DNA of 64,000 nt, taken from positions 27,136 to 91,135 of the forward strand of contig CALWJX010000004.1 of the NCBI GenBank assembly GCA_944381085.1. Direction: 5' to 3'. Shown here piece by piece: positions 1 to 64,000 of this stretch. This DNA is from an uncultured Clostridia bacterium (lineage in GTDB: Bacteria; Bacillota; Clostridia; Oscillospirales; CAG-272). A model generated the notes under the pieces. That model had not been told where the DNA came from. It saw only the letters and a list, made by a program, of their open reading frames with translations, and did not search any database. The position numbers and the translations under genes were made by a program. The stretch's first letter is position 1; the number at the start of each line of letters is the position of its first letter.

Positions 1-563
1 CTAAAGCCTTCCTCTGATATATTAAATACGGAATCAGGGTCGTTACATTCAAGACCGAAATAAAATTCCGCGTCTTTTACTTCTTCATCGTCGGGCAGTT
101 CAAAGCAAAAACTCGCAAGCGCTCCGCCTCCGCCGTCATTCTGCGTTCCGTCAAACAGCACGTTGATTTTTCCGTTGTCGTCCAAGGAACAGGTAAACTC
201 AAGGCTTTTTTTCGCGGAGCCTTTCTGCGCCGAAGTAAATGACATTATTTCGTTATCATAGGTTATCTGCAAAAATATTCCGGCAGTGGGAGTTTTCCCG
301 TCACACAGCAAAGAAAGTATTACGAGACCGAATTCCTTTTGATAAGTTGCTTCAAGATAAAAATGTTCATAATCTTCATCTGTCTCAGAGGCAGTTACAC
401 TGATACCGCATACCTGTACAAGCCGAAAAAAAACGCAGCACAATATAGTCAACCGCAATAATACGCGGTGCTTTTTCAAATACCCGATAAAAAATCCCGG
501 AAAAGGTAATTTTAAAATTTTAACGCGTTTAAAATAATTCCGGATGAACTCAATTACGTACAT
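1..563 (-). CDS. hypothetical protein, N-terminal part; the gene continues past the left window edge
   Basis: My own minus-strand translation from ATG 561-563 is stop-free to position 1 (MYVIEFIRNYFKRVKILKLPFPGFFIGYLKKHRVLLRLTILCCVFFRLVQVCGISVTASETDEDYEHFYLEATYQ...). It has a hydrophobic signal-anchor-like segment. It is missing from the ORF track because no stop lies in the window. Confidence 0.45.
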   Translation of the reverse strand, partial: MYVIEFIRNYFKRVKILKLPFPGFFIGYLKKHRVLLRLTILCCVFFRLVQVCGISVTASETDEDYEHFYLEATYQKEFGLVILSLLCDGKTPTAGIFLQITYDNEIMSFTSAQKGSAKKSLEFTCSLDDNGKINVLFDGTQNDGGGGALASFCFELPDDEEVKDAEFYFGLECNDPDSVFNISEEGF

Positions 564-941
564 CTGTTTATCCTTCTTTACAATTATATATTAATCTCCC
601 GGTTTTGTCAATATCGACAACGAAAGTTTTTATCACAGCCTTATCAATAAAATTTTATTTATAAAAAAATACAATTATAACAAATTATTTATGTAAATTA
701 AAATGATTAATTCCTGATGTACAGGGCAAAATAATTGTGCGGTATACAAAACAAGCCGAATATAATTCGGTACGATCGCATCGGCATGTAACTATACCGC
801 AACAATCCTCACCGAACAGTGTGATTGTTGTAAATCTGTTTAATTGAGGACAATACAAAACCGAGTCAGTAAACTTTATGACATTATATCAAAATCAATT
901 CGGCTCTGTAAAAGTCCCGTATCCATCTCAAAAATAAGTAT

Positions 942-1289
942 TTGGGGATTAATATGCTGAAAAATAAAGTATTGATATCTGCATTGGCACTTTCGCTTAC
1001 CCTGACCGCATTTTCGCTCACCGCATGTACAAACAACGACGACGGCGAAGGGTCAACGACAGCGAAAACCACAGAAAAACAAACAGAAAAAAATACCGAA
1101 AGCCTTTCCGAAATGATATCCGATGCATTAGGCGATTCCACAAAAGAGACAGGCAGCAACGCCAATACCGAAAACAACACAGAAAGTTCTAACGGAACAG
1201 AAAGCGCCACAACTGAAAATTCGTCGGAGTCGGGATCGGCAGACAACAGAGGCAAAAATTATTTTGTAATACCTTATAACGGAAAATAA
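942..1289 (+). CDS. small secreted lipoprotein with a low-complexity T/E/S/N-rich tail
   Basis: Signal peptide plus lipobox (ALSLTLTAFSLTAC). The true start is probably ATG 954 (MLKNKVL) rather than TTG 942. Confidence 0.6.
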   Translation: MGINMLKNKVLISALALSLTLTAFSLTACTNNDDGEGSTTAKTTEKQTEKNTESLSEMISDALGDSTKETGSNANTENNTESSNGTESATTENSSESGSADNRGKNYFVIPYNGK

Positions 1290-1471
1290 AAAATAATTCA
1301 GACCGCAAGCACGTAAAAGGAGCCGCAACAGCGCGGCCCCTTGAGTGTCAGAGGTACATATTTTACTTTGCGGCTTCACTTCGTTTGTGTCGGGAATGTT
1401 GTAGCCAATGCAGTCCACAAATCTGTCTTGTTCGTCGATGGCAATCAAAACATATCGCCGGTGTCCGGATA

Positions 1472-2038
1472 TTAGAAGTATGCCTCCGGATTTACCATAA
1501 GTTCTAAATAGCGGTCATCGTCTGAATCCACAAAATCTCCTACTATTTCGTTAGCATCGACACAACCCATTTTAAGATAAAAGGCAATTGTCTCTGCGGA
1601 TGGGACAGCCGATATAAAAATCTTTTCTGCACCGAGTTTTGTTGCGTGCTCACGAGCTTCTTGCAGAAGCGATTTACCTATTCCGTTTCGTTTCCAATTA
1701 TCATCAACGAATAGCATGGTCAAATTAGCATACTTTACTGATTTTCCGGAAACTGTGCCATCGACACAGCAAAATCCTATCAAACGCTCATTGCAAAAAG
1801 CTCCGACTGTAATACCGCCACGCTCTATTTGCCGGCACATATACTCGGCAATCCATATTCGTTTCTCGGCACTCCACTCACGCAGGATAGAAGCATCTGT
1901 AAGCTCCCAAATATCATTTCGCCTCACCCATTTTTGGGTGATCTTTTGGCTGTGAGCAAATCCAATAAGAAGATTCGGAACAATATCTGTAATATTAAGT
2001 TTCTTTATTTCAAATTTATTTGTTTGATTCATATGCAT
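1472..2038 (-). CDS. GNAT family N-acetyltransferase
   Basis: Acetyl-CoA binding region typical of GNAT (FVDDNWKRNGIGKSLLQEAREHATKLGAEKIFI). Confidence 0.85.
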   Translation of the reverse strand: MHMNQTNKFEIKKLNITDIVPNLLIGFAHSQKITQKWVRRNDIWELTDASILREWSAEKRIWIAEYMCRQIERGGITVGAFCNERLIGFCCVDGTVSGKSVKYANLTMLFVDDNWKRNGIGKSLLQEAREHATKLGAEKIFISAVPSAETIAFYLKMGCVDANEIVGDFVDSDDDRYLELMVNPEAYF

Positions 2039-2316
2039 CCCATTCTTATTCCAGATAATAATCCTTAAGCTACTGATAAGTGCTTTTTTCTGCGCATCTG
2101 TGAAATTTGACTCATCCGTACTCAGATTAATTCAGGTATTGACAATATAAACACCGGTGTTGCCAAACAAATTGGCTTGCAAAAATTCTTTTGCCTTTTC
2201 TAACGGCGGTTATTTTTCGCGATATGCAAACGCATATTTTTCTTGCAAACAGTTCGGCAAGTGCTTCCATAAAAATACTCCATAGCAATGCCTTCTATTA
2301 ATATATTCAAAGCAGC

Positions 2317-3537
2317 TTAATCCTCTGCCCCTGCCTTAAAATTGTAAAGCGGGCGGATAATCTTCAATACCTCGGCCGTGGGGGTGATATTGTCCAGAAT
2401 ATCCCGCATTCCCTTATAAGCCATCGGACATTCGTCCAATGTCGTTTTATTTGCCGATGTAGTATAAATACCCTCCATCTGCTTTTTGAACTCCGACACC
2501 GTAAAAGACTTCTTCGCGTCGGCTCGGCTCAAAAGGCGCCCCGCTCCGTGCGGAGCGGAAAAATTCCAGTCCTCGTTGCCCTTTCCTTCGCAGATCAGAC
2601 TGCCGTCGCGCATATTGATGGGAATAAGTATTCTTTCCCCTTTTCGCGCGGATACAGCCCCTTTGCGTAAAATCATATTGTCCGTATCTATGTAGTTGTG
2701 TATGGTCGTAAACTGTTCTTCGACGTGGAATTTCATTCCTTTGACGATTTCATCCACCATAGCCCGCCGGTTGAGCTCCGCATACTTCTGAACGATTTTC
2801 ATGTCGTGGATATACCTGTCAAACAGATCTCCCGTAACATACGCCATATCTTTCGGAATACTTATCTGTTTTATGTTTTTCAGACGTTTGACTTCTTTCT
2901 GAATATCATTTTGCCGCCCCGCCTTTTTCAATTCGGCAATCATCTGCCGCACGGACGCGTCGTCAGAGTGATTTAATACTTTGTATCCCTCTTCCTGATA
3001 ATATTTTGCGACTTCCAAGCCCAAACGCCTGCTCCCCGAATGAACGACGATATAAATATTTCCTTCGTCGTCTTTGTCCGCTTCAATAAAGTGATTTCCT
3101 CCTCCCAGTGTGCCGATACTTTTTTCCGCACGGGGTACGTCAATGTGCTTAATGCAACACAATTCATCCAGATCAACCTCATCCAGATACCGATGCGGTT
3201 TGTCGCGTATCTCAAATCCGGACGGGATTTTTTCATAAATCAATTTGTCCAGCTTCTGCGGTTCGATATGTGATTCCTTTATTCGGACAATTTCCATACC
3301 GCAGCCGATATCCACGCCGACCAAATTGGGAACAACTTTGTCGGTGACAGTCATCGTCGTTCCGACGGTACACCCCTTACCCGCGTGAATATCGGGCATC
3401 AATCGGATACGACTCCCCGCCGCAAACTCCTGATTGCAAAGCTCTATCACTTGTGAAATAGAAGCATTGTCCACAACGTCGGTAAAAATTTTTGCTTCGT
3501 TATATTTCCCTTTTACTTCTATCATATTTTCTTTCAC
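2317..3537 (-). CDS. rtcB: RNA 3'-phosphate/5'-OH ligase RtcB
   Basis: RtcB hallmark motifs are present: MPDIHAGKGCTVGTT, GGGNHFIE, HSGSRRLG, APHGAGR. The length of 406 aa fits. Confidence 0.95.
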   Translation of the reverse strand: MKENMIEVKGKYNEAKIFTDVVDNASISQVIELCNQEFAAGSRIRLMPDIHAGKGCTVGTTMTVTDKVVPNLVGVDIGCGMEIVRIKESHIEPQKLDKLIYEKIPSGFEIRDKPHRYLDEVDLDELCCIKHIDVPRAEKSIGTLGGGNHFIEADKDDEGNIYIVVHSGSRRLGLEVAKYYQEEGYKVLNHSDDASVRQMIAELKKAGRQNDIQKEVKRLKNIKQISIPKDMAYVTGDLFDRYIHDMKIVQKYAELNRRAMVDEIVKGMKFHVEEQFTTIHNYIDTDNMILRKGAVSARKGERILIPINMRDGSLICEGKGNEDWNFSAPHGAGRLLSRADAKKSFTVSEFKKQMEGIYTTSANKTTLDECPMAYKGMRDILDNITPTAEVLKIIRPLYNFKAGAED

Positions 3538-3715
3538 TTTTTATATAATTTTTTGCATCTCATGTCATCTCATATAATAATTTAACGCCGTCTTTTACAC
3601 TTTCGAGATGTGTTAAAAGCGTAGACAGCTCAATTTGTCGCAGGCGGTATCCGGTCCAGGACCGCTTGCAGCAGCTCAGGCTCGTTCTGCCACTTAAATA
3701 TGACATAAATCCGCT

Positions 3716-4081
3716 TTAATATGATTCTGTCATTTTTGAAATGATGTCATTTATATTCAGCTGTGTGAAGTCGATTTCGTTTATTTTTTCTATCATTGCA
3801 GGAACTCCTACAAAACCACATTGTATATTTGTTTTACAGTATGATTCTATATCTTTATCTTCCATTACAACTCCGCACATTGCGCGTATGATACAATCTT
3901 CCATCGCGTTAATTCTACTATTTAAAGAATCATCATACATATAGCCGAATTTTATCATTGTGTCCTTATTGAGAAAATCGTCAATATTTATTCGTTTTAT
4001 CAGCTTTCGTAATAATCCCCTTTTACCGTTTAACAAAATGTGAAAGTATTCATGGGCTACTGCTGTTTGCTTAAACCGCAA
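3716..4081 (-). CDS. hypothetical protein with an HExxH motif (AT-rich ORF, TTG start)
   Basis: The 121-aa ORF contains AVAHEYFHIL near its N-terminus, and I recognise no family. A good RBS plus ATG at about 4108 opens a different frame that stops after 20 codons, so the start is uncertain or frameshifted. Confidence 0.35.
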   Translation of the reverse strand: MRFKQTAVAHEYFHILLNGKRGLLRKLIKRINIDDFLNKDTMIKFGYMYDDSLNSRINAMEDCIIRAMCGVVMEDKDIESYCKTNIQCGFVGVPAMIEKINEIDFTQLNINDIISKMTESY

Positions 4082-4115
4082 TACGCTGCAAAGAGATGCT
4101 TATTTACTGTCAAAC

Positions 4116-4314
4116 TCATTTGCTTGTCTCTCCTTTCTTTGTCGGTCTGTCGTACTGTATGTAGCGCTCGTTCGTCTTGATATTAACTGTCAATGAAATA
4201 CACTTTTGCTTCGGGTGAGCAGGAACTATCGTAAATATTTGCCCCGGACACAAAATGCAGGATATCCTGCGGCATTTCATTTGGAATTTGATACAACAAT
4301 GTTTTTTCATTCAT
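4116..4314 (-). pseudogene. frameshifted, truncated N-terminal remnant of an aminoglycoside/choline-kinase-type phosphotransferase (APH family)
   Basis: My translation from ATG 4314 gives MNEKTLLYQIPNEMPQDILHFVSGANIYDSSCSPEAKVYFIDS*. This resembles the APH(3') N-terminus (..GMSPAKVYKL..). The similarity continues in another frame (LTVNIKTNERYIQY versus NLYLKMTDSRYKG) and ends at 4116. The catalytic C-terminal part is absent. Confidence 0.4.
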
Positions 4315-4320
4315 CTTTTC

Positions 4321-5775
4321 CTATTTGTGGGAAAGCAGTACTATTGTCTCCACATGCCCCGTACGGGGAAAGAGGTCTACAGGATAAACCTCGCTCAAAA
4401 AATACCCTTTTCGCGCAAAGTAGGCGCAGTCCCGTGCCAGAGTGTCGGGATTGCAGGATACGTAAACAATTTTTTTCACGGAAAAATCCGCGATACAGTC
4501 AATTAGCTCTTTAGTGCTTCCCTTTCTGGGCGGGTCCAATATAACCACATCGGGGACCTGACCGAGCTTTGCCACCACCTCCGAAAAGAGCTTGGAGCTG
4601 TCGCCCGCGTCTCCAAGAAAAAACGACGCGTTTTCGATATTATTTACAGCGGCGTTAACCCTCGCGCATTCTACCGCTTCCGGCACGATTTCAACGCCTG
4701 CCACGGCTTTCACATATTTCGCCATTGAAAGCCCTATACTTCCTATTCCGCAGTACAGGTCGGCAACCGCGGTGTTTTTATCCGCGTCCGCAAGCCGTAA
4801 GGCAAGCTTATAGAGATATTCCGCCATATTCCTGTTTACCTGGTAAAAAGAGTTCGCGGATATTCTCAGCCTGACTCCGCACAAAATATCGTTTATGTAC
4901 GGTTTTCCGCCTATGCAGTATGTACGGTCTCCCATTATCACGTTTGTATTTTTCGTATTGACATTTATCATTATCGATTTTACCGCGCCAAAACGCTTCA
5001 TCAGCTCATCCGCGAAGATATCCTCATACGGAAAAGACTCTGAATTTACCACAAGGCATACCATAATCTCTCCCGTCTGTCTGCCTGTTCGCAGATATAT
5101 GTGTCTCAGTATCCCCTTGCCGCTTTCCTCATCATACGCCGGAATACCGTGTTTTTCCGCGAAGGTTAAAATAAACCCGACTATTTCCGCAAATACAGGC
5201 GGCTGAAGCTTACATTCCCCGCAGGGAATCAGCCTGTGCGAGCCCGAAGCGAAAAACCCCGCTTTTATTCCCTCCTTTGTTTGTCTTACGGGATATTGCG
5301 CTTTGTTTCTGTAACCGGAAATATTATAATCGGAAGCCGTGTCTTTAACGGAGACTTGAAGTCCCGCTTTTCTGAAAGCGTTCCTTACATAATCCCGCTT
5401 TACCTCAAGCTCATATTCATACTTCACATTTCTGTAGCAGCATCCGCCGCACGATTGCGGCGCTTCGCAGACCTCAGCCTCAGTGTCCTTTGCGTCGATT
5501 CTGTGTTTCGACGCCGTTATCAGTCTTTCAAGTCTTGCGACCATATACCGGGAGGTAATTTTAATTATCTTTGCCTCAACCTTATCGCCCGTCACTGCGC
5601 CCGTGACAAAAACCGCTATGCCGTCATGAGTATGTCCAACGCCAGCGCCGAGATTATTCATATCGGTTATCTCGAGCGTAATAACCCCGTTTTTCTTATA
5701 AATCGCGGTTCCCGCGCTATTATCGGGAACGCCTTTTCCGCTCGGAGGCGAATTATCCATAAAGTAATCAGACAT
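4321..5775 (-). CDS. 23S rRNA (uracil-C5)-methyltransferase, RlmD/RumA family (TRAM domain, Fe-S cluster, SAM methyltransferase)
   Basis: It has a TRAM-like N-terminus, a Cys cluster (CEAPQSCGGCCYR and a later CGEC), SAM motifs (DLYCGIGSIG, ILDPPRKG) and SCNPDTLARD. The likely start is ATG 5775 (MSDYF), overlapping the upstream stop in ATGTCTGA. The gene ends with TAG at 4321-4323. Confidence 0.9.
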   Translation of the reverse strand: MSDYFMDNSPPSGKGVPDNSAGTAIYKKNGVITLEITDMNNLGAGVGHTHDGIAVFVTGAVTGDKVEAKIIKITSRYMVARLERLITASKHRIDAKDTEAEVCEAPQSCGGCCYRNVKYEYELEVKRDYVRNAFRKAGLQVSVKDTASDYNISGYRNKAQYPVRQTKEGIKAGFFASGSHRLIPCGECKLQPPVFAEIVGFILTFAEKHGIPAYDEESGKGILRHIYLRTGRQTGEIMVCLVVNSESFPYEDIFADELMKRFGAVKSIMINVNTKNTNVIMGDRTYCIGGKPYINDILCGVRLRISANSFYQVNRNMAEYLYKLALRLADADKNTAVADLYCGIGSIGLSMAKYVKAVAGVEIVPEAVECARVNAAVNNIENASFFLGDAGDSSKLFSEVVAKLGQVPDVVILDPPRKGSTKELIDCIADFSVKKIVYVSCNPDTLARDCAYFARKGYFLSEVYPVDLFPRTGHVETIVLLSHK

Positions 5776-6454
5776 AAAATTCCCTGCCGTCCTCAAGCCG
5801 CAGACATCCCAAAACTCCGCCCCTCATAAGTCCGCAGTCAATGTCAATGCTGCCGTTTCCATAAAAAATTCTTCCGTCTCCGCCGTTTTCCGAGGTTGTA
5901 GGCTCGTGACCGGCTATTATTATTTTGTCATCATAATATTTTTTTCTGAAATCCAATTCCTCGGAGAAAAAATCATCTTCCGTCAGACTGTCGAGATCGA
6001 TATCCGGACTGAAATTTTTTATTCCCGCGTGAATAAGCAAATAATCCTTATCATTCACGGCAATTTCCTCATACAGGGTCATGTCCGAAAGATAGTCCAA
6101 AACACCTTCTTTGGTGTCGGGATCGCTCTTTATAAACTCGTCGAAAAAAGCCTGTCCGCCGTCCTCAAGCCATTCGGTCATACTGCGCAGAAGGGCCGCG
6201 TCGGGCGCAGACTTGCTTTTTTTCAGTTTTTCATACTCCGACAGATATTTCAGCGCCAGAAAATCGTGTTCTCCGGCAATCGAATAAACGTTATATCTTG
6301 TGCTTACATCGTTTAAAAGCTCTATATTCTGTTCTCCGTAATCCACAATATCTCCCAGAAGATATAAATTATCCCTGTCCGAAAATTTAACGGTGTCAAG
6401 CATTTTGCGAAATACGTCATAATTTCCGTGTATATTTGAAATTACATATGTCAT
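5768..6454 (-). CDS. metallophosphoesterase (Ser/Thr phosphatase / ApaH-like)
   Basis: Calcineurin-like motifs: ISNIHGN, LLGDIVDYG, GEHDF, HAG, AGHEPT. Confidence 0.85.
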   Translation of the reverse strand: MTYVISNIHGNYDVFRKMLDTVKFSDRDNLYLLGDIVDYGEQNIELLNDVSTRYNVYSIAGEHDFLALKYLSEYEKLKKSKSAPDAALLRSMTEWLEDGGQAFFDEFIKSDPDTKEGVLDYLSDMTLYEEIAVNDKDYLLIHAGIKNFSPDIDLDSLTEDDFFSEELDFRKKYYDDKIIIAGHEPTTSENGGDGRIFYGNGSIDIDCGLMRGGVLGCLRLEDGREFYV

Positions 6455-6543
6455 AGGCTTACCTTTGCCTTTCTTTTATTTTTCCGTGTTGTAAATTTAA
6501 CCGGTATTTTTACAGTTGTATTCTCCGCTTAAATGTACCCGCT

Positions 6544-7311
6544 TTAAACAATCTCTGTTTTGTTTGAAAAAAATATTTCCGCATAAGTATTCGGACAAAG
6601 TCCGCCTATCGTTTTTTCAAGCATCCTGCATACCGGAAATTCGGTAAAAAAGTGCCCGCCGCACACAATATTTATCCCAAGCTCTCCGCTCATAAGCTTT
6701 TCATGATATTTAAGCTCTCCGGTAAGATATGTGTCGGCTCCCGCTTGCGCCGCGGAAATCAGATCATCCCCGCCGGAGCCGCCCAATACCGCCACTCTCT
6801 TTACATTTTTTCCGCAGCCGATAAGTTCTGTTGCCGGAGCGTTAAGCTTCTCTTTCACATAAGCCGCAAAATCCACGGCTTTCATCTCACGCGCGAGATT
6901 CCCGATTCTCATAATTTTCTCGCCGTTATTTTCAACCGTCCCGACTTCCTCAAGCCCCAACAGAGAAGCAAGGCAGTCGTTGACCCCGCCGCTCAGCGCG
7001 TCAAGTCTGGTATGAAAAGTCGCCACGCTTACGTTTCCCTTAATCAGTCTCACCGCGCGTTTTCCGCTGCAATTAAGAGCCGAAACATTTTCCAAGCCCC
7101 TGAAAAAAAGAGGATGGTGGGCTACTATCAAATCAAAGTTTTCCTCAAGCGCCTTTTCAATCGCGTCATCTGTTACATCGAGAGATATCAGCACTCTATT
7201 TACTTCCTTCTCGGGTTCCGGGCAGACCTCAAGTCCGTCATGGTCCCAAGCGCATGACAACGACCGCGGAATCAATTCATCCAGCTTTTTATATAGTTCC
7301 GAAACATTCAT
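6544..7311 (-). CDS. Nif3-like dinuclear metal centre protein (YqfO-type)
   Basis: Motifs DLIVAHHPLFF, ATFHTRLD and GGHFFTE. The likely start is ATG 7311 (MNVSELY). It is paired with trmK as in Bacillus yqfN-yqfO. Confidence 0.9.
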   Translation of the reverse strand: MNVSELYKKLDELIPRSLSCAWDHDGLEVCPEPEKEVNRVLISLDVTDDAIEKALEENFDLIVAHHPLFFRGLENVSALNCSGKRAVRLIKGNVSVATFHTRLDALSGGVNDCLASLLGLEEVGTVENNGEKIMRIGNLAREMKAVDFAAYVKEKLNAPATELIGCGKNVKRVAVLGGSGGDDLISAAQAGADTYLTGELKYHEKLMSGELGINIVCGGHFFTEFPVCRMLEKTIGGLCPNTYAEIFFSNKTEIV

Positions 7312-7380
7312 AAGATAACCTTTCCTTCTTTCTTCAAAAATCAACAGAGAGTACGCATCTCAAAATCATCAGCCTCACCC

Positions 7381-8097
7381 TTAAGTTTTTTTCGGTCTGT
7401 TCAGCAGATTTTCAAGCTCTCCGACAAGCATAATCTCGCTTTCGGCTACTATTGCCGACCTGTTCTTCCCCTCAATTCTTGCGCTGTAAATCCGGATAAT
7501 GCGCCTTATATACCTTTCGGTAATTTCATCATATCGGGCAAGATATTTTTCAATATTGACCCTTCCCACGAGCGCCTCGCGTAAACCGCACTCACGTATC
7601 TTACCGTCATATGAGGCTTTGATTATCCGGTACATTCTGTCGTCCCTTTCCGGACTTGTCGAGCAAATTATCTCATCCTCTACACAAAAACCGTTATTCA
7701 AAAGATAAGTATACAAAAGCTCGGCATGTGTCATTGGCTGTAAAATCAGCTTTATTTTCCCGTCCTTCACCCATTCCGCCTTATCAATGATTGAAATGAT
7801 GAGCTCTCCTCCCATTCCGAGAATAGTTATATGGTCAGGGTTAAAGGCAAACACGCCGTTCAGACCGTCTGCCTTAAGCGTCTGTATTCTGTCGCTCATT
7901 CCGTACTCGCGTATATTCTCTTTCGCCGCCAAAACAGGGCCCACGTTTAAATCAGAAGCAAGCGCGCGTGAAACAATGCCCTTGCCGCACAAATATATGG
8001 GCAGATACGCGTGGTCGCTGCCAATGTCGGCAAGTCTCGCCCCGGGGCTGACAAGTGACGCGGCGGAGCGCAGCCTTTCGTCTATTGTAGGCAACAT
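7381..8097 (-). CDS. trmK: tRNA (adenine22-N1)-methyltransferase TrmK
   Basis: N-terminal RLADIGSDHAYLPIYL motif and a GMGG motif. The likely start is ATG 8097 (MLPTIDERL). It is syntenic with the Nif3 gene. Confidence 0.85.
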   Translation of the reverse strand: MLPTIDERLRSAASLVSPGARLADIGSDHAYLPIYLCGKGIVSRALASDLNVGPVLAAKENIREYGMSDRIQTLKADGLNGVFAFNPDHITILGMGGELIISIIDKAEWVKDGKIKLILQPMTHAELLYTYLLNNGFCVEDEIICSTSPERDDRMYRIIKASYDGKIRECGLREALVGRVNIEKYLARYDEITERYIRRIIRIYSARIEGKNRSAIVAESEIMLVGELENLLNRPKKT

Positions 8098-8266
8098 AAT
8101 TTGTCCTTTTGATTTTGATGATTCCAATTCGGTTTTAAACACAGTATAAACTCCGCAAAATAAGTACCGCAAAACGCAAAATAAGATATCGATTTATTTT
8201 CCGACGCTTAAAATTATTTAAAAACGGTTCGGGTTCACCTGAAAATGCCCCCGAACCGCAAATCAA

Positions 8267-8467
8267 TTATTTTTCGCTGAGATATTTATTTATTTTACTT
8301 ACAAGTTCATCGGCGTCCGTACCGTGAACGGCGCAAGCCTCTTCAATCGACTCGCCGCGCGAGGCAGGGCACCCGAGGCAATGCATACCTATTTCAATGA
8401 AAAATTCGGCGGTTCCCTGGTCATAATCAAGGATATCCCCAATCAACGATTCTTTATTTACTTTCAT
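8267..8467 (-). CDS. DUF1858 / hybrid-cluster-protein-associated redox disulfide domain protein
   Basis: A 66-aa protein with the characteristic GMHCLGCP motif and a typical overall pattern (TIGDIL..D...A..F...GMHCLGCP). Confidence 0.75.
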   Translation of the reverse strand: MKVNKESLIGDILDYDQGTAEFFIEIGMHCLGCPASRGESIEEACAVHGTDADELVSKINKYLSEK

Positions 8468-8792
8468 TTATCTTACCTCCATATTTCTAAATCCAACAAT
8501 ATTATATAATTTTTATAACACTTTGTCAAGTGAAGTTTGATTTTTTTTACCGCAGTAAAAAAATATTTACTTTTATTATGCCATGAACTCTTTATTTTTA
8601 TTAAAAAAAATGGTATAATGTATAATCGCAAGCTGTATGTTGCGGTTTTTCACACCGAATCGTCCGGTAATTATTCGGGTTGTTTTATATACCGCAGCAC
8701 GATTTTTATTTAAAGCAATCGAATAAATTTTGTTTTTATGTAAACAGGCAAAAATTTTTTCCGATCATTTAAAAATTTAAGGATATATAAAA

Positions 8793-10628
8793 ATGCAACA
8801 AAACAAAAATTTCAATGTAAAAATCATTCCGTTCTCGGTCTTATCCGGTTATTTTTTGTCTGCATTTATTTACATGGCAGTCAATCAGTCCTCGTTTCTT
8901 GAAACTGACTTTTCAAAAAACATATCTATAGGCGTATTTATAATTATATTTCTCGTATCATCCGCGATAATTTTGGGTTACGGAAGCATTTATCCCAGAC
9001 TCGCGTTCATATCCCTGCCCGTGATTTGTACGATATTAGGGCTGTATTCATCATACGTATCGGAATCAATGTACGTGGCGCTGGCATATTCTGTGATATG
9101 CGGAACGGCAATTTATTTTTCCTCAAAGCTGTGCGCAAAAGAGCCGTCTTCAAAAAAGAAATTCGTTCTCGGTTCAAATCATACTGTAATTATTATTTCC
9201 GCTATTGCTTTTTTCGCGCTCATATATATAATCGCAAGCGGTATCCTGAGATATTTTACTTTTGGGTCTGCCGATTACAATACGGGGTTTTACTCTCAGC
9301 TTCTGTATATAATGAGCCGTACCGGAATACAGACAAGCACACTTGAAGCCGCGTCGGGGAATCTGCTTTCCCACTTTGCCGTTCACATTTCCCCGTTTTT
9401 GTATCTGCTTGTGCCGTTTTTCACGGTCGCCCCGCATCCCATAACGCTTGTCTGCCTGCAGGCAGCGGCAGTCACATCATCGGTAATTCCGTTGTATCTC
9501 ATATGCCGCAGCCGTAAAATCACTCCCGCATATACAGTCTGTCTGTGCGCGACGCTTCTGATTTTTCCGGCGTCAATAATATCCGCATCCGGCACTTTTT
9601 CCGAACTTACTTTTGTGCTCCCGCTGCTTTTATGGTTTATTCTGTTTGCGGAGAAACGAAAAATACTGCCGAGCGCGGTTTTCGCGCTGCTTACCCTTTC
9701 GGTGCATGAGAACGCCGCGATTTATATGATTTTCTTTTGTCTGTATTTTATGCTTGACACAAAAAAAGAAATCAAAAATACCGAAAATGTCGCCCCGAAA
9801 AGGTTTTTTGTTTTTTCATCTGTCACCGCCCTGTTTTCACTTATATATCTTATCGTCTGTATATCAGTTTTATCCGCCGGCAACGTCGGACTTGACCTCA
9901 CGCCTTATAACTACGCTTCACACTCAAGTATTGCGGATGTCGTTAAAAATATCATTGTAAATCCATCGGGGGTAATACAGTCGGCTTTCACCTCAAATAA
10001 ACTTATGTTTATTTTATCATTACTGCTCCCCTCTCTTCCCGTTTTGTTTTTAAAAAGTCATAAGCACTCCTCAGTACTTCTCATCCCGCTTTTTGTGCTT
10101 AATATAATTACTCAGGGCACAGGAAATTCAAGTATCCTTTTTGCATCTTCAATCGCCGCAACCGCTGTCCTGATATATATATCGGTTTTGACCGTATCGG
10201 AAAATCAGGCAGAGCAAACCGTAACCTCCCCCAACCCGGCAAGGCGTCTGCTCTCAAGCGCCGCCCTTGTTTCAATAGTTTGCGCCCTGCTTTTCAATTC
10301 CGCTTATACCCAATACAGGATAGGAAATTCCGTAAATATAATCGCGGAGTATGGAGAACAAAACAAAGCGATAATCGACGTCATTGAGCAGATACCCGAC
10401 AATGCGTCGGTTTCCGCGTCGGATAACTTTATATCTCATCTTGCCTGCCGTCCTCACATTTACAGGTTGGAAAATGAAAAGGAAACCGGATATGTAATTA
10501 TTGACCTCCGCGATTATACACGAATTACTGCCGAAGAGAAATACACAATCGAATATTACGAAAATCTCGGGTACAGAAGCTACATTTATGAAGAAAACTG
10601 CATTGCGGTCATGGTCAAGCCGTCATAA
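8793..10628 (+). CDS. polytopic membrane protein, DUF2079-like (possible GT-C-type glycosyltransferase)
   Basis: It is 611 aa with many hydrophobic segments. The HFAVHISPFLYLLVPFF segment resembles the DUF2079 signature from memory. The C-terminal region is a soluble domain. Confidence 0.55.
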   Translation: MQQNKNFNVKIIPFSVLSGYFLSAFIYMAVNQSSFLETDFSKNISIGVFIIIFLVSSAIILGYGSIYPRLAFISLPVICTILGLYSSYVSESMYVALAYSVICGTAIYFSSKLCAKEPSSKKKFVLGSNHTVIIISAIAFFALIYIIASGILRYFTFGSADYNTGFYSQLLYIMSRTGIQTSTLEAASGNLLSHFAVHISPFLYLLVPFFTVAPHPITLVCLQAAAVTSSVIPLYLICRSRKITPAYTVCLCATLLIFPASIISASGTFSELTFVLPLLLWFILFAEKRKILPSAVFALLTLSVHENAAIYMIFFCLYFMLDTKKEIKNTENVAPKRFFVFSSVTALFSLIYLIVCISVLSAGNVGLDLTPYNYASHSSIADVVKNIIVNPSGVIQSAFTSNKLMFILSLLLPSLPVLFLKSHKHSSVLLIPLFVLNIITQGTGNSSILFASSIAATAVLIYISVLTVSENQAEQTVTSPNPARRLLSSAALVSIVCALLFNSAYTQYRIGNSVNIIAEYGEQNKAIIDVIEQIPDNASVSASDNFISHLACRPHIYRLENEKETGYVIIDLRDYTRITAEEKYTIEYYENLGYRSYIYEENCIAVMVKPS

Positions 10629-10649
10629 ACCCTTAATTAATAAAAACCG

Positions 10650-10678
10650 TTGCCAAAAATTAAATTATATGTTATAAT
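10650..10678 (+). promoter_or_regulatory. sigma-70/SigA-type promoter for prfB
   Basis: TTGCCA (10650-10655), a 17-nt spacer, then TATAAT (10673-10678). Confidence 0.55.
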
Positions 10679-10751
10679 ATAAATAACAGATCGGAATACA
10701 ATTTTACGGACAACAAACTACAGACACAAAAACAGATGGAGGATTTTAAAA

Positions 10752-11861
10752 TTGATCATAGCACTCGAAGAAGCCAAATATAAACTTATCTCTCTGCGCT
10801 CTGACATCAAAGACCTCGGCAACGCGCTCAGAATTGAAGAACTTAAGAGCAAAATAGCGGAGCTGGAGGCTCAGACGCTTGAACCGGGCTTCTGGAACAA
10901 TCCGGAAAACTCCACCAAAGTCACTCAGACCATTAAACAGTCTAAAGACACGGTTGAAGATTATGAAAAGCTCTGCTCAAAGCTTGAGGACGCCATAGCG
11001 CTGGCTGAAATGGCAATTGAGGAAAACGACGAAAGCTGTGTTCCCGAAGTCGAAGCGGAGCTGGCTGAAATTGAAACCACGGCGGAAAAAGAAAGGATCT
11101 CTGTCCTGCTTTGCGGCGAATATGACTCAAGCAACGCAATAGTATCCTTTCATCCGGGAGCCGGAGGTACCGAGGCCCAGGACTGGGCTCAGATGCTTTA
11201 CAGAATGATAACCCGTTGGGCGGAAAAATCCGGATTCAAAGTAAAGCTCGTGGACTGGCTTGACGGAGACGAAGCCGGGCTGAAATCCGCGACTGTAATC
11301 GTTGAGGGCAACAACGCTTACGGATATCTAAAGAGCGAAAACGGCGTCCACAGACTTGTCAGAGTATCGCCTTTTGACGCCGCCGGCAGGCGTCATACTT
11401 CCTTCGCCTCAATAGAAGTAATGCCCGAATTTGCCGACGTAGACAAGGTTGAACTGAGAGACGAGGACCTTGAGATCACCGCTCACCGTTCATCCGGAGC
11501 CGGAGGTCAGCATATCAACAAGACCGACTCCGCCATAAGAATAGTTCATAAGCCTACCGGTATTGTAGTAGGATGCCAGACCGAGCGTTCTCAGCTTCAG
11601 AACAAAGAAACCGCGCTTAAAATGCTGAAAGCTAAGCTTATGGAAATAAAGCTGAGGGAAAGACTTGACACTATCGAGGAAATTCAGGGCAACAAGACAA
11701 ACATCGAATGGGGCAGTCAGATACGTTCATACGTCTTTATGCCGTATACGCTTGTAAAGGACAACAGGACGGGATACGAAGACGGAAATATTCAGTCGGT
11801 AATGGACGGCAATATCGACGGATTCATAAACGCATATCTGAAGATGAACGCCAAACAATGA
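10752..11861 (+). CDS. prfB: peptide chain release factor 2
   Basis: It has the SPF tripeptide (VRVSPFD) and the GGQ motif (SGAGGQHINKT). The frame is continuous from TTG 10752, with a GGAGGA RBS at 10737-10742. No +1 frameshift site is present. Confidence 0.95.
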   Translation: MIIALEEAKYKLISLRSDIKDLGNALRIEELKSKIAELEAQTLEPGFWNNPENSTKVTQTIKQSKDTVEDYEKLCSKLEDAIALAEMAIEENDESCVPEVEAELAEIETTAEKERISVLLCGEYDSSNAIVSFHPGAGGTEAQDWAQMLYRMITRWAEKSGFKVKLVDWLDGDEAGLKSATVIVEGNNAYGYLKSENGVHRLVRVSPFDAAGRRHTSFASIEVMPEFADVDKVELRDEDLEITAHRSSGAGGQHINKTDSAIRIVHKPTGIVVGCQTERSQLQNKETALKMLKAKLMEIKLRERLDTIEEIQGNKTNIEWGSQIRSYVFMPYTLVKDNRTGYEDGNIQSVMDGNIDGFINAYLKMNAKQ

Positions 11862-11963
11862 CATTATGTTACCGTTTTGAAAAAATTAAGCGTTAAACTT
11901 GAAATAAGTTTAATGTAATATATAAACTTTATATGACCGCATAGAAGATTATCTTGATAAAAC

Positions 11964-12006
11964 ACGGAAACCCGATTACCGAAACAATCGAGTTTCCGTC
12001 TTTTTT
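11964..12006 (+). terminator. Rho-independent terminator downstream of prfB
   Basis: ACGGAAAC (11964-11971) pairs with GTTTCCGT (11992-11999), followed by CTTTTTT. Confidence 0.7.
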
Positions 12007-12197
12007 AATATATGCCTCGCGCATACGACGCGGTCGAAAAGTAAATTTAAATTAAAGTGCTGTGAAATATCCGATTTTAAAATTCAACATGCCTTAAACA
12101 GTATTTCATAAAATTTTGCAGGTCAAAAATTTTCGGACGGCCAGCCCTTAAATTTTATATTGCGGTACTTATTCAAATTGAATTTAACTTATTTTGC

Positions 12198-12226
12198 TTG
12201 ACAAATAATTGTAATTATGGTATTAT
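12198..12226 (+). promoter_or_regulatory. SigA-type promoter
   Basis: TTGACA (12198-12203), a 17-nt spacer, then TATTAT (12221-12226). Confidence 0.55.
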
Positions 12227-12265
12227 TTTAGTATAAATTTTAGATTAAGGAAAGGAGTACCGGAT

Positions 12266-12871
12266 ATGAAAAAGAGTGTAATCACAGTTAGCCGCGAATT
12301 CGGAAGCGGCGGGAGGACCGTGGCAAAACTTGCCGCCGAAAAACTCGGATATGATTTTTACGACAACGAAATTATACTGAAAGTCGCGAAGGAGAGCGGT
12401 CTGTCACAGGAGATAGTCGAGAAATACGACGAATACGCTACTTATAAAAACAGCTTTCTTTATTCTATCGCAATGAACGCCGGAGCGGACGCCTACGGAG
12501 GCATGTCGTTTGCCAATCAGGTGCAGATTGCCCAGATCAAGATCATCAAGGACCTTGCCGAAAAAGGCAACTGCGTAATAGTGGGCAGAGGCGGGGACTA
12601 TATTCTCCGCGACAGGGATGACTGCCTTAACGTGTTTATACGCGCCGACATGGAATTCCGCAAGAACTGGGTGCTTTCGCACTATGGGGAAACCGACAAA
12701 AAGATCGAAAACCGGCTCAAGGACAAGGACGCCAGAAGAAAAGTGTTTTACCGCTCGTTCACTATGCGCGAATGGGGCATGTGCTCAAACTATCACCTCT
12801 CGCTTGACAGCGGCGTCATCGGCATAGAAAAGTGCGTCGATATAATCTGCGACCTGGCGCGCGGCAATTAA
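12266..12871 (+). CDS. cytidylate kinase-like family protein
   Basis: The N-terminus VITVSREFGSGGRTVAKLAAEKLGYDFYDNEII is typical of this family. Confidence 0.8.
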   Translation: MKKSVITVSREFGSGGRTVAKLAAEKLGYDFYDNEIILKVAKESGLSQEIVEKYDEYATYKNSFLYSIAMNAGADAYGGMSFANQVQIAQIKIIKDLAEKGNCVIVGRGGDYILRDRDDCLNVFIRADMEFRKNWVLSHYGETDKKIENRLKDKDARRKVFYRSFTMREWGMCSNYHLSLDSGVIGIEKCVDIICDLARGN

Positions 12872-12928
12872 AAAATCGGGTAAGTGTTAAAAAAATACGC
12901 ATTTTTCGTGAGTTTGCATTAAAAACGA

Positions 12929-12957
12929 TTGACAAACAAGCCAAAAGGTGATATAAT
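12929..12957 (+). promoter_or_regulatory. consensus SigA-type promoter for the ABC transporter operon
   Basis: TTGACA (12929-12934), a 17-nt spacer, then TATAAT (12952-12957). Confidence 0.65.
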
Positions 12958-13057
12958 AATTACACTTTAACTTATTAAAAAGAAAAATTGTTTCAGAGTA
13001 CCGCGATTACGCGGATATCCGACGATTCAATTGCCGAAAAATTCAAGGAGAAAAATC

Positions 13058-14029
13058 ATGAAACTGAAAAAAATAGCATCAATGGTTCTCGCCGTTGTAA
13101 CCGTAGCGGCAATCACGACTTCATTTGCTTCATGCAACAACAAAAACGACGATGTTTTTGTCGTGGGTATCTGTCAGCAGCAAACGCACGACGCGCTTGA
13201 CGCCGCGACCGAAGGCTTCAAGCAGGCGCTAATAGATAAGCTCGGCGAGGATAAAGTCGAGTTTGATTATCAGGACGGCGCCGGTGATACAAATACAATC
13301 ACCACGATTATAAATACGTTTGTATCCAAAAAGGTCGATCTTATTATGGCAAACGGTACAACCGCGCTTCAGAACGCCGCCAACGCCACGCTCGACATTC
13401 CGATTCTCGGCACTTCAATTACAGAGTACGGAGTAGCGCTTAATCTTGAAAACTTCAACGGCACGGTAGGCGGAAATGTTTCGGGAACAAGCGACCTTGC
13501 CCCGCTCACCGAGCAGGCGCAGATGATAATAGACCTGTTCCCCGACGCCAAAACCGTAGGTATGCTCTACTGCTCATCCGAGCCCAACTCAGAGTATCAG
13601 GTCAAGGTAGTAACCCAATATCTTACATCTAAGGGAATTACCTGCTCCGACTATAAATTTACAGATTCCAACGACGTATCTCTTGTGGCGGAAAAGGCAG
13701 CAAACGACTGCGACGTAATATATGTTCCCACCGACAACACGGTAGCCTCCTGCAAGGAAACCATAAACAGTGTGGTGCTCCCTATCGGTACCCCGATATT
13801 CGCGGGTGAAGAAGGCATCTGTGAGGGCTGCGGCGTCGCGACATTGTCCATAAGCTATTATCAGCTCGGATATAAGACCGGTGAAATGGCGGCACAGATT
13901 CTCACGGGTGAACAGAATATTTCGGAAATGCCTATACAGTATGATGAAAATCCGGTAAAGAAATACAACAAGGAAATAGCGGATGAACTCGGAATAACAA
14001 TTCCCGAGGGATACGAAGCAATAGAATGA
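13058..14029 (+). CDS. ABC transporter substrate-binding lipoprotein (PF04392/COG2984, TrpX-like)
   Basis: Start at ATG 13058 with an AAGGAG RBS. Lipobox TTSFASC. The pattern VVGICQQQTHDALDAATEGFKQAL...DLIMANGTTALQNAA...NVSGTSD matches this family. Confidence 0.85.
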   Translation: MKLKKIASMVLAVVTVAAITTSFASCNNKNDDVFVVGICQQQTHDALDAATEGFKQALIDKLGEDKVEFDYQDGAGDTNTITTIINTFVSKKVDLIMANGTTALQNAANATLDIPILGTSITEYGVALNLENFNGTVGGNVSGTSDLAPLTEQAQMIIDLFPDAKTVGMLYCSSEPNSEYQVKVVTQYLTSKGITCSDYKFTDSNDVSLVAEKAANDCDVIYVPTDNTVASCKETINSVVLPIGTPIFAGEEGICEGCGVATLSISYYQLGYKTGEMAAQILTGEQNISEMPIQYDENPVKKYNKEIADELGITIPEGYEAIE

Positions 14030-14124
14030 TTTGGAAAACTCGAATTGCGGGAGGTTCAAGCCTCCCGCAATTGCGGAAATTACGATTTTTAACATAAACG
14101 CAGAATTAAAATTGGGGGATAATT

Positions 14125-15024
14125 ATGGGATGGCTTAATGCTTTGCCGGGAGCCGCCGTACAGGGAATAATCTGGGGAATTATGGCTATCGGACTGTATA
14201 TTACATACAAGGTGCTTGACCTGGCGGACCTTACCGTAGACGGCTCTATCTGCACGGGAATGGCGGTTTGCGCGATGATGATGATATCGGGATACAACGT
14301 CTGGTTGGCTATGCTTGCGGCTTTCGCGGCGGGCTTGGCGGCCGGAATGATAACCGGTTTTTTTCATACTTTTTTCGGAATTCCGGCAATCCTTTCGGGA
14401 ATACTTACTCAGCTTATACTTTGGTCTGTGAATCTGAAAATTCTCGGAAGGGCAAATCAGGCTTTGCCCGCCCGTAATTACAACGTATTGGTAACGCTTC
14501 AGCGGGTAAACGAGTCAATGCTCGTCGTATTGGCGTTTGTAGTGGTAATCATAGCGTTGCTGTATTGGTTTTTCGGCACGCAGTTCGGCGCCTCAATACG
14601 TGCCACGGGATGCAACGAGCCGATGGCGCGCGCCCAAGGTATCAACACTCAATTTACCAAAGTGTTCGGTCTGGCGCTTTCAAACGGATTTGTAGCCCTC
14701 GCGGGCGCGCTGCTCGCTCAGTATTCGGGCAAAGCCGATATAAATGACGGACGCGGCGCGATTGTTGTCGGACTCGCGGCAATAATTATAGGAGAAGCTA
14801 TTTTTTCCAGGATCTCAAGCAATTTTATTGTCAGACTGCTCGGCGTTGTTATCGGAGGAATAATTTATTACGCGGTATATTCAACGGTAATCAACCTCGG
14901 GTTCGACACCGACCTGTTAAAAGCGCTGTCAGCGCTTGTGGTAGCCGTTTTCCTCGGAATACCCTATCTCAAGAGAAAATATTTCAAACGCCCGGCAAAA
15001 AAGGGGGACAGGAAAAATGCTTGA
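14125..15024 (+). CDS. ABC transporter permease (COG4120-type)
   Basis: Multi-pass membrane protein directly downstream of the binding protein. It overlaps the ATPase gene by 8 nt. Confidence 0.85.
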   Translation: MGWLNALPGAAVQGIIWGIMAIGLYITYKVLDLADLTVDGSICTGMAVCAMMMISGYNVWLAMLAAFAAGLAAGMITGFFHTFFGIPAILSGILTQLILWSVNLKILGRANQALPARNYNVLVTLQRVNESMLVVLAFVVVIIALLYWFFGTQFGASIRATGCNEPMARAQGINTQFTKVFGLALSNGFVALAGALLAQYSGKADINDGRGAIVVGLAAIIIGEAIFSRISSNFIVRLLGVVIGGIIYYAVYSTVINLGFDTDLLKALSALVVAVFLGIPYLKRKYFKRPAKKGDRKNA

Positions 15025-15811
15025 ACTAAAAAATATCTCAAAAACCTTCAACGCCGGGACGGTAAATGAAAAGCAAGCCATAGACAATTTATCCCTTACG
15101 CTCAACGACGGCGATTTTGTTACGGTTATAGGCGGAAACGGCGCGGGCAAATCCACAATGCTTAATCTTATAGCCGGGGTGTATGAAGTCGATTCCGGGA
15201 ATATCATTATCGACGGCAACGATATCACCAAGCTTCCCGAACACAAACGCGCGAAATTTATCGGACGTGTGTTTCAGGACCCGAGAATGGGTACGGCGTC
15301 GGATATGTGGGTAGAAGAAAATCTGGCAATCGCCGATTTAAGGGGAAAAAGACGCGGACTGAAATGGTCAATATCGGGAAAAGACCGCGAAAGATACAGA
15401 AAAATGCTCTCCGAACTTGATTTGGGGCTTGAAAACAGGCTGTCAACCAAAATGGGACTGTTATCGGGAGGACAGCGCCAGGCGGTTACATTGATGATGG
15501 CGACGATGGAAAAGCCGGATCTTTTGCTGCTTGACGAGCACACCGCCGCGCTTGACCCAAAAACCGCGGCAAAGGTACTCGAAATAACCGACAGACTTGT
15601 AAAGGAGCATTCTCTTACCGCGCTGATGGTCACACATAACATGAAAGACGCCATAACACACGGCAACCGGCTTATCATGATGAATGACGGAAAAATTATA
15701 ATCGACGTGAGCGGAGATGAAAAAAAGAACCTCACCGTGGAATTGCTGCTTGCCGAGTTTGCAAAGCTCAGCGGCACCGAATTTACCAATGACAGGACCC
15801 TGCTCTCTTAA
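15017..15811 (+). CDS. ABC transporter ATP-binding protein (COG1101-type)
   Basis: Walker A GGNGAGKST, signature LSGGQRQ, Walker B LLLLDEHTAALD. Confidence 0.9.
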   Translation: MLELKNISKTFNAGTVNEKQAIDNLSLTLNDGDFVTVIGGNGAGKSTMLNLIAGVYEVDSGNIIIDGNDITKLPEHKRAKFIGRVFQDPRMGTASDMWVEENLAIADLRGKRRGLKWSISGKDRERYRKMLSELDLGLENRLSTKMGLLSGGQRQAVTLMMATMEKPDLLLLDEHTAALDPKTAAKVLEITDRLVKEHSLTALMVTHNMKDAITHGNRLIMMNDGKIIIDVSGDEKKNLTVELLLAEFAKLSGTEFTNDRTLLS

Positions 15812-15873
15812 TTTCATTAAAATGGGAACGGATAAAACCGAATTTTTACTTACTCTCCCGCCGCATTGAAAAA

Positions 15874-15911
15874 ATCACCCGTTATCTGTAAAAGACAACG
15901 GGTGATTTTTT
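15874..15911. terminator. bidirectional Rho-independent terminator between convergent genes
   Basis: ATCACCCGTT (15874-15883) pairs with AACGGGTGAT (15897-15906). An A-run lies upstream and TTTTT downstream. Confidence 0.75.
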
Positions 15912-16039
15912 ATGTTGACGAAAGAACAAAAATATTTCCCGGGCTTAAAGCAATAATATGGCAAATAATAAAAAATCTGTCCGGCCCCTTGAAATCTCAC
16001 GGGCGGAGAAACCCCGGGCAATCCTATTCTGTCTGCCTT

Positions 16040-17008
16040 CTATTCGGTTGTTGACTCCGATTCCGCCATACGCTTGACATACGGAACGACGTCCACCGAG
16101 CGTGAGGCAAGTCTGTCCAGAGATATTTTCTCTATCCTCTCATCCAAAGGCACATTGCCCTCTTTGATGATATACATATCCGATCTTCCGATTTCAGGAT
16201 TGTTAACAATATAAACACATACAAATACATTATTAACCCTCATATAGTCATCCAAAAACTCAAAAATTTCAGGCAATCTCTTTTCAATCATGCGGCTTCG
16301 CCTGATATTTGTCTGTACGCATGAGGAAATCCCCGCCTTTCCTGAAAATTCATATCTTTTATATCCCGCCATCGCAAGCTCCCGCGCGGAATCCTCCGGG
16401 TCTAACAGACAATACCCCCATTCGGTAAGACAGTCTCTGTCCAGAGAATATTTTTCAATACAGTACTCGATCCATTCCCTGTCGTTTTGATTAAATTTCG
16501 AGCTTTTACAGGATTGCGTATCAAAATAAACACTGTACAGCGCCATAATCTCGCTTTCACTGTCATCTGAACCTATCGAGCACATCATGTCAAATATCAT
16601 TTTTCCGCAGGAGGAAGCTTTTTCAACAAAGCTGTAATTAAAATCAGGCTCCGGCGGCGTGGTATGATGATCTATACATCCCAATACGCGATTTTTATAA
16701 AATGTCTTATGGTGGTCTACAAGCAGCAAAACATCGCCCTCATCAAATCCCCCAAAGTTCATCACGTCTAAAATTCCAAGCTTTTGTGCGATTTTCGCGG
16801 TAACACTGTCCGGGCGTGTGGCAAATTTTATTTCGGCAATTATATCTTTCTTTGAAAGCAGCCGCAAAAGCAGCCAAGAAGATATCAGACTGTCCGAATC
16901 CGGCTTGTCATGTCCTGTCACGACAAGCCGAGTGCCCGAAAAATAAGTATCTTTACACAGCTTTAAAAGCTTTCTCGTTTTTTCCGCGATACTTTCATTG
17001 TTTTTCAT
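16040..17008 (-). CDS. DHH family phosphoesterase
   Basis: Motifs TGHDKPDSDSL, LLVDHHK and CIDHH follow the DHH order. It diverges from family II pyrophosphatase, so the substrate is not inferable. Confidence 0.7.
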   Translation of the reverse strand: MKNNESIAEKTRKLLKLCKDTYFSGTRLVVTGHDKPDSDSLISSWLLLRLLSKKDIIAEIKFATRPDSVTAKIAQKLGILDVMNFGGFDEGDVLLLVDHHKTFYKNRVLGCIDHHTTPPEPDFNYSFVEKASSCGKMIFDMMCSIGSDDSESEIMALYSVYFDTQSCKSSKFNQNDREWIEYCIEKYSLDRDCLTEWGYCLLDPEDSARELAMAGYKRYEFSGKAGISSCVQTNIRRSRMIEKRLPEIFEFLDDYMRVNNVFVCVYIVNNPEIGRSDMYIIKEGNVPLDERIEKISLDRLASRSVDVVPYVKRMAESESTTE

Positions 17009-17160
17009 AAAGTATTCTCCATCCGATAATCAAAAGTATATGTTAATTTTAATCTATTAACCCTCATTTGTCAATAATTTTATCGGTACAGACGTTTAAC
17101 TAATTTTTAATTTTGCAAAATAATCCGCTTGAAATTTATAAGCAAAATTATATTGTTATC

Positions 17161-17189
17161 TTGACAATCACAACTTAATTGTGTATAAT
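17161..17189 (+). promoter_or_regulatory. consensus SigA-type promoter
   Basis: TTGACA (17161-17166), a 17-nt spacer, then TATAAT (17184-17189). Confidence 0.65.
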
Positions 17190-17223
17190 TTAAATAAAAC
17201 ATCAAAGCGAAAGGAGCTATACC

Positions 17224-18960
17224 ATGAGAAAAAGAACAATATCGTACATTATTGCGCTTTGTACTCTCATGCTTTCTCTGCTCCTGTCATCCTGCACCGG
17301 CAGAGAAAGCGATGAAAACGACAGCGGCGGAGACTCACATGAAACGGTCGGGGAAAATACCTCCTCCGGCGACTCGGAAACCACTTCCGGCACGACGGAA
17401 GAAACCTCGGCGGAAGAAGGCACAACAACACCGGAAAAAGCAAATTCCGAACGCAAAGTCTCGACCAGAACGATAAACGCCGTGGCTTTGTACGACATAT
17501 CCGATGACCCGATATATGACATCTACCTCATTTCATGCGCGGGATGCAATGCGGTATCTATAGAATATGACGCTTCGGACTATGCAGATCTGATTGCGAA
17601 AATTTCCTCGCTCTCGGGGACAAGATTTGAAATACCAAAAATAATATCCGATGTAAAAGGCGCTCCCACAGCGGAGGAACTCAACGAAATCCATGCGCTG
17701 TTTGAAGCCAATAAAAATTATTTCCTGACTATAAACGGAAAGCCGGTACTTGACAACTATTCGGGAAATGACGAAAGATTCGCAAGTCTTCCGGAAGACT
17801 ACGGAGACCGGATAAATTATTCCGACATCGCTCCTGAAGGCTCGGATTTTTCGACCCTTAAGGATACCGCAAACACGCTTTACGAAAAAAACGGCTGGAA
17901 AACGTCAGCCCCCATGGAACCGATGATTCTGAAAGCCGAAGACAATAATATTTACCTGACCTGTTCCGGCTATCCCGTGGAATACAAAATATCCTCCGAT
18001 TCCGACTTTTCAAACGAGCAGTGGACCGTCCTTGACCCGGAAAACGGGATTCCGTACTCCGGTCTGCTTGATTCCGGCGAAGGGAAAGCCTATATAATGA
18101 CAAGGAATCTTTTCGGTGAAAGTCCGGTTTCGGAAACCGACATCAAAGATACCGCTCTGCTGTTCAGACCGGGGCAGACCGGACTAATATATTCGGAAAA
18201 CTTTGACGGAAAAACCGTCCGCGACCTTGAAGAGCACTGGACGTTTGACCCGTCCGGAATATACGACCGCAATGAGGGCGGAAGAGCCGGAGGGTTTGCC
18301 GTCGAAGACGGAGTAATGGTGGGACACTGGATATACGGTCGGGCAATGAAATTCAACTACACGCTTGAGAACTATTCATTCGCATTTGATTTCAGATCCG
18401 GACACGGTTCAGTCAACACCGCGGAATGTTCTGTTTTTGCGATAAGACAGCCTGCCGAGGACAATCCGGTATATGAAAGCTCAAATTACGGAGATGACTG
18501 CGGTATGGGCGCGTTCGGGATTTATGTGATGGGCTACGACACCGACACGACTCCGGACGGAAGTACAGGTGAATTTTCCATACTTGAAGTGGCGGTTCAT
18601 TACGCTGACGAAAATTACGGTCAGGGCGCCGGAATGAAATCCGTGTTCTTTATACTTCCCGAGGGAGAAAAATTTGAAGATATGAACAATATCCGGGTAA
18701 GGGACGAGGGAGAAAAGATTTCCGTGTACTGTAACGACACGCTGTACTGCGTAATTAATCTTTCGGAAATGAAAACTGAATCCGCCAACTCAAAACATCC
18801 TTACAGCGGCAATATATACACCAAGGCAGAGCTTTGCGACGGCGACGGAAACATTCTTGAAACGGTGGAAAACGCCGAAGTACCCGAAACCGGTCTTATT
18901 ATGTTTACCGAAAGAGGAAATCTCTTTTATGTGGACAACATTGAAGTTGAACTTTACTGA
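17224..18960 (+). CDS. secreted lipoprotein of unknown function, possibly with a C-terminal concanavalin/LamG-like domain
   Basis: Lipobox LLLSSCTG, an S/T/E-rich linker, and a C-terminal segment (HWTFDP...FAVEDGVMVGHW...FYVDNIEVELY) that recalls DUF1080/LamG-like folds. That last point is weak and from memory. Confidence 0.55.
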   Translation: MRKRTISYIIALCTLMLSLLLSSCTGRESDENDSGGDSHETVGENTSSGDSETTSGTTEETSAEEGTTTPEKANSERKVSTRTINAVALYDISDDPIYDIYLISCAGCNAVSIEYDASDYADLIAKISSLSGTRFEIPKIISDVKGAPTAEELNEIHALFEANKNYFLTINGKPVLDNYSGNDERFASLPEDYGDRINYSDIAPEGSDFSTLKDTANTLYEKNGWKTSAPMEPMILKAEDNNIYLTCSGYPVEYKISSDSDFSNEQWTVLDPENGIPYSGLLDSGEGKAYIMTRNLFGESPVSETDIKDTALLFRPGQTGLIYSENFDGKTVRDLEEHWTFDPSGIYDRNEGGRAGGFAVEDGVMVGHWIYGRAMKFNYTLENYSFAFDFRSGHGSVNTAECSVFAIRQPAEDNPVYESSNYGDDCGMGAFGIYVMGYDTDTTPDGSTGEFSILEVAVHYADENYGQGAGMKSVFFILPEGEKFEDMNNIRVRDEGEKISVYCNDTLYCVINLSEMKTESANSKHPYSGNIYTKAELCDGDGNILETVENAEVPETGLIMFTERGNLFYVDNIEVELY

Positions 18961-19028
18961 AAACTCAGTACCGAGCACTAACGAAAAGGTATCAAATACC
19001 GAACATTATACAGGAAGGACGGGATAAA

Positions 19029-21137
19029 ATGAAAAAAAGCATATGTCTTTTGCTGATAATCGCGTTTACGCTGTTAACGGCATGTAATTACGACACGGAT
19101 TCAGGTACAGGGTCCTCATCGTCGGACACAACCCGGCAAAGCGAGGAAACCACCGGGGAAAACGACGCTCATAATACGGAAGATGTAAACGTACCGGGAA
19201 ATCTTTCCCCCATATACAAAGAAAAGACCACGACTATGGACGGTTCAGTGCTTATAGACGGAATGACGCTGAAGGTTACATACAAATCCGAATTTTACGG
19301 ACATGACAGCGCGATTGACCGGGATTTCGTACAGTACGGCTGGAATTTCGATGAGGTCAGTATGGACTTTACTCCCGTAGACGGCTTTATGCTCGGAGAA
19401 TTTTGCGGGGAACTGTACGCAGATATACTCACATACGGCGAAGGAGTATTGAAAATAGACGAAGTATCTCTGAAAAACCGTCTTCCCAACAAAACAATAT
19501 TCGGAGACGTCAAGTCCACATATTCAATCAAAAGTTCCTCTGAGTTTGAAGTCGGTATCAACGGTACTCTGAGAGGCGTCGGAGACTTCGACGGAAACGG
19601 ATATAACGACGTTCTGACAGTCACCGAAAACGGAGAAATATACATAGGCTTCGGAGACGCTGACGGTTTTGTCTTCAAATATATGCGCCATACCGACCAT
19701 AAACCCGCCGAATTGTTTGCGGGATATGTAAACGGGGACGGCTTCTGCGATATCATAATTATTGACGGAGAATCGGTGACGGTCATGTATTTTGACGGCG
19801 AGAACTCATTCACCGAAAGCGACTCATATGTTCTTCCCTTTTACGACAACACCTCGTCGGTTTACGTCGGAGACATAAACAACGACAAAAACGCCGATAT
19901 TGTACTGCTCAAAACAGCGGACGGCTCATCAACCGTTACAAGTCTTTTCGGACGGGGCGACGGAACCTTCGGTCCTCACGAAAATGAGTACGGGAATACC
20001 AATCTTTACGCCGAGTATACAACCGACGTTTTACTCGAATATATCGCAATAGGAGACATGACCGGAGACGGTGTTCCGGATATTCTCGCGAAAGACAGTC
20101 AGAATCAGATGCGCCTTTATATTTCCGCCGACGAGCCTGCGTATGACTATTCTCTTTTCGGTATGAAGAGAGGGGACGGATATATCCTTTACTCGGGAGG
20201 CAGATGGTACGACCAATCCGACGCCGTGAAAAACAGTCTGTTGGGTGACGGAGTAGGCGACGGAGACCATGTAATGGTATATTTTTCGGATGACGGTATA
20301 AATTACGACAGATATATTGACAAGCCGATGTTTTACCTCGGACGCGAGCTTGGAATCGAAGACGAATGGTGGATTGAGAATACGCTTGAACCCGAGGTAA
20401 TCTATGTAGACGGAGTATATCATATGTTCTGGCAGTGCAGCGGATGGACAAAAAGCGGCTATTACGGAGACATGCTCGGATATGCGTCCTCAACCGACGG
20501 AATAAACTTTACAAGAAAGACTGACAGCCCCATAATTGTTCCGTCAAGCGGAAAGGAATATACGGATTTTGACATTGAGATCGGCTTCAATCACGAAGAG
20601 GTCATTTATGTTCCGGATGATCCGGACGGAAAATGCTTCTGGCTTTACACCGGTCATTTCATAGACGATACATGGAGAGGGTACGTGCTTATACGTTCGT
20701 CCGACCCTACGGAATTTTGCTGGGACGAGCGGGAAAGTATAAACGGCATGTCCCAGATAGGTAATCAGATAGGCTACATAAGCGACTTTGACGGATGCGG
20801 CAACAGACTATTTGTCAGAATTACTTTTTCGGATTATACCGACGATGCCGGAACGCGCAGCCTGCCGGCACTTCAGTTTTCCTATGACGGCAGAAACTGG
20901 TCCAAAGCATGTGTTTATCTTGCCGGAACCGACACATCGGAACCCACCGCCGTAAATAACACAAATTCATATTTTCTGGGATTCGCCACTATAGATGGTA
21001 CGGGAGAGATCGAAAAAAATGACGACGGTTCATACAAGCTCATATATTTTGCCACAACCGCCAACTCTTCCGGCGCCCCGGATATATTCGAAGCCGAAGC
21101 GGGCGTGGGAGTTATGAACTTTACAATTACTTACTGA
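19029..21137 (+). CDS. lipoprotein with FG-GAP/VCBS-like repeats and a C-terminal beta-propeller glycoside-hydrolase-like domain
   Basis: Lipobox TLLTACN. Repeats GDFDGNGYNDVL, GYVNGDGFCDIIII, GDINNDKNADIVLL, GDMTGDGVPDIL. The C-terminal EPEVIYVDGVYHMFWQ...GYASSTDGINFTRK pattern resembles GH43/GH130-type propellers. Confidence 0.65.
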   Translation: MKKSICLLLIIAFTLLTACNYDTDSGTGSSSSDTTRQSEETTGENDAHNTEDVNVPGNLSPIYKEKTTTMDGSVLIDGMTLKVTYKSEFYGHDSAIDRDFVQYGWNFDEVSMDFTPVDGFMLGEFCGELYADILTYGEGVLKIDEVSLKNRLPNKTIFGDVKSTYSIKSSSEFEVGINGTLRGVGDFDGNGYNDVLTVTENGEIYIGFGDADGFVFKYMRHTDHKPAELFAGYVNGDGFCDIIIIDGESVTVMYFDGENSFTESDSYVLPFYDNTSSVYVGDINNDKNADIVLLKTADGSSTVTSLFGRGDGTFGPHENEYGNTNLYAEYTTDVLLEYIAIGDMTGDGVPDILAKDSQNQMRLYISADEPAYDYSLFGMKRGDGYILYSGGRWYDQSDAVKNSLLGDGVGDGDHVMVYFSDDGINYDRYIDKPMFYLGRELGIEDEWWIENTLEPEVIYVDGVYHMFWQCSGWTKSGYYGDMLGYASSTDGINFTRKTDSPIIVPSSGKEYTDFDIEIGFNHEEVIYVPDDPDGKCFWLYTGHFIDDTWRGYVLIRSSDPTEFCWDERESINGMSQIGNQIGYISDFDGCGNRLFVRITFSDYTDDAGTRSLPALQFSYDGRNWSKACVYLAGTDTSEPTAVNNTNSYFLGFATIDGTGEIEKNDDGSYKLIYFATTANSSGAPDIFEAEAGVGVMNFTITY

Positions 21138-21317
21138 AAAATCAGCATTGATTTTATTAAAAACCGGCTTATCCAAAGTTATAAAAGCACATTTACCGCG
21201 AGGTATTACGCCGGAAAAACTTCGTTGAAAATCAACACTATCCCTGTAACCGTACCCGAAAAACAAGCATCAACGGGCGAGTTACGGGCAGAACATCTTA
21301 TATAATAAACAGCAAAA

Positions 21318-21349
21318 ACAAGGTCAATTGTCTTGGCCTTGTTTTTTTG
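21318..21349 (+). terminator. Rho-independent terminator
   Basis: ACAAGGTCAA (21318-21327) pairs with TTGGCCTTGT (21333-21342, one G-U pair), followed by TTTTTTT. Confidence 0.7.
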
Positions 21350-21364
21350 TTTCCGCATAAATAT

Positions 21365-21396
<32 letters not shown>

Positions 21397-21463
21397 TTTG
21401 CTAATCCGTTATGTCGGAATTTATTGCTCCGCGGTGCAAATTGAATATGAGACGTAAATCAAC

Positions 21464-22348
21464 TTATAAAAATTCATTTCTGTGCGAGTGAAAAAAATCA
21501 AAATAAACTCTGACATTTTCAAGCTCATTCCAGCTTTTTATTCCTGCCGGGACACTGTCCAAGTCATAAATCAAAGAGTCCTTCATTGCAAGCAAAAAGG
21601 GAGAATGAGTGGCTATAATAAATTGACAACCGTAAAACCTGACAGAATCTTCTATAAATTTTGCCAGCTTCAGCTGCATGGAGGGAGAAAGACTGTTTTC
21701 AGGCTCGTCAAGAATATAGAGAGCGTTTTCCCCGATTTTTCCGGTAAAATACGCGAAAGCGCTTTCACCGTTTGAATTTGTCCTCAGATTTTTCGGCAGC
21801 TTCTCATTTGTGTAAGCAGACATGGTCATACGTCTCGCCTTATTACGTTCCTTAAGTTCTTCATAATCGTCAAGACTTTTAAGGCTGAACCCGTCGCTGT
21901 ACTTTTTTTCAAGATAATCGCCGAAAATCTGTTCCCTTTTCCGGTCCACACCCATATTGATAGAGCGTACATCAAGCATAAAATCAAAAACATCGTCGCT
22001 CCGTATAAAGCAGCTCTCCTTCGGGAGGTTTTTCCCGTACGCAAGCCGAAAATCACATAATTTCAGGTAATCTTCAAAATACGGAGTATAATTAAGCGGC
22101 GCGCCGCTCTCAAGACTCAGCTTTTCGGCAATGACATTCAGCAGCGTTGATTTTCCGGAGCCGTTCCCGCCATATATCAAAGTAAGCGCGTCAAAGCGCA
22201 TCTCGGAAATTTCTTTATTCGGAAAAATACCGAAAGGATATACATCGTTTGAAAAGCAGGTCATGGAGCTTCTCGGAGAGTCATATGACAAAATAAAATT
22301 GTCCTCCCGCATTCTGTCGGGCAAACTGAATTTATCAAGATACACCAT
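21464..22348 (-). CDS. ABC-type/AAA family ATPase (COG3910-like) with no fused effector domain
   Basis: Walker A GGNGSGKSTLLNVIAEKL, Walker B and D-loop LYILDEPENSLSP, H-loop ATHSPFLL. The likely start is ATG 22348 (MVYLDKF). Confidence 0.8.
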   Translation of the reverse strand: MVYLDKFSLPDRMREDNFILSYDSPRSSMTCFSNDVYPFGIFPNKEISEMRFDALTLIYGGNGSGKSTLLNVIAEKLSLESGAPLNYTPYFEDYLKLCDFRLAYGKNLPKESCFIRSDDVFDFMLDVRSINMGVDRKREQIFGDYLEKKYSDGFSLKSLDDYEELKERNKARRMTMSAYTNEKLPKNLRTNSNGESAFAYFTGKIGENALYILDEPENSLSPSMQLKLAKFIEDSVRFYGCQFIIATHSPFLLAMKDSLIYDLDSVPAGIKSWNELENVRVYFDFFHSHRNEFL

Positions 22349-22424
22349 AATAAACTCTTTCCGGCAAAACCACACCCGATATATCAGGTATGAATTTATC
22401 GCTCAAATACATGTAACCCCGAGG

Positions 22425-23240
22425 TCATTTGCGTTTGAGCTTGCCTATCACCTTTCCGCAGCAGATAACCTCGCTGAAATTTTTCAGAAGTATCGGAGGA
22501 TATTCGGGATTGAGGGAGATAAGCCTGTCGCCCCCGTATTTTTTAAAATATCCGTCCCCGTCAAGCACAAATATACCGAGTTCTCCGTATTCCACCGAAT
22601 CGCTCTCCTGGACAAGCAGTATGTCCCCGTCCCGATATTTCGGCTCCATGCTGTTCCCTTTTATTCTGAGGGCGAAATCGGCGTTCCTTGTCTGGGAATT
22701 GTCGGGAATGTTGATTATTACCGAATCATTATCGGTAAGATAAACTCCCGTGCCGGCCGAAACCGGCATATCGTAAAGGTCTATCTGTCTCCGCGCGAAA
22801 TCGTGAACGTCCCTGACCGCGTGTCCCCGGCTTATCACTTTGGGCACCGACGCGGCGATGCGCGAGCTTCTGGGCACGGTAAAATAATTATCCGGCATAC
22901 TCGTCTCACACACCCGTTCGTATTCTTTATTCAGCACTATCGTAACTATCTCTTTGCCGTGCTTGTCAAGCTTTCTATAATTCTCGACAAGACTTATTTC
23001 GCCGTCGTCAAGTGTATAGTTATTTGTATTTTCGGGAATTCCGGTAAGTATATAATCCACGGAACACTCAAGCGCCCCGCAAATCGCCACAATGTTTGAC
23101 AGCTTCGGCGAGTCGCTTATCCCGGCAAGAATTTTTGAGAGCGTTCCCAACGGTATGCCCGTAGCCTTCGACAACATCTCGTTTGTAATTCTTTTTTCGT
23201 TTTTCAGATGTTTTATTCTGTCTATATATGTATATTCCAT
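22425..23240 (-). CDS. XRE-family HTH repressor fused to an S24 LexA/CI-like self-cleaving peptidase domain
   Basis: N-terminal HTH (ITNEMLSKATGIPLGTLSKILAG). A putative cleavage region at VSAGTG. The catalytic Ser lies in IKGNSMEP and the Lys in GYFKKY. Confidence 0.85.
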   Translation of the reverse strand: MEYTYIDRIKHLKNEKRITNEMLSKATGIPLGTLSKILAGISDSPKLSNIVAICGALECSVDYILTGIPENTNNYTLDDGEISLVENYRKLDKHGKEIVTIVLNKEYERVCETSMPDNYFTVPRSSRIAASVPKVISRGHAVRDVHDFARRQIDLYDMPVSAGTGVYLTDNDSVIINIPDNSQTRNADFALRIKGNSMEPKYRDGDILLVQESDSVEYGELGIFVLDGDGYFKKYGGDRLISLNPEYPPILLKNFSEVICCGKVIGKLKRK

Positions 23241-23272
23241 GCCTTGCCCCTTTCAGTTCCGATTTTGGTATT

Positions 23273-23301
23273 ATTATATCACAAATTTTCCGTTTTGTAA
23301 A
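23273..23301 (-). promoter_or_regulatory. SigA-type promoter for the repressor-ATPase operon
   Basis: On the minus strand: TTTACA (23301-23296), a 17-nt spacer, then TATAAT (23278-23273). Confidence 0.55.
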
Positions 23302-23341
23302 TGGGTTTAGAAATATTTTTTCTGAATTTTCAAAAAATCCC

Positions 23342-23378
23342 TTGACAAATGTCATTTTTGGTGATATAATGTTGTCAA
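23342..23378 (+). promoter_or_regulatory. consensus SigA-type promoter overlapped by TGACA/TGTCA operator-like half-sites
   Basis: TTGACA (23342-23347), a 17-nt spacer, then TATAAT (23365-23370). The palindrome TGACAAATGTCA (23343-23354) overlaps the -35 box, and the inverted TTGTCAA (23372-23378) lies just after the -10 box. Confidence 0.6.
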
Positions 23379-23534
23379 ATAAGTCCCAAAACGCATTTTT
23401 TTGAGTATTTTTTGATGATATTTTTCCGTTAACGGAAACAAAGATCGCCAATCGCCCAATGAATTGCGTTTGATTGTTAACCGGATATGTTGTTAATGTC
23501 AATCAAAAGACATTCTGCGAAAGGAACATCTGAA

Positions 23535-23855
23535 ATGAACACATCATATAATATCAACAACGAAAAAACCGAGGAAAAAAGAATCAGGCGTTTTCCCTCT
23601 GTGGAAATACACAAAGGGTTTATAAATTTTATATGCAGTCTGATCAGAATCATAACGTGCGAAACCGCGGTTAAAATAGAGAAGGTCTCGCTTGCAATCG
23701 CGGGTTTTATAGGCTTTTTCGGCGTAATGGGCGGAGTAGAGAGCGGGACTATCGGTCTCGGCGCGGGAATGTTTCTATTTGCCGTCATAACATTTTCGGA
23801 GATAATTGTCCTGAGAAGTATCTCAAAATATGACGACAGCCGACGCAAAGGATAA
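23535..23855 (+). CDS. small two-TM membrane protein, function unknown
   Basis: Start at ATG 23535 (MNTSYNINNEK). Two hydrophobic helices (VSLAIAGFIGFFGVMGGV and IGLGAGMFLFAVITFSEIIVL). It is transcribed divergently from the S24 repressor. Confidence 0.45.
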   Translation: MNTSYNINNEKTEEKRIRRFPSVEIHKGFINFICSLIRIITCETAVKIEKVSLAIAGFIGFFGVMGGVESGTIGLGAGMFLFAVITFSEIIVLRSISKYDDSRRKG

Positions 23856-24111
23856 ATAACGGGATTTATTGGAAAATCAGACGTCGGGGAGTTACTAACA
23901 GAACTCTCATAGTTGACAACATTCCCCGAATATATACATATATACTTAAAGTCGTTTAGTTACAAAAAATCTCCCGGCTAATTAGTGAGATTCTCAGAAA
24001 TCACCCAACAGCTCGCTCTCATAAGTGAATTTACTTGTAGGGCGAAGGCTTGCTCTCGCCGCAAACAAGAATCCCCCTGCAGAATTTTTAAAATCTGTAG
24101 GGGGTTGTCTG

Positions 24112-24435
24112 TTATTTTTCCGCTATAAATGTCCAGTGTTCAGAAATACTTTCAGGCATCATCTGAGACAAGGTATCGGCATCTCTGATAAGATTTATGT
24201 TTCCAAAGTGGAAGAAAAAGAACTCTCCCTTTCCGTCATTGTATCCCAGCTGAAATTCCAATTCTTTCTTGAAATAGGGAAATACCGGTTTTAACCGTTC
24301 GTCAATTGCCCAAACAAAAGACGAATCGTGATTGGAAATACAATTGATAATCCACTCTTCTTGCTCCTCGAACCAAGCCCAAAAGTTCTTGCCGGCTAAT
24401 TCATCCATACTTTTTTTAGAAAAAATCGAAAACAT
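24112..24435 (-). CDS. hypothetical protein (107 aa)
   Basis: The ORF has a plausible globular composition (MFSIFSKKSMDELAGKNFWAWFEEQEEW...). I recognise no family. Confidence 0.45.
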   Translation of the reverse strand: MFSIFSKKSMDELAGKNFWAWFEEQEEWIINCISNHDSSFVWAIDERLKPVFPYFKKELEFQLGYNDGKGEFFFFHFGNINLIRDADTLSQMMPESISEHWTFIAEK

Positions 24436-24557
24436 ATTTTATTCTCCCATAAAAATTTATTTATCACCGGTTTCGTCTTTGTTCTACAAATGCTTCGGAC
24501 AAAGCCAATATCCCTTATGCGGCGGGAGCGAGTCCCCGTCCCAATGTAATTATCATT

Positions 24558-24595
24558 ATAACACAAATCGGCAGAGAAAACAAGTTCTCTGCCGA
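24558..24595 (-). terminator. probable terminator of spoIIP
   Basis: TCGGCAGAGA (24568-24577) pairs with TCTCTGCCGA (24586-24595). On the minus strand the hairpin is followed by TTTGTGTT. Confidence 0.5.
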
Positions 24596-24699
24596 AATTT
24601 TCGTGTCACCATATTTTCCGTTAAGAACAGCCAAGAAAGCAATACGCATTTGTTTCCTTTATTTTGGAAATACGCGCGGTAACAACAGGATAAAATTTT

Positions 24700-25980
24700 T
24701 TACCTTCCGTATTTTATTATATCCGAAAGCGCGTCTCCGAACACCTCCGCAGCCGCCAACGCTTCGTCAAGCGTATTCCCGCAGCTGCCCATATCCACGG
24801 TGAGGTAATAATAAGAATGTTTGCTGTTAAATTCCGATCCGCTAAGCACGACCGGCCTGCAGATCCTCAGACTGTCGCCATTTATCTTTTGTCTGAGCTT
24901 AAGCGCCAATGACAGATTATCTTCCCATTCGCTCTGCTCTCCGGCGCTTACAGTTATCCTCAGCTGAGCGCACTCTGCCGACCCCGTATAGCTTTCGGTC
25001 CTTATAATGTTTCCGTCTTCGTCCATTTCAGATGAGCGGTGTATGTCTATAATATACTTAATTGAGGGATACATCTCAAGCATCCACTCTATTGTCTGTT
25101 CGGCTCTCTTATAGGAATCCACATTGCTGTCCCCGTCATGAATTACGGTACAGTGTACTGCCGGTACGCCGTTAAGATTCAGAATATTTACCGTTTGCTC
25201 ACCTGCCGCCACGACGGTTTCGGTGCCGTAAGGACTTTTAATCCCCTCATTGCTCAGAAAAACTTTTTTTCCGTCCGCGCTGTAAGCCTCACATGTATGA
25301 GTATGGAGCACAAGAACCAAAGGATATTCGCTGCCCTCATTATACATATACGGAATATCCTTACCGGCAAGGTATTCGGTATCGGGTCTGTACAGCGTAT
25401 TGTTATTTATGTAATATACGCCCTTCTCGGATTCCGATAAATCCGCGTCGGTCACGGGAATATACTGCCCGGAAATTTCTTCCTGCGAACCGCTCTGACT
25501 TTCGGTTTCAGAAGGAATTTCGCTTTCCCCGTCCGTCACCTGCGCTTCGGTATCCGAGTCTTCCGCACTTCCGGTCTCAAAAATTCCTCCGCTTTCTGCC
25601 TCTGTAGGTCTTTCACTGCCCGGTTCCGTGACAGAATCCGTCTGAGGCTCGGTAACGGAGACCTCCGATCCGTCCGTACTGTCTCCTGTCACACCGTTAT
25701 ATCCGTTATCATTATTATCAGGCACATAAAAGCCGAACTTGAGTGCCTTATTCACAAGAAAGGCTGAGACCGAACCGAAAATCCCGCCGTCCGATTTAAA
25801 ACTGTCAATATTTTTAGGTAAAATAAATGAAAAGAAAAAAATCGTCATCAATATAAGCGCCGACACGCTCGCGACAAGGGAAACATTTGAAAAACTTTTC
25901 TCGCTCCGGCATTGCGACTTTCCCGAAAATTCCTTTACATCCCGCGCCGCATTATTATTTGTCAGTTCCTTTCCCTCCAT
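24700..25980 (-). CDS. spoIIP: stage II sporulation protein P
   Basis: N-terminal membrane anchor, a long acidic S/E/T-rich linker, and SpoIIP motifs LVLHTHTCEAY and IDIHRS. Confidence 0.85.
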   Translation of the reverse strand: MEGKELTNNNAARDVKEFSGKSQCRSEKSFSNVSLVASVSALILMTIFFFSFILPKNIDSFKSDGGIFGSVSAFLVNKALKFGFYVPDNNDNGYNGVTGDSTDGSEVSVTEPQTDSVTEPGSERPTEAESGGIFETGSAEDSDTEAQVTDGESEIPSETESQSGSQEEISGQYIPVTDADLSESEKGVYYINNNTLYRPDTEYLAGKDIPYMYNEGSEYPLVLVLHTHTCEAYSADGKKVFLSNEGIKSPYGTETVVAAGEQTVNILNLNGVPAVHCTVIHDGDSNVDSYKRAEQTIEWMLEMYPSIKYIIDIHRSSEMDEDGNIIRTESYTGSAECAQLRITVSAGEQSEWEDNLSLALKLRQKINGDSLRICRPVVLSGSEFNSKHSYYYLTVDMGSCGNTLDEALAAAEVFGDALSDIIKYGR

Positions 25981-26340
25981 TGAAATAACCGTCCTTTCGT
26001 TGTTCTATCTCTGAAATCCAGCATTTAAATTTTAACCGCATTATTTACTGTCTATAGTAATATATTAACTCAAGGTTTCCTTTATTACCCGGATGAAATT
26101 TCTTTGCGGTAACCTTTATTAAATACTCCTTATAATATAATCCCGTACCGCGGAATAGTTTTACTCAAAATTTACAAAAAATACATTAAAAAATTGTATA
26201 GACCGTTGTTTTGTTCAAAAATTTAGTTTATAATTATACTATATATTTTGCTTTGCTTTATTTGCATGTGATTTTTGCACAAAGAAGAATCCCGGGAATT
26301 GTGCATATATACGAATATTGATTTATACGATATTCATCTC

Positions 26341-26369
26341 TTGATTAATCGGGTTGTTTGTGCTATAAT
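26341..26369 (+). promoter_or_regulatory. SigA-type promoter for the binding-protein gene leader
   Basis: TTGATT (26341-26346), a 17-nt spacer, then TATAAT (26364-26369). Confidence 0.55.
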
Positions 26370-26375
26370 GTATGT

Positions 26376-26690
26376 AGTATGACCTTCTGAATTCAGACAT
26401 CGACCGCCGTTTTTTTCAAGGCAGGTTGCCGGTTGCTTTTAATAAATAAAGGAAGCAACTCAAGTCCGGTTCCGTGTCCACTGTTCTGACGTCGGATTCG
26501 GCTCAATATTTTATGCAAGTCCCCGGAATTTGTTGAAAGCACCGGCTTGCGGCGGCAGCTTTATTTCCCGACAGGAGTCGGAAGTGGGCTGTTTTGCTGT
26601 TTTCAAGTCCCATTGCAGATTTACGGGATTTGACAGCGCTTCAGTGCTGTCAAAAAAACTTTCTTTTTCACGAGGAGGAAACAATCCATT
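26376..26690 (+). promoter_or_regulatory. long structured 5' leader with a recurring CAAGUCC motif; class not recognised
   Basis: About 315 nt separate the predicted -10 box from the start codon. CAAGTCC occurs at 26461, 26516 and 26604, and CAAGGC at 26417. Several hairpins are present, including TTTGACAGCGC/GTGCTGTCAAA at 26629-26654. The RBS AGGAGG is at 26673-26678. Confidence 0.4.
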
Positions 26691-28799
26691 ATGATGAAGC
26701 GTATTCTTGCTTTATTGCTGTGTCTTGTCACTGTTCTCGCCGTCTTTGCGGGTTGCGCGGGCAATGACAGTGACGCCGAGGAAGACAAAGGACAATATCT
26801 TACAATGTATCTGACCGACAGCCTGTATGATCTTGACCCCGCGAACGCTTATTACAACGAATCCACTATCAATGTAATAAGTCTGATGTTTGATACACTT
26901 TTCACTCTCAATGATAACGGCAAGGTGAAGAAATCACTGGTTAAGAAATACACAATAGAAGAAGACCCCAACGCGGACGAGTATACGATGTATCTTGAAC
27001 TTGCCGAGACATATTGGTCGGACAACACCTTGATTTCGGCAAACGACGTTGTATACGCATGGAAAAGAATACTCGACGTCGAGTCTTCATATGAAGCGGC
27101 GGCTCTGCTATTTGACATAAAGAACGCAAGAGCGGCGAAAGAAGGAGAGTGCTCAATAGACGACGTTGCGATTTTCGCTGAAGATACCGATCTTCTTTCA
27201 ATTCAGTTTGAAGGACCTATCGATTACGATCACTTCATTCTCAATCTTACAAGTCTCGCGCTCGCTCCTCTCAGAGAAGATATCGTCGGCAAAGGTTCAG
27301 ACTGGGCTAAAAAACCCGCGACAATGGTAACAAGCGGACCTTTCAAGCTTTCCAGAGTTAATTTTTCCGAAAATTCGGGTACAATATACAGCGATATAAA
27401 TTACGACGAGTCAGTTAATGTCGGACAGGATTCACAGGGAGATCCGATTTATGAATATCTGCCCGCGACCGAGCCCTCCAATTTCCGTGAACAGCTTATA
27501 AACAGCTTTGTACTTGAAAGAAACTCGTATTATTACAGAAACAGCGAGGAAGAGGAAGCTCTCGACAAATCCGTCACACCTTATCAGATAATTGTAGACT
27601 GCTCAATGTCCGATGAAGACATCAAAGAGGCATACGAGCAAGGGACCATTCTTTATATAGGCGATGTTCCGCTTTCGCTTCGCAATGAACTGAGCGATGT
27701 GGCGGTTGTGGAGGATTCGCTTTCCACGCACACATATTTCCTCAATGAAAACGCATACATTGACGACGGCACAGAAACCGGTTCTCAGCTTTTTGCAAAC
27801 AAATCCGTAAGACAGGCGCTTTCTATGGCAATAGACCGTGAGGCTATAGCGACTTCTGTTGTATACGCCAGAGCCGCCACCGGACTTGTTCCCTACGGAG
27901 TATTTGAAGCGGATTCCGCAAAATCCACTTTCCGTGAGAAATGCACAACAAACTATGAAAATCTGACGACCAATGTTGATAAAGCCAAATCTCTCCTTTC
28001 GGAAGCGGGCATAGACGCGTCGAAGTATTCTTTCTCAATTACGGTTGCGACTTACGATGAAGTTCATTGTCTTATTGCCGAAGCCGTTGCGGAAGCATGG
28101 AATTCACTCGGATTCAACGTAACAGTCAATAAGAGAGGAACCATTCCGAATAACGATTATTACAAATATACGGAATCCGTACCCACTGATATCTGCGATG
28201 ACCTTTATGTTGAAGATCTCAAAAACGGAACATATGAAGTTATCGCGCTTGACTACTGTGCGATGTCTGTAGATCCCTTCTCTGTTCTCGCTCCGTTTGC
28301 CAAAGCTTTCTCCGGTCAGGGCATGGACATGACCGACCCGGAAAACTATCAGCTTACTCCTCACTCCACAGGTTATGACTCTGAGGAATACAACAGTCTG
28401 ATGGAAACCATCTTTGCCGAGAAAAATATTGCCGCAAGAGCCGACAACTATCGAAACGCAGAGGCAATTCTGATGGAAGATATGCCTGTAATTCCGATTA
28501 TCTTCAATCAGAGCGGGTATGTAGTTAGTGACCAGCTCAAGATGGGCAATAAGTTCCTCTTCTGGACTACAAAGAGCTGCTACTATTATACAAATATCTT
28601 TACTAAGGCTTCTGTAAAGGGATATGAAGATTACCTTGTAACCTGTGAATCCTTCCTTGCGTCCAAGTATGACACTTTCAAAACCAATCCCCTGTCCTAC
28701 TTCAACAATTTTGTAAATGAAGAGACAAGGCAGCCAATGACATATGAGGAATTTAAGGGAGAATCCTCAACTTACTCATACCTATTCCCTCAAAGTTAA
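26691..28799 (+). CDS. family-5 (peptide/nickel, OppA-like) ABC substrate-binding lipoprotein; orphan, with no adjacent permease or ATPase
   Basis: Lipobox VFAGCAGN. The 702-aa protein has a typical SBP_bac_5 pattern (LYDLDPANAYYNES...TLFTLNDNGKV...WSDN). Confidence 0.8.
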   Translation: MMKRILALLLCLVTVLAVFAGCAGNDSDAEEDKGQYLTMYLTDSLYDLDPANAYYNESTINVISLMFDTLFTLNDNGKVKKSLVKKYTIEEDPNADEYTMYLELAETYWSDNTLISANDVVYAWKRILDVESSYEAAALLFDIKNARAAKEGECSIDDVAIFAEDTDLLSIQFEGPIDYDHFILNLTSLALAPLREDIVGKGSDWAKKPATMVTSGPFKLSRVNFSENSGTIYSDINYDESVNVGQDSQGDPIYEYLPATEPSNFREQLINSFVLERNSYYYRNSEEEEALDKSVTPYQIIVDCSMSDEDIKEAYEQGTILYIGDVPLSLRNELSDVAVVEDSLSTHTYFLNENAYIDDGTETGSQLFANKSVRQALSMAIDREAIATSVVYARAATGLVPYGVFEADSAKSTFREKCTTNYENLTTNVDKAKSLLSEAGIDASKYSFSITVATYDEVHCLIAEAVAEAWNSLGFNVTVNKRGTIPNNDYYKYTESVPTDICDDLYVEDLKNGTYEVIALDYCAMSVDPFSVLAPFAKAFSGQGMDMTDPENYQLTPHSTGYDSEEYNSLMETIFAEKNIAARADNYRNAEAILMEDMPVIPIIFNQSGYVVSDQLKMGNKFLFWTTKSCYYYTNIFTKASVKGYEDYLVTCESFLASKYDTFKTNPLSYFNNFVNEETRQPMTYEEFKGESSTYSYLFPQS

Positions 28800-28821
28800 A
28801 TATACAGATAATATTTTATAA

Positions 28822-28853
28822 AAAACTTCCGTGCAAATGCGCGGAAGTTTTTT
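28822..28853 (+). terminator. Rho-independent terminator
   Basis: AAAACTTCCG pairs with CGGAAGTTTT (core CTTCCG 28826-28831 with CGGAAG 28842-28847), followed by a T-run at 28848-28853. Confidence 0.75.
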
Positions 28854-29017
28854 GCTTTAAATTTGATTAAAAATATGGACATTCGGGCAATATTGTGATA
28901 TAATGTATACAGTCAAAAAATTTCGGCTTTACTCGTTATAAAAATTACGATACATTACAGACCATAAAAATCAAACCCAAAAATAACAAATAAGAATCTT
29001 AAACAAGGAGAACAGGA

Positions 29018-29629
29018 TTGGAGATTATAAATCTGTTTCCGGGGTCATGGTGCTCAAACTGTTATATAATTTCAGACGGCGGTCACGCCGCGGTTATCGA
29101 CCCCAGCGCGTCGGCAAAAGGTATACTTGATTATATAAAAAATCACGGTCTTCAGCTTGATTTTATAATTATCACCCACGGGCACTTTGACCACATAATG
29201 TCCTTGGACACTTTAAGAAACGCGACAAATATTCCGGCATACATACACGAATACGACAACGAGTTGCTCGGAGACGGAGAAAAAAACGCCTTCAAAACAT
29301 TTTTCGGAAAAGACCGCGCTTTTGCTCCCGCGGACAGATTGTTGCGCGACAAGGACAAGCTTGCTCTCGGGAATTCGGAACTCGAAATAATGCTTACGCC
29401 GGGGCATACAAAAGGGTCTGTATGTATTATAACTCCAGATTTTCTTGTAACCGGAGACACATTGTTCGCCAATTCGTACGGCAGATGCGATCTGTACGGC
29501 GGAAACATTTCGGCAATGCGCGAATCACTTAAAAAGCTTCGGGATTTTGATAAAAACCTTCCCATCTACCCCGGGCACGGCGAGTCCGCGAAGCTGGGAC
29601 ACGCGCTTGACAATGCCGCATATCTGTAA
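29018..29629 (+). CDS. MBL-fold metallo-hydrolase (glyoxalase II-like)
   Basis: ITHGHFDH metal-binding motif and a later PGHT. TTG start preceded by an AAGGAG RBS. Confidence 0.85.
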   Translation: MEIINLFPGSWCSNCYIISDGGHAAVIDPSASAKGILDYIKNHGLQLDFIIITHGHFDHIMSLDTLRNATNIPAYIHEYDNELLGDGEKNAFKTFFGKDRAFAPADRLLRDKDKLALGNSELEIMLTPGHTKGSVCIITPDFLVTGDTLFANSYGRCDLYGGNISAMRESLKKLRDFDKNLPIYPGHGESAKLGHALDNAAYL

Positions 29630-29752
29630 AAACACATGAAATGACAAAATCAACACGCTTTTTTTTACTTCGACGCCAAAAGCACGGCGCCGATTATCAA
29701 GGGGCAAACCGCACAAAACGCTGATTTGGCATAAGAAAGGAACGTCATAAAA

Positions 29753-31453
29753 ATGGACAATAAATATTTATCGGAAATGCTTTTTCCCAACATAAAAAAG
29801 ACTCCCGAAGACATTGAAAAGCAATATCCCCCAAGAGAATTACCACAAGACGCGAAAGTTACAAGATTTGCTCCCAGTCCTACGGGATTTGTGCACTTCG
29901 GAGGGTTATTCCCTTCTATGGCGGCGGAAAGGCTCGCGCATCAAAGCGGAGGCGTTTTTTATCTGAGAATAGAAGACACAGACGCAAAGCGGGAAGTTCC
30001 CGGCGCCGCGGAAGCTCTTATAAATACACTGGCGACATATTCTATTGAGTTTGACGAGGGTGCCGTTCTCAACGAAAGCGGAAAAATTGCGGACAAAGGT
30101 ATGTACGGTCCTTACAGACAAAGCCAAAGAGCCGAAATTTATCAGGTTTACGCGAAAAAACTTGTCAGCGAGGGAAAGGCATATCCGTGTTTTTCCACCG
30201 AGGAAGAACTTGAATTGATACATCAGGCGGACAAAAAAGCCGAGCTGAAAAACACCGACTGGCTGTCGGAAGCCGAGGCAAAAAAGGAAGATATGCTCAA
30301 AGCCCGCAATATCTCTCTTGAAGAAGCCGAGACACACATAAAGGCAAATCATCCCTTTGTATTGAGAATATTGGCGAAATCCGATCCTGACAAAAAAGTG
30401 AAATTTACCGACCTTATAAAAGGCGCTGTGGAGTTTCCCGAAAACGATGAAGATTTCGTGCTGCTGAAATCAGACGGTATTCCGACATACCACTTTGCCC
30501 ACGTGATAGACGACCATCTTATGGGTACAACTCACGTAATCAGAGGAGAAGAATGGTTGCCGAGCCTGCCCAAACATCTTCAGCTTTTTGAATACCTCGG
30601 CTTCAAGCCCCCGAAATATATGCATATAGCCCAGATTATGAAGCTGGACGAAAACGGAAACAAAAAGAAACTCTCCAAGCGGGACATGGGCGCCAATATG
30701 GACGACTACACGAAAATGGGCTATGCTCCCGAAGCGGTCTGCGAATACATAATGACGCTCCTCAACTCAAACTACGAGGAATGGCATATGCAGAACCCCG
30801 ACAAAAGCTACAAAGAATTTCCGTTCAGTATAAAAAAGATGTCGGTATCGGGGTGCCTGTTTGACTTTAACAAGCTCAACGACGTCTCAAAAAATGTAAT
30901 ATCAAGAATGGACGCCGAGAATGTTACGCAAAAAGTAACGGAATGGGCGTTGAAATATGACGCGGAATTCGGCAAGATTCTGAACAGTGACAAAGCATAC
31001 GCGCAAAAGATATTCGCCATAGGCAGAGGCGGAAAAAAGCCGAGAAAGGATCTGGCGACATGGTCGGACGCAAAGCCGTATATGGGATTTTTCTATGACG
31101 AATATTTTGAATATGAAGATGCTTACCCCACAGACGCCGACAAAAACGATATCATCGCCACACTTGAGAAATTCAAAGTTTCTTATAATGAGCGGGACGA
31201 CATGAACGAGTGGTTTGAAAAAGTCAAAAAAATTTCGGACGACCTCGGATATGCCTCTGACATGAAAGCATACAAACAAACTCCCGACGCCTTCAGAGGA
31301 AATGTAGCGGATATAAGCATGTTTATCCGTGTCGCGATTACGGGAAAGCTGAACGCCCCCGACCTTTACACCGTCATGCAGATAATGGGACGCGAACGCT
31401 GTATGAAAAGAATAGATATGATGATCGATAAGCTTAAAAATTCTGAAATCTGA
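29753..31453 (+). CDS. gltX: glutamate--tRNA ligase (long form)
   Basis: RFAPSPTGFVHFGG (HIGH-type), YLRIEDTD and KLSKRD (KMSKS-type). Confidence 0.9.
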   Translation: MDNKYLSEMLFPNIKKTPEDIEKQYPPRELPQDAKVTRFAPSPTGFVHFGGLFPSMAAERLAHQSGGVFYLRIEDTDAKREVPGAAEALINTLATYSIEFDEGAVLNESGKIADKGMYGPYRQSQRAEIYQVYAKKLVSEGKAYPCFSTEEELELIHQADKKAELKNTDWLSEAEAKKEDMLKARNISLEEAETHIKANHPFVLRILAKSDPDKKVKFTDLIKGAVEFPENDEDFVLLKSDGIPTYHFAHVIDDHLMGTTHVIRGEEWLPSLPKHLQLFEYLGFKPPKYMHIAQIMKLDENGNKKKLSKRDMGANMDDYTKMGYAPEAVCEYIMTLLNSNYEEWHMQNPDKSYKEFPFSIKKMSVSGCLFDFNKLNDVSKNVISRMDAENVTQKVTEWALKYDAEFGKILNSDKAYAQKIFAIGRGGKKPRKDLATWSDAKPYMGFFYDEYFEYEDAYPTDADKNDIIATLEKFKVSYNERDDMNEWFEKVKKISDDLGYASDMKAYKQTPDAFRGNVADISMFIRVAITGKLNAPDLYTVMQIMGRERCMKRIDMMIDKLKNSEI

Positions 31454-31465
31454 AAGGATATTTAT

Positions 31466-33121
31466 ATGTCTGAAAGCAGCTCTAATTTTATATATGATAT
31501 AATTGACGAGGATTTAAGGCAAAACCCTGACCTTAAAATTCACACACGCTTTCCCCCGGAGCCCAACGGATATCTTCACATCGGCTCCGCAAAGGCGATA
31601 ATGATAAACTATGACACGGCAAAAAAATATAACGGGAAATTCAATCTTCGTTACGATGACACAAATCCCGCGAAAGAAGACAATGAATATGTCGAGTCGA
31701 TACACGAAGACTTGGTCTGGCTCATCGGAGAGGAACCGAGCGGAGGTATTTTTTACGGGTCCGACTACTTTGACAAATGCTATGAATACGCCGTAAAACT
31801 CATCAAAGCCGGAAAAGCTTACGTCTGCGACCTTACCGCCGAGCAGATGAAAGAATACAGAGGCACGCTTACAACCCCGGGCAAAAATTCTCCCTACAGA
31901 GACAGAAGTGTAGAAGAAAACCTCGATTTGTTTGAGAGAATGAAAAACGGAGAATTCCCGGACGGATCCCACACGCTTCGCGCTAAAATAGACATGAGCT
32001 CTCCCAATATAAACATGCGAGACCCCGCCATATACAGAATAGTGCACACCTCGCATCACCGTCAGGGCGACAAGTGGTGCATATATCCGCTCTACGATTT
32101 CGCTCATCCGATTCAGGACGCGACGGAATCAATAACGCATTCGTTATGCTCCCTGGAATTTGAGAATCACCGTCCGCTCTATGACTGGGTGGTTGAAAAT
32201 ATCGGCTTTGACCCCCGCCCCAAGCAGAGGGAATTCGCGCGGCTCAATGTGACCAATACAGTTATGTCCAAGCGTTATCTGAGATATCTTGTCGAGAACA
32301 ATATGGTTGACGGCTGGGACGACCCGCGTCTGCCCACGCTCTGCGCGCTGCGAAGAAGAGGCTATACTCCGTCGTCGATCATGAAGTTTGTGCGGGACGC
32401 CGGAATCTCAAAATCCGACAACCTGGTTTCAATAAATCAGCTTGAGGCATGTATACGTGACGAACTCAACGATAACGCCCGGCGGCGCATATGTGTTGCC
32501 AATCCCATTAAAGTTGTAATTACCAACTACCCCGAAGACCGTGAGGAAGTTTTTGAGCTTCCGAACCATCCGCAGCACCCGGAAATGGGCGTCCGTCAGG
32601 TCAGGTTTACAAGAGAACTGTATATAGACGCGGACGATTTCGCCCTTGTCCCTCCCCCGAAATTTTTCAGAATGAAACCCGGCGGTGAAGTAAGACTTAT
32701 GGGCTCATATATAGTAAAATGTGAAAATGTTCTGCAGAACGATGACGGAAGCATACGTGAAATTCACTGCAAAGCAGACCTTGAGACGAGAAACAACAAC
32801 CCCGCGGACGGCAGAAAAATCAAAGGCACCATTCACTGGCTCAGCGCCAAGTACGCCGAGGACATTACTCTGAAGCTGTACGACAGACTGTTTACGATTG
32901 AAAACGTGGGCGACATTCCCGAGGACAAGACCTACAACGATTATCTGAATCCCGACTCTCTCATTACAATTGAGCACGCAAAAGCCGAAATCTCGGTGTC
33001 AGACGCCAAGCCTTCGGAAAAATTTCAGTTTGTCAGAATGGGCTATTTCTGCAAGGACACAAAATATGAAAACACTTTCAACCGGGTAGTCAGTCTTAAA
33101 GAAAGCTTTTCCTCCAGATAA
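31466..33121 (+). CDS. glnS: glutamine--tRNA ligase
   Basis: TRFPPEPNGYLHIGSAKA, NLRYDDTNP and VMSKR. The C-terminal anticodon-binding region is typical of GlnRS. Confidence 0.93.
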   Translation: MSESSSNFIYDIIDEDLRQNPDLKIHTRFPPEPNGYLHIGSAKAIMINYDTAKKYNGKFNLRYDDTNPAKEDNEYVESIHEDLVWLIGEEPSGGIFYGSDYFDKCYEYAVKLIKAGKAYVCDLTAEQMKEYRGTLTTPGKNSPYRDRSVEENLDLFERMKNGEFPDGSHTLRAKIDMSSPNINMRDPAIYRIVHTSHHRQGDKWCIYPLYDFAHPIQDATESITHSLCSLEFENHRPLYDWVVENIGFDPRPKQREFARLNVTNTVMSKRYLRYLVENNMVDGWDDPRLPTLCALRRRGYTPSSIMKFVRDAGISKSDNLVSINQLEACIRDELNDNARRRICVANPIKVVITNYPEDREEVFELPNHPQHPEMGVRQVRFTRELYIDADDFALVPPPKFFRMKPGGEVRLMGSYIVKCENVLQNDDGSIREIHCKADLETRNNNPADGRKIKGTIHWLSAKYAEDITLKLYDRLFTIENVGDIPEDKTYNDYLNPDSLITIEHAKAEISVSDAKPSEKFQFVRMGYFCKDTKYENTFNRVVSLKESFSSR

Positions 33122-33222
33122 GCCGGACAGGAAAATAAGCGTAATTAAATAAGTGTGCAAGCCCGCCCTCGGGTTGCTTCACACAAAAATTTGAGCCGCC
33201 AAAGGCGGCACGGGAGGTTAAT

Positions 33223-33531
33223 ATGCTTGATTTTATCAAGGAAAATTTCGCCTTATCGATTCTGATAATTTATTTGATTATAATTTCAATATTATCGGTT
33301 ATAATCTGCATATACGACAAGGTCATATCGAAGAAAAACGATGTGCGCCTGAGAATACCGGAAAAAACCCTGCTCATACTTTCCGCGTTGGGCGGCTCTG
33401 TCGCCATGTACATATGTATGCATATAATCCGCCACAAAACAAAGCATTTCAAATTCATGGTGGGCATTCCGATAATCATTATTATTCAGGTTATTATAAT
33501 TTTCCTGCTCTTCCACTTCAACATTCTCTGA
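33223..33531 (+). CDS. DUF1294 family membrane protein
   Basis: RIPEKTLLILSALGGSVAMYICMHIIRHKTKHFKF matches the DUF1294 signature. Confidence 0.75.
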   Translation: MLDFIKENFALSILIIYLIIISILSVIICIYDKVISKKNDVRLRIPEKTLLILSALGGSVAMYICMHIIRHKTKHFKFMVGIPIIIIIQVIIIFLLFHFNIL

Positions 33532-33591
33532 TTTATGTAAAATATATAACTAATCGACTGTATCATAAAACATTTTTGAAAATATTGACAC

Positions 33592-33620
33592 TTGCAAAAA
33601 AAACATACTGATGATATAAT
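33592..33620 (+). promoter_or_regulatory. SigA-type promoter for the pheST leader
   Basis: TTGCAA (33592-33597), a 17-nt spacer, then TATAAT (33615-33620). Confidence 0.55.
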
Positions 33621-33626
33621 TTATAT

Positions 33627-33931
33627 ATAATATAACAAAATGCCATGATGAAGTAAGCTTTTCCCGTAAGGCATATTACAGAGAGTCCCCCCGCGCTGAG
33701 ACGGGGACATATGTGAGGAAAACGCATTTCGCTTCGGAGCAGACCCGGTAAAAGCATTGCCGTGTAGCTGGGTACGGTCAGACACCGTTAAATGTCTTTG
33801 AGGTAATCAGACTCGCATAACTTAAGGTTACGTGAAAATTGCCTTGAAAAAGCGCCGGTCCAAAAAGCCGGAATGTGGGTGGTACCGCGGATTGTTTATT
33901 CCGTCCCGATTATATAATCGGGACGTTTTTT
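33627..33931 (+). promoter_or_regulatory. T-box riboswitch leader (Phe-specific by context)
   Basis: An AGAGAG bulge and a GCUGAGA-containing distal loop lie at about 33679-33706. The conserved T-box sequence AATGTGGGTGGTACCGCGG is at 33872-33890. The terminator pairs CGTCCCGAT (33902-33910) with ATCGGGACG (33917-33925), followed by TTTTTT. A UUC triplet at 33728-33730 lies in the region where the specifier loop is expected. Confidence 0.85.
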
Positions 33932-34011
33932 GTTTTTATGCAGAAACGGATATAAAACCATCTTGCCGATTACTCCGCAGCGTGGAAAATAAACGAAAGG
34001 ATTAAAATATT

Positions 34012-35037
34012 ATGAAAGAAAAACTGAACAGCATAAGGCAAAGCGCGTTGGAGCAGATAAATCAAAGAGATACCGACAACGCAAAACTCGAAGAAATACG
34101 TGTAAAATATCTCGGAAAAAAAGGAGAGCTTACCGCCGTGCTCAGAGGCATGGGACAGCTTGCGCCCGAAGAACGTCCGGTTATCGGTCAGACAGCCAAC
34201 GAGGTAAGAGAAGATATTGAAAAAGCGATAGCCGAAAAAAAGCAGTCGCTTGCCGCCGCCGCGCTTGAATTAAAACTAAAGGATGAAAAGCTCGACGTGA
34301 CCGTGCCGGGCAAAAAAAGCAAAATCGGGCATATTCATCCGCTCACACTTGTGCAGCGTGAACTTGAGGACGTTTTTATAGGAATGGGATTCTCAATAGC
34401 CGAAGGACCGGAGGTAGAGTATGATTATTATAACTTCCAGGCTCTTAATATTCCGGAAAACCATCCCGCGCGCGACACACAGGACACCTTCTATATAACC
34501 GATGACAAAATACTTCTCCGTTCGCAGACTTCCTCTGTACAGGCAAGAGTAATGGAAAAACAAAAACCTCCGATAAGGATAATTTCACCCGGAAGAGTTT
34601 ACCGCAGCGACGCTATGGACGCCACTCACTCTCCCCTGTTTCATCAGATGGAGGGACTTGCGGTAGACGAAGGAATAACCATGGGCGACCTCAAAGGGAT
34701 GCTTGAAACCTTTGCCAAGACCGAATTCGGAGAAGATACAAAGATACGTTTCCGCCCGCACCATTTCCCGTTTACCGAGCCGTCCGCGGAGGTTGACATC
34801 TCCTGTTTTATGTGCGGAGGCAAAGGCTGCAGACTTTGCAAGGGAGAAGGCTGGATAGAAATACTCGGCGCCGGAATGGTGCACCCCAACGTGCTCTCCA
34901 TGTGCGGAATAGACCCCGAAAAATACAGCGGCTTTGCATTCGGCATGGGTCTTGAAAGAATCGCGATGCTCAAATACCATATAGACGACATCCGTATGTT
35001 TTATGAGAACGACGTCAGATTTATAGAACAATTTTAA
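34012..35037 (+). CDS. pheS: phenylalanine--tRNA ligase alpha subunit
   Basis: Class II motifs ([36 protein letters not shown]). Confidence 0.97.
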
Positions 35038-35067
35038 AGCCGGAAAATACGAGAAAGGAATAATACA

Positions 35068-37476
35068 ATGAATCTATCGCTTAAATGGTTAAATGATTTT
35101 ACAAATACAGACTCGATACCGGTCAAAGAATTCTGCGACAGAATGACCGATACCGGCTCAAAAGTCGAGGGGTACGAAATTCTCGGCGAAAACATTCAAA
35201 ATGTCGTCGTCGCGAAAGTGGTCAGCATGGAAAGGCATCCCGACAGCGACCATATGTTTATATGCCAAGTGGATACGGGAGCCAAGGACGGTTCGCCTGT
35301 GCAGATAGTGACGGGCGCCCAGAACGTAAAAGAAGGCGATATTGTTCCCGCCGCTCTCCCGGTTGCTCATCTGCCCGGAGGAGTCACAATCAAAAAGGGC
35401 AAACTCAGAGGAGTTGAATCGAACGGTATGTTGTGCTCCATGGCAGAACTCAATCTGACGCCGCACGATATGCCCGGCAAGGAAGAAAACGGCATACTTA
35501 TACTTGACAAGGATGAATATGAAGACAAGCTCGGAACTGACATAAGAGAAGCGCTTATGCTGAACGACACGGTGGTTGAATTTGAAATAACCTCAAACCG
35601 CCCCGACTGCCTGTCCGTAATAGGTCTTGCCCGTGAAAGCGCGATATCCTTTGATCGCAAATTCAATCTCCCCGCGCCGGTTGTCAAAGACAGCGGCGAC
35701 GGAGACGACATAAAAAATTATCTGTCCGTACAGATAAGCGCGCCTGACCTTTGTATGCGATACGCGGCAAAAGTAGTTAAGAATGTAAAAATAAAGCCGT
35801 CTCCTCTGTGGCTCAGAATGCGCCTAAAGGCAGCCGGCGTCAGACCCATTAACAACATCGTCGATATAACAAACTACGTCATGCTTGAATACGGTCAGCC
35901 CATGCACGCCTTTGATTACGCTTCGCTTGACGGCAGCGCCATAAACGTCCGTCGGGCGCTGGACGGAGAAAAGTTTGTTTCGCTTGACGGCAAGGCGCAT
36001 GTGCTTGACTCAAGTATGCTGGTTATTGCCGACAGGGCAAAGGCGTGCGCTCTCGCGGGCGTTATGGGCGGGGAAAACAGTGAGATAGAGGACAATACCT
36101 CCACGGTTGTATTCGAATCCGCCTGCTTCCTCGGCACAAATGTAAGAGTAACCGCCAAGAAAAACGGCATGAGAACAGAGTCGTCCTCAAGATACGAAAA
36201 GGGGCTTGACCCTGAAAACTGTATGCCCGGACTTCTCAGAGCCTGCGAACTGGTACAGCTTCTGGACGCCGGTGAGGTGGTGGACGGCATAATAGACGTA
36301 TATCCGGGCAAAAAGGAACCTGTTGTACTCACACTTGACGTGGATAAAATAAATAAATTTCTTGGGGTTGAGCTTTCATACGAGTATATGAAAAACATTC
36401 TCGAAAAGCTTGAATGTAAAGTCGACGGCGACAAAATAACGGTTCCCTCTTTCCGCTCAGACCTCACCTGTATGAACGATATCGCCGAAGAGGTAATCAG
36501 AATATACGGTTACAACAAAATAAAATCCACCTGCATTTATGCCGAAACAACGCAGGGAGGCAGAACGCCCAAGCAAGCGTTTGAGGTCAAAACCGAAAGA
36601 CTCATGTACGGAATGGGATTTGACCAGACTCAGACTTTTTCGTTTATCAGTCCCAAATACTATGATAAAATCAGAATGTCCGAAAACGACCCTCGCCGCA
36701 AAAGCGTGATAATCTCAAATCCTTTGGGAGAGGACACAAGCATTATGAGGACTACCGCGCTGCCCTCCATGCTTGAAATTCTGTCAAGAAATATAAACTT
36801 CTCAAACGAAGACGTGCGTTTGTTTGAAATGGCGTCCGTATATATACCTTCCGAGGACATAAACCTGCTTCCGACCGAGAAAAAGGTCATATCAATCGGA
36901 ATGTGCGGAGCAGACGAGGACTTTTACACTTTAAAGGGTGTTATCGAAAACATTTTAGCCTCCGCCAATATTAAGCCGACATATGAGTCATATTCATGTG
37001 ACAACGCTTATCACCCCGGCAGATGCGCAAAAATAATGACCAAAACCGGTGTTGAGCTCGGAGTTTTCGGTCAAATCCATCCGCTCACTGCGCAAAATTA
37101 CGGTATAAGCGTCGAAATGTACGCCGGAGTGCTCGACTTTGACCTGATTTGGGAAAACGCGGACACAAAAATAAACTTCAAGCCTTTGTCCAAATTCCCG
37201 ACTGTCACAAGAGACTTCTCTTTCGTGTGTGACGACGAGCTTGAAATAGGAAAAATAGAGGATATAATAACTCATTCCGCGGGTAAACTGTTAAACGAAG
37301 TCAAGCTTTTTGACATTTACAGAAGTGAACAGATAGGCAAAGGAAAAAAATCGGTTGCTTTCCGCCTTGTCCTTCGCGCGGACGACCACACACTGACCGA
37401 CGACGAAACCGAAAAAATAACCAACAAAGTTTTAAACGACCTTAAATATAAGCTCGGAATCGGCATCAGAGAATAA
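35068..37476 (+). CDS. pheT: phenylalanine--tRNA ligase beta subunit
   Basis: It is 802 aa, with a tRNA-binding domain (VVAKVVSMERHPDSDHMFICQVD) and B3/4, B5 and FDX-ACB regions. It lies directly downstream of pheS. Confidence 0.97.
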   Translation: MNLSLKWLNDFTNTDSIPVKEFCDRMTDTGSKVEGYEILGENIQNVVVAKVVSMERHPDSDHMFICQVDTGAKDGSPVQIVTGAQNVKEGDIVPAALPVAHLPGGVTIKKGKLRGVESNGMLCSMAELNLTPHDMPGKEENGILILDKDEYEDKLGTDIREALMLNDTVVEFEITSNRPDCLSVIGLARESAISFDRKFNLPAPVVKDSGDGDDIKNYLSVQISAPDLCMRYAAKVVKNVKIKPSPLWLRMRLKAAGVRPINNIVDITNYVMLEYGQPMHAFDYASLDGSAINVRRALDGEKFVSLDGKAHVLDSSMLVIADRAKACALAGVMGGENSEIEDNTSTVVFESACFLGTNVRVTAKKNGMRTESSSRYEKGLDPENCMPGLLRACELVQLLDAGEVVDGIIDVYPGKKEPVVLTLDVDKINKFLGVELSYEYMKNILEKLECKVDGDKITVPSFRSDLTCMNDIAEEVIRIYGYNKIKSTCIYAETTQGGRTPKQAFEVKTERLMYGMGFDQTQTFSFISPKYYDKIRMSENDPRRKSVIISNPLGEDTSIMRTTALPSMLEILSRNINFSNEDVRLFEMASVYIPSEDINLLPTEKKVISIGMCGADEDFYTLKGVIENILASANIKPTYESYSCDNAYHPGRCAKIMTKTGVELGVFGQIHPLTAQNYGISVEMYAGVLDFDLIWENADTKINFKPLSKFPTVTRDFSFVCDDELEIGKIEDIITHSAGKLLNEVKLFDIYRSEQIGKGKKSVAFRLVLRADDHTLTDDETEKITNKVLNDLKYKLGIGIRE

Positions 37477-37510
37477 AATCAAATATTTCAGATGAACCTG
37501 AGGTTAATTT

Positions 37511-37720
37511 ATGGAACAGAAAAAAATCGACCGCATAAACGAGCTGGCAAAAAAGAAAAAATCCGATGAAGGTCTGACGCCCGAAGAGGAAAGCGAGCGC
37601 AACGCGCTGCACAAAGAATACATTGCCGAATACCGCGCTCATGTGACAAAAATACTTGACAACACGGTAGTTCAATACCCCGACGGGTCAAGAGAAAAAC
37701 TGAATAAGAAAAACAAATAA
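37511..37720 (+). CDS. DUF896 (UPF0291, YnzC-like) protein
   Basis: A 69-aa protein. IDRINELAKKKKSDEGLTPEEESERNALHKEYI is typical of this family. Confidence 0.8.
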   Translation: MEQKKIDRINELAKKKKSDEGLTPEEESERNALHKEYIAEYRAHVTKILDNTVVQYPDGSREKLNKKNK

Positions 37721-37724
37721 CGTT

Positions 37725-37765
37725 AAAGCAGGGATATTTTCCTCATCCCTGCTTTACTCTTTCTC
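37725..37765 (+). terminator. probable terminator of the pheST-DUF896 transcript
   Basis: AAAGCAGGGA (37725-37734) pairs with TCCCTGCTTT (37746-37755), followed by a T-rich tract. Confidence 0.5.
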
Positions 37766-38048
37766 TGAAATGCCGAAAATGGAATTCCTGCGCTTCCGGC
37801 GCCTTACAGAAGGGTTCCCCCTCCTCCGCCGTGCCGCCTTTTGAAAAAGATTGGCGAAAGCTTTCCGTCATTTTGACAGCGCTATTTACCTCTGTCAGCA
37901 ATTCCCGATAAAATTTCCGACGTGAAATATACTGATTTATCCCTGAAAATAAAGCTCTACGCTCCGCATATACCCCGAAAGTCTACGTTTCGTATGTGTT
38001 TTTCGACGCAAAAAGAATGTATAATATGAGCAGAAAGGAGGACAGTCG

Positions 38049-38657
38049 ATGGACCAAATCAAAACCGGAAAATTTATAGCCGAGATGAGGAAGGAACAAA
38101 ACCTCACTCAAAGGCAGCTTGCGGACCTGTTGTCTATCAGCGACAAAACAGTCTCAAAATGGGAATGCGGAAAAGGAATGCCGGATGTCTCCCTTATGCT
38201 GCCGCTGTGCGAAATACTTCACATAACCGTCAACGATCTGCTCACCGGCAAAAGGGTCTTTGAAAACGAATACCAAAACAAAGCGGAGGAAAACATGATG
38301 AATCTGTTAAAGGAAAACTCGGAAAACAAGAAAAAAACCGCGCTATCCGTAATATGCGGTTTTATAACCATAATAGCGGTAATAAGCCTGATTATTATTG
38401 CTTCCCTCATTGATATGCCGACCGCGGCAAGGGTCGCGATAATAATCCTTGCAATTATCACGGGTATATCCGGAATTGCCGTTACCGTTCTGTTGGATAT
38501 CGAAGGAGGATACTACGAGTGTCCGTACTGTAAAAGCCTGTTTGTGCCCACCGTCGGCGAATACGTAAAAGGTTACCATACCCTGACAAAGCGCAGACTC
38601 ACATGCCACAAATGCGGAAAAACCGGAATGTGCCGGAGACGTATAGTAAGAAAATAG
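38049..38657 (+). CDS. XRE-family HTH protein with two TM helices and a C-terminal zinc ribbon
   Basis: N-terminal HTH (LTQRQLADLLSISDKTVSKWECGKGMPD), a central hydrophobic stretch, and C-terminal CPYC...CHKCG. The gene ends in TAG. Confidence 0.75.
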   Translation: MDQIKTGKFIAEMRKEQNLTQRQLADLLSISDKTVSKWECGKGMPDVSLMLPLCEILHITVNDLLTGKRVFENEYQNKAEENMMNLLKENSENKKKTALSVICGFITIIAVISLIIIASLIDMPTAARVAIIILAIITGISGIAVTVLLDIEGGYYECPYCKSLFVPTVGEYVKGYHTLTKRRLTCHKCGKTGMCRRRIVRK

Positions 38658-38852
38658 TTGCCTTACGGGAAGAACTCTCCGATAAAAGATGTCTGAACTT
38701 TTCTAAACACAATTCTCTTTGTGCAACCATGTAAAATGAACGGCTGTACCGGAAAGTTTTGTTTCTTCAAGAGCATGAATAATTTCGCAGTCTCGACCCG
38801 CAATTGAGCAATTTTTGTTATTATAAAGCGCTATCCCTTGTTTTCATTCTGA

Positions 38853-38878
38853 GCCCTCTTAAACAGAGGGCTTTTTTT
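38853..38878 (+). terminator. Rho-independent terminator
   Basis: GCCCTCT (38853-38859) pairs with AGAGGGC (38865-38871), followed by TTTTTTT. It lies about 195 nt past the stop of the HTH gene. Confidence 0.65.
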
Positions 38879-39081
38879 CAGTTGTTTTTCCATTATTTTA
38901 ATCAAAATCTTTACGAAATATAAACTGCCGCGATCCTCGTACCGCCATAAGTATATCAAACGAGCCATTACCTCCTGTATTCATTTGGAAATACCTCTAA
39001 ATCGGACTTGCGTTCCCCGACTTTTCATGGTAAAATATATAGTGTAGGCTTGATACAAACCGTGACGATAGCCCGTAAGCT

Positions 39082-40758
39082 TTACCGGCATTTCGTGCAG
39101 TCATATTCGGACGCCTGTTCATGCACCACCGACTCATAAAGCCGCCATCCACCCGCAAGGTTATAACAGTCATATCCGTTCTGAGACAAAATACGGCACG
39201 CAATATAGCTTCGCTGCCCGCTGTGGCAATTCACATACACCGGTTTGTCCTTGGGTATCATCGCGAGATTAAATCTCAGCTTGTCAAGCGGAATATGAAT
39301 CGCGCCGTCTATCTTTCCGCGCAAGACCTCGGTCTGCGTGCGCACATCCAGAAGCGTCGCACCCGAATCCTTTTTAAGCCTTTCCACATCATGCCAGAAA
39401 TATTGCTTTACTTTGCCGGTAATAATATTTTCCGCCACAAAGCCGAGCATATTCACAGGGTCTTTGGCGCTTGAAAAAGGCGGAGCGTAACACAGCTCAA
39501 GCGAGGCAAGATCCGTTATCTTTGCCCCGAATCTGATTGCCGAGGCGATGACGTCAAGCCTTTTGTCCACGCCTTCAAACCCTACTATCTGCGCGCCGAG
39601 TATTTTCCCGGTCTTTTTCTCCCACAAAGCCTTTATTGACATGTTCTTCGCTCCGGGATAGTAAGAGGCGTGCGAACCCGAATAAATGTATGTCTTATCA
39701 TAATCCAAGCCGCCTGCAACCGCGGACTTTTCATTGCATCCGGTAGTGGCGACCGTCATATCGAAAAGCTTCAAAACCGCCGAGCCTTGGGTCCCCTCAT
39801 ACTCGGAAGGAATGTTGCATATATTGTCGGCGGCTATCCTGCCCTGCTTATTGGCGGGTCCCGCCAAAGGAATAAACGCGGGCTTCCGGGTGACAAAATC
39901 GACCACCTCGACCGCGTCGCCCACCGCGTATATATCCTTGATGTCGGTCTGCATATGCGTATTGACCACAATGCACCCTCTGCCGTTCAGGGAAATTCCG
40001 CAGTCCTTGGCAAGCTGAGAATCCGGACGCACTCCGACCGACATTATCAGCATATCGGCGCATATACTTCCCTTTTGCAGTTCGACGGTAAGCCTGCCGT
40101 TATCCGAAATGCTCTGCACACCGTTGTTCAGCACAAGCTTTATACCCTTATCTTTTATATACCGATGCACATCCGCCGCCATATCAAAGTCAAGCGGCGC
40201 TATAAGGTGGTCGGAAAGTTCCACTACGGTCACGTCAAGCCCCGCTTTTTTCAGATTTTCCGCCATTTCAACGCCGATATATCCTCCGCCGACCACTATC
40301 GCGGAGGCGGGATGTTTTTTCTCAATATATGTCTTGATCCTGTCGGTGTCCGGAATATTGCGGAGGGTAAATACTTTGTCGCTCTCCATGCCCTTTATAT
40401 TCGGACGTATCGGAGAAGCTCCGGGCGACAATATAAGCTTATCATAGCTTTCCTCATACACTCTGCCCGTTTCGAGTTCTTTTACCGTTACCGTCTTTTT
40501 GTCGGGATTTATTGCCCGGGCTTCATTCTTCACTCTCACATCTGTATTAAATCTCGACTTAAAGCTTTGCGGGGTCTGAAGTGTAAGCTGATCTCTGTCC
40601 TTTATCTCACCGCCTATATAATACGGAAGACCGCAATTGGCAAACGAGACATATTCCCCTCTTTCAAGAATGACGATCTGCATATGCTCGTCAAGTCTGC
40701 GCAGTCTTGCCGCGGCGGACGCGCCCCCCGCGACGCCGCCTATTATTACTGTTTTCAT
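39082..40758 (-). CDS. CoA-disulfide reductase / NADH oxidase-family flavoprotein with a C-terminal rhodanese domain
   Basis: GGVAGGASAA FAD motif, redox Cys in SFANCGLPYY, NAD motif VVGGGYIGVE, and a rhodanese active-site loop VNCHSGQRS. The likely start is ATG 40758 (MKTVIIGG). Confidence 0.9.
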   Translation of the reverse strand: MKTVIIGGVAGGASAAARLRRLDEHMQIVILERGEYVSFANCGLPYYIGGEIKDRDQLTLQTPQSFKSRFNTDVRVKNEARAINPDKKTVTVKELETGRVYEESYDKLILSPGASPIRPNIKGMESDKVFTLRNIPDTDRIKTYIEKKHPASAIVVGGGYIGVEMAENLKKAGLDVTVVELSDHLIAPLDFDMAADVHRYIKDKGIKLVLNNGVQSISDNGRLTVELQKGSICADMLIMSVGVRPDSQLAKDCGISLNGRGCIVVNTHMQTDIKDIYAVGDAVEVVDFVTRKPAFIPLAGPANKQGRIAADNICNIPSEYEGTQGSAVLKLFDMTVATTGCNEKSAVAGGLDYDKTYIYSGSHASYYPGAKNMSIKALWEKKTGKILGAQIVGFEGVDKRLDVIASAIRFGAKITDLASLELCYAPPFSSAKDPVNMLGFVAENIITGKVKQYFWHDVERLKKDSGATLLDVRTQTEVLRGKIDGAIHIPLDKLRFNLAMIPKDKPVYVNCHSGQRSYIACRILSQNGYDCYNLAGGWRLYESVVHEQASEYDCTKCR

Positions 40759-40833
40759 TTTATTCCGCCTTTCTGTCCACACCTCATGTGACGGACAATT
40801 TTTCAGATTTTTTACAACATTAAATCAATACAA

Positions 40834-41571
40834 ATGAGGTCAGGTATGTTAAAAAAAGAAATAAACGATTTGTTCTCACAGCACTTTCCGTTCTGGTCAA
40901 AGCTGTCTCAATCCGACCGCGAAAAAATGGCGGAAAGCTCCAAAGAAATTCACTATAAAAAAGGAGACACCATACATGACGGAAACGAATGTACGGGAGT
41001 TATATTTGTAAAATCGGGATGCTTGCGCCTGTATATGCTGTCCGAGGACGGCAAAGAAATTACTCTGTACCGTCTTTCTGCGGGAGATATATGTATGCTA
41101 TCCGCCTCTTGCGTAATTCGCAGCATAACCTTTGACGTCGTAGTTGACGCTGAAAACGACAGCGACTGCATAATTATCGGCGGGCATACTTTTGAAAATA
41201 TTTCCTCCCGTGTGCCGGAAGTGAAAATTTACGCGCTGGAAAGCGCCGTCAGCCGTTTATCTGACGTCATTTAGGTCATGCAGCAGATTCGTTTCATGAG
41301 CATTGACCGACGGCCCGCGATATTTTTACTCGACGAAATATCAAAAAACAACACCGACACAATAAAACTCACTCACGAGCAGATAGCCAAATACATAGGC
41401 TCCGCCCGTGAAGTGGTCACAAGAATGCTGAAATATTTTTCCTCTGAGGGAATATTGGAATCCTCAAGAAGCGACGGCATTAAAATACTTGATAAAAACT
41501 GTTTGCGCAACTTAGCCCTTAATAAGGGATACAATCTGAGACTTCGGTCTGAATCCGACAAGCTGCCCTGA
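40834..41571 (+). pseudogene. Crp/Fnr family transcriptional regulator interrupted by one in-frame TAG (41272-41274)
   Basis: The ORFs 40834-41274 (cNMP-binding domain) and 41278-41571 (HTH: HEQIAKYIGSAREVVTRMLKYF) share a reading frame. Only TAG separates ..SRLSDVI from VMQQIRFMSIDRR.., and together they give a normal length of about 244 aa. Confidence 0.8.
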
Positions 41572-41820
41572 AACCTTTCCGTCTTTGATCGCGACAAGCA
41601 TGGGTATGCTTACAACTCCAAACGCGCTCGCAAGCTCGGGTTCGTCATCCACATTAACCTTCCCTACAACACAGTCGGGATTTTCCTCCGCGATCTCCTC
41701 AACAATCGGGGATACCATGCGGCAAGGACCGCACCAATCCGCGTAAAAGTCGATGAGCACCGGCTTTTCGCCGTTCAGTACCGATTTGAAATTATTCTTG
41801 TTTAAACTGATTACAGACAT
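41512..41820 (-). CDS. trxA: thioredoxin
   Basis: WCGPC active site. Typical length of 102 aa. Confidence 0.92.
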   Translation of the reverse strand: MSVISLNKNNFKSVLNGEKPVLIDFYADWCGPCRMVSPIVEEIAEENPDCVVGKVNVDDEPELASAFGVVSIPMLVAIKDGKVSGQLVGFRPKSQIVSLIKG

Positions 41821-41888
41821 GATTTATTTCCTCCGTTTATATTTAAAAATTTACTTATATAATAATTTGCATAACCCGACCGTAAGTA

Positions 41889-42095
41889 TCAGCCTTTTTC
41901 CTTATAATAAAGCATACAGTGGCAATAGCCTTCAAATTCGGGGTCGGCAATCTGTTCTCTGAATTCCTTGCAGATACACTTATATTCTTCGGTACGCGGA
42001 ATCCTGCAGGGACAATAACCGCCCTTGGCTTTCAAGCCTTCTTTTATTTTGGCGACGACCTCTTTGTCGTCATTAAGTCTGACTTTTGGGTTCAT
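41889..42095 (-). CDS. ferredoxin-thioredoxin reductase catalytic-subunit-like protein
   Basis: A 68-aa protein with the CPC...CIC...CHC cysteine pattern characteristic of the FTR catalytic domain. Confidence 0.7.
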   Translation of the reverse strand: MNPKVRLNDDKEVVAKIKEGLKAKGGYCPCRIPRTEEYKCICKEFREQIADPEFEGYCHCMLYYKEKG

Positions 42096-42195
42096 AATAT
42101 CCTCTCCTTAAAAATATTAATTAATGCTCTCCGAGCAAATTCCATAAGCATCGCCCTATATACTTTGCCCTTTTAAAGCGCTGTACGGAGAAAGG

Positions 42196-42804
42196 CTATA
42201 ATTGATTTCCGCTGTCAATAAAGTCAACAAAATCATTTGAGCTTTTCTCAATGTACAATTTGCTTAAAAGCGAAGACAGTGTATGTATATAAAAACCGTT
42301 CACCGTTTGCCCTCTGCCGACAACAGATTCTTTTTTGTCCCGACCGATAAGCCTGACTTCATAACAGGTGGGGTTTATAAGCAGTATCGGTTTGTAATCC
42401 TTGACATACCACTCTTCCCGAAACTTATACCGGAAATCAAAATCCGGCAATGTTTTGAATTTGGAATCCACCGGTATTTTTCCCATGGACATACCCGACG
42501 CAAAGGCGACAAAGCCGCGTATGAAATAATGCCCGTTGTATGTGAAGCACAGAATCGTATGGCGCCGTTTCATTGCCCACAGCTTAACCGAATACACGGT
42601 ATCTCCACTTTCAATATAGAAATCACAATTGCCGCCGTTTTTGCCGCCGAGACACCAAAGTAAATGTGTTCCGACAAAATTCAAATTATTTTCGACGCAG
42701 AATTTCCTGATCTTTGCCGACAAAATCAGTCTTTTTACAAGTATTCTGCCAAACGGAATCAAAACGATGACCGGTATTATTGCGAAAATGAATATCCAAT
42801 ACAT
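42196..42804 (-). CDS. hypothetical N-terminally membrane-anchored protein
   Basis: One N-terminal TM helix (MYWIFIFAIIPVIVLIPF) followed by a soluble domain of about 170 aa. I recognise no family. Confidence 0.5.
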   Translation of the reverse strand: MYWIFIFAIIPVIVLIPFGRILVKRLILSAKIRKFCVENNLNFVGTHLLWCLGGKNGGNCDFYIESGDTVYSVKLWAMKRRHTILCFTYNGHYFIRGFVAFASGMSMGKIPVDSKFKTLPDFDFRYKFREEWYVKDYKPILLINPTCYEVRLIGRDKKESVVGRGQTVNGFYIHTLSSLLSKLYIEKSSNDFVDFIDSGNQL

Positions 42805-43013
42805 AATTTTACCGCCTTTGTTGCCATATTCCCAAAGACAATTTTACCATAAAGTCAGATAAAAATCAATATATTGAAAAAGATTTCCTCAGTCTGAATA
42901 TCGGTGGAATGCGCGTATATAAAACCGTCGGCAAGCCTGCGGCATACTGACTGCGCTTTATTCAATTGCCGTATACATTATACCTCTTCTTCGGATTTAT
43001 TTCTGTGATTAAA

Positions 43014-43028
43014 TCACAATAAAGCACA
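43014..43028. promoter_or_regulatory. perfect 15-bp palindrome TGTGATTAAATCACA (candidate operator)
   Basis: Read directly from the sequence. It lies in the divergent intergenic region about 80 bp upstream of the predicted -35 box of the XRE/sigma operon. Its half-sites resemble CRP-family TGTGA/TCACA, but the spacing is N5. Confidence 0.4.
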
Positions 43029-43107
43029 TTTTTAAAAATTTTTTACAAAGTCCGTTTCTGTCCAACCCGCAGTTGGAAAAATGAGACTGTGTAAAACCAA
43101 TGCGTTA

Positions 43108-43136
43108 TTGCTTTGGTTTTTAAGTTTATGTATAAT
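43108..43136 (+). promoter_or_regulatory. SigA-type promoter for the XRE-sigma operon
   Basis: TTGCTT (43108-43113), a 17-nt spacer, then TATAAT (43131-43136). Confidence 0.55.
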
Positions 43137-43171
43137 ATAACTGTAGTTTTAAACTTAAAACGAAAGGAGTT

Positions 43172-43969
43172 ATGCAAATGTCAGCATTTAAACTTAAACT
43201 TAATGAACAAATCGCACTATTAAGAAAGCAAAAAGACCTTACACAGGAAAATCTTGCAAACCTTTTGGGCGTGACCAATCAGACTGTATCCAAATGGGAA
43301 TCGGCACAATGCTGTCCCGATATTCAGCTTTTGCCGAAAATAGCAAAAATTTTCAATGTTACTGTAGACGAACTTCTCGGATATACTCTCTCGTCAGCGT
43401 CAGACGATATTTTTTCCACCCTGCGCAAAAAAATCGGCACTCTGCCCGAAGGCGAAGATTTTGATTTTGCCTTGCGGGCAGCTGCGGAATTACACACTTC
43501 TATAATAACCAAATATATGACCCCAGAACCAACAAACAAAAATCGGGATACCGGTGAAGCAATAAAGCCCCCGGAAAAAAACTCTTATGGCTACTCATGT
43601 TTAAGCATACCCGAAATTACAACAACCATGCGGCACGGGACAGTATTTTTCTCGGACAATAAGGACCTGAATTTGACGAACACAAATATAGGACGTATTG
43701 CTTCAATACTAAAGCCGTTTTGTGATGTCAACAATCTTAAAATCGCATCCGCTCTTTACCGGTTGACCGTTCATTCCGAGAACTTATATGCGACCGCGGC
43801 GCAAATAAGCGAGAAATCCGAGAAACCGGTCGAAAAGGTAACAAACTGTCTTTCAGAAGAATTGGCGTCATTTATTTTGGAAAAGAAAAGCGAAAAAGAG
43901 ACTGCTTATCGCTTTGACGGCATGTATATGAACATCCTGCCAATCATCGCGCTTTTGGATTATAAATAA
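43172..43969 (+). CDS. XRE-family HTH transcriptional regulator with an unassigned C-terminal domain of about 190 aa
   Basis: N-terminal HTH (LTQENLANLLGVTNQTVSKWESAQCCPD). Confidence 0.75.
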   Translation: MQMSAFKLKLNEQIALLRKQKDLTQENLANLLGVTNQTVSKWESAQCCPDIQLLPKIAKIFNVTVDELLGYTLSSASDDIFSTLRKKIGTLPEGEDFDFALRAAAELHTSIITKYMTPEPTNKNRDTGEAIKPPEKNSYGYSCLSIPEITTTMRHGTVFFSDNKDLNLTNTNIGRIASILKPFCDVNNLKIASALYRLTVHSENLYATAAQISEKSEKPVEKVTNCLSEELASFILEKKSEKETAYRFDGMYMNILPIIALLDYK

Positions 43970-44014
43970 TCTTCGGATTTTTGCCAACCTTTTTTCAATT
44001 AAGTGTCTATATAA

Positions 44015-45709
44015 GTGAAAGCTTTCAAAAGGAGAAAACAAGTGAACAGAACAGATGCGGAGAAAATAATCAATGAATATCTGAAGCCTATATTCGGTTT
44101 TGCGCTTAAGCGGTGCAAAAATATACAGGACGCGGAAGACCTGTCGCAGGAGATAATATTGCGCGCCTACCGGGCACTGATTATTAAGGACGATATTTCG
44201 GACGTAAGTAACGTAAGTAAATTCATCTGGACAGTAGCGCACAATGCGCTGAGCAACTATTACCGCGATTCCGCAAAAAGCCTTGTAGGCGTGTCAATCG
44301 ACGAGGTCGCTGACCTGATAGCCGACCCGTATTCAGAGTCCGATATTTCCGAGCGCACGGAATCTGTCCGCCGGTTGCAAAGCGAAATAGCGTATCTGTC
44401 CAAACTGCAAAGAAAAATAATAATCGCGTATTATTTTGAAAACCGAAAGCAGGCGGATATTGCCTCGGAGCTTAAAATTCCGCTCGGAACTGTCAAATGG
44501 CACTTGTTTGAAGCCAAAAAAGAATTGAAAAGAGGTATGGATACCATGAGAAAAACAAGTGAACTCAAATTTAATCCCATAAAATTTCATTCATTTGGGA
44601 TAAACGGATCTGTGGGTACAAAATCTCCCCAAGACCTTTTTTGCGGCTTGCTATCGCAAAACATCTGCTATTGCATTTTACGCCAAGCAAAGACAATCTC
44701 AGAAATAGCCGACGACCTAGGCGTTTCTCCCGTTTACGTGGAAAGCGAAGCCGAACTGCTTGAGGAATACGGACTTTTGAAAAAACAAAAAGACAAGTAC
44801 ATTATTAACTTTATTATCACCGAACCCACCGCCGAGCTTTTGACAATGCAGGACAATATGTACAAGCGCGCCGCAAAATTGTTTGCCAATGACCTGTACG
44901 ACGAATTGATTTCCTCGAAAATTCTTGATGACCCGGATATTATCTGCGCTCAGACAGACGGACAGATTACAATGACCTCACCAGACCGCGCGGATACAAA
45001 CTTCATATTATGGTCGCTTATCCCGTTTATCGCCGCGCAGTCGGATGAAAAAAAGAACAATACAATCTCATTTGAGGAAGTAGCCACTATACGCCCCGAC
45101 GGTGGGCACAACATTGTCCACGCGTCGGTAATTCCCGACAATATCTCTTTGCCCTCGGACTATGTCTATATGAAAAACTTCTGCGGTCCGATGTGGAATG
45201 CAAATAACGGCTATATTCTTTGGCAACTCAACACCGAATGGTCGGACCGTGAACCCATAACCGCACGGTATTCAGAGGATGCCTTACGCGTAATCTCGGA
45301 TTTTATATCCGAAGAAGGCGCGACACCGTTCTCAATGGACGAATACGCATGGCTTTCCGAAAAAGGCTATGTAAAGACCTGCGGAAACGACCATGGATTC
45401 AAGGCTTCCTGGCAGCCGGTAATTCTCGGCAGCAAGGACATTCGGAACAGGTTGATTGAAATCGGAGCAAAAATCAAGGAAAAGCATGAGGACGAATTAA
45501 ACTCTCTCAAAATGCCGTATGAGGAAGCCTTACTTAAAACCCTTCCGGAACATCTGAAAAGGACAAAGGAATACGAGCTGCAATTCTTATTCGGGTCTGA
45601 CGGATGGTTTTTACTCCATTGCATAAAGACACTGCAAAATAACGGAAAACTGAAAAATCCGACAAACGGACAGAGAAAGATTCTTTCAACTGTAATTGCC
45701 TGCACGTAA
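44015..45709 (+). CDS. sigma-70 family (ECF-like) sigma factor fused to a C-terminal extension of about 380 aa
   Basis: Region 2 (DAEDLSQEIILRAYRAL) and region 4 (RKIIIAYYFENRKQADIASELKIPLGTVKWHLFEAKKELKRG) are present. The long extension contains a winged-helix-like segment (AKTISEIADDLGVSPVYVESEAELLEEYGLL). Confidence 0.7.
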   Translation: MKAFKRRKQVNRTDAEKIINEYLKPIFGFALKRCKNIQDAEDLSQEIILRAYRALIIKDDISDVSNVSKFIWTVAHNALSNYYRDSAKSLVGVSIDEVADLIADPYSESDISERTESVRRLQSEIAYLSKLQRKIIIAYYFENRKQADIASELKIPLGTVKWHLFEAKKELKRGMDTMRKTSELKFNPIKFHSFGINGSVGTKSPQDLFCGLLSQNICYCILRQAKTISEIADDLGVSPVYVESEAELLEEYGLLKKQKDKYIINFIITEPTAELLTMQDNMYKRAAKLFANDLYDELISSKILDDPDIICAQTDGQITMTSPDRADTNFILWSLIPFIAAQSDEKKNNTISFEEVATIRPDGGHNIVHASVIPDNISLPSDYVYMKNFCGPMWNANNGYILWQLNTEWSDREPITARYSEDALRVISDFISEEGATPFSMDEYAWLSEKGYVKTCGNDHGFKASWQPVILGSKDIRNRLIEIGAKIKEKHEDELNSLKMPYEEALLKTLPEHLKRTKEYELQFLFGSDGWFLLHCIKTLQNNGKLKNPTNGQRKILSTVIACT

Positions 45710-45810
45710 ATTTAAAGCTCTTAGCAAGCGTTTAAATTTATCCTTTGACAGGTAATTGACAGGCGATTGATTTCATTTCTATAAAAAACCGCAAAAAATC
45801 GGAATATTAA

Positions 45811-45845
45811 ACAGGGCAGACTCCTTGGGGTCTGCCCTGTTTTCC
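45811..45845 (+). terminator. stem-loop terminator between convergent genes
   Basis: ACAGGGCAGAC (45811-45821) pairs with GTCTGCCCTGT (45830-45840), followed by TTTC. The U-tract is short. Confidence 0.5.
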
Positions 45846-45891
45846 GTGTCCGTATTTTAAACAACCATAGTAAAACTCAATAATATTTACG

Positions 45892-46419
45892 TCAGGAAAC
45901 ATTTTTGCTTTTTTTAAATACAAATACCTTGCTGAGTATATAATTGGTCACAACCACTATTACGGAAACTATAAGCTTTGAGATAAACTCCGCGTTGATA
46001 TGCAGCACGGTAAAGCCGAGATTGAACGGAAAATCCGCGCCGTTCATCAGCTTGTCAAGCAGTCTTACTCCCACATATGTCAATCCGTAATCGAGGAAAA
46101 AGGTCGCCACTCTGCCCCCGGCAAAAATCCCTAACTGTTTTATTACCGGGATACTTTTGTCGCTCTCGGTAAATACCCATTTTTTGTTTGTAATAAAGGC
46201 AAATATAACGCCGCTTAACCACTGCAGTACCTGAGCTGTACTGTAGACCGCGATATAAACGCCGCTTTTTTTATCGGCAAGGGAGAACCCGAATACTTTT
46301 TCACTGACAACAAAAGTCAGATAATAGGTCGCCAGAGACACCACTGTTGTAAAAGCTCCGAAGGCAAGATACAGTATTACTTCCCTGTGTTTTTTATAAA
46401 ATTCCTTAAGCTTTGACAT
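45892..46419 (-). CDS. GtrA family membrane protein
   Basis: Four TM helices with a typical N-terminus (LYLAFGAFTTVVSLATYY) and C-terminus (NYILSKVFVFKK). Confidence 0.75.
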   Translation of the reverse strand: MSKLKEFYKKHREVILYLAFGAFTTVVSLATYYLTFVVSEKVFGFSLADKKSGVYIAVYSTAQVLQWLSGVIFAFITNKKWVFTESDKSIPVIKQLGIFAGGRVATFFLDYGLTYVGVRLLDKLMNGADFPFNLGFTVLHINAEFISKLIVSVIVVVTNYILSKVFVFKKSKNVS

Positions 46420-46432
46420 TCAATCTTTCCAA

Positions 46433-47866
46433 TCATCCTATTTTATATGTTGTTCCCGTCGGCGTATCAATCAGCGTCACATTTTTTTGAGCGAGATAAT
46501 CTCTTATTCTGTCCGCTTCCGCGTAATTCTTGTTTTTCTTAGCCTGTTTTCTTTCTTCAATAAGCTGTTCAATTTCTTCAATCAGTTCGTCATCCGCGCC
46601 GAGCAAAGCATTTTCCGCGTCCTTATTGACCGAATAATTCTCCGCGGCCTTGATAAGATCCAATGACAAAACTCTGTCAAAATCCTCTATCAAATCAAAC
46701 TTGGTCTTGCCGTTAAGGTCTGATTTCAGCACATCATACACCGCGGTAATTCCGAGCGACGTGTTGAGGTCATTGTCAAGCGCCGAAACAAACTTTCTCT
46801 TATAGTCCGAAAAAGCGTCAGGGTCTGTTTCCCCGTCTGACTTATCAATCGCCGCTATCCTCGCAACAAGCTTATTGTAAGCCACAGCGGCGTTGTCAAG
46901 GTTTTCATATGAAAATACCAAAGATTTGCGGTAATGCGACTGCAGGCAGAAAAATCTGTAAACCATAGGGTCATATCCCTTGCTTTCCAGCAGGGAGACG
47001 GTCAGAAATTCTCCCTTTGACTTTGACATTTTACCTGTGCTTGTATTCAGATGATGCACATGAAACCAGTAATTGCACCATTTATGCCCCAGGTAAGCTT
47101 CGGACTGGGCAATTTCGTTTGTATGGTGAGGGAACATATTGTCAATGCCGCCGCAATGAATGTCAAGATACTCCCCAAGATACTTCATACAGATTCCCGA
47201 GCATTCTATATGCCATCCCGGATAACCCAGCCCCCACGGCGAATCCCATTTCAGCTCCTGGTCGTCAAACTTTGATTTTGTGAACCAAAGTACAAAATCC
47301 GCCTTGTTCTTTTTGTTTTCGTCTCCCTCAACGCCCTCGCGCACTCCCACTTCAAGGTCGTCCTCGCTGAAATCGTTAAACACATAATACTGTTTAAGCT
47401 TTGAGGTATCAAAGTATACGTTTCCTCCCGCGACATATCCGAACCCCTTGTCAACAAGCGACTGCACGAGCGAAATAAACTCACCGATACATCCGGTTGC
47501 CGGCTGTACCGTGGAGGGAATCTTTATATTGAGCTTACCGCAGTCGTCATAAAAAGCATCGGTATAAAACTTCGCTATCTCAAGCACGGTCTTGTGCTCT
47601 CTTTTAGCGCCCTTAAGCATCTTATCCTCACCGGTGTCGGCGTCGCTCGTAAGGTGTCCCACGTCCGTAATGTTCATAACACGGTTTACTTCATATCCCG
47701 AATAAGTCAGATATTTTTCAAGCACATCCTCCATGATGTAAGTCCGCAGATTACCGATATGCGCATAGTGGTATACGGTGGGTCCGCAGGTATACATGCT
47801 GACCTTGCCTTCTGTTCTCGGCACAAACTCTTCTCTTTTTCTTGTAAGTGAATTATATAAAAGCAT
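46433..47866 (-). CDS. cysS: cysteine--tRNA ligase
   Basis: MYTCGPTVYHYAHIGNLR (HIGH-type) and KMSKSKG. The likely start is ATG 47866 (MLLYNSL). Confidence 0.95.
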   Translation of the reverse strand: MLLYNSLTRKREEFVPRTEGKVSMYTCGPTVYHYAHIGNLRTYIMEDVLEKYLTYSGYEVNRVMNITDVGHLTSDADTGEDKMLKGAKREHKTVLEIAKFYTDAFYDDCGKLNIKIPSTVQPATGCIGEFISLVQSLVDKGFGYVAGGNVYFDTSKLKQYYVFNDFSEDDLEVGVREGVEGDENKKNKADFVLWFTKSKFDDQELKWDSPWGLGYPGWHIECSGICMKYLGEYLDIHCGGIDNMFPHHTNEIAQSEAYLGHKWCNYWFHVHHLNTSTGKMSKSKGEFLTVSLLESKGYDPMVYRFFCLQSHYRKSLVFSYENLDNAAVAYNKLVARIAAIDKSDGETDPDAFSDYKRKFVSALDNDLNTSLGITAVYDVLKSDLNGKTKFDLIEDFDRVLSLDLIKAAENYSVNKDAENALLGADDELIEEIEQLIEERKQAKKNKNYAEADRIRDYLAQKNVTLIDTPTGTTYKIG

Positions 47867-47945
47867 ATTTCCCTCTTGACTACGCACACTCTGCCTGTCT
47901 TTGGCGTGCGTTAAAATAAAGTCACAAATTTAAAAAATATCCGAT

Positions 47946-48812
47946 TTACTTATTAATCCGCGCCATATTAATCAGCTTCCGGGCAAAGAAAACCGTTTTT
48001 CTTCCGTAATCCGTTCTTATCTCCCTGTCCGCCGGAAGCTCCGAAGACTTGACTTCCATATCAAAAAATCCGCAATACCCTATATTTTTAAGCCCCATCA
48101 TCGCGTCTGTCCAGTCAATATTCCCTGAAAAAGGTAAAAAATGCGAATCCTTCTTCCCGTCATTGTCATGTATATGAACCACACAGAGCTTCCCGCCGAT
48201 TTTTTCAATTTCACCGGACTGAGAAAGTCCGCTGAGATTTGCGTGTCCGAAGTCCCAGCAAACGCCGCAATCAAACATTTTCGCAAGAATAAGTATCTCA
48301 TCCGCCGTACATCCGTACAGATGATCTTTTTCGGATTCGTTCGCGCTCGCCATGTTCTCAATACAGATTTTTACACCTTTTTTTCGCGCGTATTCAATTA
48401 CCGGAGATAAAAACTCCTTATTTTTTTCAAGCCATTCTTCATATGTGCGTCTTTGCGAATGGTAAGCTACCGGATGAGTGACCGCATACCCGATATTCAT
48501 CAGAGCCGCCGCGTCAATCCCCTTTTTAAGCTCCGACAAAAACGAAGTCATGAGCTGTTGTCCGTCAGGGTCCGGCATATAAAACGGAAGATGGCAGGAT
48601 GACAGAGTCAATCCCCTCTTTTCGGCGCGGCTTGCCGCGCTGTACAGCACGCTGTTCACCGCGTCGTCAAAACGTCCGATGTTCTCAAAAGACATATCGA
48701 TTCCGTCAAATCCCACAGCGGACATATAATCCACCATTTCACTCATTGAAAAATGTCCGCCCGGATAAGAGTCGTATATCCTTGACGGCGCGCTTATACC
48801 AAATTTTTTCAA
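47946..48812 (-). CDS. sugar phosphate isomerase/epimerase (xylose isomerase-like TIM barrel)
   Basis: Patterns ICIENM, WDFGHAN and VHIHDNDG are typical of the AP_endonuc_2 fold. Confidence 0.8.
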   Translation of the reverse strand: MKKFGISAPSRIYDSYPGGHFSMSEMVDYMSAVGFDGIDMSFENIGRFDDAVNSVLYSAASRAEKRGLTLSSCHLPFYMPDPDGQQLMTSFLSELKKGIDAAALMNIGYAVTHPVAYHSQRRTYEEWLEKNKEFLSPVIEYARKKGVKICIENMASANESEKDHLYGCTADEILILAKMFDCGVCWDFGHANLSGLSQSGEIEKIGGKLCVVHIHDNDGKKDSHFLPFSGNIDWTDAMMGLKNIGYCGFFDMEVKSSELPADREIRTDYGRKTVFFARKLINMARINK

Positions 48813-48918
48813 TCAGACATTCCCCCGTCCAAACTTTCGCTTTCTGTTCCTTATTATTATATCAAATTTATAACTTTTTGTCAATATTTTTGAAAAGACG
48901 GAATATTTAATCTTTTAT

Positions 48919-48950
48919 TAAAAAGCCCGCCAATGTATATTTAATGGCGG
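48919..48950 (-). terminator. Rho-independent terminator at the distal end of the AT-rich islet
   Basis: On the minus strand, CCGCCA pairs with TGGCGG (48945-48950 with 48927-48932), followed by GCTTTTT. Confidence 0.55.
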
Positions 48951-49050
48951 CATCGTACGGATACCGCCATGACCACTACCTAATAGTCTTTGCCAATTGC
49001 CTTGATTTAGAATACATTGGATAAATCATATGTTTTGGCATTAATATATA

Positions 49051-49698
49051 TCAGTCACATTGTGAAACCAGTTTTTGATAAAATTCTTTGTTCATATCAA
49101 TTTCCAATATTCTCTCATTAAAGAAATTCCTTGGTTCTATAAGTTCTGAAGTACTTATATCTGTTTTGTTATCAAATGTACTTTTAACATTTTCGCAAGC
49201 TTTCCGAATATATTGTTTTTTTAATTCTTGATCTGCATATCTCGATAATTCCATATAATTCATAACAAATTGTGGACCTTGTATAATCGATTGTTTTAAT
49301 AATGCAATTGCTTCATTTAAATTACCGCCTTTTTCAATAATATATCTCGCTTTAATAAAACATGCAACCGATAAACTCTCATCTTTTAATATCGGCATGT
49401 TATTATTTATTAACGAAATAAAAAATGAAATATTTTTATATCTGACTGATTCGAATGCAGTTAAGGCTATAAATGCACCAATAAGTAAATTAAATTTATT
49501 AAAAGAATATATATATCCTTTCAACAATTCTGCGGCACTTTCCCAATCTTCAACCGGAGCAAGTGTTTGTATAATTGCTAATCTAATCAATTTTTCCTCG
49601 TCCGATAATAACGGAGATTTCAGTACATTGCTTTGATATTCATATAATTCATGACTTTCATCTTTTGTTATCAGAAAAGGCATTTTCGAAAAATCCAT
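49051..49698 (-). CDS. hypothetical all-helical protein (possibly TPR-like) in the AT-rich islet
   Basis: A 215-aa ORF with helix-rich composition. I recognise no family. It is the last gene of the toxin-associated islet. Confidence 0.5.
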   Translation of the reverse strand: MDFSKMPFLITKDESHELYEYQSNVLKSPLLSDEEKLIRLAIIQTLAPVEDWESAAELLKGYIYSFNKFNLLIGAFIALTAFESVRYKNISFFISLINNNMPILKDESLSVACFIKARYIIEKGGNLNEAIALLKQSIIQGPQFVMNYMELSRYADQELKKQYIRKACENVKSTFDNKTDISTSELIEPRNFFNERILEIDMNKEFYQKLVSQCD

Positions 49699-49723
49699 AG
49701 TATCTCTCCGTTTAATGAATTAG

Positions 49724-50359
49724 TTATTTCCGACTAATTATATTTACTTCGGATAATTTTGATATGGAAGGAAAGTAATATTCTTCAAAACCATAATTAT
49801 TTTCTGATAATGTTTCTCTGATACGTAGATATTGTTCTACATCATTCACACAACCAAATAAATAATTATTATTCAACTTGGAAATAACATCACAGAATAG
49901 TTTTTCTTCCCCATACATATCTTCATAAGAACAAGAAGTTTGCATATTGGTATCTATATACTCATATCCTAAAAAGACACGAATTTCATCTCCTGATGTA
50001 CTGCCGGATATAGTATGTCTATTCGTGGATTCAATAGCAAGAATACGAATAGGAATATCTAATTTATAACAATGAGTTATGTATTGCTTCAATAGTTTCA
50101 TATCTGTTATTGTCCATAAACCATATCTGGAACTATTCAACCAACGTGTAGTGACTTCTTGTGTTAGCTTAACAGATATCTCATCTGTATTATTTTCCAA
50201 TGGCCATGAAATACAACTATCAATACCTTTATAGTGTGTCGATTTAATATGTACAGCATCTATATATAAAGGGTATTTTATTTGCTGAACAACATAACCG
50301 TTATTATAAAATATATTTTCGACTTTGTTGTATACTGCATCATCAATTTCTGTATGCAT
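49724..50359 (-). CDS. hypothetical protein in the AT-rich islet
   Basis: The likely start is ATG 50359 (MHTEIDD), preceded by AGGAGAG. I recognise no family. Confidence 0.5.
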   Translation of the reverse strand: MHTEIDDAVYNKVENIFYNNGYVVQQIKYPLYIDAVHIKSTHYKGIDSCISWPLENNTDEISVKLTQEVTTRWLNSSRYGLWTITDMKLLKQYITHCYKLDIPIRILAIESTNRHTISGSTSGDEIRVFLGYEYIDTNMQTSCSYEDMYGEEKLFCDVISKLNNNYLFGCVNDVEQYLRIRETLSENNYGFEEYYFPSISKLSEVNIISRK

Positions 50360-50554
50360 GTTTTCTACCTCTCCTAAATCTATATAAAATATGTACATAC
50401 GCGAAGGGTGCCTTGCTCCTGCCCTGCTAAACATTTCAAAATTTACATGACCGGCAAGTCCATCGTATCCTTAATAACACCGTTAATCATTTGAATTTTA
50501 GCCGGACATACTTTGAGCAAATACGTCCGGCTCTTCAAATACTGTTATTAAGTT

Positions 50555-50941
50555 TTATAATAACATCTTTGTATCATACAAATTGAGTTGATCTGTCATT
50601 ATCATCACATAATTATTTTTAAGCTTATAAAACCGATCATCCTCAACAGTTTCAATTAGAAAAATTGTACCTCCTATAGTCATACATAATACCTTATCTT
50701 CATAAGAATCAATTTTTCCGATTATATATGTCTGTTCATCAATTGAATAAATCTCAGGGTGTAATTGATTACTTATACTTATTTCCGAATATGTAAATTT
50801 GTAAGGTATATCAAATTCGACATCGTACTGCTTTCCTGTTATTGGAGATTCAGAATTATTCCAAAACGCATTGAATTCTCCATAATCCGAGGCTACTAAA
50901 ATTCGACTTTCTTCTATCAATGATAAAATTTGAATTTTCAT
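50555..50941 (-). CDS. hypothetical protein; candidate immunity protein for the upstream toxin tail
   Basis: A 128-aa ORF starting 17 nt after the toxin-fragment stop, on the same strand. This is the classic immunity-gene position. I recognise no family. Confidence 0.5.
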   Translation of the reverse strand: MKIQILSLIEESRILVASDYGEFNAFWNNSESPITGKQYDVEFDIPYKFTYSEISISNQLHPEIYSIDEQTYIIGKIDSYEDKVLCMTIGGTIFLIETVEDDRFYKLKNNYVMIMTDQLNLYDTKMLL

Positions 50942-50958
50942 TATAAAACAGACCTCTT

Positions 50959-51549
50959 TTATTTCAAGCGTTCATATACGGTACAAGTTGATGGATTGTA
51001 ATCCCATACTTCGAAATGAAAATGAGCTTTAGATGTTCCAATTGAATTCATCTCATGTCTTCCAAATCTAATACTTTTTGTTCCATCGGCAGAAAAAATT
51101 CGATCCATGTCTATTTTACCTGTAAATTTATTTATATTTGTTTGATTTGGTCCTAAATAGTCATTCCAAACATCAACAGTATCACTTACTTTTATTTGAC
51201 TTGCCTTTTTCACTTCAGGAAGTGCAACAATATCTATACACTTATTATGTACCAGTATCTCATTCTCACCTACATAATAAGTATGAAAATCCTCAACCTC
51301 GAAGTTGTAAGTAACAACCGGAGATTCCAATATTTCATGTTGTACCTGTTCAAGCACTACATGCTCACCGTTGAGCATAACAAGGATGTCACCCGCACGA
51401 AGATTACCGGCAAGCACCCAGCCCTTGTCCGCTACATAGTACGGATGTGTCTGTGTTGAGGTTATTTCTTCCCCGTTGACTGTTATTTTGGTAACATGGG
51501 TGGTCTCATTTACAAATGTCTTTACTACCTGTTTTAGTCCGACCTCGCC
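50959..51549 (-). pseudogene. 5'-truncated (orphan) polymorphic-toxin C-terminal cassette: the C-terminal half of a PT-HINT domain plus an unassigned tail of about 95 aa
   Basis: My translation is open from 51549: GEVGLKQVVKTFVNETTHVTKITVNGEEITSTQTHPYYVADKGWVLAGNLRAGDILVMLNGEHVVLEQVQHEILESPVVTYNFEVEDFHTYYVGENEILVHNKC. The tail follows (..RFGRHEMNSIGTSKAHFHFEVWDYNP..). There is no ATG or N-terminal domain, and the frame is bounded upstream by the stop codon of the neighbouring gene. Confidence 0.7.
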
Positions 51550-52506
51550 TTATCGGTCAAAAGTATGTATACGGCTGTTCAGAAGCTGTGCTATTTTTTC
51601 ATCGGAAATATTTTTCTTCATAAAGTATATTTTACCCGCCTCATCCTCAACAAACCTTGTGGCGTCTTCATTAGGAAACTTTTTCTCACGGTAAAACTCA
51701 AGTCTGCCGGGCTTTGTAAGCGAATAAACGTCTCCCTCGCCTTCGCACGCGAACTGCACGGCGGTCAGATCAAAGCTCGCGTTGACGCACTTTACTTCTC
51801 TGTCCGCGGTATAGAGCTGATAGGATCTATATATCGGATTGGACTGCATATCATCGGACTCTTTGTAACCCGTCACTATGGTTTCGCCCAACGCCGCGTC
51901 GGACACATAAATATTATGAGGAAATTTTTCAAAAAACACTTTTGACGCCTTATAATCGCAGACCACATTAAACTCTCTGCCGCTCGGTAGCCTTGCCGCC
52001 ATTGAAACCGCGCAATGCACCTTGCGTCTCACAAGTTCCGATCCCGTGAGGCCGCTATATTTATCGGGTTTGCTTTCAAGCAGCGCCGCCACAGTATTGA
52101 ACATTCCTATAGTAACAATAATCACACTGTCATCCTCCGCCTCGGAAAGCAGCTTTCTGTAAAATGACACATGAGGAAGCACTTCAAAAGTGCCGCTTCT
52201 ATACTTCTCGCTGAAATTTTCCGCAATAAACTTATTGTATTTGAGACAGCTGTCATCGTCGTAAAAACCGGGTTTCGAATATATCCCCATGGGAATATTC
52301 TCATATCCGCAATAATCGCATATCACGTCCGCGGTGACGCTTCCGTAGATATTGGAGGTGCAGTTGCAGATTCCCGCGACCTCAAAACCAAGCTCCTTCG
52401 CGTATGACAAAAGCACCGCTATGGCCCCGACGTCATCGCAGTCAGGTCCGATATCGGTATCAAGTATTACTTTTCGTTTTTTTGTCTTCAATGATTCGTA
52501 TAGCAT
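51550..52506 (-). CDS. nucleoside hydrolase family protein
   Basis: The N-terminal aspartate cluster VILDTDIGPDCDDVGAIAVLL is typical of IUNH-like hydrolases. The likely start is ATG 52506 (MLYESLK), preceded by AGGAGGG. Confidence 0.7.
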   Translation of the reverse strand: MLYESLKTKKRKVILDTDIGPDCDDVGAIAVLLSYAKELGFEVAGICNCTSNIYGSVTADVICDYCGYENIPMGIYSKPGFYDDDSCLKYNKFIAENFSEKYRSGTFEVLPHVSFYRKLLSEAEDDSVIIVTIGMFNTVAALLESKPDKYSGLTGSELVRRKVHCAVSMAARLPSGREFNVVCDYKASKVFFEKFPHNIYVSDAALGETIVTGYKESDDMQSNPIYRSYQLYTADREVKCVNASFDLTAVQFACEGEGDVYSLTKPGRLEFYREKKFPNEDATRFVEDEAGKIYFMKKNISDEKIAQLLNSRIHTFDR

Positions 52507-52570
52507 TTTAATCCCTCCTGCCGCTTTCAGACGGCTTAAACAGATAAAAATATTTTCGGTTTCATGAAAT

Positions 52571-52715
52571 GAAACAATTCGCATAAACAAAAAGTTATAA
52601 AAAAATTCGCTTTGCAAAAAAACGCTTTATTCGTTTGTCAAACAATTCGTTTTGCGAAAAATTCGCTTGACAAAAATTCGCTTGCCGAAAATTCGCTTAT
52701 CGAAAAATTCACCCA
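52571..52715. repeat. degenerate direct-repeat array; the core is 4-5 tandem copies of a 15-16-bp unit, AAAAATTCGCTTGNCG
   Basis: The AATTCG core occurs at 52576, 52604, 52644, 52660, 52675 and 52690, and AATTC at 52706. The spacing is 16, 15, 15 and 16 bp in the tandem part. Confidence 0.85.
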
Positions 52716-53188
52716 TTGCATTTTCCGCTGATTTCTTCGATTTTAACTTTCCATACACAGGTAATCTTAAGGCTTTTCTCAATAACGACGTCAAAGTTCT
52801 TCATATTGCTCGGAGCATGTCTTTGGCACAAAAGTCTCAGTGCATGAATCTTTTCCTCATCGCTCACAACCTCCTTTGCCCTGCCGAATATTACAGCGGA
52901 CTGATATTTGGTCGTAAATTTATCCTCCTGGCGCACGGTATCTCCGACGCAGCAGATACAAACCGCGGGATTTTTTCTGAGTATATCTACCTTTCTGCCC
53001 TGCGCGGCGCAATGAAAATAAATAAAGTCCCCGTCTCTGACTATGCTGAGCGGAATACAGTACGGCGCTTTGTCCGAGTCTGTCATGGAAATAATCGCGT
53101 ATTCACACCTGTCGGTTACATCAAGCGCAAATTCGCGGCTCATCTGTCTGTCTTTTCTTCTCATTTCATAATTCATATCATACCTCAT
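52709..53188 (-). CDS. pyridoxamine 5'-phosphate oxidase family (NimA-like, FMN-binding) protein
   Basis: MRRKDRQMS...APYCIPLSIVRDGDFIYFHCAAQGRKVDILRKNPAVCI is typical of this family. Confidence 0.85.
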   Translation of the reverse strand: MRYDMNYEMRRKDRQMSREFALDVTDRCEYAIISMTDSDKAPYCIPLSIVRDGDFIYFHCAAQGRKVDILRKNPAVCICCVGDTVRQEDKFTTKYQSAVIFGRAKEVVSDEEKIHALRLLCQRHAPSNMKNFDVVIEKSLKITCVWKVKIEEISGKCNG

Positions 53189-53280
53189 ACCGCCGCGGGC
53201 GGCTTAAATGCATATTTGTGAAACATTGATTTGATTTTACGCCTCTTCCATGATAAGTCTAAACAGCCGCAAAATTCGGA

Positions 53281-54105
53281 TTACAGTCTTTCTATCAGTT
53301 TTACAAGCTCCCCTATAACACCGTCATCACAGTCGCACAGGACAAAATCCGACGCCGCTTTGACCCTGTCCGAAGCGTTTGACGGACACACCGAATAGTC
53401 CGCCGAATTCAGCATCTGCAGGTCATTTTCATAGTCTCCCACCGCGAAAACTATCGGCTTATATTTATATTCATTCTCATAATAATTGCTTATAAACTCA
53501 ATTCCGTCAGCCTTTGAGCATCCCGGCGAATTCAACTCAAGGAATCTCGGCGAAGACGCGGCAATATTAAATCTGCCCGCAAAATTCCGTTCAAGGTCTG
53601 AGCGAAATTCCAGCAATTGTTCCGCCTGTGCCCTGAAAACAACTTTATAGATTTTTTCGCCTATCCACATATCCGTGTCCTTAATCTCTACACGACCGCC
53701 CTCAAAGCCGTCTATATCTTTTTTAATTATCTCGTTTACCCGGTTTGTAAGCATCCCGTATTCGGTACTGCACCTGACTCCTATATGCGGATATTCAGAA
53801 TCGGCAAACTCCGTCACCTCTTTGACATCCGACACGTTCATCGGATTTTCATACACGATTTTATTCAGAGACAAATCATATATACAGGCTCCGTTTACCG
53901 TAACTGCGGGAATATTGCACAAAAGATTCGCGTTTTTGACCGCTTTGAAAATGTTGTAATGCACTCTGCCGGTGGCAAATGTAAATTTTCCGCCCTTTGA
54001 ATTAAAATATTCCACAGCCTCAACATTTTCGGGAACAACAGTCGCGCCCCTGCCCAGAAAGGTGCCGTCCATATCCGAAACTATTATTACTTTTTCAAAT
54101 CTCAT
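53281..54105 (-). CDS. Cof-type HAD-IIB family hydrolase
   Basis: SDMDGTFL (motif I) and GDYENDLQML (motif IV). Confidence 0.85.
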   Translation of the reverse strand: MRFEKVIIVSDMDGTFLGRGATVVPENVEAVEYFNSKGGKFTFATGRVHYNIFKAVKNANLLCNIPAVTVNGACIYDLSLNKIVYENPMNVSDVKEVTEFADSEYPHIGVRCSTEYGMLTNRVNEIIKKDIDGFEGGRVEIKDTDMWIGEKIYKVVFRAQAEQLLEFRSDLERNFAGRFNIAASSPRFLELNSPGCSKADGIEFISNYYENEYKYKPIVFAVGDYENDLQMLNSADYSVCPSNASDRVKAASDFVLCDCDDGVIGELVKLIERL

Positions 54106-54132
54106 ATTTCTTTTATTTACTATATAATCTTA

Positions 54133-55170
54133 TCAAAAACCGCTCCCGCGCAGTCTGTCAAGCAAAGAGAGCATGTCAACAGGCAACGACGTCTCAAAAT
54201 GCATTAACTTCAGCGTTACGGGATGCCGCAAAACAAGTTCCTTAGCGTGCAGGCATTGCCCGTGTATAAGATCGGAATTGTTTGACTGAAACCTGCTTTT
54301 TGAGTTGCCGTATACAGCATCTCCCAAAAGCGGGTGTCCTATGGCGGACATATGAACTCTTATCTGGTGTGTTCTCCCGGTCTCAAGCTTACACATTATA
54401 TAAGTCAGACTTTCGCCCGGCAGAGAAAATCTTTCAAGCACGGTATAGTGTGTGACCGCGTCTCTGGCTTTTTTCCGAGGGTCGGTAATGACCGCCATTC
54501 GCTTACGGTCTGTCGGATGTCTGCCTATCGGTCGGTCAACTCTGCCGCAATCCGCGCGAAAGTTACCCAGGGCAATGGCGTGATATGTCCTCTCCACCTT
54601 ATGCTCCTTAATCTGTTCGGCAAGAAACCGGTGCGCAAAATCGTTTTTTGCCACCACCAACAATCCCGACGTATCTTTGTCTATCCTATGCACTATTCCG
54701 GGTCTCGCCACTCCTCCGATGCCCGACAGAGAACCTTTACAGTGATAAAGCAGGGCGTTTACCAACGTACCGCTGTATATGCCGGGCGCCGGATGCACTA
54801 CCATTCCGGACGGTTTGTTGACCACAATAATATCGTCGTCTTCATACACAACATCAAGCTCTATATTTTCCGGTAAAATCTCACAGCTTTCCGGCGGCGG
54901 AAAAAAAACAGTTAAAACATCGCCGACCCGTATCCGGTAATTTTTTTCCGAAAACTCTCCGTTCACAAGCACGTTTTTTTCCGAAATCATTTTGACGGCA
55001 AGACTGCGTGATATATGCGCCGTCTCCGAGACAAACCTGTCCAGTCTCTGTCCGCTTTCGTCATCTGAGACAGTCAAACTCATTTTACTTTGAAAATCCG
55101 ACTGCATATCCGCATCCGGACAACTTTCCCTCTCATCAAAACCCAAATCATCCGTATATATATCCGTCAC
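54133..55170 (-). CDS. rluD: RluA/RluD family pseudouridine synthase
   Basis: S4 domain (QRLDRFVSE), catalytic HRIDKDTSGLLVVAKN and GRTHQIRVH. It follows lspA as in Bacillus. The exact start is uncertain. Confidence 0.85.
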   Translation of the reverse strand: MTDIYTDDLGFDERESCPDADMQSDFQSKMSLTVSDDESGQRLDRFVSETAHISRSLAVKMISEKNVLVNGEFSEKNYRIRVGDVLTVFFPPPESCEILPENIELDVVYEDDDIIVVNKPSGMVVHPAPGIYSGTLVNALLYHCKGSLSGIGGVARPGIVHRIDKDTSGLLVVAKNDFAHRFLAEQIKEHKVERTYHAIALGNFRADCGRVDRPIGRHPTDRKRMAVITDPRKKARDAVTHYTVLERFSLPGESLTYIMCKLETGRTHQIRVHMSAIGHPLLGDAVYGNSKSRFQSNNSDLIHGQCLHAKELVLRHPVTLKLMHFETSLPVDMLSLLDRLRGSGF

Positions 55171-55287
55171 ATCAAAATCCCGGCTTTCACCGCGCTCCTT
55201 TTGAAAAATCCATTTTTCGTAAATTTTATTATCATTTCCGTTTTCCCGACTTGCAGTTAAAGCGGATTTTACGGCAAAATATTCCGC

Positions 55288-56109
55288 TTAACCTTCGGAA
55301 TTATTATCCGGGTCTTCTTCCGAGTCTTTCGAATCTTTCGAGTCTTCCTCTCCGTCCGGATTTTTGTCACCAAAGTTGCCGCCGCCTTTACCCGCATCGC
55401 CTGCCGTAAATTCTTTCCGCGGTCTGTTTTCGTTGTTTTCCTCTTTGACCGAATCGGCTTGCGGTTCAGACGGGTCGCTTTCGGACAGAGCGACATCTTT
55501 GCAACTCTTCTCGCAATCATCCTGTATCCTGTCTGTATCCTCATCGGGAATATCGTTCATTTGTACATCCCGCATATTGGCGCCACCGTCCTCTGCCCTT
55601 ATCGTCGATTCTATATCACTTTGCTTAATTCTCTTGTTTTCTTTGACAATATCGATAATCATCCAGAGTATTACAAGTCCCGCTCCGACGCAGACAAACG
55701 AATCGGCGACATTGAAATTCCATTTCCAGACATTCGGAAACGCATAGAAGTCTATAAAATCCACGACATATCCAAGTCTAATACGGTCTATCATATTTCC
55801 AACTCCACCGCCGACTATGAGCGTGAGAGCCGAGCAAAACAGCTTATTCTGCGGCTTTTTGACAAAAAAGTACACAAGAATCCCCACAATCGCAACAGCG
55901 GACAGCACCATAAAAACCCAGCGGGAATCCGAAAAAGAGCCGAACGCCGCCCCCTCGTTTCTGATATACGTAAATCTCAGAACTCCGGGAATTATATCCA
56001 CAGATTCATAAAGATCCATATATATTACAACAAGGTATTTTGTTATCTGATCAAGAAACACACACAGCAGCATAAAAATAATCCAAATATACATCAAAAA
56101 CTCCCTCAC
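55288..56109 (-). CDS. lspA: lipoprotein signal peptidase II with a C-terminal acidic, low-complexity extension of about 110 aa
   Basis: Core motifs IRNEGAAFG, GGGVGNMIDR, VVDFIDF and FNVADSFV fall within the first 160 aa or so. The remainder is D/E/S/K-rich. Confidence 0.85.
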   Translation of the reverse strand: MREFLMYIWIIFMLLCVFLDQITKYLVVIYMDLYESVDIIPGVLRFTYIRNEGAAFGSFSDSRWVFMVLSAVAIVGILVYFFVKKPQNKLFCSALTLIVGGGVGNMIDRIRLGYVVDFIDFYAFPNVWKWNFNVADSFVCVGAGLVILWMIIDIVKENKRIKQSDIESTIRAEDGGANMRDVQMNDIPDEDTDRIQDDCEKSCKDVALSESDPSEPQADSVKEENNENRPRKEFTAGDAGKGGGNFGDKNPDGEEDSKDSKDSEEDPDNNSEG

Positions 56110-56340
56110 GCGCTATAGTCATTTGTAACAGATCCAAAGTCAGACTTTCATTATTATCTGAAAAACGGTTTCTCTCAGATATTCTCACCGATCTTGCGGT
56201 CTTAAAGACCCAAAACAAAGTCAACAAAAAATCCGATCAAGAAACCGTTATATTTTAATATTAAAAATCACATAAATACGCTCAGCATATTTCGAGCTTT
56301 AAGCACATGAAAATTCCGATAATATCGCCGAACATTCAAG

Positions 56341-59160
56341 TCACATCAGAATTTTACGGCATCTCTCGCAGAGAAATCCGCCTTCGTCGTCACGGACTCC
56401 GTCCGACGAATATGACCAACAGCGGTCGCATTTACACCCGTCGGCGGGTTCAACCACCACGCCTATTCCCGAATCAGGCTCCGTATATGCGTTTTTCGCC
56501 GCCACTTCACTTAAAGCTTCGCTTAAAGCATCGCTTAACACGACCTTCGCGCCCGACGTGATATAAATTGTGGCAAGCTCGTCTTTATACTCCTCAAGCA
56601 GCTTATAAACATTGTCGTCATCGGTATACACGGTTACTTTCGCGTCAAGCGATTTACCTATCATTTTATCCGCTCTGGCTATCTCAAGCGCTTTCATCAC
56701 GCCGTCGCGCAGATCAAGCAGTTTTTCCCATTTTTCCCTGAGCTGCTGTGTGCGCGCGGAGAAATCACCGTCAAATTCGGGCATATCATTGAAAAATACG
56801 CTCTCAACATTTTCCTTTGAGGAATGAGGCATAGACTGCCAGATTTCCTCCGCGGTAAACGAAATAATCGGCGCCAGAAGGCGGGTAATTGCGGAAAGCG
56901 CAAGATAAATTGCCGTCTGTCCGCTTCTGCGTGCCTGAGAATCCGCTTTTTCCACGTAAAGTCTGTCTTTAGTAATATCTATATAAAGCTTTGAGAGCTC
57001 TATGGTACAGAATTTATTTATCGCGTGATATACCATGTGGAACTCATATGAGTCATATCCCTCGCGGCAGGTCTTTACAAGCTCATTTGTGCTTGCGAGT
57101 ATCCACTTGTCAATCTCGCACATATCTTCGTAAGAAACAGAGTCCTTATCGGGGTCAAAGTCCCCAAGGTTAGCCATTATAATACGCGCCGTGTTTCTGA
57201 TCTTACGGTATGCCTCCGAAAGCTGCTTGAATATATTGTCGGAGCAGCGAACATCAACATGATAGTCTGACGCGGCAGCCCACAGGCGCACCAAATCGGC
57301 GCCGTATTTTTTCACCATATCGTCAGGGCTTACCGAGTTGCCCAGAGATTTATGCATCGCCTTGCCCTCTCCGTCAACTACCCAGCCGTGTGTAAGCACG
57401 GTCTTGTAAGGCGCTCCGACCTTTCCGGTAGCTCCGACCATGGTAAGCAAGGACGACTGAAACCATCCTCTGTACTGATCTCCGCCTTCAAGATATATAT
57501 CCGAAACACCGTCTCCCAGGACTACAAAATGAGATGAACCCGAGTCAAACCAACCGTCAAGCGTGTTTTCTTCTTTTGTAAAGCGTTTTCCCTTTCCGCA
57601 GACAGGGCAAACAAATCCTTTCGGAAGTATATCGGACGCATCCGTATCAAACCAGGCGTTGGAGCCTTTACTTGCGAACAGTTCTGACACTGCCCCGATG
57701 GTATCGTCGTTGCAAATCGGCTTTTTACACTCGTCGCAGTAGAAGACCGGGATGGGCAGACCCCAATGACGCTGACGTGAAATACACCAATCCGCTCTCT
57801 CGCTTATCATCTGCTCCATCCGCTCTTCGCCCCATGCCGGAAGCCATTTTACATTCCTGCACGATTCAATGGCTTCTTTCTTGAACGCTTCGACCGAGCA
57901 GAACCACTGAGGTGTGGCACGGAAAATTATCGGAGATTTGCATCTCCAGCAATGAGGATATTCATGCTCAATTTCGGAGGACGCGAAAAGCGCTCCGCTC
58001 TCTTTCAGATCGGCAAGAATCGCATTGTTTGAATCCGCGTAGTACATTCCGGCAAATTTTCCCGCGTCTTCTGTCTGATATCCCCTGTCATCAACCGGAA
58101 CGATAATATCAATATTGTATTTACGGCACGTCATATAGTCGTCCGCGCCGAAGCCGGGCGCCGTGTGAACGCATCCGGTACCGCTGTCCATCGTGACATA
58201 ATCCGCGTTTACGACAACGCTCTCTCTGTCCAAAAACGGATGTTTCGCTTTCATATATTCAAATTCCGAGCCTTTCAGCCTGCCCGCAATATTATATGAA
58301 GCTATGCCTCCCGCACTCATGGTCTTTTCCGCCAAAGCCTCGGCGACTATATAATACTCTCCGTTGTCCGCCGAAATCACCGTGTAGTATTCATCGGGAT
58401 TGAGCGCGATCGCGAGATTTCCCGGCAGCGTCCACGTGGTGGTCGTCCAGATTATAAAATGCGTCTTTTCAAGGTCGCACATTCCCGCAAGCTTGCCGTT
58501 GTCCGAAATCACCCTGAACTTAACATATATGGAAGTACACTTGTCGGTCTGATACTCTATCTCGGCCTCCGCAAGCGCGGTCTCATCCTTCGGACACCAA
58601 TAAACCGGCTTAAGACCTTTATAAATATATCCTTTTTTAAACATTTCCCCGAAGACTTTAACCTCTGTCGCCTCAAAAGCGGGATCCATAGTGAGATAAG
58701 GGTGATCCCAATCGGCAATGACTTCAAGCCGCTTGAACTGCTCCATCTGTATGTTTACAAAATTCCGCGCGAAATCATGACAGGCCGACCTGAACTCGGA
58801 GACAGACATCTTTTTTCTGTCAATTTTGTTTTTCTTGATTATAGCGGACTCAATAGGCATACCGTGGTTATCCCAACCCGGAATGTAATCTATTTTATAG
58901 CCCGACATGGCTTTTGATTTATTTATAAAATCCTTAAGTATCTTATTGAGCGCCGTCCCCATATGAATATTTCCGTTTGAAAAAGGAGGACCGTCGTGGA
59001 ATACGAAGCGGGGCTTGTCCTCCCTGACTTTTATCATGCTGTGATAAAGGTCAATTTTTTTCCACTTCTCTATCATTTCCGGCTCTCTGGAGGGAAGGCT
59101 CGCTTTCATTGAAAAATCGGTTTTAGGCAAATTAAGCGTACTTGTGTAGTCTTTTGGCAT
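56341..59160 (-). CDS. ileS: isoleucine--tRNA ligase
   Basis: PFSNGNIHMGTALNKILKD (HIGH-type), KMHKSLGN (KMSKS-type), and C-terminal CxxC...CxxC zinc-binding motifs. It is 939 aa. Confidence 0.97.
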   Translation of the reverse strand: MPKDYTSTLNLPKTDFSMKASLPSREPEMIEKWKKIDLYHSMIKVREDKPRFVFHDGPPFSNGNIHMGTALNKILKDFINKSKAMSGYKIDYIPGWDNHGMPIESAIIKKNKIDRKKMSVSEFRSACHDFARNFVNIQMEQFKRLEVIADWDHPYLTMDPAFEATEVKVFGEMFKKGYIYKGLKPVYWCPKDETALAEAEIEYQTDKCTSIYVKFRVISDNGKLAGMCDLEKTHFIIWTTTTWTLPGNLAIALNPDEYYTVISADNGEYYIVAEALAEKTMSAGGIASYNIAGRLKGSEFEYMKAKHPFLDRESVVVNADYVTMDSGTGCVHTAPGFGADDYMTCRKYNIDIIVPVDDRGYQTEDAGKFAGMYYADSNNAILADLKESGALFASSEIEHEYPHCWRCKSPIIFRATPQWFCSVEAFKKEAIESCRNVKWLPAWGEERMEQMISERADWCISRQRHWGLPIPVFYCDECKKPICNDDTIGAVSELFASKGSNAWFDTDASDILPKGFVCPVCGKGKRFTKEENTLDGWFDSGSSHFVVLGDGVSDIYLEGGDQYRGWFQSSLLTMVGATGKVGAPYKTVLTHGWVVDGEGKAMHKSLGNSVSPDDMVKKYGADLVRLWAAASDYHVDVRCSDNIFKQLSEAYRKIRNTARIIMANLGDFDPDKDSVSYEDMCEIDKWILASTNELVKTCREGYDSYEFHMVYHAINKFCTIELSKLYIDITKDRLYVEKADSQARRSGQTAIYLALSAITRLLAPIISFTAEEIWQSMPHSSKENVESVFFNDMPEFDGDFSARTQQLREKWEKLLDLRDGVMKALEIARADKMIGKSLDAKVTVYTDDDNVYKLLEEYKDELATIYITSGAKVVLSDALSEALSEVAAKNAYTEPDSGIGVVVEPADGCKCDRCWSYSSDGVRDDEGGFLCERCRKILM

Positions 59161-59230
59161 AATAGTTTCAAACTCCTTAATTCCCGACCTTTATACACAC
59201 ATGTTCGGTCGGACAGTATTAATAAAAAAT

Positions 59231-60040
59231 TCAAATATATTTATCCGCGTAAATTCTGATTCTGCCCCTTCTGGTCTCATTTCCTGTCTCACGCACCGCG
59301 TATTTGCCGAAGCCGCGCACGGAAACGACGCATGGAGCCTCTATTTCTCTGCCGCACTTATTTTCCGTCACATAATTAAGCTCACACAGACCTTTCTTCA
59401 CGGCATCCTGAGCCTTTTCCCTCGAAAGCCCGCAAAGCTCGGCAACTATGCAGTCAAGCCTCAGCGAGGCAACGGTTCCGCTGACTTTCTGAAATCTTTT
59501 GCCGCAGTCAAAGTTTCCGTCAAGCGCATACCGCTCCGCCTCAACCTTATCCGCCCCGATTTTTTCAAGGCTTTCCATAATCAGTCTCCCGACGTATACC
59601 GTACAGAATACAACCGCGGAAAACCTGTTCTGCACCGCGATATCTCCCACACTGTCCCTCTCTATTCCAAGCGACAGCAACGACCCGAGGTAATCCCTGT
59701 GAGTAAGCTCTCTGAATCCGCTTCCGTTGATACGAAGTGAAATAACGCAGTTTTCGTATTCCTCCGCAAAAACCGTTTTGAATATCTCCGTAGCGGGCAT
59801 ACCGTAATCCGATACATATGACGGCAGAAGCACAAGCCGCTTTCTCTCCGCTTCATCATATCCTCCCCAAAACAGGCTTCTGTTGTCAATACCCCTGTAC
59901 AACAGTAATTCTCCGGCAAAATACTGTTCTGCCGGAGTCAGAAAATTGCTAATTGCAATCTCTCCCTTTTCCGAAGCGGATATAAAGTCGTTTAGCCTCG
60001 CCTCAAGTCTGCTTCTGTTATCGTTTATTTCATATTCCAT
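59231..60040 (-). CDS. YlmH-like S4-domain RNA-binding protein
   Basis: FLTPAEQ N-terminal motif and a C-terminal S4-like region. Its position after sepF-ylmG matches the conserved ylm cluster. Confidence 0.7.
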   Translation of the reverse strand: MEYEINDNRSRLEARLNDFISASEKGEIAISNFLTPAEQYFAGELLLYRGIDNRSLFWGGYDEAERKRLVLLPSYVSDYGMPATEIFKTVFAEEYENCVISLRINGSGFRELTHRDYLGSLLSLGIERDSVGDIAVQNRFSAVVFCTVYVGRLIMESLEKIGADKVEAERYALDGNFDCGKRFQKVSGTVASLRLDCIVAELCGLSREKAQDAVKKGLCELNYVTENKCGREIEAPCVVSVRGFGKYAVRETGNETRRGRIRIYADKYI

Positions 60041-60043
60041 ATA

Positions 60044-60322
60044 TCAAACCATTTGTCCGAGGATCATCTCAAATATCAGAATAATAAGCCAGGTAAAAGT
60101 AAACGACATGTCAATAGGCGTTTCCTGAAACCAGTTCTTCTTGTAGAAAAGCGTTCGCAAAGGAATGATGGCAGGTTCGGTCACCGCATAAACCAGCCTG
60201 ACAAATTTGCTGTTTTCTCCGACGTCAAACCAATTCAGCAAAACACGCAACACCATAGCCACAGAAACCACTCGCAGAAAAAGTATCGCAAAACTTACTA
60301 TAACATAAATAGTTTCGGGCAA
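60044..60322 (-). CDS. YggT/YlmG family membrane protein
   Basis: A 92-aa protein with two TM helices and the pattern RVLLNWF...VTEPAIIPLR. Confidence 0.8.
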   Translation of the reverse strand: MPETIYVIVSFAILFLRVVSVAMVLRVLLNWFDVGENSKFVRLVYAVTEPAIIPLRTLFYKKNWFQETPIDMSFTFTWLIILIFEMILGQMV

Positions 60323-60353
60323 AATCCAACCTCCAGCATTTTTCTAAACCGTA

Positions 60354-60986
60354 TCAGTCAAAATCCTCGTCGTCCTCATCGTCCCCGTCGTTATCAGCGT
60401 CGTCTTTGTAATCATTATCATAGTCGTCGTCTTCGTAATCGCCGTACGGTTCTTCTTCTATCTCGTCTATGTCGATATTCGGGTCTGTCCCCTCGGGAAG
60501 AAGCACTACTGTTTTACCTCTGATTTTGCGTATGTCCCCTTCAAGCGCCTGAACCGCTCCCATAATATAATCAAACATACGCAGGAAATTTTCCTTATCG
60601 AGTTCTTCCGCGTTTATCACGACAACCCTTCCGTTCATAAAAGCGTCAACTATATCGGGGCTGTCGGTATAACTCTCCGGGGTATAAGTCACCTTATACA
60701 GATATTCCTCCGCCGGCTCGTCCTGCTCCGGCTCGGGCTTCGGCGGTTCTTTTTTATCGGCTACGGAGATTTCGGTTTTTTCCGGAGTGACAATATGAAC
60801 ATCGGAGACCCCTGCGGTATCGTAACCCGTCATATAAAGATCGTCCGACGTAACTTCGCCGTTTTTGCCGTCATCCGCGGTGTTGTCCGAATCGCCGTAG
60901 TATATGCTGTCATAATCGGCGTCAAAATCTTCCGCCGGTTCGTTGTCGTCTGTCCCAAACAGCCAAAACTTTTTCATTTTACTCAT
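60354..60986 (-). CDS. sepF: cell division protein SepF (with acidic N-terminal linker and C-terminal tail)
   Basis: Core DIVDAFMNGRVVVINAEELDKENFLRMFDYIMGAVQALEGDIRKI. An amphipathic N-terminus MSKMKKFWLFG. Confidence 0.85.
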   Translation of the reverse strand: MSKMKKFWLFGTDDNEPAEDFDADYDSIYYGDSDNTADDGKNGEVTSDDLYMTGYDTAGVSDVHIVTPEKTEISVADKKEPPKPEPEQDEPAEEYLYKVTYTPESYTDSPDIVDAFMNGRVVVINAEELDKENFLRMFDYIMGAVQALEGDIRKIRGKTVVLLPEGTDPNIDIDEIEEEPYGDYEDDDYDNDYKDDADNDGDDEDDEDFD

Positions 60987-61069
60987 ATTAAACCTCCGTA
61001 ATAATTTTATTGTAGCCTGTTTTTAATATATTTATTTAACCAATAAAATTTTGCATATCAAAATAAGAT

Positions 61070-61771
61070 CTAATGCTTCGGCATAAAAATATCGCTGCCT
61101 ATACGCACCAAAGTAGACCCGCACTCAATAGCCTCTGTGAAGCTTGCCGACATTCCCATCGAAAAAACAGGTTCCCCGCTTTTTTTTAAAATATCACGCC
61201 ATATTTTGCCGCACATCTCATAAGTCTTTGAAAAATACGCCTTGTATTCCTCAGAGCTGCACCCCTGGGGCGCCATTGTCATAAATCCCCGAAGATTTAT
61301 ATTGCCGTATTTCGCAAGCCCCGCGCAAAAGCCTTCCGCTTCACGCGGCATAACTCCGCCCTTGTTTTCCTCTTCGCCGGAATTTATTTCGGTAAGCACA
61401 TCCATGACTATACCGTGTTTTTTCGCCTGGCGGTCTATCTCACTCGCAAGCTTATCCGAGTCAAGCGAATGTATAAGACAAACCTTATCAATTATATATT
61501 TGACCTTATTTGTCTGCAAAGAGCCTATAAAATGCACCCTCAGGTCCGTGCGGTCAATTTTATCCCAATGATCAAGCAGCTGCTGCACCCTGTTTTCGCC
61601 GATATCGCAAATTCCAAGCTTCTCATGTATATAATCTATCTCTTCCGGAGAAGCGCTTTTGACCGCCGCCATCAGCAGAACTGATTCGGGGTCTCTGTTT
61701 ACGGAAGCGGCAGCTTCTCTTATTTTCTCTCTGATACTTTTAACATTTCTGTCAAGATATGAAAAATCCAA
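61070..61771 (-). CDS. YggS/YlmE family pyridoxal-phosphate homeostasis protein
   Basis: AAVKSASPEEI (PLP-binding Lys), HFIGSLQTNKVKYI, SMGMSASF. Confidence 0.9.
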   Translation of the reverse strand: MDFSYLDRNVKSIREKIREAAASVNRDPESVLLMAAVKSASPEEIDYIHEKLGICDIGENRVQQLLDHWDKIDRTDLRVHFIGSLQTNKVKYIIDKVCLIHSLDSDKLASEIDRQAKKHGIVMDVLTEINSGEEENKGGVMPREAEGFCAGLAKYGNINLRGFMTMAPQGCSSEEYKAYFSKTYEMCGKIWRDILKKSGEPVFSMGMSASFTEAIECGSTLVRIGSDIFMPKH

Positions 61772-61812
61772 TCACACGCACACCTTTCTTGTCCGCCTCA
61801 AAAATCGGCAAT

Positions 61813-63096
61813 TTACTTCAATATTTTTCCGTCGTACAAATTTCTGCCGGAGGTTATGATAAGGTCATTCAGATTCAGATACGGAATTTCGCTCGGATTT
61901 TCCTCGTTTGAATCATCGTCATAAGTATTCACTATATAATAGCCGTTTCCCTGTCCGATGACCGTAACCCGTCTGAACTCGACAATATTCCCGCTGAGTA
62001 TGTAAACCCCTCTTTCGGAACCGAGCATAACGATTGCCTCCGTGGGAACACGGTATCCCGTACATGAATTTGTCTTGACCCTTATATTGACCGTTCTGGT
62101 AAATTCAAAATCCGAAAGTATTTTATTGCTCGAAAAAACAATAAATCCTCCCTCCGAAGAATCTTCCGAAAAGCATATTCTCTCAACCGTCATTGATATG
62201 GTTTTATCCCCGCTGTCCGGGAAAATCACGTCATACGCCTGTTCCTCTACGAAACTCAGACAAGTATTTACATCAGTCAGAACCACGGCATACCATTTGG
62301 GGCTGTACACCTTTTTCCCAATAACTCCATGCCCCTCCGAAGGAACGGCGGAAGCCACCGTCTGAGAAAAATCGGAAAAAGTCATGTTAATGACCGAATC
62401 GTAATCAAATATCTGTTCATATCCGTCAGTCTCGCGGTAAATATAACAGCTCTCTTCCGAAACCAGCGTCCCGCTCTGGCCGCCTCCCGATGAAGAAATC
62501 AAAGCTTGCTTTTCTTCTTTCAGAGATGAAATAATGTTGTTTGCCCGGTCAAGCCTACCCGTAATAATCAGATAATCGTTTATTCCCCCGAGCATATGGT
62601 CACCCTGCAAACCGGCGTTTGAATAATTGTTATCGGCTACCGAATTGATAAATGCGTAATAAGCCTCTTCGGTACTTTTCGTGACCTGCTTTAAATCCGC
62701 TACCCTGTAGCTTTCGTTTACGCTTTCCTCAAGCATTTCTATTCTTTTGGTAAGACTGTTGATTTTATCCTGCAGGTCCTTTACGGAATCCTTTTGCATG
62801 TCTGAAACGGCATAAATGTCCGCGTAAGTCATTCCCACGCCGACTCTTTCTCCGTCGGAAACCGTAAAATCCGCCACACAGTTGTCATCGGCTTCAATCA
62901 CCTGCTCATCGCGGTAAATGTAGCCCTTAAGATCCGCGTAACTTACATCCGTTATATTTTGCGTCCTCAGTGTGGACACGCTTACCGAAAAATTTCTTGA
63001 TAGCTGAATTACCGTATATATTAAAAAGCTGAATATCAGTACGCATACAACCGTGTTGACTATTACCGTTCTTCTGTTTTTCCGGTTTTTTACCAT
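61813..63096 (-). CDS. membrane-anchored coiled-coil protein, possibly an HlyD-like adaptor
   Basis: The likely start is ATG 63096 (MVKNRKNRR). It has one TM helix and a coiled-coil segment (DLQDKINSLTKRIEMLEESVNE). The family call is from memory and weak. Confidence 0.4.
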   Translation of the reverse strand: MVKNRKNRRTVIVNTVVCVLIFSFLIYTVIQLSRNFSVSVSTLRTQNITDVSYADLKGYIYRDEQVIEADDNCVADFTVSDGERVGVGMTYADIYAVSDMQKDSVKDLQDKINSLTKRIEMLEESVNESYRVADLKQVTKSTEEAYYAFINSVADNNYSNAGLQGDHMLGGINDYLIITGRLDRANNIISSLKEEKQALISSSGGGQSGTLVSEESCYIYRETDGYEQIFDYDSVINMTFSDFSQTVASAVPSEGHGVIGKKVYSPKWYAVVLTDVNTCLSFVEEQAYDVIFPDSGDKTISMTVERICFSEDSSEGGFIVFSSNKILSDFEFTRTVNIRVKTNSCTGYRVPTEAIVMLGSERGVYILSGNIVEFRRVTVIGQGNGYYIVNTYDDDSNEENPSEIPYLNLNDLIITSGRNLYDGKILK

Positions 63097-63254
63097 TTCA
63101 AACTCCAATATTTCAATTCGGTTATATAAAAAAGCTTCTATAAGGAGCAAAGCCCCGTCATTCAGTTTTTTCAGCGGAGCCGCAATCTCCCGCTGAAAAA
63201 TTTAAGCGGCGCCCAAGACATATATTCCGATTATGTCAAAGCATACAAAACACT

Positions 63255-63339
63255 TTTGAACAAGTGAAGTGCCGCAGTTTCCGTTTTATCGCGTCACTTG
63301 CTCCTCAACTTTTGCCGTGCCGTTTTACGGCAGTTTTTT
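63255..63339 (+). ncRNA. candidate small RNA defined by an orphan plus-strand intrinsic terminator
   Basis: Hairpin CAAGTGA (63260-63266) with TCACTTG (63293-63299). A single-stranded CTCCTC follows at 63300-63305. Then TGCCGT (63312-63317) pairs with ACGGCA (63326-63331), followed by T7 (63333-63339). There is no plus-strand CDS upstream. I found no convincing promoter. Confidence 0.3.
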
Positions 63340-63340
63340 T

Positions 63341-63469
63341 CCTCGTAAGACCGCGCTATACAACCGACAAACCGGTATTTATTAATTTAATTACAGCTTA
63401 TTTCAGATTGTTTGCGGCAGAATTATTGACCTGAAAAGCCGCGGTATACCGCAGACAAACCGGCATTTA
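63341..63469. repeat. two imperfect direct repeats of about 40 bp
   Basis: CTCGTAAGACCGCGCTATACAACCGACAAACCGGTATTTAT (63341-63381) versus CTGAAAAGCCGCGGTATACCGCAGACAAACCGGCATTTAT (63430-63469). About three quarters of the positions are identical by eye. Confidence 0.7.
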
Positions 63470-63509
63470 TCCGAGTACAGTACGCTGTATACATTATATC
63501 ACAAAAGCT

Positions 63510-64000
63510 TCAACAGTAAAAGAGTTTTTCCGAAATGTTTACAATATCTTCAAACATTTTCTCTCCGTTTGCGTCATCCATTTCGACTTTTTGCGCGTAC
63601 TCTTTTGATGAAAACCAGGTAAGCTGCCTTTTCGCATATCTTCTGGTAGCGGTCTTAAGCTTTTCAATACAATTTTCAAGGGTATCCTCTCCCAGAACAT
63701 ACGGCAAAAGTTCTTTATAGCCGATTGCCTGAGACGCGGTGGAAGATTTGACGAAAACCCCGTCTCTGTAAAGCCTTTCGGTCTCGTCCGCGAGTCCGTC
63801 CGCCATCATTTTATCAACCCTCCGGTCAATTCTGGAATACAGAAGACTTCTGTCGTTAAAATAAGGGAAAATCACGACGCTTTCATACTTGTCGGTCATA
63901 CGGGAATTTCTTTTGTCAATGTCGCTTTTCTTTTCCCCGGTAGCCTCTATAATCTCCAACGCGCGCGCCACTCGTTTTATATTGTTAGGATGCACCGACG
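63510..64000 (-). CDS. miaA: tRNA dimethylallyltransferase, C-terminal part; the gene continues past the right window edge
   Basis: HPNNIKRVARALEI, QAIGYKE and TRRYAKRQLTWF are typical of MiaA. The frame is open to the window end. Confidence 0.85.
   Translation of the reverse strand, partial: SVHPNNIKRVARALEIIEATGEKKSDIDKRNSRMTDKYESVVIFPYFNDRSLLYSRIDRRVDKMMADGLADETERLYRDGVFVKSSTASQAIGYKELLPYVLGEDTLENCIEKLKTATRRYAKRQLTWFSSKEYAQKVEMDDANGEKMFEDIVNISEKLFYC

Follow-up and report, generated by a model that had tools for sequence, protein, structure and literature searches.

What is a minus-strand reading frame of 196 codons, encoding the end of a Hint domain and a short tail, doing directly after the stop codon of a nucleoside-hydrolase gene, and could any of the genes that follow it still act? 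The frame lies in a 64-kb window (the whole stretch of DNA that was analysed, 64,000 nucleotides from an uncultured Clostridia bacterium) and runs from 51549 to a TAA at 50959-50961, the hydrolase stop being at 51550-51552; it is present as first described, together with the peptides quoted for it. It forms one end of an AT-rich insert of 2.6 kb (~48926-51549), referred to here as the islet, between the nucleoside-hydrolase gene and an AP_endonuc_2-family gene. Assemblies made independently from at least five samples share the islet junctions, which rules out an assembly artefact. GC content is 0.312 in the toxin tail, 0.279 in ORF128, 0.291 in ORF211 and 0.278 in ORF215, compared with 0.454 and 0.456 in the two flanking genes and 0.435 across the window. 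The Hint fragment (0.429) is not AT-rich and GC falls from the toxin tail onward, so that the AT-rich block originally drawn from 49.0 to 51.55 kb is correct for the tail and the three ORFs (0.28-0.31) but not for the Hint fragment.

Residues 1-102 of the frame (51244-51549, minus strand) are a 5'-truncated PT-HINT domain, matching Pfam PF07591 with 76.9 bits against a gathering score of 27.7 (E 2.3e-21), which bears out the Hint assignment and the profile check proposed for it. The match spans profile positions 28-136 of 137 and thus lacks ~27 positions at the N-terminus, including the Cys1 block (‘DCFVAGT’ at the domain start in the relatives P0004 and L097), and the last ~75% of the domain is kept. 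There is no start codon at the 5' end, as the preliminary description stated, but in-frame ATGs exist further in (for example at 51378) besides the GTG at 51417, and gene callers predict a 152-aa product of the Hint-tail frame. The in-frame ATGs have no obvious Shine-Dalgarno sequence, in agreement with the earlier remark that no ribosome-binding site was convincing. The fragment ends in a conserved ‘ILVHN-KC’ junction, after which the sequence differs between cassettes (window, L001 and L097). It also lacks RHS/YD repeats and trafficking domains, again as described, and a search of the 64-kb window found no RHS/YD repeats, rhs gene or second Hint copy, which makes the islet a derivative of an Rhs/YD toxin rather than a member gene.

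Related metagenomic bacteria carry near-identical Hint segments, both at the C-terminal end of RHS-repeat proteins and within orphan arrays: L097 and L102 encode RHS_repeat plus PT-HINT proteins, and L001 and L188 are orphan arrays carrying the same Hint. The window fragment is 95% identical in nucleotide sequence to a longer cassette with a complete PT-HINT and an intact tail (L096), and 77% identical in amino acids to the Hint of a 422-aa orphan in L001. On sequence comparison, the islet is an orphan Rhs-type cassette, and its parent system was specifically of the Rhs type. Rhs/WapA-type polymorphic toxins with PT-HINT pre-toxin domains (Pfam PF05593 plus PF07591), reportedly described by Zhang et al. 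in 2012, have their full layout in the relatives L097, L102, P0011 and P0067, where RHS repeats are followed by PT-TG or a linker, PT-HINT, the toxin and the immunity gene. The window, in contrast, has the truncated PT-HINT only, no repeats, and a C-terminal toxin domain outside the Pfam Ntox/Tox families.

The toxin tail (50959-51243, minus strand; ~92 aa plus stop) has no Pfam or NCBIfam match at E<=1 over its ~92-94 aa, and none among PDB sequences. It had been called unassignable, a view that a family profile search overturns: the tail belongs to a widespread polymorphic-toxin C-terminal family of at least 275 clusters (counted at 50% identity), though one absent from Pfam, NCBIfam and the PDB. 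The match is always C-terminal, ending 0-12 residues from the C-terminus in all of the 83 members among the matches listed, with the exception of P0139, which is a toxin-immunity fusion call. Family members occur in Rhs, PAAR-Rhs and T7SS_signal-Rhs architectures (T6SS or T7SS markers), and their hosts include Bacillota, Actinomycetota, Pseudomonadota and Planctomycetota, among others. Compared with L096 and P0004, the window tail has a 15-nt in-frame deletion near 50972 (VRNFLQ to E) that takes out V92-L96 of the last predicted strand, among them the near-invariant N94, and every copy seen at the islet locus carries it, in both islet alleles. With last-strand residues lost, no start codon and no delivery apparatus, the window tail is most likely inactive, as judged from its sequence.

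ORF128 (50555-50941, minus strand) encodes an acidic protein of 128 aa without a signal peptide and starts 17 nt past the tail stop. In 76 of 80 genomic loci, which come from several phyla, the tail is directly followed by a homologue of ORF128, and the arrangement recurs in L001. This adjacency marks ORF128 as the putative cognate immunity gene and upholds the immunity position assigned to it from the 17-nt gap; its product is thus supported as the predicted immunity protein of the tail family. The immunity family has a median pI of 4.4, and hydrophobic stretches resembling a signal peptide or a transmembrane segment are absent from most members (6 of 67 have a hydrophobic run within the first 40 aa, and 7 of 67 exceed the Kyte-Doolittle threshold). 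Neither ORF128 nor its family has a Pfam, NCBIfam or PDB sequence match.

The two further ORFs noted downstream, of 211 and 215 aa, are both present, and the suggestion that they are stockpiled immunity genes is supported for the second. Homologues of ORF215 (49051-49698, minus strand; 215 aa) with 54-55% identity (P0157 and P0158) are encoded 17-31 nt after Rhs-PT-HINT proteins, and homologues lie directly downstream of the toxin in L097, L098, L099, L101 and L102, which represent two distinct toxin proteins. The tails of these proteins match Ntox35 (PF15534) with 24.1 bits against a cut-off of 23.6. A copy with 96% nucleotide identity is carried by the orphan array L188, and the window contains no cognate toxin. 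By homology and gene neighbourhood, ORF215 is a predicted orphan immunity gene for Ntox35-type Rhs toxins. ORF211 (49724-50359, minus strand; 211 aa) is an acidic ORFan for which no homologue supports the same role: a search among 5.8 billion clusters retrieved only itself, there is no Pfam, NCBIfam or PDB match, and PADLOC PDC-M14B gives a weak match (E 0.0016). ORF211 is possibly an orphan immunity gene.

Three alleles occur at the locus among conspecific contigs: the window islet (allele A), a further-decayed islet (allele B) and an empty site, which has a terminator of its own and is seen on two contigs (L108 and L109) with ~95-96% nucleotide identity. Allele B has a 442-bp deletion in the toxin and swapped cargo; the swap boundary is at 50318, and ORF211 is replaced from codon 15 onward. 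The truncated Hint, the empty-site alleles and the third allele with other cargo support the proposal of a horizontally acquired orphan PT-HINT/CT module. At the left junction (51550-51556) the hydrolase stop abuts the Rhs Hint cassette homology, with homology to L096 beginning at 51556, and a three-way alignment of the window, the empty site and the donor-like cassette reveals a few bases of microhomology only. At the right junction (48926-48943), blastn and an alignment with L109 show the empty-site homology resuming at 48925, a short way upstream of the promoter of the AP_endonuc_2 gene (48856-48884), a promoter that agrees with the consensus in 12 of 12 positions. Searches of the islet for flanking repeats and for integrase or mobile-element machinery found none.

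These observations make it probable that the islet is a decayed orphan Rhs-derived module that was inserted at this site, in which the toxin is most likely inactive and the immunity genes may still act; the chemistry of the toxin family might be RNase-like. The module would have been copied from an Rhs-type polymorphic-toxin locus and inserted by illegitimate recombination between the nucleoside-hydrolase and AP_endonuc_2-family genes. Of the parent locus, the window retains no more than the final three quarters of the Hint together with the toxin tail and its immunity gene. Intact relatives consist of an RHS/YD-repeat shell with N-terminal secretion determinants (prePAAR/PAAR for the T6SS, or a T7SS signal domain in actinobacteria), followed in close relatives by a self-cleaving PT-HINT and a ~95-aa toxin, with a ~127-aa acidic cytoplasmic immunity protein encoded directly downstream. 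ORF128 would guard against the cognate toxin fired by neighbours, and ORF215 against Ntox35-type Rhs toxins. Both genes may be transcribed by polymerase reading through from the hydrolase gene, the terminator of which would have been displaced by the insertion; promoters for the immunity genes are not evident, promoter-like sites being no more frequent than in shuffled sequence.

A serious if rather unlikely alternative is that the islet is neutral debris, a recent fragment decaying without benefit, in which the immunity ORFs are intact for want of time. The toxin has decayed stepwise, through the 15-nt deletion in both alleles and then the 442-bp deletion in allele B, strains without the islet exist, and there are no clear promoters. 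ORF128 is also 100% identical in nucleotide sequence between alleles A and B, compared with 96.7% for the flanking hydrolase gene, which fits recent spread over long purifying selection; this identity leaves no substitution pattern that could show selection on the immunity gene. However, the deletions in both alleles strike the toxin and leave the immunity ORF wholly intact, and the islet, or at least the part of it with ORF128, seems to have passed between strains of diverged background, suggesting some advantage. In other systems, orphan immunity genes reportedly confer protection from non-self effectors (PMC10539506).

The islet could instead be a silent cassette reservoir, with the orphan recombining through its ~310-nt Hint homology into a full-length rhs gene elsewhere in the genome and thereby switching the deployed toxin/immunity pair, a reading that we regard as unlikely. 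Orphan Rhs modules that can be activated by recombination have been reported (PMC3967940), other cassettes match the Hint fragment with 95% identity, and four assemblies break within this fragment, which suggests further copies in those communities. Against such a role, every copy at the locus carries the 15-nt deletion in a conserved strand and allele B has only ~90 nt of Hint homology left. There is also no rhs gene adjoining the islet within 64 kb, so that a crossover would rearrange the chromosome. A reservoir and an immunity stockpile are compatible with each other.

An active internal pair resembling a toxin-antitoxin system, in which a shortened Hint-tail product starting at GTG 51417 or ATG 51378 would be held in check by ORF128, is very unlikely. 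The product predicted by gene callers, the tight 17-nt gap that has been kept and the precedent of a Salmonella orphan Rhs element (PMC7043789) speak for it, but there is no convincing ribosome-binding site, the 15-nt deletion takes five last-strand residues including N94, and allele B has lost nearly the whole toxin while keeping ORF128. Least likely of all is an in-situ remnant, a full-length rhs gene eroded at the locus to its 3' end: the islet has the same orientation as the surrounding genes and rhs loci are known to erode, but the Hint fragment abuts the intact stop of a hydrolase with a native C-terminus, to judge from distant homologues that align up to residues 316-318, the empty-site allele has a plain terminator and no rhs traces, and the window contains no YD or RHS sequence.

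Read as a decayed orphan module, the islet can be set beside systems already described. Orphan Rhs-CT/RhsI and CdiA-CT/CdiI modules are known in Enterobacteria (PMC3150448, PMC3967940). Like these, the islet consists of a 5'-truncated toxin 3' end that retains an upstream stretch and is followed by an immunity gene; it is AT-rich relative to its host and strain-variable, and arrays occur in its relatives (L001 and L188). Unlike them, it keeps a PT-HINT where they keep the Rhs core or the PxxxxDPxGL region, stands by itself with housekeeping genes on either side instead of lying 3' of a full-length rhs gene, carries a damaged toxin copy and has as its apparent host an uncultured gut bacterium resembling Bacillota.

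Stockpiles of orphan immunity genes are represented by the acquired interbacterial defence clusters of Bacteroidales. A further stockpile has been reported for the immunities to Serratia Rhs NADases (PMC10539506). As in such stockpiles, ORF215 and, in effect, ORF128 are kept without a cognate toxin, beside remnants and in a strain-variable manner; in contrast, the islet holds two or three genes, has no integrase or mobile-element machinery, and its protective function is a prediction.

The AlphaFold2 model of the tail has a pLDDT of 95.3 and the element order b-b-a-b-b-a-b-b. Foldseek finds no significant match for it in the PDB or BFVD (best probability 0.09-0.44), and together with the absence of a curated family this is compatible with the novel toxin fold suggested in the preliminary description. 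Membership of the BECR fold, which includes the RNase toxins Ntox35, colicin D/E5, RelE/HigB and CdiA-CT 5T86 (PMC9424270; bioRxiv 10.64898/2026.05.10.723254), is at most tentative: the best PDB match, the BECR member HigB2, has E 0.31 and probability 0.09, 5T86 is matched by a shallow model with E 0.058, and TM is at most 0.31 for BECR matches and at most 0.37 for any PDB match among those listed. The secondary-structure order of the model is nevertheless compatible with the BECR core of a helix followed by four strands (PMC9424270). The tail shares with BECR toxins its small size (~95 aa), invariant His, Glu and Arg on strands, an acidic cytoplasmic immunity protein, and top Foldseek matches that are BECR members (non-significant); it differs in an extra N-terminal hairpin, a short helix between strands 2 and 3, and an H-x-H-x-E strand motif not found in the BECR descriptions consulted. 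The active site would comprise the invariant residues R49, R60, H64/E65, H75, H77 and E79 on one face of a beta-sheet.

The toxin would probably attack a cytoplasmic nucleic acid, most likely as a metal-independent RNase. The helix-strand order and the BECR matches point weakly to an RNase, but this assignment is a guess, given the lack of a significant Foldseek match and a probability of 0.3% in an hhalign comparison with barnase. It is doubtful, though conceivable, that the tail and its ~127-aa acidic partner form a new toxin/immunity superfamily, with an unsolved fold that is neither BECR nor barnase-like, an active site made of the H-x-H-x-E strand and two Arg residues, and an activity new among interbacterial toxins, recruited by T6SS, T7SS and Bacillota Rhs proteins across at least five phyla.

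The islet itself is a leftover of a known type, and its toxin and antidote are a widespread pair of families found in no curated database. As a product of interbacterial arms races it is unremarkable, yet it provides a clean natural series of three alleles at one site in which the toxin decays and the immunity genes stay intact, a pattern expected if immunity alone is useful where gut relatives fire matching Rhs toxins. The larger value lies in the toxin/immunity pair, which is widespread, has near-perfect adjacency and a confidently predicted compact fold, has no Pfam or NCBIfam model, and is a ready target for biochemical characterisation and the definition of a new family.

The remaining parts of the islet are non-coding or probably so. 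A hairpin of 11 bp (48944-48970, minus strand) marks the right end of the variable region and is common to alleles A and B and to L188; the folded 79-nt stretch has an MFE of -24.3 kcal/mol (z -3.07), and a T-run lies ~20 nt beyond the hairpin. At 48919-48950, where a terminator was formerly placed, a terminator scan found no canonical intrinsic one, and the hairpin falls outside the criteria of the scan, although it may be a transcription stop. The spacer between ORF128 and ORF211 (50360-50554, minus strand; GC 0.379) occurs in both islet alleles, A and B; an inverted repeat within it was read off the sequence rather than folded. Its open stretch, GYDGLAGHVNFEMF..., shares the frame of ORF211 in the window but not that of ORF199 in allele B, and is probably non-coding. 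The modules are also found in other orders within the orphan arrays of relatives.

The islet on the minus strand (about 48926-51549), between the genes for a nucleoside hydrolase and an AP_endonuc_2-family protein, is essentially what the preliminary description had taken it for, a horizontally acquired orphan PT-HINT toxin-immunity module, with the parent system now recognised as Rhs-type and the local toxin copy as decayed. Directly adjoining the hydrolase stop codon (51550-51552), an open frame runs from 51549 to a TAA at 50959-50961, giving the 196 codons and the peptides reported before, and the Pfam PT-HINT model PF07591 matches residues 1-102 with 76.9 bits, well above the cut-off of 27.7. 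Only positions 28-136 of the 137 in the profile are covered, and the domain is thus cut at its N-terminal end. The roughly 92 residues after the Hint domain (50959-51243), referred to as the tail, match no model in Pfam or NCBIfam. A 128-aa ORF (ORF128) begins 17 nt past the tail stop, followed by ORFs of 211 and 215 aa (ORF211 and ORF215).

The AT-richness ascribed to the whole block holds for the tail (GC 0.312), ORF128 (0.279), ORF211 (0.291) and ORF215 (0.278), compared with 0.454 and 0.456 in the two flanking genes and 0.435 across the window, but not for the Hint fragment (0.429). The frame had also been described as having no ATG, only an internal GTG at 51417; in-frame ATGs do exist within it, for example at 51378. 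The terminator placed at 48919-48950 was not recovered as a canonical one in a terminator scan, and a stable hairpin is found at 48944-48970 instead (minimum free energy of the folded 79-nt stretch −24.3 kcal/mol, z −3.07). An Rfam scan of the whole window returned zero matches.

[quoted passage not shown] A word-indexed search seeded with the tail sequence returned three fragmentary relatives only, and their contigs were inspected. On contig L001, an 87-aa tail copy is followed by a 127-aa ORF 29% identical to ORF128 and then by a 422-aa orphan, in which the last part of an Rhs core and a linker precede a PT-HINT domain that is 77% identical to that of the window and is joined to a different tail; more orphans come after it. 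Contig L096, with 95% DNA identity to the window starting at 51556, codes for a longer orphan (P0004) whose PT-HINT domain is complete and whose tail is intact; the same immunity gene comes next. Large RHS_repeat and PT-HINT proteins with Hint domains very similar to that of the window are encoded on L097 and L102, and an orphan array on L188 contains a copy of ORF215, a different PT-HINT cassette and then a cassette of the window type. The islet modules circulate among related gut bacteria, probably Bacillota, within orphan arrays; the assignment to Bacillota is one that the flanking gene order sepF-ylmH-ileS-lspA-rluD fits.

Several features of these contigs deserve mention in their own right. 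Four independent assemblies (L008, L009, L012 and L013) start or break inside the Hint fragment (51267-51329), which suggests that those metagenomes hold near-identical Hint segments at other places, such as full-length rhs genes or arrays. On L097 (3-10770), an Rhs-PT-HINT-Ntox35 toxin gene and its ORF215-like immunity gene adjoin conjugation genes (relaxase, Toprim, DUF3848 and ArdC-like), suggesting conjugative elements as vehicles of such toxin loci. The array on L001 is flanked by a gene for a 1,673-aa DUF4011/AAA_11/AAA_12/MTES_1575 helicase-like protein (12253-16264), an architecture common in defence islands. On L188 (856-1821), a truncated PT-HINT domain is followed by a tail with the sequence EVHHVVEQ, which we take to be a possible HNH/xHH-type nuclease motif, and by a 120-aa putative immunity gene.

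That the tail falls in no established toxin family is borne out by the curated databases (0 of 47 tails match any Pfam-A or NCBIfam model), yet it is not isolated. A four-tail profile searched against 1.84 billion cluster representatives retrieved 275 proteins at E<=1e-3 and 194 at E<=1e-10, and in every member listed, with one exception, the match ends 0-12 residues from the C-terminus. The exception (P0139, 325 aa) has the tail at 95-189 and immunity-like sequence at about 195-325 in a single gene call, which may reflect read-through, a frameshift or a sequencing error. Among the carriers are proteins of 2,000-4,000 aa in which RHS repeats are combined with PT-TG and PT-HINT domains, as well as prePAAR/PAAR-Rhs (T6SS) and T7SS_signal-Rhs proteins; a scan of species-representative genomes gave 80 tail loci in Bacillota, Actinomycetota, Pseudomonadota, Planctomycetota, Chloroflexota and others. 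Single-sequence and profile searches of PDB sequences gave chance-level matches only. In complete E. coli genomes, the Rhs core of an enterobacterial member finds matches but its tail and immunity gene do not, and among plasmids there is one Streptomyces match, with no annotated feature beneath it. The tail is therefore best described as a widespread, uncurated family, which may coincide with one of the recently reported, unnamed toxin domains PT1-PT9 (bioRxiv 10.1101/2021.10.19.465003) or Tox1-Tox24 (PMC13483458); its motif strings do not occur in the available supplement.

The position of ORF128 had led to its description as an immunity gene, and this is upheld by the wider family, in which a homologue of about 125-131 aa follows the tail in 76 of the 80 loci, mostly between 54 nt of overlap with the tail stop and 35 nt downstream of it (75-131 nt in three). 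This conserved adjacency across phyla is the main basis on which ORF128 is predicted to be the cognate immunity protein of the tail. None of 67 immunity proteins matches a Pfam-A or NCBIfam model, and profile searches of PDB sequences came back negative for this family too. The family is acidic (median pI 4.4, with 67/67 below 6) and most members have no signal-peptide-like or transmembrane-like segment, a hydrophobic run within residues 1-40 being present in 6/67 and a Kyte-Doolittle value above threshold in 7/67; these properties point to a cytoplasmic target of the putative toxin. In an Anaerolineae MAG (L073, 8282-9630), the gene after the tail encodes a 448-aa protein (immunity-profile match at 5e-75) that appears to contain several immunity domains fused in tandem.

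An AlphaFold2 model of the tail built from a 47-sequence alignment (pLDDT 95.3, pTM 0.85) comprises the elements b(5-8), b(12-18), a(20-31), b(49-51), b(57-60), a(63-67), b(75-84) and b(89-99). E11, W27, L31, G32, R49, S52, R60, E65, H75, H77, E79 and W81 are invariant, and the near-invariant residues include D54, H64, N94 and R98. H75, H77, E79 and W81 alternate on one strand, with S58/R60 and N94/R98 on neighbouring strands, a periodicity that makes it plausible that the conserved residues would cluster on one face of the sheet.

Foldseek searches with this model found nothing significant in the PDB (best match HigB2, E 0.31; TM <=0.37 among the best 50 listed) or among the BFVD viral structures. 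An earlier, poor model from a four-sequence alignment (pLDDT 61) had CdiA-CT 5T86 as its top match (E 0.058), one that the good model did not reproduce; 5T86 has been classed as BECR by another group. The BECR core is described as a helix followed by four strands (PMC9424270), an order that the tail model fits. HigB2, 5T86 and this order of elements are the only, weak, pointers, and all lead to BECR-fold RNases; a metal-independent RNase would be the best guess at the activity of the tail, a tentative one. A new fold or a new activity is also conceivable. The local motif INxxxGxxxxDRI[LF]...H, which we take to be barnase-like, was discounted as evidence, the hhalign probability for barnase being 0.3%.

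Contigs from independent samples show three alleles at this chromosomal site. Allele A, with the islet as in the window, is found in the window itself and on L006, L008, L009, L012 and L013. Allele B (L007, L010 and L011) has an unchanged ORF128, a 442-bp deletion from 51460 to 51018 that takes out most of the Hint-tail fragment, and a swapped cargo, the segment from ORF211 codon 15 to the hairpin (50318 to 48970) being replaced by about 570 bp with an unrelated 199-aa ORF (ORF199). Allele C (L108 and L109, about 95-96% nucleotide identity) has no islet; the hydrolase stop is followed by about 70 nt with a canonical terminator and then the AP_endonuc_2 promoter. The islet is an insertion variable between strains, which, together with the orphan arrays sharing its modules, sustains the proposed horizontal acquisition. 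The junctions show microhomology of a few bases only, no recombinase gene or flanking repeats were found at the islet, and searches for direct or inverted repeats and mobile-element signatures in the flanks gave short AT-rich chance repeats only. In other species, the hydrolase homologues are flanked by neither Hint nor ORF128 sequence.

Alignments with distant hydrolase homologues extend to residues 316-318, indicating that the coding sequence of the hydrolase was not disrupted by the insertion; the hydrolase terminator was displaced, which makes read-through transcription of the islet plausible. The hydrolase (51550-52506) is a divergent member of its family (IU_nuc_hydro 33.8 bits, gathering threshold 34.2). 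In L108 and L109 (around 1420-1543), a 64-nt deletion relative to window 51597-51660 shifts its frame, so that the protein ends in PNEDAK, about 36 aa short; the distant homologues support the 318-aa protein of the window as the native form.

Near 50972, 15 nt present in L096/P0004 are missing from the window, converting ...TVYVRNFLQRLK to ...TVYERLK at the cost of five of the 11 residues of the last predicted strand, including the near-invariant N94. This lesion, together with the absence of a start codon, the Hint N-terminus and delivery domains, makes the Hint-tail fragment of the window most likely inert. Since allele B carries the same deletion, it predates the split between A and B, and the loss of most of the toxin from allele B would have come afterwards. 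ORF128 is intact in every copy, and its DNA is 100% identical between alleles against 96.7% in the adjacent hydrolase gene, a contrast suggesting that the block spread recently among strain backgrounds; purifying selection is not demonstrable from it (with zero differences, dN/dS is not computable). Orphan modules and retained immunity genes are already well known (PMC3150448, PMC3967940, PMC10539506), and the moderate interest of the locus lies in the uncharacterised tail/immunity family and in the clean decay series across three alleles.

The proposal that the downstream ORFs are additional immunity genes is sustained for ORF215 and leaves ORF211 unexplained. ORF215 has no match in Pfam or NCBIfam; four relatives were found, two of them located 17-31 nt after Rhs-PT-HINT proteins with a tail of about 93 aa that scores 24.1 bits against the Ntox35 model PF15534 (cut-off 23.6), a family classed as BECR RNase (PMC9424270). 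This pairing, and the 96% identical (nt) copy in the L188 array, where homology to the window starts 8 nt before the ATG, mark ORF215 as an independent module, predicted to be an orphan immunity gene of the Ntox35 type without its toxin.

ORF211 matches only itself among 5.8 billion clusters and has no Pfam, NCBIfam or PDB match; like ORF199, it is acidic and gave sub-threshold matches only in PADLOC and PHROGs, which bear on defence-system or phage readings. Its position and composition make an immunity role possible. The reading of ORF211 as the cognate toxin of ORF215 was rejected, as ORF215 homologues pair with Ntox35 tails, to which ORF211 is dissimilar. For the open stretch upstream of ORF211, a reading as a second toxin remnant is not supported, as it is out of frame in allele B and lacks homologues in the loci retrieved. 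ORF211 and ORF199 have in common only the upstream spacer and the first 14 codons, at about 86% nucleotide identity (50318-50554 in the window, 10404-10628 on L007), with the breakpoint 42 nt into the ORF.
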